Shown here: positions 1 through 27,700 of the stretch, in pieces
Layout: each line of letters opens with the position of its first letter
How positions within the stretch are numbered: position 1 is the stretch's first letter
From: an uncultured Candidatus Ruthturnera sp.
GTDB lineage: Bacteria; Pseudomonadota; Gammaproteobacteria; PS1; Pseudothioglobaceae
Assembly: GCA_964556635.1 (NCBI GenBank)
Contig: CAZKWW010000001.1
Span: forward strand, 1-27,700
DNA length: 27,700 nt
Reading direction: 5' to 3'
Notes under the pieces: model-generated
What the model saw: the letters and a program-made list of their open reading frames with translations, nothing else
What the model was told of the DNA's origin: nothing
The model's database searches: none
Made by a program: the position numbers and the translations under genes

Positions 1-51
1 TTAAGCATACCGCCAGCGTTCAATCTGAGCCAGGATCAAACTCTTCAGTTC
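1..51 (-). rRNA. rrs: 16S rRNA, 5' end (partial; gene continues beyond window start)
   Basis: Reverse complement reads GAACTGAAGAGTTTGATCCTGGCTCAGATTGAACGCTGGCGGTATGCTTAA, the conserved 16S 5' end including the 27F primer site. Confidence 0.97.
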
Positions 52-200
52 AATTCTAACTATTTAGAACATTGGCAACATTTATAAATAAATGCGCTTT
101 GCGTTCAATTTTTTTAAAAGCTGATTTTGCTTTTGTTTTGTCGGAACAACTACAAATAAATGCAATTGTTTCGTGTGCACTGCACAATTTTTATTGTACG

Positions 201-238
201 AGTGCCCACACAAGTTGTTTGATATATTTTTAAAGAGC
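201..238 (-). promoter_or_regulatory. rrn leader antitermination boxA and boxC
   Basis: Minus strand GCTCTTTAAAAA (227-238) then TGTGTGGGCACT (201-212), same order and near-same sequence as the E. coli rrn leader boxA...boxC. Confidence 0.85.
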
Positions 239-285
239 TACCACGATAAAAAACAAAGTTGTTTTCAACGCGGTGAAAGGTGGAA

Positions 286-313
286 ATTATACTTGGATTA
301 ATTTGTGCGTCAA
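286..313 (-). promoter_or_regulatory. rRNA operon sigma70 promoter
   Basis: -35 TTGACG (308-313), 16-bp spacer, -10 TATAAT (286-291), A/T-rich UP-like tract upstream; correctly placed ahead of boxA. Confidence 0.85.
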
Positions 314-356
314 GAACTATTTTGCTTTTTTTACAAATTAATTTGTTGAGTGAAAA

Positions 357-818
357 TCAAGGCTGCAATTTATCTTCAGGCACTGCTCTGTTAAGCCATT
401 CGTCAACTTCGTCAATGTCGACAATATCTCCTTGATTATTAAGCATTTCTAGGTCGTTATCATTCCAACCTTTGATGCCTAATTTGAGTGATCGAACATT
501 CTTAAAACCCATTTGTTGCATTGTTAATGCTGCCAATGCACTACGATTACCTGAACGACAAACTACCACAATATTTTGATCTCTTGCTTGTGCTAATGCT
601 GGAATGGTATCGTCATAGTTCCAAACGCAAGCACCTTCCAATACGCCTCTAGGCACATGGAGAGAGTTTTTAATATGCATCATCTTAAATTCATCTGACT
701 CTCTGATGTCTAATACAATTAGATTAGGGTCTTGCTCTATTTCTGTTTCTAAATCCCACGGCAATATTTCCCCCACTTCCCTTAGTGCTTTAACAACAAG
801 TCTTTGATATCCATCCAT
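357..818 (-). CDS. Single-domain rhodanese (sulfurtransferase)
   Basis: LIVLDIRESDEF, HIKNSLHVP and active-site loop VVVCRSGNRSALAALTMQQMGF..V.SL.LGIKGW. Confidence 0.9.
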   Translation of the reverse strand: MDGYQRLVVKALREVGEILPWDLETEIEQDPNLIVLDIRESDEFKMMHIKNSLHVPRGVLEGACVWNYDDTIPALAQARDQNIVVVCRSGNRSALAALTMQQMGFKNVRSLKLGIKGWNDNDLEMLNNQGDIVDIDEVDEWLNRAVPEDKLQP

Positions 819-824
819 ATTTTT

Positions 825-859
825 AATTGAAAATTGAAAGTTAAAAATTGATAATTATT
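825..859 (+). repeat. Array of five degenerate heptamers (consensus AATTGAN), downstream flank of four-helix-bundle gene
   Basis: AATTGAA AATTGAA AGTTAAA AATTGAT AATTATT read in 7-nt register on the + strand. Confidence 0.75.
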
Positions 860-1214
860 TGTTTATTTTTGAAGATTTTACTATGCTAACTAAAAGCTTT
901 ATAAGCTCCACACTATCATTGTGTATAGAATCAAAACTCTGCTCACTTATATAGTCACTATCTTTAAGTAGTTGAAGCCAGTATTCTGTTTCATTCGCTT
1001 CTTTTAAAGCAATACTCATTTTATTAATAAAATCTGCTTTTGATTGGGCGTGCTCACTCTCTTTAATGAGAGCCCCAATACTTGTGCCACTTCTTAAAAC
1101 CTGCTTAGAAAGCACATATTCCTTTTTCTCAGAAACAAGGTGTTTATATAATTTAACAACTCGTAACGCAAAAATATATGACTTATCCATCACAACGTTG
1201 CTCTTAATTGTCAA
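855..1214 (-). CDS. Four-helix-bundle protein (23S rRNA intervening-sequence protein-like family)
   Basis: KSYIFALRVVKLY...LSKQVLRSGTSIGALIKESEHAQSKADFINKMSIALKEANETEYWLQLL matches the family signature; TTG start preceded by GGAG at 9 nt. Confidence 0.88.
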   Translation of the reverse strand: MTIKSNVVMDKSYIFALRVVKLYKHLVSEKKEYVLSKQVLRSGTSIGALIKESEHAQSKADFINKMSIALKEANETEYWLQLLKDSDYISEQSFDSIHNDSVELIKLLVSIVKSSKINK

Positions 1215-1237
1215 CTATCAATTCTCCATTGTGAATT
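1203..1237 (-). repeat. Array of five degenerate heptamers (consensus AATTGAN), upstream flank of four-helix-bundle gene
   Basis: Minus strand AATTCAC AATGGAG AATTGAT AGTTGAC AATTAAG; opposite orientation to the 825-859 array. Confidence 0.7.
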
Positions 1238-1866
1238 TATCTGCAGTATCCTTTTTCAGTAATCATCACCGCCACTTCAACTCGAGAGCCAAGAGAAAGT
1301 TTTTTCAAAATTGATTTCACATGTAATTTAACCGTGCCATCAGAAATACCCAATTCTCTGGCAATCACTTTGTTGCTGTGGCCATGCGCTACCTGACAAG
1401 CCACTTCTTTTTCTCGATTGGTAAGTGAATCAAAGGTGGCTTCATTATCAGTCAATTCATTTTTAAGCACTTTGGCCAAGACATGTGTCATATCTTGCGC
1501 GACTACGATTGAACCTGTCACAGCTTCATTTAAAGCATTGACTAACTCATCAGGATCCATGTCTTTTAATAGATAGCCTTGCGCACCATGTTTAAGACAA
1601 TCACGCAGATCGTGCTCTTCTGTACTGGTGGTCAACATCACGATTGGAGTTTGCTCGCCTTGCTCCCTTAATGCTTTTAATACCTCGATGCCTGACATGG
1701 TTGGCATACGTAAATCTAATAAAATAATATCAATTAATAAATCGGGTATTTCTTCTAGACCTTGTTCAGGCGAAGCGGCCGCTTTAGCGTTAATTTTTCT
1801 TGATTCTAATAATGAGATTAACCCATTACGAAATAAAGCATGATCATCAATAATATAAATCTTCAC
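1237..1866 (-). CDS. NarL/FixJ-family response regulator (REC + LuxR HTH)
   Basis: IIDDH, phospho-acceptor LLDLRMP, GAQGYLLK, C-terminal LTNREKEV...SNKVIARELGISDGTVKLHVKSILKKL; GTGA overlap with the kinase stop. Confidence 0.93.
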   Translation of the reverse strand: MKIYIIDDHALFRNGLISLLESRKINAKAAASPEQGLEEIPDLLIDIILLDLRMPTMSGIEVLKALREQGEQTPIVMLTTSTEEHDLRDCLKHGAQGYLLKDMDPDELVNALNEAVTGSIVVAQDMTHVLAKVLKNELTDNEATFDSLTNREKEVACQVAHGHSNKVIARELGISDGTVKLHVKSILKKLSLGSRVEVAVMITEKGYCR

Positions 1867-3347
1867 GATAAATCCTTAAATGAAACAATCACGCGAGTAC
1901 CTTCATCAACTTCTGTCTCGACTTCGATATGGGCGCCAATTCTTCCAGCGCGTTCCTTCATAATGTTCATACCAATATTATTCCCCATTACCTCAGTGTC
2001 AAACTGGTCTTTTTTAAAGCCAACACCATCGTCTTCGATTAACAACTGACAATTTGGCTCAGCAGAAAGCAAGATTCTTACATTGCGTGCTTTGGCATGC
2101 TTACGAATATTAGACAACGCTTCTTGGGTGATGCGCATAATTTGCATCTCGGTTTCTGGTGCAAGGTTTAGCTTGCCTTCAACTTGTAAGTAAGTTGCAA
2201 CACCTTCTTCGGTTTCAAATCGATTGGCTAGGTTTTCTAACGAAACTTCAATGCCTTTAGGGTCGAGTGGCACACGGAAATTACACATCAATTCTCGTAA
2301 CTCTTGATTAGCCTGGGTGATATTAGACTGTAAGCTAGCCACTTTTTCGCCTGCATCAACTTTGTCACCTTGTTTAAGCATGTCGTCTAATACAGTTACT
2401 TGTAGCTTTAAGCTATAAATAGTTTGTGCCAAAGAATCGTGAATCTCTTGTGATAGAAACAAGCGCTCTTGTGAAAGTGCCATACGTTTGGTCTCTTCAT
2501 CAAGTCTGGCTTTATCTAGGGCGATGGCAATATTGTCTGCAATTGATTCTAATAGTGCGCGCTCATCAAAAGCCAGGGACGGCTCAGTATCAAAAAATAA
2601 GTTAAAAATGCCCAAAGTCTTTCCGTGGTATCTTAGTGGAATAAAAATTGTACCGACATTGTCTTTTGCTTCAGATTTGTCGCCCACGCACTTGGCACAA
2701 GTATGCACACTAAATTGCACATTCACGTCTTGTGCCATGGCTACTTCGCCACAAAAACAATCACTACTAAGGACATCAGCCACTTGCCCTTTTTTATCAA
2801 TCACACCGCGCTGTGCGACTAAATGCAACTCGCCTTCGTTACTCAAACGACGCGCAACACCAGAATCAGCACTGGTCATGTTCATAAAGATATCTAGAAA
2901 ATGTTCAAATAGCTCCTCAGTAGAGTGCATTGAATTAAGTTTCGATGAAACGCCGTAGAGTGTTTCTAATGACGCCGATTTTTTACTCAATCGCTGAATT
3001 TGCTTTTGCAAAATATCTTCCATGTCATCGTATAAATGTTGATTCTCTTCAATCAAATGATTAATTGCAGTTGCCACTGGTTGAAAGGTGGTTTTTTGTT
3101 CATCATTCAAACGTGCACTTTGGTCAACATTGTAATCGCCAACCCATTTTTGCAAATCGTTAAACGGCAATAAGAAATCTTTACGAATTGCAAGATACAA
3201 ACCCAAATAAACCAGCAAAATTAACAAGACTAGGGCGATATCAAGCCCATTAGGTGACTGATAAACCAAAACCACTTCGCTCACCAACAAAGGCGATAAA
3301 GCAATGGTTACCAATAGGTAAAGATAAAATTTTGTTTTAATGCTCAT
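1863..3347 (-). CDS. NarX-like sensor histidine kinase (2 TM, HAMP-like, GAF, HisKA_3, HATPase)
   Basis: Two N-terminal hydrophobic segments; ERLFLSQEIHDSLAQ H-box; QEALSNIRKHAKA N-box; IEDDGVGF and GMNIMKERA ATPase motifs; GAF with IPLRYHGKTLGIFNL. Confidence 0.9.
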   Translation of the reverse strand: MSIKTKFYLYLLVTIALSPLLVSEVVLVYQSPNGLDIALVLLILLVYLGLYLAIRKDFLLPFNDLQKWVGDYNVDQSARLNDEQKTTFQPVATAINHLIEENQHLYDDMEDILQKQIQRLSKKSASLETLYGVSSKLNSMHSTEELFEHFLDIFMNMTSADSGVARRLSNEGELHLVAQRGVIDKKGQVADVLSSDCFCGEVAMAQDVNVQFSVHTCAKCVGDKSEAKDNVGTIFIPLRYHGKTLGIFNLFFDTEPSLAFDERALLESIADNIAIALDKARLDEETKRMALSQERLFLSQEIHDSLAQTIYSLKLQVTVLDDMLKQGDKVDAGEKVASLQSNITQANQELRELMCNFRVPLDPKGIEVSLENLANRFETEEGVATYLQVEGKLNLAPETEMQIMRITQEALSNIRKHAKARNVRILLSAEPNCQLLIEDDGVGFKKDQFDTEVMGNNIGMNIMKERAGRIGAHIEVETEVDEGTRVIVSFKDLS

Positions 3348-3356
3348 AGATATTGA

Positions 3357-4697
3357 CTATTTACCAATACAAAATGATGAGAAAATTTCGCCCAACAAAT
3401 CATCTGATGAAAACTCACCGGTGATACTACCTAAATATTGGGCCGCTTGGCGCAAATCTTCAGCAACTAACTCACTGGCATTACTATTAAGCTGATCTAG
3501 CGCATGACGAGTTGAGTTTAGGGCAGATTCCAAGGCAATAATATGACGCTTTCTGGCGAGTAGCACACCTTCTCCGGTATCGCTCAATCCGGCAATATCT
3601 GAGAGTTCTTGTCTTAGTAAATCAAGGCCTTGTGATTGTTTGGCTGAAAGTGATAATTGGACCTGGTCATTTTGATGCGTTATGCCAGTGGATTCACCAG
3701 TTAAGTCTACCTTGTTTTTAATTAAGATAATCGGCTTACCCTCAATGCCACTTGGCAAAATTGACAAATCTGGGGCTTTATCTTGCGCATCAAACACCAT
3801 TAAAACCACATCGGCACGTTCAATTTCTAAGTGTGCTCTTTTGATGCCTTCTTGCTCTACTTTGTCTTTACTTATATGTAGGCCAGCCGTATCAATAATA
3901 TTAAGTGGCATGCCGTTAATATGGATCGTTTCTTTTAAAACATCACGCGTAGTGCCGGCGATGTCTGTCACAATCGCACTAGAGACTTGAGTTAACGCAT
4001 TAAGTAAGGACGACTTTCCAGCATTCGGTTTGCCGGCAATAGCGATGGTTAATCCCTCTCTAAGAATAGCGCCTTGTTCAGCAGAGCTCAAGATGCTCTG
4101 AATGTCTTTTTCAATCTGCTCTACTTTGAGTTCAACCTCACCGGAGGCCAAAAAATCAATCTCCTCGTCAGAAAAATCAATGGTGGCTTCAACAAAAACT
4201 CTAAGTTCAATCAGTGCCGTAGTTAATGCGTTTACCTGATCAGAAAATTCACCCGATAAAGATCGTAGTGCTGAACGAGCAGACTGCTCAGAGCTGGCGT
4301 CAATAATATCAGCCACCGCCTCAGCTTGCACCAAATCCATCTTGCCATTCAAAAAAGCACGCTTTGAAAATTCACCTGGTTCGGCAGCGATTGCCCCTAG
4401 CGCCATGGCAGATTCTAGTAAAGATCGCATTACCAAAATACCGCCATGACCCTGTAACTCCAGTACATCCTCACCAGTAAATGAATGCGGCCCAGGGAAA
4501 AATAAAGCCACGCCTTTATCAATCTCAACGCCTTTATGATTAAAAAATGAACCATAATGCGCATAACGTGGTTTTGGAATATGGCCTAACATTTTTTGCG
4601 CAATCTCAATAGAAGCAGGACCTGAAACACGCACTACACCAATACCGCCTTGGCCTAGGGCGCTTGCTAATGCACAGATTGTATTTGTATTACTCAT
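3357..4697 (-). CDS. mnmE: tRNA uridine-5-carboxymethylaminomethyl(34) synthesis GTPase
   Basis: GGIGVVRVSG, SFTGEDVLELQGHGG, GKPNAGKSSLLN, GTTRD, DTAG, NKVD, C-terminal FSSFCIGK. Confidence 0.98.
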   Translation of the reverse strand: MSNTNTICALASALGQGGIGVVRVSGPASIEIAQKMLGHIPKPRYAHYGSFFNHKGVEIDKGVALFFPGPHSFTGEDVLELQGHGGILVMRSLLESAMALGAIAAEPGEFSKRAFLNGKMDLVQAEAVADIIDASSEQSARSALRSLSGEFSDQVNALTTALIELRVFVEATIDFSDEEIDFLASGEVELKVEQIEKDIQSILSSAEQGAILREGLTIAIAGKPNAGKSSLLNALTQVSSAIVTDIAGTTRDVLKETIHINGMPLNIIDTAGLHISKDKVEQEGIKRAHLEIERADVVLMVFDAQDKAPDLSILPSGIEGKPIILIKNKVDLTGESTGITHQNDQVQLSLSAKQSQGLDLLRQELSDIAGLSDTGEGVLLARKRHIIALESALNSTRHALDQLNSNASELVAEDLRQAAQYLGSITGEFSSDDLLGEIFSSFCIGK

Positions 4698-6255
4698 CAG
4701 AAAAATAACGGGCTAAGTAGTCGTCAAAGCTTAAATTATCCGCTTGTTCTATTTCAAGTTGTGCCTCACAAGAGGTTTTAGCTTGTTGATCCAAATAATC
4801 AAAATGATCTGGGTCGACTTTTTTTGCCAAAAAATCTCTTCGATGTTGTTTAGATAGGGTGTTGGTATAGTCAAAAAATCCTTGGTTACGATTTTTCATC
4901 TCATTTAGTGCGACTGCCGAAGGGGTTAAGTCTGCATTATTAATACGTCGTGTCATTTGTTTAACGGCATCTTGATACGCTTCACCCAATAATTCGGCAC
5001 ATAAATAAATTTTATTCATAATGTCTGAGCCCAACTCTTCTAAGGCAATAGCCTGACCTTTATGAATTAAATTTAAACCAGGTTTTCGGCCTTCATGTGC
5101 AATCAACTGATCATTATTATCAATATCAAATTGTTCACGGCTCGAAATCGCGCTCGATGTTTCTAATAGGCAAAACAACATAAAGGCTTCTAAAAAATGA
5201 ATTTGAGTTTGATCAATACCTAGTGGTAAGAATGGATTAATATCGAGTGAGCGTAATTCAATATAACCAATGCCTTGGTCTTGCAATGCATCCAATGGCT
5301 TCTTGCCATCTAATGCCAACGGTTTAGGGCGAACTGAAGCATAATATTCATTTTCAATTTGTAGAATATTGGTGTTTAACTGTTGGTATCCACCTTGTGC
5401 TTTAAGCCCAATATCTTCATATTCACGACATGAAGTTTGCATACCAGATTTAAGACTGTGAATATAGTGACTCAAGGAATTGTAGTTGGCTTTAACACCA
5501 GCCTCATCCTCACGTAAATTTTGATAGCCAATATCACCCATGCGTAGTGATGTGGCATATGGCTCATATAAAGTAGAATCATTAAACTCAACTAACGAAT
5601 GTTGATGGTAACCTTTTAAAAATGACTTACAAACCGAAGGCGATGCACCAAATAAATATGGAATCAACCAACCATAGCGCACCACATTGCGAGTAAGCCC
5701 CATATAGCTTTGATCAGTAAAATCTCGCAAGGTTGCATTGGGTGCTTTTTTAGCTCGATAGGCTTCAAAAAAATCAGCCGAAAATGAATAGTTAAAATGA
5801 ATGCCAGCTATGGTTTGCATCACACTACCATAACGATTGGCTAGGCCTTTTCTATAAATCGTTTTCATCATGCCGCGGTTGCTTGAACCGTACTGAGCAA
5901 TAGGGATGTAAGTTTCACCACGAATCACACAAGGCATAGAAGCAGGCCAAAAACCCTGATCTTTTGGCAAGTGATGGTATAAGTATTGCTGAGTTTTTGA
6001 TAAAAATGACAACACTGATTCAGCACTACGCAATGGCGGGGTGACTAACTCAATCAACGATTCAGAAAAATCAGTAGTAATATTAGGGTGCGTTAGCGCA
6101 CAGCCAAACGTCTTTGGATGGGGCGCCTGGGAAATGCCGCCCTTTCTAGAAACCCTTAAACCCTCCTTTTCAATACCCATCAAATTATCTTTGAGTAAGA
6201 TGGCGTGTGGTTTTAATATTTGAATTTTATCCGCTAAGTTCAAATGCTTGCTCAA
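4690..6255 (-). CDS. gshA: Glutamate--cysteine ligase
   Basis: GIEKEGLRV, ITTDFSESLIELVTPP, IAGIHFNYS, ENEYYASVRPK, YIELRSLDINPF; TTG start is approximate. Confidence 0.95.
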   Translation of the reverse strand: MSKHLNLADKIQILKPHAILLKDNLMGIEKEGLRVSRKGGISQAPHPKTFGCALTHPNITTDFSESLIELVTPPLRSAESVLSFLSKTQQYLYHHLPKDQGFWPASMPCVIRGETYIPIAQYGSSNRGMMKTIYRKGLANRYGSVMQTIAGIHFNYSFSADFFEAYRAKKAPNATLRDFTDQSYMGLTRNVVRYGWLIPYLFGASPSVCKSFLKGYHQHSLVEFNDSTLYEPYATSLRMGDIGYQNLREDEAGVKANYNSLSHYIHSLKSGMQTSCREYEDIGLKAQGGYQQLNTNILQIENEYYASVRPKPLALDGKKPLDALQDQGIGYIELRSLDINPFLPLGIDQTQIHFLEAFMLFCLLETSSAISSREQFDIDNNDQLIAHEGRKPGLNLIHKGQAIALEELGSDIMNKIYLCAELLGEAYQDAVKQMTRRINNADLTPSAVALNEMKNRNQGFFDYTNTLSKQHRRDFLAKKVDPDHFDYLDQQAKTSCEAQLEIEQADNLSFDDYLARYFSDE

Positions 6256-6292
6256 TGCTAAAATGCTATCATTTTACCATTAGGTCGTTAGA

Positions 6293-7216
6293 ATGAAGAT
6301 AATCAAGGCAGTTGTTGGTGTTTTACGCAATGACTCTGAGCAAATACTCATTGCCAAAAGGCAAGATCATCAATTCATGGCTGGATTTTGGGAGTTGCCC
6401 GGCGGCAAGACCGAAGGCGACGAAAATACCAAACAAACCCTTATTAGAGAACTTGGTGAAGAATTAGGCATTAAGGTTAATGACCTAAGCTTACATCAAA
6501 CAATGCAACACACTTACACTGATAGAGTAGTTGAATTAACGATTTATAATATTGATGAATATCAAAATACACCAACTGGCATGGAAGGACAGCAAATTGC
6601 CTGGTCGTCTATACAAAACTTATGCAATTACCAACTATTACCCACTATGAAAGCTTTTATTGACTCAGTCACTCTACCAAACAAATACTGGATTACCCCT
6701 TCAAGTAACCACCAAAGTAATGACTGGATGGAGAAATTTGACAAAAAAATGACACAAGACATTAGTCTCATTCAACTTAGAAGTAAAGTTGAACTAGATA
6801 GCGACTTTATTGCAGAACTTCACAACAAATGCAAACAAAATAACGTCAAGTTATTGCTAAATACACCCAACAAAAGCTTTAATGAAACCTATTGTGATGG
6901 CTGGCATATTACCACGGGCGAGATGTTAAAACTTAATAAAAGACCTTGTGATGAAAGTAAGCTACTCGGTGCCTCTACTCATAATCTCAATGAAGCGCTC
7001 AAAGCACAAGCAATAGGTGCGGATTTTATTGTTATCTCACCCGTGCAAGCCACACAAACACATCCTGATACCGTTCCAATCGGTTGGGGTGCTGCACAAG
7101 AAGTCGTGAATAAACTTAACATCCCTGTGTATTTTTTAGGCGGTATGGGCTTAGAGGATCTAGATAAAACACTTAAGATTGGCGCTCAAGGTATTGCGGG
7201 CGTTAGTGCGTTCTAA
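6293..7216 (+). CDS. MutT-like Nudix hydrolase fused to a thiamine-phosphate-synthase-like domain
   Basis: Nudix box GKTEGDENTKQTLIRELGEELGI after WELPG; C-terminal TIM-barrel motifs IQLR, GASTHNLNEA, DFIVISPV..T.THP, VYFLGG, GIAGVS. Confidence 0.88.
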   Translation: MKIIKAVVGVLRNDSEQILIAKRQDHQFMAGFWELPGGKTEGDENTKQTLIRELGEELGIKVNDLSLHQTMQHTYTDRVVELTIYNIDEYQNTPTGMEGQQIAWSSIQNLCNYQLLPTMKAFIDSVTLPNKYWITPSSNHQSNDWMEKFDKKMTQDISLIQLRSKVELDSDFIAELHNKCKQNNVKLLLNTPNKSFNETYCDGWHITTGEMLKLNKRPCDESKLLGASTHNLNEALKAQAIGADFIVISPVQATQTHPDTVPIGWGAAQEVVNKLNIPVYFLGGMGLEDLDKTLKIGAQGIAGVSAF

Positions 7217-7917
7217 TTAAATTTAGATTCTGCTCTAGCCAGCGTCATCACGTCGCAATATTTCACCTCTGTATTTTTTAATATGGTTGAGGCCAACTCA
7301 TTCAAACTCGAGCCTGTGGTCATCACATCATCAACCAATAAAACTCTGCTATACGACATTGGCTTAACGCTAAACGCGCCTTTGATTTCCTGTCTACGCT
7401 GTTCAGGGTTTAGCGCTGATAAGGGTTGCGTGGCTTTAGTTCGATCAACACTATGTGCATCGATTGTTGTGTCGGTTTTTTTACTGATTACATTTAGCAA
7501 TTCTAATACTTGGTTATAGCCGCGCTCCGTTATTCGATTGCGACTAAGTGGCATGGGAATAATCGCATCATATTGAATATCTTCACTAATAATAGACTGG
7601 TACAAATCAAACAATTGATGTGAAAAATAATCACCAATACATAGCTGATGGTCAAACTTAAAAGCCTTGATTAAATCGGCAATTGCTTCTTGATAATCAT
7701 ACAAAGTATAAGCGCGATTAAACGCTGGCGCGTGTGCCAAACATTGCCCACAAAAATCTAACTCTCCTATGATGGGGTGCGCACAAGACAGGCATCTTGG
7801 CTGATGATTACTAAAGCTAGATTCACACTCGTGACAAACACAAAACTTTGCGTTTTCTGCGCAAAGCACACAAGATTGCTTAGGAGTAAGTGCGTTTAAT
7901 CGCGAGTAAAAACCCAT
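7213..7917 (-). CDS. comF: ComF-family protein (double zinc ribbon + phosphoribosyltransferase)
   Basis: CVLC, CHEC, CLSC, CGQC pairs; IIPMPLSRNR..ERGYNQ; LLVDDVMTTGSSL. Confidence 0.88.
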   Translation of the reverse strand: MGFYSRLNALTPKQSCVLCAENAKFCVCHECESSFSNHQPRCLSCAHPIIGELDFCGQCLAHAPAFNRAYTLYDYQEAIADLIKAFKFDHQLCIGDYFSHQLFDLYQSIISEDIQYDAIIPMPLSRNRITERGYNQVLELLNVISKKTDTTIDAHSVDRTKATQPLSALNPEQRRQEIKGAFSVKPMSYSRVLLVDDVMTTGSSLNELASTILKNTEVKYCDVMTLARAESKFN

Positions 7918-8648
7918 GTTGATTCGTCAGACATCTCTTGCCTAAATTGATAACCTTCAATATTAAAACCTTTAAGTGATTCTGGCTCGGTCAACCGATT
8001 TTTAACCAGATAATTAACCATCAAACCACGAGCACGCTTTGCATAAATACCAATGATTTTATAAGTGTCATTTTTAAGCTCTTTGAAAGCGATATTAATG
8101 ATTTTAGCGTTGAGTGATTTTTTATCAATGCCTTTAAAATACTCGTTAGATGCTAGGTTAATAATTACCTCAGGCTCATCTTCATTCAATACGTTTGAAA
8201 TTTGATCACCCCAAAACTCATACAAGTTTTTGCCTTGGCTGTTCTCTAGCTTAGTGCCCATTTCTAGGCGGTAAGGCTGTATTAAATCCAGCGGCCTAAT
8301 AACGCCATACAAACCAGACAACATGCGCAAATGATCTTGTGCAAACTCTAAATCATCAAGCGATAAACTTGGCGCATCAATACCATTGTAAACATCGCCT
8401 TTAAAGGCTAGTAACGCCTGTTTAGCATTGCTCAGTGTAAATGGTGTGCTAAAGGCTTGAAATCGATCAAAATTTAACTTGGATAATTTGTCGCTAATTG
8501 ACATTAAGCTTGCAATTTCATCTTGGGTTTTATCTTTGAGTAAATCAACCAACACTTGTGATTGCTCAATTTGGCGCGTTTGTGTAAATATACCAATCTG
8601 TGTCGGCTCAAAATCTTGTGTTTTAGACGGGGAAATAACAGCTAGCAT
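7896..8648 (-). CDS. yaaA: Peroxide stress protein YaaA (DUF328)
   Basis: MLAVISPSKT, AFKGDVY, LSGLYGVIRPLDLIQPYRLEMGTKL, INLASNEY, AKRARGLM. Confidence 0.93.
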   Translation of the reverse strand: MLAVISPSKTQDFEPTQIGIFTQTRQIEQSQVLVDLLKDKTQDEIASLMSISDKLSKLNFDRFQAFSTPFTLSNAKQALLAFKGDVYNGIDAPSLSLDDLEFAQDHLRMLSGLYGVIRPLDLIQPYRLEMGTKLENSQGKNLYEFWGDQISNVLNEDEPEVIINLASNEYFKGIDKKSLNAKIINIAFKELKNDTYKIIGIYAKRARGLMVNYLVKNRLTEPESLKGFNIEGYQFRQEMSDESTWVFTRD

Positions 8649-8804
8649 CGATCTGGATAATAAGGTTAAAAAAATAAAAAATATTCTACCCGAAAAATAT
8701 CGCTAAAAACACCACTAACGCCACGTATTTGAGGCTCAGTCATACAATGTTTTACGTTATAATTAGTGGATTTTTTTCGAATATTATTATCAAGCAATAC
8801 CCAC

Positions 8805-11800
8805 ATGAAAGAACAGTTATTACATCTACCTAAGCCTAACGGTCTTTACCATCCAAACTTTGAAAAAGAGAACTGTGGTGTTGGTTTTATTGCCCATATT
8901 AAGGGCAAGCCGTCACATCAAATTACTAAAGATGCGTTAGAAATGCTGACACGTATGGATCACCGTGGTGGTTGTGGATGTGAGTCTAATACCGGTGACG
9001 GCGCAGGCATTCTAACCGATATTCCGCACGCGTTTTTTATCAAAGAAATCAAAGCAAATTTTGGTGTTGATGTTGAGCCAGGCAACTATGGCATAGGTAA
9101 TATTTTCCTGCCACAAGATGATACTGAAAGAGCGCATTGTATCAATGTATTAGAAAAAACCATTGCAGATGAAGGGCAAACACTTGTAGGCTGGCGCGAC
9201 GTACCAATTGACGCCGATAAAGCTGACGTCGGTCATACTGCTAGAGCCTCTCAGCCAATTATTAAACAGTTAATTGTTACTGGTGCAAACGGCATTGATA
9301 ATGCCACATTTGAACGCGCCTTATTCACCATTAGAAAACACGCATCAAATGCTATTCGCACTGACGCCTCTCTGTCTCAAGCACTATTGTTTTATGTTTG
9401 TAGTTTATCGACCACAGTCATTATCTACAAAGGTATGTTGATGGGTTCACAAGTACTTGATTTTTATTCTGACTTATCTAACCCTGAATACGCCACTTAT
9501 TTGGCGATGGTGCATTCACGTTTTTCAACTAACACCTTTCCATCTTGGGATAGGGCTCAGCCTTGTCGTTATATGTCACACAATGGTGAAATCAATACTC
9601 GCCAGGGCAACTATAACTGGATGCGCGCTAGAGAAGGCACGTTAGAAAGTGAATTATTTAAAGACGACTTAGCCAAAACACTACCGGTGATTGAAACTGA
9701 AGTATCAGATTCAGGTAGTTTTGATAACGTGTTGGAATTCTTAATGATGAACGGTCGCACCTTGCAAGAGGCGGTACTAATGATGGTGCCCGAAGCTTGG
9801 CAAAATGACGACAATATGAGTGATGAGAAAAAAGCATTTTACGAATATTTCTCAAATGTAATGGAGCCGTGGGATGGCCCTGCTTCTATTGCCTTTACTG
9901 ATGGTCGCTATATTGGTGCGGTACTTGATCGCAACGGTTTACGTCCTTCACGTTTTTACCTAACGCATGATGATCGTGTCATTATGGCGAGTGAAGTGGG
10001 TGTGGTTGATGTTGAAACTGACAATGTTAAAACCAAAGGAAGATTACGCCCAGGCAAGATGTTCTTGGTTGATTTTGACAAAGGTGAACTGGTAGACGAT
10101 GAAGCCATTAAAGCTGATTTTGCCGCACAAAATCCATACCAAGACTGGCTTAACGATCAACAAATCCATCTATCAGAGCTTGGTTGCGAAACTGAGGCAC
10201 ACGGCTTTCACCCAGAGTCTTTAATTCATCGATTAAAGGCGTTTGGCTACAGCACAGAAACCTTGCAATTTATGCTCTTGCCATTGGTTAGCGAACTTCG
10301 TGATCCAGTCGGCTCAATGGGTAACGACTCAGCACTAGCGTGTTTGTCTGATCAGTCGCGTATTATTTATGACTACTTTAAGCAACTATTTGCACAAGTA
10401 ACCAACCCAGCCATTGACTCAATCCGTGAAGAAGTGGTGATGTCGTTACGTTGTTCTATTGGCCCTGAAGGCAATCTTCTAAACAATAGTGCAGAAAATG
10501 CACATCGTTTGGTGATTGATCATCCAATTTTGACCAACGAAGAAACCGCAGCGCTTCGTCACTGCAATCATCGCGGTTGGACCAGTAAAACTATTGATAT
10601 TACTTACGATATCAATGACAACAAAAAAGTATCAGAATTACTTGATGAGATTTGTCAGCAAGGCTCACAAGCCATTAAAGATGGCCACTCTCTGGTTATT
10701 TTGTCTGATCGTAATGTCGGCGAAAACCGTACTGCTATCAGTACGTTATTGGCTTCTTCAGCACTACACCGCTACTTAGTTGCCAGTCATGAGCGCACTC
10801 AGGTCGGCATCATTGTAGAAACCGGTGAAGCGCGCGAAGTGCATCATTTTTGTTTGCTAACTGGTTTCGGTGCAGATGCCATTAACCCTTATTTATCATT
10901 CGAAGCCCTATGGCAAGCTCGTCGTGATGAGATGATCGACATAGAAAGCGATGATGCAATTATCAAAGCTTATCGTAAAGGTGTAGGCAAAGGCATGCTA
11001 AAAGTGATGGCGAAGATGGGTATTTCTACGTTAGAGTCATACAAAGGTGCGCAAATTTTTGAAGCGGTTGGTCTAGCGCCAGAAGTCATGGAAAAATGTT
11101 TTTTCGAGACTGCGTCACGTATTAAAGGTGTCGGTTTTGATGTCCTGCAATCTGAGGTTGAAAAACGCCACCAAAGCGCTTACCAAACTAACGACCTTGA
11201 CAACCTTGGTCAATATCATTGGCGTAGTGGTGGTGAAAAACACATGTGGGAGCCACAAACCATCGCCAACTTGCAGCTCGCCGCTCGCAACAATGACGAA
11301 GAAGCTTATTGGGCATTTTCTAAACGTTCTAATGAAGAAGGCACGCGCAACTGTACACTGCGTGGTCTGATGTCATTCAAACAAGGTAATTCAATTTCAA
11401 TTAACGAGGTTGAAGATGCTAAAGAAATCGTTAAACGTTTTGCCACTGGTGCGATGAGTTTTGGCTCAATCTCTGCTGAATCACACGAATCACTCGCTAT
11501 TGCCATGAATCGCTTAGGCGGCAAATCAAACACCGGTGAAGGTGGTGAAGATTCTAAACGTTGGACACCGGATGCCAATGGTGACTCACGCCGAAGTGCG
11601 ATTAAACAAGTGGCTTCGGGTCGTTTTGGTGTGACTATTGATTACCTTAACAATGCTGATGAAATTCAAATTAAAGTATCACAAGGTGCAAAACCAGGTG
11701 AAGGTGGCGAATTACCAGGCACCAAAGTTGACGAAGGTATCGCCAAAATCCGTCACTCAACACCAGGTGTGGGCTTAATCTCACCGCCACCTCATCATGA

Positions 11801-13304
11801 TATTTATTCTATTGAAGATTTATCGCAACTTATTTTTGACCTTAAACGTTCAAACCCTGCTGCTCGTATTAGTGTGAAACTAGTGGCAGAAGTGGGCGTT
11901 GGCACAATTGCTGCTGGTGTTACCAAAGCCAAATCAGATCATATTGTGATTGCAGGCCATGATGGTGGTACGGGTGCATCGCCACTCACCTCGATCAAAC
12001 ATGCAGGCTTACCGTGGGAATTAGGCTTAGCTGAAACGCATCAAACCTTGGTGATGAATGACTTACGTTCACGCGTGGTAATTCAAACAGATGGTCAATT
12101 AAAAACCGGCCGAGATGTCGCCATTGGTGTTTTACTTGGCGCTGAAGAATTTGGCTTCTCGACCGCGCCATTGGTAACCATGGGTTGTATCATGATGCGC
12201 AAATGTCATCTAAATACTTGCCCAGTAGGTATTGCCACACAAGACAAAGAATTACGTAAGAAATTCACTGGCAAGCCAGAACATGTCGTCAACTATTTAT
12301 TTATGGTGGCTGAAGAATTACGTCTAATCATGGCGGAGCTTGGTTTCAAAACTGTGAATGAGATGATCGGCCGTGTTGATATGCTAGAGATGGACAAAGC
12401 CATTGATCACTGGAAACAAGGCTCAATTAACTTAGATGCCTTATTAACACCCGCAAATAAACCAAATGCCGATACTGGCACTTATCAAAGTATCTCGCAA
12501 GATCATCAACTAGAATTACAACTTGATAACAGCTTAATCGAACAATCAAAGGCTGCGATCGAAGGCGACGAGTCTGTACAATTTGACGCAATTATTACTA
12601 ATGTTGATCGTGCAGTGGGTGCAATGTTGTCTTCACACGTGGTTAAAACTCGTGGCAGTAATAACTTAGCTGAGGGCTCAATTCATATTAATTTTAAAGG
12701 CTCTGCTGGTCAATCCCTAGGTGCGTTCTTAGCACAAGGCATTACTTTAGAAGTTGAAGGTGATGCGAATGACTATGTTGGTAAAGGTTTATCCGGTGGT
12801 CGTGTGATTGTTTATCCACCAAAAAATTCTACTTTTGTCTCTGATGAGCAAATCATTGCCGGTAACGTTTGTGGCTATGGCTCAACCGGTGGTGAAATGT
12901 ATCTGTCTGGCCGTGTTGCTGAGCGCTTCTGTGTGCGTAACTCAGGCGTAGTTGCTGTGGTTGAAGGCGTGGGCGATCATGGTTGTGAATACATGACGGG
13001 TGGTCGTGCCATTATCCTAGGTGAAGTGGGCCGTAACTTTGGTGCAGGCATGAGTGGTGGTATTGCTTATATCTATAATCCAAATAACACATTTGAGTCA
13101 ATGGTAAATCCAGTGATGATTGATCTTGATCCGATGGATGATGAGGCACAAAAAGAGCTTTATCAGTATGTATCAAACCATGCAAAGTTTACCGGTTCTT
13201 TGGTGGCGCAACGTATTGTTGATCATTGGAATGACGAACTTAAAAACTTTGTTAAAGTGATGCCAAAAGACTTTAAACGCGTCTTACAACAAAACACAAA
13301 ATAA
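8805..13304 (+). CDS. gltB: Glutamate synthase large subunit
   Basis: CGVGFIA amidotransferase Cys, HSRFSTNTFPSW, HNGEINT, QGAKPGEGGELPG, 3Fe-4S motif GCIMMRKCHLNTCPVG, GXGXG C-terminal domain. ATG at 8805 preferred over GTG at 8766 because a TATAAT lies at 8758-8763. Confidence 0.97.
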   Translation: MKEQLLHLPKPNGLYHPNFEKENCGVGFIAHIKGKPSHQITKDALEMLTRMDHRGGCGCESNTGDGAGILTDIPHAFFIKEIKANFGVDVEPGNYGIGNIFLPQDDTERAHCINVLEKTIADEGQTLVGWRDVPIDADKADVGHTARASQPIIKQLIVTGANGIDNATFERALFTIRKHASNAIRTDASLSQALLFYVCSLSTTVIIYKGMLMGSQVLDFYSDLSNPEYATYLAMVHSRFSTNTFPSWDRAQPCRYMSHNGEINTRQGNYNWMRAREGTLESELFKDDLAKTLPVIETEVSDSGSFDNVLEFLMMNGRTLQEAVLMMVPEAWQNDDNMSDEKKAFYEYFSNVMEPWDGPASIAFTDGRYIGAVLDRNGLRPSRFYLTHDDRVIMASEVGVVDVETDNVKTKGRLRPGKMFLVDFDKGELVDDEAIKADFAAQNPYQDWLNDQQIHLSELGCETEAHGFHPESLIHRLKAFGYSTETLQFMLLPLVSELRDPVGSMGNDSALACLSDQSRIIYDYFKQLFAQVTNPAIDSIREEVVMSLRCSIGPEGNLLNNSAENAHRLVIDHPILTNEETAALRHCNHRGWTSKTIDITYDINDNKKVSELLDEICQQGSQAIKDGHSLVILSDRNVGENRTAISTLLASSALHRYLVASHERTQVGIIVETGEAREVHHFCLLTGFGADAINPYLSFEALWQARRDEMIDIESDDAIIKAYRKGVGKGMLKVMAKMGISTLESYKGAQIFEAVGLAPEVMEKCFFETASRIKGVGFDVLQSEVEKRHQSAYQTNDLDNLGQYHWRSGGEKHMWEPQTIANLQLAARNNDEEAYWAFSKRSNEEGTRNCTLRGLMSFKQGNSISINEVEDAKEIVKRFATGAMSFGSISAESHESLAIAMNRLGGKSNTGEGGEDSKRWTPDANGDSRRSAIKQVASGRFGVTIDYLNNADEIQIKVSQGAKPGEGGELPGTKVDEGIAKIRHSTPGVGLISPPPHHDIYSIEDLSQLIFDLKRSNPAARISVKLVAEVGVGTIAAGVTKAKSDHIVIAGHDGGTGASPLTSIKHAGLPWELGLAETHQTLVMNDLRSRVVIQTDGQLKTGRDVAIGVLLGAEEFGFSTAPLVTMGCIMMRKCHLNTCPVGIATQDKELRKKFTGKPEHVVNYLFMVAEELRLIMAELGFKTVNEMIGRVDMLEMDKAIDHWKQGSINLDALLTPANKPNADTGTYQSISQDHQLELQLDNSLIEQSKAAIEGDESVQFDAIITNVDRAVGAMLSSHVVKTRGSNNLAEGSIHINFKGSAGQSLGAFLAQGITLEVEGDANDYVGKGLSGGRVIVYPPKNSTFVSDEQIIAGNVCGYGSTGGEMYLSGRVAERFCVRNSGVVAVVEGVGDHGCEYMTGGRAIILGEVGRNFGAGMSGGIAYIYNPNNTFESMVNPVMIDLDPMDDEAQKELYQYVSNHAKFTGSLVAQRIVDHWNDELKNFVKVMPKDFKRVLQQNTK

Positions 13305-13307
13305 TCC

Positions 13308-13339
13308 AATAAAAAGGCTGTTAATACAGCCTTTTTATT
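13308..13339. terminator. Bidirectional intrinsic terminator between gltB and the lipoprotein/folA transcript
   Basis: AATAAAAAGGCTG-TTAATA-CAGCCTTTTTATT, perfect 13-bp inverted repeat with T/A tracts on both sides. Confidence 0.92.
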
Positions 13340-13356
13340 AACTGTTTGACATAGAA

Positions 13357-13539
13357 TTAAATCGGAATAGCATCAATCACATCAGCCGTTTCATCAATTG
13401 CCTCGTCAATACCTTCGCCTACACCGGGTATCACTGAAATAACCGCACCACCAACACGCATAGGCACAGTCACCACTTTGGTGAGCACACAACTAGAAAG
13501 CAACAACATTGATAATAATAAAACTGTAACTTTTAACAT
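13357..13539 (-). CDS. Small putative lipoprotein (60 aa), function unknown
   Basis: Basic N-terminus, hydrophobic stretch, lipobox LSSC; SD GAAAGGA upstream; 2 nt downstream of folA stop. Confidence 0.75.
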   Translation of the reverse strand: MLKVTVLLLSMLLLSSCVLTKVVTVPMRVGGAVISVIPGVGEGIDEAIDETADVIDAIPI

Positions 13540-13541
13540 GA

Positions 13542-14027
13542 TTAATTCCTTTCTAAAATAGTGAAATGATAAGTATGAGGATTTTTTTCATCCGGCGTAT
13601 GTGATTCACGGCTAATTTCCCTAAATTCAGATCGATCAAATTTAGGGAAATGTGCATCCCCTTCATACTCGCCTTCAATTTGAGTAATATAAAGTCTATC
13701 AGCACTCGGTAGCATTTGCTCATAAAACGAAGCGCCGCCCATCACCATCACTTCATCATCATCCTTAGATAGCTCAAGTGCAGCATCAATACTGCCTACT
13801 ACTTCACAACCTTGTGCCTCAAAATCGGTATTACGGCTAACCACCACATTGCGACGATTTGGCAATGGAAAACCAATTGATTCATACGTTTTACGCCCCA
13901 TCAGTACAGTTTTTCCCGTGGTGGTTTTTTTAAAATAACCCAAATCAGCGGGCAGATGCCAAGGCAAGGCGTTGTCTTTTCCAATCAGCTGATTGTCATC
14001 CATTGCCACAATAATTGATAATCGCAT
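13542..14027 (-). CDS. folA: Dihydrofolate reductase
   Basis: IGKDNALPWHLPADLGYFK, VLMGRKTYESIG, VMGGASFY, EGDAHFP. Confidence 0.97.
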   Translation of the reverse strand: MRLSIIVAMDDNQLIGKDNALPWHLPADLGYFKKTTTGKTVLMGRKTYESIGFPLPNRRNVVVSRNTDFEAQGCEVVGSIDAALELSKDDDEVMVMGGASFYEQMLPSADRLYITQIEGEYEGDAHFPKFDRSEFREISRESHTPDEKNPHTYHFTILERN

Positions 14028-14083
14028 AGAAGAAGTTCGAATAAAGTAAAATGAATCCTATTTTACAAATACCGGTATCACTC

Positions 14084-14683
14084 GTGTCATTAATTCTTGC
14101 CTCATCGTCACCTTTTCGAAAAGAGCTGCTTACTAAGCTTGGGCTAGAGTTTTCAATACAGACGCCTGATATTAATGAATCACGTATTGATGGCGAAACA
14201 CCAGAACAACTGGTCTATCGCTTAGCCGAAGAAAAAGCACATGAAGTTGCTAAAACTCAAAGCGGGCTAATTATCGCCTCAGACCAAGTAGCGACACTCG
14301 GTAGTGGCGCACAAGCTGATGACAAGATCCTAACCAAGCCACACACGCATGAAAGTGCGATAAAACAACTTCAGCAAAGTTCTGGAAATACAGTTACGTT
14401 CGTTACTAGTTTGTCACTTTTAAATACAAATAGCGGCAACATTCAAACCATTGTTGAGCCATTTAAGGTGGTTTTTAAAACCTTAAGCACTCAACAAATT
14501 GACAATTATCTAAAAAAGGAACAACCTTATAATTGTGCCGGTAGTTTCAAATCTGAAGCACTCGGCATTAGCCTTTTTGAGCGCCTAGAGGGTAATGACC
14601 CAAATACACTAATTGGCTTGCCACTGATTCAACTAATCAAAATGCTAGAAAACGAAGGTGTGGATATCCTAGAAAATCCCTAA
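14084..14683 (+). CDS. yceF: Maf-family nucleotide pyrophosphatase (YceF-like)
   Basis: LILASSSPFRKELL, IIASDQV, CAGSFKSEALGISLFERLEGNDPNTLIGLPLI. GTG at 14084 gives the usual N-terminus; ATG at 14051 is the alternative. Confidence 0.85.
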   Translation: MSLILASSSPFRKELLTKLGLEFSIQTPDINESRIDGETPEQLVYRLAEEKAHEVAKTQSGLIIASDQVATLGSGAQADDKILTKPHTHESAIKQLQQSSGNTVTFVTSLSLLNTNSGNIQTIVEPFKVVFKTLSTQQIDNYLKKEQPYNCAGSFKSEALGISLFERLEGNDPNTLIGLPLIQLIKMLENEGVDILENP

Positions 14684-17600
14684 TGCCACAACTTTATTCG
14701 CAGGATTCTACACCGTTTAAATCTGGACAAAAATTTTATTGGGGCTCACTTTATGGGAGTGCGCAGGCACTTGCACTACTTGAGTTTGCCAAAGCGCAAA
14801 ATCAAGTGGTTTTGGTCATTGCTAATGATATTAAACATTTTGATCAACTAGTCAAATCCCTTATTTTTTATAATGATGACTTAGATATTCTCAAATTTGA
14901 TAACTGGGAAGTTTTGGCATTTGATCATTTTTCCCCGCATCCGGACATTACCTCGAGCCGACTCAGCACACTGGCCAAATTGCCAAACTTGACTAAAGGC
15001 ATTGTTATCACTACGCTAGAATCATTATTGCAACAATTGTGTCCGATCGAATTTAGCAAAAAATACAGTTTTGGTTTAAAAACAGGTGATGATCTCAATA
15101 GAGACTCTTTTACTGAGCAACTGCTTAAAATTGGCTACAACCGTGTCACTACCGTGATGGAGCACGGCGAGTTTAGCATCAAAGGCTCACTGATTGATCT
15201 TTACCCAATGGGGGCAAAAACACCTTATCGACTCGACTTATTCGACCAAGAAATTGAATCCATTCGTACTTTTGACGCCTCAACTCAAATCTCTATTGAA
15301 ACTGTCAAACAAATTGACCTACTTCCCGCTAGAGAATTTGCAACTGACAAGTGCAGTGTTGATATTTTTAAAGAAAATTACCAAAAAACGTTTAATAATA
15401 CAGATGACTTTATCTACACCGAGGTTAGCGAGTCACGCTTACCAAGTGGTATTGAGTTTTATCTGTCATTATTCTTTACACACACCAACACATTATTCGA
15501 TTACCTGCCAAACGATACGATTATTGCAACGCATCAAGGGTTTAGCGACCTTGCTGATCTAACCTTTGAACAAATTAGCGAGCGACATCAACAAGCCAGC
15601 AACAATCTTGATCGATTGCCTTTGCCAATAGATCAAGTATTTTTAAGTAAAGAGAATTTATTTAGCAATCTAAAAAAACAACAACAATTGGTGATTGGCA
15701 CCTCAAAAATTGAAAGTAGACAAGCTGTCTTAAATTTTTCTAGCCAATTATTACCGCCTTTAAATATTGACGCTCAGGCTAAAAATCCGCTAACAAAATT
15801 TTTAAATTTTGAAAAAAAATTTAGTGGGAAAATCCTCATTGTTTGTGAATCAGAAGGTCGACAGAGTGTGCTGAGCGATCTGCTCAACAACCATGGGTGC
15901 AATCCAAACTTAGTTAATAATTGGCAAGCCTTTGTTGCTCAAGAACAGCGCTTGTGCATCACTAATGCCAATCTAAGTGAAGGCTTACTCACTCAAGATA
16001 TTGCAGTTATCACCGAGGTCAATTTATTTGGCGCTGATGTGGTTAAACAGCAAAGACGACGACGCGCAAAACATAAGGATTTTGATGAGGCGATTAAATC
16101 CCTAGTAGAAATCCAAATCGGCGATCCGATTGTGCATGAGAGCTATGGTGTGGGCCGATATCTAGGTTTGAAAACGCAAACTTTTGACAGCCTAGCGCAA
16201 GACTTTCTAATGCTGGAATACGCCAACGGCTCCAAGCTGATGGTGCCAATGACTTCACTGAATTTGATTTCTCGTTATTCAGGTGCGTCACCAGACATTG
16301 CCCCACTACACAAGCTCGGCACTAACCAATGGACTAAAGCCAAACAAAAAGCCCATGAAGCATTGCATGATATTGCCGCCGAACTGTTAGAAATTTATGC
16401 CAAGCGTCAATCACAAACTGGCTTTGCCTTTCCAGAGCCAAGCGATGCTTATGCCTCTTTTGTATCAAGCTTCCCATTCGAAGAAACGCCAGATCAGCTC
16501 AAAACCATGGGCGAAGTATTGGCTGATATGCAATCCAGACGACCAATGGATCGATTGGTGTGTGGCGATGTCGGCTTTGGTAAAACTGAAATCGCCATGC
16601 GCGCCGCCTTCTTAGCGGTAGAGTCTGGCAAACAGGTGGCTATCTTAGTGCCTACCACACTGTTAGCCAACCAACACCATCAGTCTTTTAAAGATCGATT
16701 TGTTAACTACCCCATTGAAATTGCCGCACTCTCACGCTTTCAAAGCACCAAAGAGCAAACACAAATTAAACAGCAACTACTCGATGGCAAAATTGACATT
16801 GTAATCGGCACACACAAACTCATTCAGGGCAGTGTCAAATACCAAAAATTAGGCTTGGTGATTATTGATGAGGAACATCGATTTGGCGTTAAACAAAAAG
16901 AGGCCTTAAAAAAATTAAGAGGGCAAAGCGACATTCTCACCATGACCGCCACGCCAATCCCGCGTACACTGAATATGGCGCTTGGGTCGCTTAGAGAGTT
17001 GTCTGTCATCGCCACACCACCACAAGGGCGCAGTGCCATTCAAACCTTTGTTAATGAGTGGCATGATGACACCATCAAAGAGGCATGTTCTCGAGAACTG
17101 CACCGTGGTGGGCAAATATTTGTTCTTCATAATGATATTGACTCAATCGACAACATGGGTGAGAATCTAAAATCACTCATGCCAAACACCAAGGTTCGTA
17201 TTGCCCATGGGCAAATGCCGACACGCGAGCTCGAAAATATCATGGGAGATTTTTATCATGGGCGCTTTCAAATATTGGTGTGCACCACTATTATTGAAAC
17301 GGGTATTGATATCCCGAACGCCAATACTATCATTATCAACAATGCGCAAAACTTTGGCTTAGCGCAACTTCACCAATTGCGTGGTCGCGTAGGCCGATCA
17401 CACCATCGAGCTTATGCTTATTTGGTGATTAAATCACATCAATCACTCAGTGCCAATGCCAAAAAACGCCTAGAGGCTATTGAATCATTAGAAGAGCTCG
17501 GCGCGGGCTTTATGCTTGCCAATCATGATTTGGAAATCCGCGGTGCGGGTGACTTATTGGGTGATAATCAATCGGGCAAAATTAGTGAGATTGGTTTTAA

Positions 17601-18114
17601 TTTATATCATGATTTACTCAAGCGCACGGTTGATGCCATGCGCGCTGGCAAAAAAATCAACTTAGACGATCCAATCAATCATGAAATCGAAATTGATACC
17701 GGACTTGGCTGTATCATTCCTGAGGCTTATCTTGGTGATGTGCACGAGCGCTTAGTGTTGTATAAGCGTATTGCCAATGCCAAAAATAACGACGAACTCA
17801 AAGACTTACAAATCGAGATGATTGATCGTTTTGGCTTATTGCTAGACTCAACCAAAAACTTATTTGCCGCCACGAGACTTAAACTTTTTTCGGAAAAAAT
17901 CGGAATTGATAAAATTTCAATCTATGATGATAAAGCGCACCTCACTTTTGCTGATAAAACCACGGTTGAGCCAATAAAAATCATCAATTTAGTACAAAAA
18001 CAGCCCCAAACCTATCAATTAAAGGGTCAAAACCAGTTGATTATCAAGCAAACCATGCCGGAAGACATTGAACGTATTGAGTTAGTTGAAAATTTGCTAA
18101 AAAAGCTAAATTGA
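14683..18114 (+). CDS. mfd: Transcription-repair coupling factor
   Basis: UvrB-homology N-terminus, RID (VHESYGVGRY), FPFEETPDQ, CGDVGFGKTE, DEEHRFG, QLRGRVGRS, DLEIRGAGDLLG, TRCF C-terminus. Confidence 0.98.
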   Translation: MPQLYSQDSTPFKSGQKFYWGSLYGSAQALALLEFAKAQNQVVLVIANDIKHFDQLVKSLIFYNDDLDILKFDNWEVLAFDHFSPHPDITSSRLSTLAKLPNLTKGIVITTLESLLQQLCPIEFSKKYSFGLKTGDDLNRDSFTEQLLKIGYNRVTTVMEHGEFSIKGSLIDLYPMGAKTPYRLDLFDQEIESIRTFDASTQISIETVKQIDLLPAREFATDKCSVDIFKENYQKTFNNTDDFIYTEVSESRLPSGIEFYLSLFFTHTNTLFDYLPNDTIIATHQGFSDLADLTFEQISERHQQASNNLDRLPLPIDQVFLSKENLFSNLKKQQQLVIGTSKIESRQAVLNFSSQLLPPLNIDAQAKNPLTKFLNFEKKFSGKILIVCESEGRQSVLSDLLNNHGCNPNLVNNWQAFVAQEQRLCITNANLSEGLLTQDIAVITEVNLFGADVVKQQRRRRAKHKDFDEAIKSLVEIQIGDPIVHESYGVGRYLGLKTQTFDSLAQDFLMLEYANGSKLMVPMTSLNLISRYSGASPDIAPLHKLGTNQWTKAKQKAHEALHDIAAELLEIYAKRQSQTGFAFPEPSDAYASFVSSFPFEETPDQLKTMGEVLADMQSRRPMDRLVCGDVGFGKTEIAMRAAFLAVESGKQVAILVPTTLLANQHHQSFKDRFVNYPIEIAALSRFQSTKEQTQIKQQLLDGKIDIVIGTHKLIQGSVKYQKLGLVIIDEEHRFGVKQKEALKKLRGQSDILTMTATPIPRTLNMALGSLRELSVIATPPQGRSAIQTFVNEWHDDTIKEACSRELHRGGQIFVLHNDIDSIDNMGENLKSLMPNTKVRIAHGQMPTRELENIMGDFYHGRFQILVCTTIIETGIDIPNANTIIINNAQNFGLAQLHQLRGRVGRSHHRAYAYLVIKSHQSLSANAKKRLEAIESLEELGAGFMLANHDLEIRGAGDLLGDNQSGKISEIGFNLYHDLLKRTVDAMRAGKKINLDDPINHEIEIDTGLGCIIPEAYLGDVHERLVLYKRIANAKNNDELKDLQIEMIDRFGLLLDSTKNLFAATRLKLFSEKIGIDKISIYDDKAHLTFADKTTVEPIKIINLVQKQPQTYQLKGQNQLIIKQTMPEDIERIELVENLLKKLN

Positions 18115-18115
18115 C

Positions 18116-18664
18116 TTATTTCTTAGCAAAAAATGCAGCAAAAACCTTAATACCGATATAAATAAAGACAATACCGCCAATCATATCGCCTACTAAGTAA
18201 GAGCCAATATGACCAACTGGATCAGCTAAGAATTTTTCGGCTGTTTGATACACAAAGAAGGTTTTTAACAGTGTGCTAATGACCGCTGAGAGCAATACTA
18301 AGAATACAATATGGCCAATGTTGATTTTGTCTTCATCAAAAAAGTTAGACAAGCTAAATAAACGCATAATACTGATTGCCATCATTGGCGCTAAGCTCGA
18401 CATGGTTCTACTCAAAACCTCTCTTTGACTAATATCAACCACACCGCCTTCAATCAATACTTCGGCAATCAAATAACCCAATAACACACCTGGGAAAACT
18501 TTAAAGCCAAACAGTAAATACGACAAAATAGCCGCACCAATTGGTAGCCATAAGTAATTGCCAATCACAAAGTCTGTGCTATCCAGCCCAGAGATGAGCA
18601 CTCTAGATAGCGCTACCATCATCAGTGCAATGAAACTGTGAGAGATAAATTGCTTAATATTCAT
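18116..18664 (-). CDS. Standalone MASE1-like integral membrane sensor, paralogue A
   Basis: Multiple hydrophobic helices; YLWLPIGA and YLVGDMIGGIV resemble MASE1 W.P.G and (W)xGD..G motifs; no soluble output domain. ATG at 18664 used (TTG at 18670 possible). Confidence 0.7.
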   Translation of the reverse strand: MNIKQFISHSFIALMMVALSRVLISGLDSTDFVIGNYLWLPIGAAILSYLLFGFKVFPGVLLGYLIAEVLIEGGVVDISQREVLSRTMSSLAPMMAISIMRLFSLSNFFDEDKINIGHIVFLVLLSAVISTLLKTFFVYQTAEKFLADPVGHIGSYLVGDMIGGIVFIYIGIKVFAAFFAKK

Positions 18665-18699
18665 AAGCAACCATTATATACGATAGCGCTTAGGTAAGT

Positions 18700-18707
18700 G
18701 GGGGGGG
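18700..18707 (+). repeat. G8 homopolymer in the promoter region of MASE1 paralogue A
   Basis: GTAAGT-GGGGGGGG-ATGCG in an A/T-rich intergenic region. Confidence 0.85.
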
Positions 18708-18736
18708 ATGCGTTTTTATAAAATAAACGCTAAATA

Positions 18737-19306
18737 TCAAACTTTGTTAAGGCTTGGTGTTGGCGTTGATACAAAAAAAGGCAATAATTTTAATACTGTC
18801 CAAATCACTACGATACCGCCGATCATATCGCCTACCAAGTAGTGTGATAAGAAATCTATTGGATTGATGCTAAAGACTTCACTCTTAGCATAAATTATAA
18901 ATCTTGATAGCGCATGAATAATAGCAGTGACAAAAATCAAGAACAAAACATGTCTGAAATTAATATTTTTTAACTCAGAAAAATCAACCATCTTAAGCTT
19001 TTGTATAAACCACATTGAAATTAGCGGTGCCAGCGCACCCATCAAAGCGCCCACAGCACCCCAAGCAAAATTACCACCCCATGAGCTAAATAAAACAACA
19101 CCACAAAAAACACAACTGGCCATCACGCCGGTCAACACTTGACGACCAAATAATAAAAACACCAAAATTTTTGCACCAATCGGTAAATACAAATACGTAC
19201 CAACTTCTACATCAAAATTTGAAAGATACTTCATGGCAACAGAAGCCAAAAAAATCGCCAAAAAGGCGATTAAGTTATTAATGATCAATGACTTGTGTTG
19301 TTCCAT
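18737..19306 (-). CDS. Standalone MASE1-like integral membrane sensor, paralogue B
   Basis: YLYLPIGAKILVFLLFG, LAP, IN..H..FL, YLVGDMIGGIV shared with paralogue A; no output domain. Confidence 0.7.
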   Translation of the reverse strand: MEQHKSLIINNLIAFLAIFLASVAMKYLSNFDVEVGTYLYLPIGAKILVFLLFGRQVLTGVMASCVFCGVVLFSSWGGNFAWGAVGALMGALAPLISMWFIQKLKMVDFSELKNINFRHVLFLIFVTAIIHALSRFIIYAKSEVFSINPIDFLSHYLVGDMIGGIVVIWTVLKLLPFFVSTPTPSLNKV

Positions 19307-19330
19307 ATATGGCTTTTCTTCTTATTACAA

Positions 19331-19353
19331 ATAGGCCTTTCGCCTATAGGCGA
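19331..19353. promoter_or_regulatory. Palindromic element upstream of MASE1 paralogue B (candidate operator or hairpin)
   Basis: Perfect 14-bp palindrome TCGCCTATAGGCGA (19340-19353) overlapping a second inverted repeat ATAGGC-CTTTC-GCCTAT (19331-19347); minus-strand TAAAAT at 19359-19364. Confidence 0.5.
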
Positions 19354-19385
19354 TTAGCATTTTATTGTTAATTTTTTACGGCTGA

Positions 19386-19667
19386 CTACTTGTTATAAGT
19401 CAGGATCATTGCGCGTCTATCAGCGCTTGATTGTGTGGCGGTGATAATGTCGTTAGACAATAAAACACCGACGGCTCTTTTGATGGTAGATAACGAATAT
19501 TTAGCAAAATATTGGTTTTTAGTCACCGCTGTAATCGTTGCATCTTTTTGATGCATGATAAATTCTAACACGGCTTTTTCTACTTCTGAAAGTTGGTCAA
19601 AGCCTAACTCACGCTCGTAGTTGTCTAACGACTCTCTTAACTCAAATAATTTTTTTAATACGCTCAT
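19386..19667 (-). CDS. Small MarR-like winged-helix DNA-binding protein, paralogue A
   Basis: LSEVEKAVLEFI, recognition helix SLSTIKRAVGVLLS, wing DRRAMIL; SD GAGGGG. Confidence 0.8.
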   Translation of the reverse strand: MSVLKKLFELRESLDNYERELGFDQLSEVEKAVLEFIMHQKDATITAVTKNQYFAKYSLSTIKRAVGVLLSNDIITATQSSADRRAMILTYNK

Positions 19668-19694
19668 AAAAATCCCCTCTAGTTTTTATATTGA

Positions 19695-19982
19695 TTAGTT
19701 GTCTAAACAAAAAGACAAATACATCTTACGCTTGTCGTCTTCTGCTTGTTGTGACTTAATCGCACCAATTGATAATAACTTAGCTACCACACGATTAACG
19801 GTTGATAATGAAATTTTTGAAAAATACGGATGCTTCAAAATATCAGAAATGGTGGTTTGTTTTTGATTGCTCACAAATTCCAGAATACTGCGCTCAATCT
19901 CAGAATAGTCTTGAATACCAAGTGCTATTTCTTGCTCATGTAGTGCTTCTCTTAACTTAAATAGCCTTTCTAATGCTTCCAT
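19695..19982 (-). CDS. Small MarR-like winged-helix DNA-binding protein, paralogue B
   Basis: SLSTVNRVVAKLLS, wing DKRKMYL; from ATG at 19982 it aligns without gaps to paralogue A (40/93 identical by hand). TTG at 20003 is the alternative start. Confidence 0.8.
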   Translation of the reverse strand: MEALERLFKLREALHEQEIALGIQDYSEIERSILEFVSNQKQTTISDILKHPYFSKISLSTVNRVVAKLLSIGAIKSQQAEDDKRKMYLSFCLDN

Positions 19983-20071
19983 GTCTTTTAAAAATAGTTT
20001 CAACCTGACTAGATTATATAATAAATAATCATTAAGTGTATATCATAAAAATATATTTTTACTAAAGATAG

Positions 20072-20080
20072 TGTTATAAT
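20072..20080 (+). promoter_or_regulatory. Candidate extended -10 promoter (TGtTATAAT)
   Basis: Perfect TGn-TATAAT with no ORF of size directly downstream; no recognisable -35. Confidence 0.45.
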
Positions 20081-20086
20081 TCATGG

Positions 20087-20159
20087 CAACCTTGGTGTGT
20101 GGGTTATAAAAAATACTGTTTTTTATCTTCTCTCCTTAATAGAAGATCCGTACATCAAG
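20087..20159. ncRNA. Candidate small RNA / structured leader between convergent promoters
   Basis: Hairpins ATAAAAAA-TACTG-TTTTTTAT (20106-20126) and ATCTTCT-CTCCTTAAT-AGAAGAT (20125-20147); bounded by promoter-like motifs on both strands. Strand and ends unproven. Confidence 0.35.
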
Positions 20160-20165
20160 TTTCTT

Positions 20166-20194
20166 ATTGTAAAAGTTATATATATATATATCAA
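20166..20194 (-). promoter_or_regulatory. Sigma70 promoter directed at the winged-helix genes
   Basis: -35 TTGATA (20189-20194), exactly 17-bp spacer (20172-20188), -10 TACAAT (20166-20171). Confidence 0.65.
20177..20191. repeat. (TA)7T dinucleotide microsatellite
   Basis: TATATATATATATAT read directly; fills most of the spacer of the minus-strand promoter. Confidence 0.9.
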
Positions 20195-20203
20195 TAAAAT
20201 GCA

Positions 20204-20212
20204 TGCTATAAT
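20204..20212 (+). promoter_or_regulatory. Extended -10 promoter for hupB (TGcTATAAT)
   Basis: TG at 20204-20205, TATAAT at 20207-20212, ~100 nt ahead of the hupB ATG. Confidence 0.6.
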
Positions 20213-20220
20213 AAACCAAT

Positions 20221-20281
20221 CTTGGGGATTAGAAAAAATACTTGTCTCTCTCCTTAGAAAAATGAGTTGCTAATTCCCAGG
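20221..20281 (+). promoter_or_regulatory. Structured 5' leader of hupB
   Basis: CUUGGGGAUUAG (20221-20232) pairs fully with CUAAUUCCCAGG (20270-20281), 12 bp with two G-U pairs, enclosing 37 nt that contain UCUCUCCUUA. Confidence 0.55.
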
Positions 20282-20312
20282 ACCTTAATTCAACAAATAG
20301 GATAAATATAAA

Positions 20313-20585
20313 ATGAACAAATCAGAATTAATTGATGCAATTGCATCAGAAGCAGGAATTTCTAAAGCAGATGCAGCTCGTGCATTAAACGCAACAACAG
20401 ATGCAATTACTGGCGCTATGGCTAAAGGTGATGGCGTACAACTAACAGGCTTTGGTAGCTTTGTTGTTAGAGATCGTGCAGCACGTACAGGCCGCAACCC
20501 ACAAACTGGTGCAACTATCCAGATTGCAGCAAGCAAAGTGGCAGCCTTTAAAGCAGGTAAAGCATTGAAAGAAGCGGTTAACTAA
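20313..20585 (+). CDS. hupB: Nucleoid-associated protein HU
   Basis: [44 protein letters not shown]. Confidence 0.95.
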
Positions 20586-20600
20586 AAACCATTACTTCAT

Positions 20601-20634
20601 TAATAAAAAAGCGCCAATTGGCGCTTTTTTATTA
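20601..20634. terminator. Bidirectional intrinsic terminator between hupB and the kinase gene
   Basis: Perfect 34-bp palindrome TAATAAAAAAGCGCCAA/TTGGCGCTTTTTTATTA between convergent genes. Confidence 0.92.
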
Positions 20635-20651
20635 CCTAAAACAATAACAAC

Positions 20652-21593
20652 TTAAAATAAAGGCTCACCATAATTTTGTTGGTATAGTTTTTCTATTTTA
20701 TCTATATCAAATTGATGATTCTGCGTACCTAAATGGGCAATCTTAATTGCACCTAATAGCCCTGCCAGTTGGCCAGTGGTTTTCCAATCCATATCATTCA
20801 TCAAACCATACAACAAACCTGCGCGATAAGCATCGCCGCAACCGGTTGGATCTTGTGTTGCGTCTGCCTTAGCCGGTGCAATAGCAATCACCTCGCCAGC
20901 AGTATGAATTTCACTACCTTCGCCACCTTTGGTGATAATCAGCGCATCCACCATTGAAGCAATGGCTTCAAGATCAAGCCCGGTTTTGTCTTGCAACATT
21001 TGTGATTCATAATCATTCACCGCCACATAAGTCGCTTGCTTGACAAACGTTGTCAGCTCTTCGCCTGAAAACATTGGCATGCCCTGACCCGGATCAAACA
21101 TAAAGGGGATATTGGCATCAGCAAACTGCGCAGCATGCTCAATCATACCGTCACGACCATCGGGAGAAACAATACCAATATCTACCACGCTGGCATCACT
21201 GACTTTGTTTTGGTGAGAGTCACTCATCGCGCCTGGATGAAAAGCGGTAATTTGGTTGTCATCCATGTCAGTGGTAATGAATGCCTGCCCAGTATAAGCA
21301 CCTTCGATAACTTTCATGTGTGTGGTGTTCATGTGGTGTGTTTCCATCCATTTCATGTATGGCGCAAAGTCTTCACCCACAGTGGCCATTGGCACAGAAC
21401 TAGCCCCTAATAAATGAAGATTATACGCAATGTTGCCACCACAGCCACCAAACTCCTTGCGCATGGTTGGCACCAAAAATGAAATATTTAGCATGTGTAC
21501 TTTATCAGGCAAAATATGATTTTTAAATTGATCTTGAAACACCATAATTGAATCGAAGGCATAAGAGCCGCAAATAAGTGCTGTTTTTGACAT
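20652..21593 (-). CDS. PfkB-family carbohydrate kinase, probable adenosine kinase
   Basis: FGGCGGNIAY, FDPGQ, VNDYE, ITKGGEGS, DPTGCGDAYRAG PfkB signature. Confidence 0.82.
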   Translation of the reverse strand: MSKTALICGSYAFDSIMVFQDQFKNHILPDKVHMLNISFLVPTMRKEFGGCGGNIAYNLHLLGASSVPMATVGEDFAPYMKWMETHHMNTTHMKVIEGAYTGQAFITTDMDDNQITAFHPGAMSDSHQNKVSDASVVDIGIVSPDGRDGMIEHAAQFADANIPFMFDPGQGMPMFSGEELTTFVKQATYVAVNDYESQMLQDKTGLDLEAIASMVDALIITKGGEGSEIHTAGEVIAIAPAKADATQDPTGCGDAYRAGLLYGLMNDMDWKTTGQLAGLLGAIKIAHLGTQNHQFDIDKIEKLYQQNYGEPLF

Positions 21594-21620
21594 AATTTTT
21601 TTTCCTAATTTTTAACCCAA

Positions 21621-21637
21621 CATAGGCAAGGCCTATG
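21621..21637. repeat. Short intergenic inverted repeat directly after the ispH stop
   Basis: CATAGGC-AAG-GCCTATG, 7-bp stem, no U tract on the coding strand. Confidence 0.55.
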
Positions 21638-22561
21638 TCATCTTAATTCTTCTGGTACTGGAAAATGAACGTTTTCCTGTGTGCCACTGACTTCAATGGT
21701 TTCGCTTGCACCATGATCAAATAAATAGTTAACCACCTCTTGCACCAATACCTCAGGCGCTGAGGCGCCAGCAGTGACACCGACAGTATTCACGCCTTCT
21801 AGCCAGCTTGCTTGTATTTCATCTGCGCCGTCAATTAAATAGGCATTTTTATTGAGTTTTTCGGCAATCTCACGCAAACGATTTGAGTTGCTAGAATTGC
21901 TAGAGCCTAGCACCAACAACACCTCAGAATTTTGCATTAAGACTTTAACTGCATCTTGTCGGTTTTGTGTGGCATAGCAAATGTCGTCTTTTTTTGGTGA
22001 TTTTATATCAGGAAATTTATCCTTAAGCGCATCCACAATCTGCTGTGTATCGTCAACCGACAACGTAGTTTGGGTTGTGTAAGACAAATGCTCATTATTC
22101 AGGTTTAGTTGATTGACATCATCCACAGTTTCAATTAGCTCAACACTCGTGCCTTCACTTGACTGGCCTAGAGTGCCCTCTACTTCTGGGTGCCCTTCAT
22201 GGCCAATCAAAATCACTTTGTGGTTTTGCTTTTGTTTGCGCGCTACTTCTTTGTGCACTTTCGTTACTAGTGGACAAGTAGCATCATAAACCGTTGCACC
22301 GATTTGATTTGCCTGCTGCCGTACCGCTTGAGACACCCCGTGGGCACTAAAAATCACCACTTCACCTGCAGGCACCTCAGCTATTTCCTTTACAAAAATA
22401 GCGCCTTTAGCTTTAAGATCTTCCACCACAAATTTATTGTGAACCACTTCATTGCGCACATAGATAGGCGCGCCATGTCGCTCAATCGCACGTTCAACAA
22501 TTTCAATTGCACGATCAACGCCGGCACAAAATCCTCTAGGATTGGCCAATAAAACCCTCAT
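21638..22561 (-). CDS. ispH: 4-hydroxy-3-methylbut-2-enyl diphosphate reductase
   Basis: [58 protein letters not shown]. Confidence 0.98.
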
Positions 22562-22968
22562 TAGTTTTTCTCGAGGACTTCTACTTGGAACGACACATCA
22601 CAACCCGCTAAAGGGTGATTAAAATTGACCGTGACTTCATCGCCATCAACTTTATCAATACAGCCCACATAAGAATCACCCGTTGGTGTTTCAAATTCAA
22701 CAGCAGCATCTACCTCTATGGTCATGTCTTCAGGAAAGTCGGCACGATTCATCACTTGAATTGCCTCATCATAAATGCCACCAAAAGCTTCTTCGGAAGT
22801 AAGTAAAAAGGTTTGTAGCTTTCCAACTGTTGCCTCTTCTACACAAGACTCCAAACAAGGATCAAGCTGGCCATCGCCAAGCTCAAATTCAAAAGGAGTA
22901 TCAAGCGCTTCATCAGCCACCGCACCGTTTGAGTGGGTGAGTTTGTACAGCAGTTTGTATTTAGCCAT
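22561..22968 (-). CDS. fkpB: FKBP-type peptidyl-prolyl isomerase (SlyD/SlpA type)
   Basis: [27 protein letters not shown]; ATG at 22968 overlaps the accD stop, TAATG coupling to ispH, the usual fkpB-ispH order. Confidence 0.82.
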
Positions 22969-23800
22969 GTAATGCTTGTAATAGCTGATGTACTTTATTA
23001 CGCAAGTCTTTACGGTGCACAATTAGATCTATTGCGCCTTTTTCAAGCAAAAATTCACTGCGTTGAAAACCTTCAGGTAGTGTTTCACGCACTGTTTGCT
23101 CTACCACACGTGGGCCAGCAAAACCAATCAGTGCGTTTGGCTCGGCAATATGGATATCGCCCAACATAGCAAAACTAGCAGACACACCACCCATGGTTGG
23201 GTCAGTTAGAACAGAGAAAAATGGGATTTTCTTATCGCTAAGTTGTTTTAATACCAAGGCAGTTTTACTCATTTGCATTAAAGAAAACAAGCCTTCTTGC
23301 ATGCGCGCACCGCCAGAAGCTGAAAAACAGATCAGTGGGGAATTAGTACGGATACTTTCTTGTGCGGCGCGTACAAATTTCTCGCCGACGACAGAACCCA
23401 TTGAGCCGCCCATAAATTTAAACTCAAATGCCGCAGCCACGACGCTCATGCCATTTAAGGTGCCTTTTTTAACCACTAAGGCATCTTTTTCACCGGTGTT
23501 TTTTTGTGCTTGTGAATAACGGTCTTTGTATTTTTTTTGATCTTTGAACTTTAACGGATCAACCGCAACCAAATTAGCACCAATTTCTTCTTGGCCATCA
23601 ATATCTAAAAAACTTTCTAGCCGAACTCTGGCAGAAATACGCATATGGTGATCACAGTTTGGACACACATAAGTTTGCTCTTTGAGCTCTTCTTCGTATA
23701 ATGTAGATTCACATTTGGGGCATTTACTCCACAAGCCCTCAGGAATGTTCTTTTTTACAACATTGGTAATTGAAGGTAATATTTTTTCCAGCCAACTCAT
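22961..23800 (-). CDS. accD: Acetyl-CoA carboxylase carboxyltransferase beta subunit
   Basis: [10 protein letters not shown]...CPNC zinc finger, [33 protein letters not shown]. Confidence 0.98.
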
Positions 23801-23810
23801 AATAGATCCC

Positions 23811-24611
23811 TTATTTTACGGCAGCTGAAATTTCAGCTGACAATGCGCCAATACTTGCTAACATTTTATCCCTATCTGCGGCATATTGCTCAACAAATGA
23901 AACCAGAGACGAGCCAACAATTACCGCATCAGCTGAGGCAGAAACCGCCTTGGCAGTGGTAGCATCTTTAATACCAAAGCCAACACCTACTGGTAAATCA
24001 ATAAATTGGCGAATTCTAGCCATGTTGGTATTGACTGCATCAACATCAATATGGCCGGCACCTGTTACCCCTTTAAGCGAGACAAAATAAACAAAACCTG
24101 AGGCAACATTGGCCAAAAATTCTAAACGATCATTGGTGGTAGTCGGCGCCACCAGAAAGATAAAATCAATATCAACACCGCCTAAACATCGTTTTAAATC
24201 ATGTGCTTCTTCTGGTGGCATATCAACCACTAATACGCCGTCTACACCGCTCTTACTTGCTGCATCGGCAAAAGCTTGATAGCCGAAAACCTCAATTGGA
24301 TTCAAATAACCCATCAAAACAATGGCAGTGGTGTCATTGGTTTGTCTAAATTTTTTGACTAAATCAAGCACATCGTGCAAACTAACACCATCAGCTACAG
24401 CGCGCTCATGCGACTTGGCAATCATCGGGCCATCGGCCATCGGATCAGAAAATGGTACGCCCAGTTCAATCACATCAGCGCCACTATCAACCAAGGTTTG
24501 CATTAAATCAAAAGTATTATCTAAACCGCTATCACCCGCAGTAATAAACGGAATAAAAGCCTTGGTGCCGGCTTCATTTAATTGATTAAAAACTGTTGTA
24601 ATTCTAGACAT
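23811..24611 (-). CDS. trpA: Tryptophan synthase alpha chain
   Basis: [49 protein letters not shown]. Confidence 0.97.
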
Positions 24612-24618
24612 AACTAAG

Positions 24619-24627
24619 ATTGTATCA
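24619..24627 (-). promoter_or_regulatory. Extended -10 promoter 7 nt ahead of the trpA ATG
   Basis: Minus strand TGA-TACAAT-CTTAGTT-ATG; no SD in the gap. Confidence 0.5.
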
Positions 24628-24629
24628 CA

Positions 24630-25667
24630 CTATGACTTGGCGCTAAATTCGTGCACGCTATCGACCAGCACTTTCATATTCTCAGGATCAACATCTGGGG
24701 TGATACCATGACCTAAATTAAAGATGTGACCTGTGTCGCCTTTAAACTGGCTTAATACTTTTTTCACTTCTGCTCTCACAATATCAGGAGTTGCGTACAT
24801 AACAGCAGGATCTAGATTACCCTGGATTGCTACTTTGTCGCCAATTTTCTGCTCAACCTCACCAAGCTCAACTGTCCAATCAATACCCACGCCATCACAG
24901 CCAGTGTTGGCAATTTCATTCAGATGCTTACCGCCATTTTTACTAAATAAAGTAATCGGTGTCTTTGGATGTTTTGTCTTAACACCATTCACAATTTTTG
25001 ACATGTAGCTTAGCGAAAAATCTAAGTAATTAGATTTAGATAACACACCGCCCCAAGTATCAAACACCATCAAACTATCTGCACCACTGAGTACTTGTTG
25101 ATCTAAATAAGCAATCACGCTGTCGGCTAATTTATCTAATAATAAATGCAATATTTGTGGGTCGTTAAAGAGCATGGCTTTAGTTTTGGCAAAGGTTTTA
25201 CTGCTACCGCCCTCAATCATATAAGTAGCGAGTGTCCAAGGGCTGCCACTAAAACCAATCAGTGGTGCACGTGTGCCCAATGCTGTTTTAATCGTTGATA
25301 CTGCGTCAAATACATAAGCCAGGTCATTATTAACGTCTGATGGAATCGCTTCAATATCCGCTAATGTTTGAATAGGACGTTCAAATTTTGGCCCTTCGCC
25401 TTCACTAAAATACAAACCTAAGCCCATGGCATCAGGAATGGTTAGAATGTCAGAAAATAAAATCGCCGCATCAAGGTCAAATCGATCAATTGGTTGCATG
25501 GTTACTTCACAAGCAAGCTGTGGATTTTTACACAGACTCATAAAATCACCTGCTTTTTTTCGAGTGGCGCGATACTCAGGCAAATAACGGCCTGCTTGGC
25601 GCATTACCCAAATAGGGGTGCGTGTTGTTGGTTGCTTTAATAAGGCGTTAATATAGTCGAACGACAT
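24630..25667 (-). CDS. hemE: Uroporphyrinogen decarboxylase
   Basis: [52 protein letters not shown]. Confidence 0.98.
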
Positions 25668-25740
25668 AGAGTATTTGGTTAAAAAATTAATAGTGCAATG
25701 ATTATAACGATTTTTGCCTTAAACACCCATGCAATCGGGC

Positions 25741-25773
25741 ATAAAAAAAGCCACATAAGTGGCTCTTTTTATT
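25741..25773. terminator. Intrinsic terminator downstream of rpmE
   Basis: ATAAAAAAAGCCAC-ATAA-GTGGCTCTTTTTATT stem-loop with T tracts on both strands. Confidence 0.85.
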
Positions 25774-25786
25774 GAATGCTTGGTGT

Positions 25787-25999
25787 TTAACGCTTGAATG
25801 AAGCGTAACGTGATTTAAACTTCTCAACACGACCAGCAGTATCCATAATTTTTTGCTTTCCTGTGTAAAAAGGGTGGCAGCTAGAGCACACATCTAAGTG
25901 TAATTCTTCTTTACCAATGGTTGAGCGCGACTCAAAAGTATTGCCGCAAGAACATACAACTTTTACAGCGTCGTAATTAGGGTGAATATCTGTTTTCAT
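25787..25999 (-). CDS. rpmE: 50S ribosomal protein L31 (Zn-binding type)
   Basis: [13 protein letters not shown] and [19 protein letters not shown]. Confidence 0.97.
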
Positions 26000-26061
26000 G
26001 TTTATAACGTTTGTGTAAATCTCAAAGAGGGGGAATTATATACTATTCTTACAAATCGTGC

Positions 26062-27700
26062 TTATTTTTTTCTCAGTCTTGCTGCATTGGCAATCACAAT
26101 GATTGAACTAATTGGCATTACAATCGCGGCGAATAATGGGGTAACCTTGGCCATCATTGCTAATGGCACCATAAACGCGTTATAAGACAAAGCAAAAACA
26201 ACGTTTTGCTTAATGGTTACTTGTGTGCGTTTTGAGAGTTTAATCGCTTCAACAATAGGCCTAAGCGTTGTTTTTAAAACCACCACATCAGCACTATCGA
26301 CTGACACATCAGCACCAGAGCCAATCGCAATACTCACGTCTGCTTGCGTGAGCGCTGGCGCATCGTTAATACCATCGCCCACCATCAATACCAAACCATC
26401 TTGTTGCAAGTTTTGGATATGCTGGGCTTTGTCACTTGGCAATACGCCTGCAACTACTCGTTCAATGCCTATTTTTTTGGCCACTGACGTTGCAACTTGG
26501 TTGCTATCACCACTGAGCATGGTGATGGTCTTCCCTAGTTTTTTCAACTGAGCAATAACTGCTTTTGCATCTTCTTTGATAGGGTCACTTAGTGTTATAA
26601 AGCCCAAAATTTCTTGCTCATCTGCACACCAAACACAGCTGTGACCCTGCTGCTCTAAGGTGTTGGCTTGTTCAAGCAATTCTTGATGATCACGATCTGA
26701 CAAATAACGCAAACTGCCTACCCAATAACGCTTGCCATCAACAATAGCAGATACACCTAAGCCCGGTGAAGTCTCAAATTCACTGGCAGTTTTATCAATG
26801 CCCAGCTCAGCACAATGGTTAACAATAGCTCTGGCCAAAGGATGTTCAGAATGTTTTTCAATGGCGCTCATAATACCCAGCAATGTATTGTGCTCCATCT
26901 CGCTGACAACCCTACCCACCTTTGGCGTACCTAAAGTTAAAGTGCCAGTTTTGTCAAATACAACATGTTCTGCTTTGCTTAGCACTTCGAGCGCATCGCC
27001 GTTTTTAATAAGGATATTACGTTTTGCCGCTGCACCACTAGCAACAGCAATACTCATCGGTGTAGCTAGACCAAACGCACAAGGGCAAGTAATAATAAGC
27101 ACACTCGTGGCACTAAGCAATGCCAAATCAAAATCAGTTGGCGACCAATAAATAAATGTCGCACTTGCTAATAACAATGTCGTCCAGACAAAATAGGGAA
27201 TGATGCGATCAATCGTGCACACAAGTCGGCTTTTATTGGCGCGCGTATTCTCTACCAAGTCAAGAATCTGCGCAAGTGTTGAGCGTTTACTCAATTGTGT
27301 TACTTCAACTTCAAAACTACCATTAATATTAAGTGTGCCAGCAAATACATCATCATCCTTGTGTTTACTCACTGGCAACGATTCTCCACTAAGCAAAGAT
27401 TCATCAATCTCACCAGTGCCCAAACGCACTACACCGTCAACCGCAATACGCTCCCCTGGTTTGATAACAACAACATCGCCAATCTCAATAGCGCTAATCG
27501 GTTTAATGAATTCGCCATCTGCTGTTTTTACTAGCGCGATTTTTGGTTGTAATTGTTGTAGACTGGTAGAAGCTGATAAAGCTGATTTTTTGCTCGATGA
27601 CTCTAAGTACCGACCAATCAAAATCACAAAAATAAAATTAACCACCGTATCAAAATACACCTCGCCTTTGCTAGAAAACCCAAGCAGCACATAAGTCGAA
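26062..27700 (-). CDS. P1B-type heavy-metal ATPase, CcoI/FixI-like Cu transporter (5'-partial)
   Basis: YFD..IGRYLE, GES, CPC in TM, DKTGTLT, SEHPLA, GDGINDAPAL, YN...MPISS. The frame has no upstream stop and runs off the window end. Confidence 0.9.
   Translation of the reverse strand, partial: STYVLLGFSSKGEVYFDTVVNFIFVILIGRYLESSSKKSALSASTSLQQLQPKIALVKTADGEFIKPISAIEIGDVVVIKPGERIAVDGVVRLGTGEIDESLLSGESLPVSKHKDDDVFAGTLNINGSFEVEVTQLSKRSTLAQILDLVENTRANKSRLVCTIDRIIPYFVWTTLLLASATFIYWSPTDFDLALLSATSVLIITCPCAFGLATPMSIAVASGAAAKRNILIKNGDALEVLSKAEHVVFDKTGTLTLGTPKVGRVVSEMEHNTLLGIMSAIEKHSEHPLARAIVNHCAELGIDKTASEFETSPGLGVSAIVDGKRYWVGSLRYLSDRDHQELLEQANTLEQQGHSCVWCADEQEILGFITLSDPIKEDAKAVIAQLKKLGKTITMLSGDSNQVATSVAKKIGIERVVAGVLPSDKAQHIQNLQQDGLVLMVGDGINDAPALTQADVSIAIGSGADVSVDSADVVVLKTTLRPIVEAIKLSKRTQVTIKQNVVFALSYNAFMVPLAMMAKVTPLFAAIVMPISSIIVIANAARLRKK

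Follow-up and report, generated by a model that had tools for sequence, protein, structure and literature searches.

A four-helix-bundle gene between inverted heptamer arrays in a regulator-rhodanese operon of an uncultured Candidatus Ruthturnera: a probable intervening-sequence-type cassette

The window, i.e. the whole stretch of 27,700 nucleotides of an uncultured Candidatus Ruthturnera sp. that was analysed here, carries a gene for a small four-helix-bundle protein between a response regulator gene and a rhodanese gene, and this gene is bracketed by two inverted arrays of five heptamers each. We consider it probable that it represents an intervening-sequence-type cassette, that is, a promoterless gene between inverted five-heptamer arms, in which the arms form a stem, expression depends on coupled read-through from the host operon, and the five repeats of each arm correspond to the register of a pentameric protein.

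A small gene framed by two heptamer arrays

The sensor, the regulator, the cassette gene and the rhodanese are all encoded on the minus strand (Table 1). The regulator scores 216 bits against the NCBIfam NarL model, which is under the cutoff of 250, and together with the rhodanese it is a translationally coupled pair. A promoter scan placed a strong promoter-like site at 313-286, ahead of the 16S rRNA gene, and the order from rhodanese to 16S is also found on one relative's contig (L175).

The earlier note on this DNA had assigned the cassette gene to a four-helix-bundle family, and the assignment is supported by profile matches far above the cutoffs, with 103.8 bits for PF05635 (cutoff 33.8, profile positions 3-105 of 106) and 111.6 bits for TIGR02436 (cutoff 24). 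The PDB entry 2RLD, which consists of five chains, is matched at E 6e-45 over residues 3-118. From the helix-2 motif conserved in the PF05635/TIGR02436 family, GxxRxxxSxxxNxxE (PMC3936711), the protein has retained R41, S45 and E52, with Q38 in the G position and L49 in the N position; leucine occupies the latter position also in 59 of 80 aligned relatives. The lower G+C content that had been derived from a hand-counted sample could be reproduced exactly (39 of 120 nucleotides in 901-1020), and over the entire ORF it amounts to 31.7%, compared with 39-43% in the neighbouring genes and 39.5% in the genome.

The five AATTGAN-like heptamers on each side, in opposite orientation, were validated as well. 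The read-out of 1237-1203 confirmed that the upstream array begins at the final base of the regulator stop codon and supplies the Shine-Dalgarno sequence GGAG (1227-1224), which is located nine nucleotides ahead of the TTG start (1214-1212), as well as this start itself and the first ORF codons. Likewise, the read-out of 825-859 confirmed that the downstream array spans the ORF stop (857-855) and ends 6 nucleotides ahead of the rhodanese ATG. An inverted-repeat search delimited the arms to 825-849 and 1206-1230, i.e. 25 nucleotides with 80% complementarity, and the lag-7 identities of the two arms are 21/28 and 18/28. For the window cassette taken alone, a test of the mirror order of variant units carries little information (p 0.45).

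An ordinary small gene in chance A/T-rich low-complexity sequence would be compatible with the A/T-richness of the region and with the imperfection of the units (18-21 of 28 lag-7 matches). However, not one of 2975 random segment pairs with the same spacing equalled the arms in periodicity score as well as in inverted score, the 1.01-Mb genome contains just one further array that reaches 20/28 or more, the arms are conserved far above neutral sites (see below), and the same layout, with quite different repeat units, recurs in 91 of the 104 homologous loci examined. These controls refute chance as an explanation, to which we assign a negligible probability. The arms were also considered as promoters, and TTGACA-like hexamers do occur, but this reading was rejected because promoter-like matches in the region are at chance level (12 vs 10.9) and the units of other cassettes are unlike sigma-70 boxes.

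Table 1 Features of the cassette and the adjacent genes in the window.
Feature	Position	Strand	Evidence or remark
GAF-containing HisKA_3 sensor histidine kinase	1863..3347	-	Pfam HATPase_c, HisKA_3, GAF_2
NarL-type response regulator	1237..1866	-	Pfam Response_reg and GerE
Regulator TAA stop	1239-1237	-	abuts the cassette
TAAA at the left edge, includes regulator stop	1236..1239	-	possible target duplication, copy 1
5' arm, five heptamers	1237-1203	-	AATTCAC AATGGAG AATTGAT AGTTGAC AATTAAG
5' strand of predicted long-range RNA stem	1206..1230	-	pairs with 825-849; MFE and centroid folds
Four-helix-bundle gene, 119 aa, TTG start	855..1214	-	PF05635 E 7e-30; TIGR02436 E 2e-32
3' arm, five heptamers	825-859	+	AATTGAA AATTGAA AGTTAAA AATTGAT AATTATT
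TAAA at the right edge	822..825	-	possible target duplication, copy 2
Single-domain rhodanese, ATG 818-816	357..818	-	Pfam Rhodanese E 8e-20
16S rRNA gene, 5' end, runs past the window edge	1..45	-	reads AGAGTTTGATCCTGGCTCAGATTGAACGCTGGCGG

Insertion, decay and spread of the cassette

The spacing between regulator and rhodanese is 1-35 nucleotides in 21 of the 23 family genomes in which the junction was read, and also in dozens of metagenome contigs. The cassette or its remnants were found only in the genome of the window (G000) and in G008, G009, G006 and G005, which belong to one sub-clade of the genus. Two of the five alleles are intact, one is frameshifted, one is 5'-deleted and one is reduced to a two-ended scar of 25 nucleotides. 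In a tree of regulator and rhodanese, G005, which carries the scar, is sister to G006 with its 165-nucleotide 5' deletion (support 98/97), and G009, G000 and G008 form a clade with a support of 100/100. The scar resembles both arm ends, with scores that are reached by about 0.5% and 0.8% of shuffles, respectively, and an identical scar is present in six metagenome contigs. Another genus has a solo arm at this junction.

The empty junctions that the earlier note had suggested looking for thus exist in close relatives, and its proposal that the cassette lies between a stop and a start codon without breaking the operon is borne out. The site is seen empty, filled and decayed. This graded allele series identifies the cassette as an insertion. 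As read from the alleles, the comparison shows that the cassette entered a TAAA-containing regulator-rhodanese spacer in an ancestor of one sub-clade of the genus, whose members are small marine gammaproteobacteria, that its inheritance has been vertical from then on, with two species retaining it intact and three others showing decay, and that its loss proceeds by deletions that leave arm ends behind. Empty sites read TAAAGAC(T)atg and filled sites TAAA-TTGAC...CAAT-TAAA-GACatg, i.e. TAAA is present once in the former and twice in the latter; the putative duplication may comprise 1-4 nucleotides or may reflect microhomology, because the repeat unit itself begins with AA and ends with TT. Since a single insertion event is seen in the genus and no identical copy is present at a second site, mobility is read from history, and self-movement of the cassette is putative.

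Judging from its low G+C content, its nearest homologues and its rarity in the host family, the cassette gene is evidently of foreign origin. The closest homologues, which are 74-79% identical, come from Bacteroidota, Chlorobiota, Desulfobacterales and Pseudohongiella, and of 122 genomes from the host family only 9 encode any homologue at all. One PF05635 copy is encoded in G000 and three in G009, where the copies have differing arms. A location of the two extra G009 copies inside 23S rRNA was ruled out, given that Rfam matches are absent and the sites lie after galU and before an NAD-epimerase gene.

Heptamer flanks also occur in other family members, in line with the idea put forward before: arrays are present on both sides in 70 of the 75 closest homologues, which stem from many phyla, and in 21 of 29 independently sampled gammaproteobacterial PF05635 loci. 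In both samples five is the commonest number of units per arm. The two sides of a locus have the same unit, with at least 6 of 7 bases in common in 15 of 21 loci as against 8% of random pairs, but the unit varies from locus to locus, and arm similarity correlates with protein identity (Mantel r 0.27, p 0.0005). The mirror order of variant units exceeds chance in the larger set (15 of 68 loci at p<0.05; Wilcoxon 2e-5). Reading inward, the arms are polar with G>C in 61 of 70 and 16 of 17 loci. In 45 of 68 loci both neighbours run in the same direction as the gene, and in 5 both are antisense to it; in 20 of 35 loci no more than 11 nucleotides separate the start of the left arm from the upstream stop codon. 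A role of the 7-nucleotide period in placing stop codons in all three frames was rejected, as stop-bearing units (52/70 and 14/21) are not above composition-matched shuffles. A universal repeat motif was discarded as well: a family-wide motif cannot be claimed because the logo of rotated units barely differs from the null and the units of the independent sample are quite different.

Several of these features could also be expected if the arms were transposon-like DNA ends, with inverted arrays of protein-binding sites like those of Tn7, Mu or Ac, that are bridged by the pentamer and cut and pasted by a host or foreign enzyme acting in trans, with duplication of a short A/T target and with the RNA stem as a by-product. 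The doubling of TAAA at both ends of filled sites, the fixed arm polarity with conservation of every base, a unit that is locus-specific yet common to both ends, the joint travel of gene and arms across phyla, and the agreement of five units per end with the pentamer number all suit such an element. However, neither Y1 nor DDE_Tnp_1 nor rve is matched above the cutoff in G000, a genome of 82% completeness in which absence is not proof, and no catalytic domain is known in the cassette protein. Moreover, the cassette is single-copy in its genome and the three G009 copies have different arms, the duplication is perhaps only 1 nucleotide or microhomology, and a DNA transposon would not need the strong co-orientation with host transcription, although a promoterless passenger would favour it too. 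We therefore regard transposon-like ends as rather unlikely.

The statement that the window encodes neither a reverse transcriptase nor a transposase also holds, and none was found in the genome (82% complete); in particular, no recombinase, transposase or reverse transcriptase accompanies the cassette. This bears on a further possibility, namely that the gene product serves a diversity-generating retroelement as an Avd-type accessory protein, or works with a reverse transcriptase in some other way. Avd of diversity-generating retroelements (bAvd, PDB 4DWL) is a pentameric barrel with a fold homologous to that of the cassette protein, and to our knowledge Avd genes have not been described with heptamer arms. 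Avd, a nucleic-acid-handling partner protein, is related to the PF05635 family (PMC10053308), and G009 contains a reverse-transcriptase fragment, which is located on another contig. RVT_1 is unmatched in G000 (82% complete), G008 (97%), G006, G005 and G018, however, and the window harbors no reverse transcriptase and no pair of template and variable repeats, its other genes being housekeeping genes. For this locus an Avd-type role is contradicted by these results and is very improbable.

Conservation of the arms and a predicted RNA stem

Across four genomes, the 5' arm shows one or two changes and the 3' arm none in 39 positions. The arms diverge at 1-3 of 69 positions, compared with 46-47% at A/T fourfold sites (binomial P 4e-15 to 3e-17), and the dN/dS of the cassette protein is 0.07 relative to the G009 orthologue. 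Based on these substitution patterns, strong purifying selection acts on the gene and on the arms alike, and the constraint on the arms equals that on the replacement sites of the protein.

The proposal that the flanks pair in the mRNA and loop out the ORF is reproduced in both the MFE and the centroid fold. In a fold of a 511-nucleotide transcript, the arms are predicted to form a stem of 19-22 bp with a pair probability of about 0.85 (0.8-0.87), and only 4 of 1000 shuffles attain the energy of the arm duplex, -16.3 kcal/mol. This is a modest stem that is rich in A/U and contains three mismatches over 25 positions. The folds show that such a stem would loop out the ORF, burying the UUG start and the last base of the Shine-Dalgarno sequence, and that it would also bury the rhodanese leader from -7 to -31. 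A gene for RNase III is present; the window gave no Rfam match. The near-invariance of all arm bases exceeds what a stem that tolerates G-U pairs needs, and a plain stem accounts neither for the 7-nucleotide period nor for the strong polarity of the arms.

The arms are also unchanged in G006, whose ORF is broken, which fits either arms that function without the protein or an ORF that broke only recently. This observation could point to domestication of the cassette, in which the arms would either uncouple the rhodanese from the kinase-regulator pair in expression or tune its level relative to them, the protein would act as an RNA-binding regulator, and host selection would keep the arms. The location of the 3' arm, which spans -7 to -31 relative to the rhodanese start and would be occluded by the predicted stem, and the purifying selection on the protein are consistent with such a role. 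On the other hand, most relatives have a spacer of 1-20 nucleotides and no cassette, the gene is broken or lost in three of five carrier lineages, with G005 having deleted nearly everything, and the same architecture is found in unrelated operons of many phyla, which points to a property of the element and not of the regulator-rhodanese operon. Domestication is accordingly improbable in our estimate, and more so than transposon-like ends.

We favour the intervening-sequence-type cassette, which would function as follows. Read-through from the operon would transcribe the cassette, and ribosomes terminating on the regulator gene would open the 5' arm, so that translation could run from the regulator through the cassette to the rhodanese. 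RNA that is not translated would fold into the stem, which might gate translation or, in the manner of 23S rRNA intervening sequences, might be a substrate for cutting by RNase III. With its five repeats, each arm would provide the binding register of a pentameric ring protein; a ring of this kind is putative for the cassette protein, and we infer it from PDB 2RLD and the published Xcc0516 pentamer. A more far-reaching version, which we regard as doubtful, is that the pentameric ring reads five single-stranded 7-nucleotide repeats, one per subunit, and that this recognition is the basis of a widespread, undescribed class of recombinase-less cassettes in rRNA helices and in the spacers of coupled operons, which would also explain the excess of intergenic heptamers.

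Relation to known systems and implications

The nearest published system is the intervening sequence in the 23S rRNA of Coxiella, and a literature search for a gene with heptamer arms outside rRNA yielded nothing beyond the Coxiella paper (PMC4990558). ORF-bearing 23S rRNA intervening sequences have been described in Coxiella burnetii, with S23p as the encoded ORF, and also in Leptospira, Brucella, Xanthomonas and Haemophilus (Warrier et al. 2016, PMC4990558). The Coxiella element has a 28-bp stem within which RNase III cuts, carries three to four tandem GACAGAT heptamers directly ahead of the S23p start, and its ORF is argued by the authors to be unexpressed (PMC4990558). It thus shares with the window cassette a gene of the same family in the loop of a terminal-inverted-repeat stem (predicted in our case), tandem heptamers directly before the start with the Shine-Dalgarno sequence inside the stem, the lack of a recombinase, a tendency of the ORF, but not of the RNA part, to decay, and a mobility that is proposed though movement was never seen. 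The two differ in location, since 23S intervening sequences reside in helix 9, 25 or 45 whereas the window cassette occupies an mRNA spacer between protein genes and not a 23S rRNA gene, the neighbouring rRNA gene being 16S at a distance of 770 nucleotides. They also differ in the stem, which is predicted to comprise 19-22 A/U-rich pairs in the window, and in the ORF, which is under purifying selection here (see above) and is argued to be silent in Coxiella.

With regard to the protein, BT_0352-type proteins (PDB 2RLD) and Xcc0516 are close relatives in sequence, and the quaternary form published for the family is a ring of five subunits, Xcc0516 being a homopentameric toroid (Lin et al. 2006, as cited in PMC4990558). 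They are structural-genomics entries that have no assigned function and for which no link to flanking repeats has been drawn. A comparable logic is known from TRAP, a ring oligomer whose subunit number matches short tandem single-stranded RNA repeats near a start codon and whose binding competes with an alternative structure. The folds of TRAP and of the cassette protein are unrelated, so that the likeness is one of logic only, and the binding of repeats by a ring is putative here.

Concerning the repeats, intergenic heptamers have been reported as GGGAATC in Xanthomonas and GGGGAYT in Nostoc (PMC4692102), and Geobacter metallireducens has paired 'global regulator sites' of five heptanucleotides (PMC2700814). 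In the accessible text of these papers they resemble the arms in being tandem 7-nucleotide units, typically four to five per array, often as two convergent opposite-strand arrays in intergenic regions; the same text describes them without an enclosed gene, as quadruplex-forming or regulator-binding sequences, and does not link them to PF05635. MITEs and REP/REPIN elements are likewise small, non-autonomous, bounded by inverted repeats and intergenic, with a possible short A/T target duplication. In contrast to these, the cassette is single-copy, contains a conserved gene and ends in tandem repeats instead of unique inverted repeats, and no RAYT or DDE transposase was found in its genome, which is 82% complete.

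The window cassette is a meeting point of three puzzles, namely the role of S23p proteins, the origin of ORF-bearing intervening sequences and the excess of intergenic 7-nucleotide repeats, and it contributes concrete numbers to them: five units per arm versus a pentamer, an inward G>C polarity, and arms that abut the stop and start codons of the neighbouring genes. To the general pattern it adds empty, intact, frameshifted, 5'-deleted and two-ended scar alleles at one site in one genus, which let the history of a cassette be read directly. If it is true that the ring reads the repeats, this would represent a new module of protein-nucleic-acid recognition, and the cassette would exemplify mobile or selfish elements of a new kind, which reside inside operons without polar damage.

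Structure of the cassette and its arms

Between a response regulator and a rhodanese gene lies a small four-helix-bundle ORF (see the table), whose closest solved relative is PDB 2RLD (E 6e-45; the entry has five chains) and which is bracketed by two arms of five AATTGAN-like 7-nt units in opposite orientation. The first base of the 5' arm is the last A of the regulator TAA; the arm provides a GGAG nine nt ahead of the TTG start and extends into the first four codons of the ORF, while the 3' arm spans the TAA of the ORF and ends 6 nt short of the rhodanese ATG. An inverted-repeat search returned arms of 25 nt with 80% complementarity, and of 2975 randomly chosen segment pairs with equal spacing, not one attained the scores of the arms for periodicity and inverted repeat together. 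The G+C count of 39/120 in 901-1020 is exact, and the ORF as a whole has 31.7% vs 39-43% in the neighbouring genes. The two arrays, their placement and the G+C count of the sample had been described in the earlier note and are confirmed, as is its statement that the window is devoid of reverse transcriptase and transposase genes: a search of the window revealed no mobile-element gene, nor any tRNA or Rfam match. The remaining genes of the window are housekeeping genes (gshA, NUDIX/thiE fusion, yaaA, gltB, folA, maf, mfd, ispH, accD, trpA, hemE, P-type ATPase).

Features of the window (arm units are written in the direction of the given coordinates)
Feature	Position	Strand	Details
GAF/HisKA_3 histidine kinase	3347-1863	minus	
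NarL-type response regulator	1866-1237	minus	
5' (left) arm	1237-1203	minus (mRNA)	AATTCAC AATGGAG AATTGAT AGTTGAC AATTAAG
Four-helix-bundle ORF, 119 aa, TTG start	1214-855	minus	PF05635 103.8 bits; TIGR02436 111.6 bits
3' (right) arm	825-859	plus	AATTGAA AATTGAA AGTTAAA AATTGAT AATTATT
Single-domain rhodanese	818-357	minus	
Promoter-like site, strong, near-consensus TTGACG-16-TATAAT	313-286	minus	promoter scan
16S rRNA gene, first ~45 nt, running off the window	1-45	minus	
Pair of small ORFs, tandem paralogues of 93 and 102 aa with similar sequences	19386-20003	minus	
MASE1-like membrane protein gene	18737-19306		
HU-like gene	20313-20585		

The promoter-like site lies about 45 nt downstream of the rhodanese stop and ahead of the 16S rRNA gene, and the order from rhodanese to rRNA is common to a relative's metagenome contig (L175). 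Elsewhere in the window, the paralogous ORF pair is found upstream of the MASE1-like gene and near the HU-like gene. Lag-7 arrays of the strength seen here occur only twice in the whole 1.01-Mb genome. The other one, outside the window (C38:156-191; AATTTGC AATTCTT AATCATT AATTATT AATCAGT), occupies the whole spacer from an upstream stop codon to the ATG of a putative ccmC-like gene; neither a partner arm nor a four-helix-bundle gene is present there, and this array may be a solo arm remaining after cassette loss.

Empty, filled and decayed alleles of the junction

Empty sites, for which the earlier note had proposed to look, are present among the relatives. The gap between regulator and rhodanese measures 1-35 nt in 21 of the 23 family genomes in which the junction was read, often with overlapping codons (e.g. 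TAatg), and the two genes are likewise adjacent in some 50 metagenome contigs; a homologue of the small gene, of any sort, was found in only 9 of 122 host-family genomes. According to the alignments, the intact cassette occupies the junction in the genome of the window (G000) and in its congener G009 (87% amino acid identity). Three further genomes of the genus carry altered alleles: G008 has one extra A in an A-run, an apparent frameshift which may be an assembly error, G006 has lost the start codon and residues 1-55 by a 165-nt deletion between CAAT microhomologies, and G005 has a 25-nt spacer, TAAATTAACAATTATCAATTAAATT, which matches the left arm at its outer end (a score found in about 0.5% of shuffles) and the right arm in parts (about 0.8%).

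In the tree of regulator plus rhodanese, G009, G000 and G008 form a clade (100/100), G005 and G006 are sisters (98/97), and all five, together with three empty-site genomes, constitute a clade of eight (99/97). Because of this position, the G005 spacer is best read as a deletion scar. The truncated, the scar and the G009-type alleles were each found again unaltered in independent metagenome contigs (the scar in six), from which we conclude that they are lineage states and not assembly artefacts.

Comparison of the nearest empty sites, TAAAGAC(T)atg, with the filled ones, TAAA|TTGAC...CAAT|TAAA|GACatg, bears out the proposal that the cassette landed between stop and start codons, and leaves at most 4 nt of target present at both ends. 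TAAA could thus be a target duplication, the actual length being 1-4 nt, or else microhomology, since the unit itself begins with AA and finishes with TT. Outside the genus, the 35-nt junction spacer of G018 (locus L025), TAATTAACAATTTTCAACTTTCAGTTATTAATTAA, is identical to the right arm at 30 of 35 positions (none of 20,000 shuffles scored so high), and no four-helix-bundle gene was found in this 98% complete genome with the window protein as query. Either the cassette would predate the genus, with several clean losses, or the same junction would have been hit twice.

Armed cassettes among homologues

The 80 best homologous loci (one genome per species) encode proteins 56-79% identical to that of the window and are distributed over Bacteroidota, Chlorobiota, Desulfobacterota, Cyanobacteriota, Bacillota, Campylobacterota, Acidobacteriota and others, which in itself points to horizontal transfer. 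Heptamer flanks in other family members, whose examination the earlier note had suggested, are frequent: inverted arrays of three or more 7-nt units lie on both sides in 70 of the 75 loci whose flanks were long enough (73 of the best 80, this window and a second cassette of G009), and arrays on both sides were also seen in 21 of 29 top PF05635 loci drawn independently from 300 gammaproteobacterial genomes, both samples, as nearest relatives and best-scoring members, over-representing the armed subfamily. The units of the independent sample are very unlike those of the window (AGGGAGT, AGTGGCT, CTCGTCC, ATTCAGA, GTTACAA), and in 15 of 21 loci the units of the two arms agree at 6 or more of the 7 bases (random locus pairs: 8%). 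Unit number has a sharp mode at five (27 and 34 of 70, vs 8-12 for four or six), and five is likewise the commonest number in the gammaproteobacterial sample. Read inward, the arms have G>C in 61 loci vs 9 (second sample: 16 vs 1), and mirror order of variant units is commoner than in block permutations (15/68 loci with p<0.05; Wilcoxon 2e-5). Arm similarity tracks protein identity (Mantel r 0.27, p 0.0005), so gene and arms travel as one. According to a crude ORF-based call, the genes on both sides run in the direction of the cassette gene in 45 of 68 loci and against it in 5, and spacers are about one arm in length; 20 of 35 left arms begin at most 11 nt from the upstream stop. The heptamer-arm design is a trait of the gene's relatives, not of this locus.

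Two further, divergent cassettes of G009 (L008:180-636 and L010:594-1130), about 60% identical, lie amid polysaccharide or nucleotide-sugar genes: one with its own five-unit arms before an NAD-epimerase gene in a polysaccharide gene cluster, and a disrupted one after galU, with a 13-residue insert in the ORF and extra sequence upstream of the start. In another genome (L006, G021:C8), a homologue without its N-terminal third (1573-1854) shares 11 nt with the beginning of a long putative type I restriction helicase subunit ORF.

Constraint on the arms and a candidate reader

The ORF shows a dN/dS of 0.07 between G000 and G009, as does the remaining half in G006. Its dS of 1.17 (window 855-1214 vs L003, the G009 locus; only 66 synonymous sites) is about twice that of regulator and rhodanese (about 0.5), while in the same comparison the arms hardly differ. 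Of 69 arm positions, 1-3 are changed, whereas the flanking genes show differences at 17% (G000-G009) and 46-47% (either vs G006) of their A/T fourfold sites, with binomial P of 2e-4, 4e-15 and 3e-17, respectively; the right arm is unchanged over four genomes, including G006 with its broken ORF. The arms are therefore at least as constrained as the replacement sites of the protein. In support of the reading in the earlier note, the data show that a promoterless gene of foreign origin, flanked by conserved inverted heptamer arms, was inserted in a stop-start spacer, where it is under selection in some lineages and decaying in others.

The pairing of the flanks in the mRNA, looping the ORF, which the earlier note had envisaged, is predicted by folding. 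In a 431-nt transcript, GAAUUGAUAGUUGACAAUU pairs with the 3' arm in both the minimum-energy and the centroid structure (z-score -3.0; 0/100 shuffles fold equally well), and in a 511-nt transcript the predicted arm-pair probabilities are 0.8-0.87. The arm duplex reaches -16.3 kcal/mol, attained by 4 of 1000 shuffles, and the predicted stem spans the UUG start, the final base of the GGAG and, relative to the rhodanese start, positions -7 to -31. The cassette would be carried on the host operon transcript, where ribosomes finishing the regulator would open the 5' arm, so that translation would pass from the regulator through the cassette to the rhodanese. RNA that is not being translated would form the stem, which might block initiation or be cut by RNase III, whose gene was found in the genome. 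The Coxiella intervening sequence has a 28 bp stem that RNase III cuts inside, with 3-4 GACAGAT heptamers ahead of its S23p ORF (PMC4990558).

A stem alone accounts for none of the 7-nt period, the five-unit mode, the polarity and the base-by-base conservation, and these features point to a factor that reads the repeats. The most evident candidate would be the four-helix-bundle protein as a pentameric ring, each subunit contacting one unit of single-stranded RNA or DNA, a likeness in logic to TRAP. In the main rival explanation, the protein would bind the arms as DNA ends, and a trans-acting enzyme would process them; the TAAA that may have been duplicated speaks for this, but the genome (82% complete) yielded no transposase match and there is a single copy per genome. 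The family is akin to Avd (PMC10053308), and the search for reverse transcriptases contradicts an Avd-type partnership with such an enzyme at this locus. An RVT_1 fragment was noted in G009 (C119:908-1300), the relative with three cassettes; searches of four further genomes that carry the cassette or a relic of it gave none.

Members of the family also occur between cas genes (PMC3936711), and intergenic heptamer arrays, often convergent pairs of four to five units, are described, unexplained, for Xanthomonas, Nostoc and Geobacter (PMC4692102, PMC2700814). The cassette differs from the 23S rRNA intervening sequence in one defining trait, its location outside rRNA, and is otherwise of the same build; we file it as a variant of the ORF-bearing intervening-sequence kind. 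The literature searched contained no description of a gene-plus-arms cassette in operon spacers. The present window contributes the allelic series, the measurement of arm conservation, a TAAA that may be a target duplication and, from another genus, a solo arm at this very junction.

Follow-up and report, generated by a model that had tools for sequence, protein, structure and literature searches.

The window analysed here is a stretch of 27,700 nucleotides from the genome of an uncultured Candidatus Ruthturnera sp. of the family Pseudothioglobaceae, the assembly of which comprises 1,013,342 bp in 184 contigs (39.5% GC, 82% complete). On its plus strand lies a gene for an HU-family DNA-binding protein of 90 amino acids (20313-20585; PF00216, E 2.2e-35), and a group of genes lies upstream of it on the minus strand. 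The first of these encodes a winged-helix, MarR-like regulator of 95 amino acids (19695-19982 from the gene calls; PF01047, E 2.8e-6) and the second a paralogous winged-helix regulator of 93 amino acids (19386-19667). Two genes for MASE1-like membrane proteins (PF05231) are found on the same strand as the regulators at 18737-19306 and 18116-18670. In the intergenic region, at 20177-20191, the window contains a microsatellite composed of a perfect (TA)7 and one further T, written here as (TA)7.5, for which natural alleles of 6.5, 7.5 and 8.5 units were found.

We infer that the active promoter of the HU gene is P2, an extended -10 promoter with the sequence TGcTATAAT located 100 nt upstream of the gene on the plus strand (20204-20212). 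Its -10 hexamer occupies 20207-20212 and its predicted start lies near 20219. The TGnTATAAT motif of P2 was kept in all six lineages or variants compared, always with a leader hairpin directly after it, and a poor -35 (TATATA) together with a TGn motif is common to all relatives. Extended -10 (TGnTATAAT) sigma-70 promoters do not depend on a -35 box and need little upstream help. P2, with its predicted start, resembles this class in both the TGn motif and the poor -35. Relative to P2, the TA tract covers about -42 to -28, and its last two nucleotides alone enter the P2 spacer. The leader hairpin is 5'-terminal in the HU mRNA and spans 20220-20282 of the plus strand (-20.2 kcal/mol, z -2.1). 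RNA runs contain almost nothing of the locus, and run X8 yielded only pieces of HU coding sequence, which came from relatives.

The spacer upstream of the HU gene contains two tandem copies of one arrangement, in which TGnTATAAT is followed directly by a hairpin closed by CUUGG...CCAAG. P2 and its hairpin form unit 2. Unit 1 begins with a second extended -10 copy, TGtTATAAT (P1, plus strand, 20072-20080; predicted start near 20087), which is kept in the congeners G008 and G009 and weakened in G006. It continues with a hairpin at 20091-20159 and a T-rich tail at 20160-20168, which together resemble a terminator (20091-20168, plus strand; -19.2 kcal/mol, z -2.8). Both hairpins fold better than shuffled sequence, as the z-scores of -2.8 and -2.1 for units 1 and 2 indicate, and their outer stem of 10 pairs is kept in 13 instances from seven lineages, with compensatory changes in three of the pairs. 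The TA tract follows the T-rich tail of unit 1 and precedes the -10 of P2. Since the congener G010 keeps an HU-like ORF between two such promoter-hairpin units (L005:2190-2720), unit 1 is most easily explained as a promoter and leader that were orphaned when a tandem HU gene was lost. It is probably the leader remaining from a deleted HU paralogue, and the deletion junction is likely to be the short repeat TCTTAT/TCTTAG. Where the window has the tract, G010 carries a palindrome whose arms measure 13 bp and whose final letters are the TGC of the extended -10.

A related leader accompanies HU orthologues across the family, about 200 nt upstream of each HU start (L007-L029). This conserved, 5'-terminal hairpin starts right after the -10 box, and in the main HU orthologues a GGAGG pairs with a CCUCC while the loops resemble the 3' tail of 16S rRNA. 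No Rfam family reached the gathering threshold anywhere in the window, the leader copies included, and the family-wide hairpin is probably an undescribed HU leader element. Near-identical contigs of a G006-like species (L046-L055) also differ by an indel of 6 nt, ATAAAC, which separates the Shine-Dalgarno region from the HU start codon and lies 5-15 nt before the ATG.

Two promoters are predicted for the minus-strand genes. The proximal one, TATACA-18-TATAAT (20013-20042), matches the consensus at 10 of 12 positions. Transcription from it is predicted to begin near 20006, which leaves 24 nt to the ATG of the first regulator at 19982. It is kept in four of five lineages, namely the window's own, G008 and both types of G009, and G006 has a minus-strand TATAAT at a similar distance from its HU start. 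We infer that the regulator operon runs from this proximal promoter. The distal candidate, found by promoter scan, combines a -35 hexamer TTGATA (20189-20194) with a -10 hexamer TACAAT (20166-20171) and would start transcription near 20159. Its 17-bp spacer is mostly filled by (TA)7T, and it too matches at 10 of 12 positions. A preliminary description of this locus had given the same coordinates and layout, with the tract lying over the -35 region of the HU promoter, and both are right. In a scan of 19300-20700, the distal match ties for the best promoter-like site, and nine such sites were found where 6.2 +/- 2.4 were expected. A match of 10/12 or better arises with P=0.38 in a random 309-bp sequence of the 26% GC intergenic composition, and the genome holds 318 matches of this quality, so the distal hexamers alone weigh little.

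A second variable repeat lies further along the operon. A poly-G tract of eight residues (18700-18707), which is poly-C on the coding strand of the operon, occupies the 66-nt spacer between the two MASE1-like genes. Its length varies inside the species, being G8 in the window, G9 in contig L073 and G4 in the haplotype of L067, L068 and L070, and it is G7 in G008. On the minus strand, a TATAAT follows the poly-G tract after about 20 nt and precedes the ATG of the second MASE1-like gene by 8 nt. This TATAAT could be an internal or leaderless promoter.

Long simple repeats are scarce in this organism. A census of the 1.01-Mb genome yielded one dinucleotide run of more than five units, which is the (TA)7.5 tract, together with two G8 runs, one of them the poly-G tract of the operon, and three A/T runs of at least 11. 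The expected number of (TA)7 copies in the genome is 0.054 under a Markov model of order 0 and 0.0002-0.0003 under orders 3 to 5, and the tract is therefore not a chance feature. Across the genus, (TA)6 or longer is likewise rare, with five sites in 12 genomes, two of which are the HU-locus tract. The longest homopolymers of the genome are an A13 (C42:3284-3296), a T12 (C112:228-239) and a T11 (C74:4811-4821), of which the A13 and T11 are intergenic, and all three are likely to be further unstable sites in a genome without repair. A congener, G004, carries a (TA)12 tract (L056:1491-1514; G004:C36:9890-9913) in the spacer from which a PHP-domain gene and an RfaH/NusG-like gene diverge. That tract stops 14 nt upstream of a TATAAT, so a TA repeat again occupies the -35 region of what is likely to be a promoter.

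Several other roles for the tract were considered and set aside. The ORFs that cross it are 23-58 amino acids long in the window and up to 83 amino acids in the sister species, and in both they are of low complexity and not conserved. Neither strand of 20160-20200 folds better than its shuffles, which speaks against a cruciform or hairpin. The flanking inverted repeat TTATTG/CAATAA, a conceivable operator, is missing from relatives. An IHF-like site (TATCAATAAAATG), which has one mismatch to the consensus, is also missing from relatives.

The length of the tract varies in nature. Contigs of the window's own species were retrieved by exact-protein look-ups, and alleles were read from consensus contigs. 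These look-ups were far more productive than pattern scans of metagenomes and genomes, which gave two and three loci, respectively. The allele of 6.5 units is present in JGI 3300009103 and ERZ23498694, and that of 8.5 units in ERZ23498832. The commonest allele in the species, 7.5 units, is present in the window, in JGI 3300007514 and 3300008740, in ERZ23498662 and ERZ23498581, in Logan contigs of SRR8062319 and in a contig of run X2, which is taken to be SRR8062338 because a contig of 948 nt matches in length. Some of the ENA and Logan entries possibly derive from the same samples and are not all independent, but even with such overlap the three alleles are spread across at least five distinct samples. 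Over 19100-20700, nine own-species contigs show SNPs at three positions as against two indel events at the tract, and the two contigs with 6.5 units differ from the window in nothing else. The preliminary description had named a fixed repeat length across populations as the observation that would count against a switch, and the three lengths on near-identical flanks refute such fixity. It had also predicted that a change of one unit would give a spacer of 15 or 19 bp. This is what the 6.5- and 8.5-unit alleles of the species provide, as 6.5, 7.5 and 8.5 units correspond to distal minus-strand spacers of 15, 17 and 19 bp. The G006-like sister species varies in the same manner, with 6.5 units in at least five contigs and 7.5 in three at an identity of at least 99.7%. 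All four combinations of tract allele and flanking SNP are present there, a pattern that recurrence and recombination fit equally well. In run X5, which is G008-like and has a depth of about 56, Logan contigs break off to the left and to the right of the tract (20146-20216), and this could reflect either heterogeneity of the tract or the behaviour of the assembler.

At the orthologous site, a TA-rich stretch is present in all four congeners that could be aligned through the region, at identities of 78-94%. The closest, G008 (94% identical), has a tract of equal length interrupted by one C, G009 (89%) has two interrupted forms, and G006 (about 80%) has a pure tract. The interrupted tracts of G008 and G009 are uniform across all independent contigs recovered per lineage, and that of G008 is identical in two independent assemblies. 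The distal promoter reads TTGATA-17-TACAAT in the window's lineage, TTGATA-17-TAAAAT in G008, TCGGTA-16-TATAAT in type a of G009 and TTATCA-17-TACAAT in type b, while on the minus strand of G006 neither an acceptable -10 nor an acceptable -35 was found at this site. The -35 hexamer TTGATA is kept in G008, changed to TCGATA/TCGGTA in G006/G009, and degraded in both G009 types. The hexamers are not kept wherever a variable tract is kept, as the G006-like lineage has a pure, polymorphic tract and no minus-strand promoter. Since G006 varies without the promoter and the interrupted tracts are uniform, including that of G008 with its promoter, variability follows the purity of the tract and not the presence of the promoter. 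Depending on lineage and allele, CTTATT and ATAAAA stand 22 to 27 nt apart, so the spacing at the tract is under no tight constraint. The A-rich block directly upstream of the tract is kept in all lineages.

The genetic background of the organism offers a reason for this instability. Domain searches of 10 genomes of the genus, four of them at least 97% complete, found neither MutS_V (0/10) nor MutL_C (0/10), and control genomes returned the matches expected of them. In the family, MutS_V was found in one of 60 genomes with a completeness of 95% or more, a set that includes many closed genomes. The Pseudothioglobaceae thus appear to be a family without MutS/MutL mismatch repair. Because MutS and MutL are missing, slippage at repeats goes uncorrected, and uncorrected slippage in turn accounts both for how few long repeats there are and for the fact that the survivors are polymorphic. 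Short mono- and dinucleotide runs are unstable by the same process in mismatch-repair-deficient bacteria such as mutS and mutL mutants of E. coli. The present genome is like those mutants in that it is depleted of long runs and its few remaining runs are polymorphic, but here the loss of repair is a fixed trait of a whole marine family and not the mark of a mutator strain.

The analysis establishes that the tract exists, that it is unique and polymorphic, that the repair genes are missing and that P2 is conserved together with its hairpin. The best explanation for these findings, to which we give about an even chance, is that the tract is a hypermutable microsatellite whose changes are tolerated and which lies at and upstream of the -35 position of an HU promoter of the extended -10 type. 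In favour of this reading, besides the polymorphism and the missing repair genes, are the equal variation in the G006-like species, where no minus-strand promoter is recognisable, the dependence of variability on tract purity, the conserved proximal promoter of the regulators, the chance level of the distal match and the loose spacing at the tract. Replication slippage would add or remove TA units in a family that has no MutS or MutL to correct them. The affected DNA is non-coding and would lie between a relic unit, whose tandem HU gene has been lost, and the active HU unit. As a promoter of the TGnTATAAT type, P2 would be independent of its -35 box. Every allele presents P2 with the same alternating TA letters at -35 and with a constant distance between -10 and -35, so a change of length shifts the upstream DNA by 2 bp and does no more. 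Such changes would be tolerated, and the tract would drift among 6.5, 7.5 and 8.5 units without serving as a dedicated on/off switch. Length changes are presumably nearly neutral. Against neutrality stand three findings: the commonest allele, of 7.5 units, provides the 10/12 promoter with a spacer of precisely the optimal 17 bp, this spacer length also persists in G008 although its tract is interrupted, and a second polymorphic repeat, the poly-G tract, lies in the same operon. The persistence of a TA-rich tract at 78-94% identity, together with its standing as the sole long dinucleotide repeat, also hints at selection.

The most serious rival, which we regard as less likely but still a real possibility, is the phase switch proposed in the preliminary description. 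By this account, slippage would set the spacer of the distal promoter to 15, 17 or 19 bp, and only the 7.5-unit allele would be ON. In that state, extra transcription would run antisense to P1 across the relic leader and reach the winged-helix/MASE1-like operon, and the distal promoter, which overlaps P2, may also compete with the HU promoter. The mutational half of the proposal has held up, as natural alleles exist and the repair genes are missing, and without mismatch repair even seven units should be unstable. Its other support comes from the 10/12 match with an optimal spacer, the commonness of the 17-bp allele among the three, the conservation of TTGATA-17-TAAAAT in G008, the uniqueness of the tract as a long dinucleotide repeat and the presence of a second variable repeat in the operon. 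The regulatory half has fared less well. The distal promoter is a prediction that chance would supply with P=0.38, its -35 is degraded in both G009 types, and G006 is equally polymorphic with no usable -10 or -35 on the minus strand. If the promoter is real, the change of spacer would be an on/off step. A conserved proximal promoter presumably serves the operon already, and the leader from the distal one would be about 177 nt long. The targets would be small regulators and membrane proteins, not the surface or restriction genes that are usual for such switches, and the genome has no general contingency-locus strategy. Contingency-locus genomes such as those of Haemophilus, Neisseria and Campylobacter differ in this respect, as many long simple repeats beside surface and restriction-modification genes were not found in the 1.01 Mb examined.

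In Mycoplasma, (TA)n spacers in the promoters of the Vmm/Vmc surface proteins lie before surface lipoprotein genes, and their ON/OFF effect has been shown experimentally. The present locus shares the use of TA repeats as a promoter spacer and the setting of a small AT-rich genome, but no surface lipoprotein genes lie behind its tract and the promoter is predicted from sequence. The preliminary description had drawn the parallel with the fimbrial genes of Haemophilus influenzae, where the account of van Ham et al. (1993) given in PMC2651432 places (TA)9-11 in the overlapping divergent promoters of hifA and hifB. As at hifA/hifB, a TA tract lies in a divergent intergenic region, here between a candidate -35 and a candidate -10, its units would change that spacer in 2-bp steps, and its length differs among natural strains or populations. 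This likeness of layout favours the switch. The likeness does not extend to both spacers, as the tract lies within the spacer of the predicted minus-strand promoter alone and at or upstream of the -35 of the HU promoter. The present tract also differs in its 6.5-8.5 units, in its targets, which would be small regulators and MASE1-like membrane proteins instead of fimbriae, and in an organism that has neither mismatch repair nor a wider set of contingency loci. A stronger form of the same idea would make the winged-helix/MASE1-like operon a true contingency locus of a marine sulfur oxidiser that is free-living, has a streamlined genome and lacks mismatch repair. In it, the TA tract would toggle (15/17/19 bp) a distal promoter that overlaps the HU promoter and competes with it, the poly-C tract would add a second switch, and heritable heterogeneity of expression would result in pelagic populations. 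We consider this form unlikely.

Less probable still is that the tract acts as a rheostat for HU. Steps of 2 bp would rotate the A-tract TAAAAG (about -49 to -43), the relic terminator and P1 relative to P2, and would modestly tune HU through contacts resembling those of an UP element or through read-through from P1. Consistent with this, the tract abuts P2, the A-rich block is kept directly upstream in all lineages, and P1 and P2 are arranged in tandem on the same strand. However, the upstream block does not keep its phase relative to P2, as the distance between them can differ by as much as 5 nt from one lineage or allele to another, and extended -10 promoters need little upstream help. The preliminary description had likewise allowed for tuning of HU by the tract. 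Geometry speaks against this, since P2 has an extended -10 and a change of one unit leaves its core sequence and spacing as they were. Finally, the variation in length might be an artefact of sequencing or assembly at a site of low complexity, and the tract itself a chance feature. The evidence comes from consensus contigs throughout, one old metagenome contig has an N beside the tract and the contigs of run X5 break there. This reading is nevertheless very improbable, as the three alleles come from three assembly sources (JGI, ENA and Logan), four samples of a single project, assembled at ENA under one naming scheme and presumably by one pipeline, include one with 6.5 units, two with 7.5 and one with 8.5, similar variation occurs in the G006-like species, a 15-nt tract is well within Illumina read and k-mer length, and its chance expectation is at most 0.05.

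Most known cases of switching by repeats come from mycoplasmas and from pathogens that live with a host. A search of the literature found no paper that links SUP05 or Thioglobus to phase variation or mismatch repair. A multi-allelic natural repeat polymorphism in a pelagic sulfur oxidiser, tied to a family-wide loss of mismatch repair, seems to be new, as no paper was found reporting either. Here, such a repeat has been observed directly in a SUP05-type sulfur oxidiser from wild pelagic populations, and since samples with each allele have been identified, the claim that it acts on expression can now be tested. If the repeat is a tolerated microsatellite without control of expression, it offers a clean natural case of tolerated instability and a useful population strain marker. 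If it does control expression, stochastic switching would extend to free-living ocean chemoautotrophs, and this would suggest that, where the loss of mismatch repair has become fixed, the few repeats that survive are made into switches.
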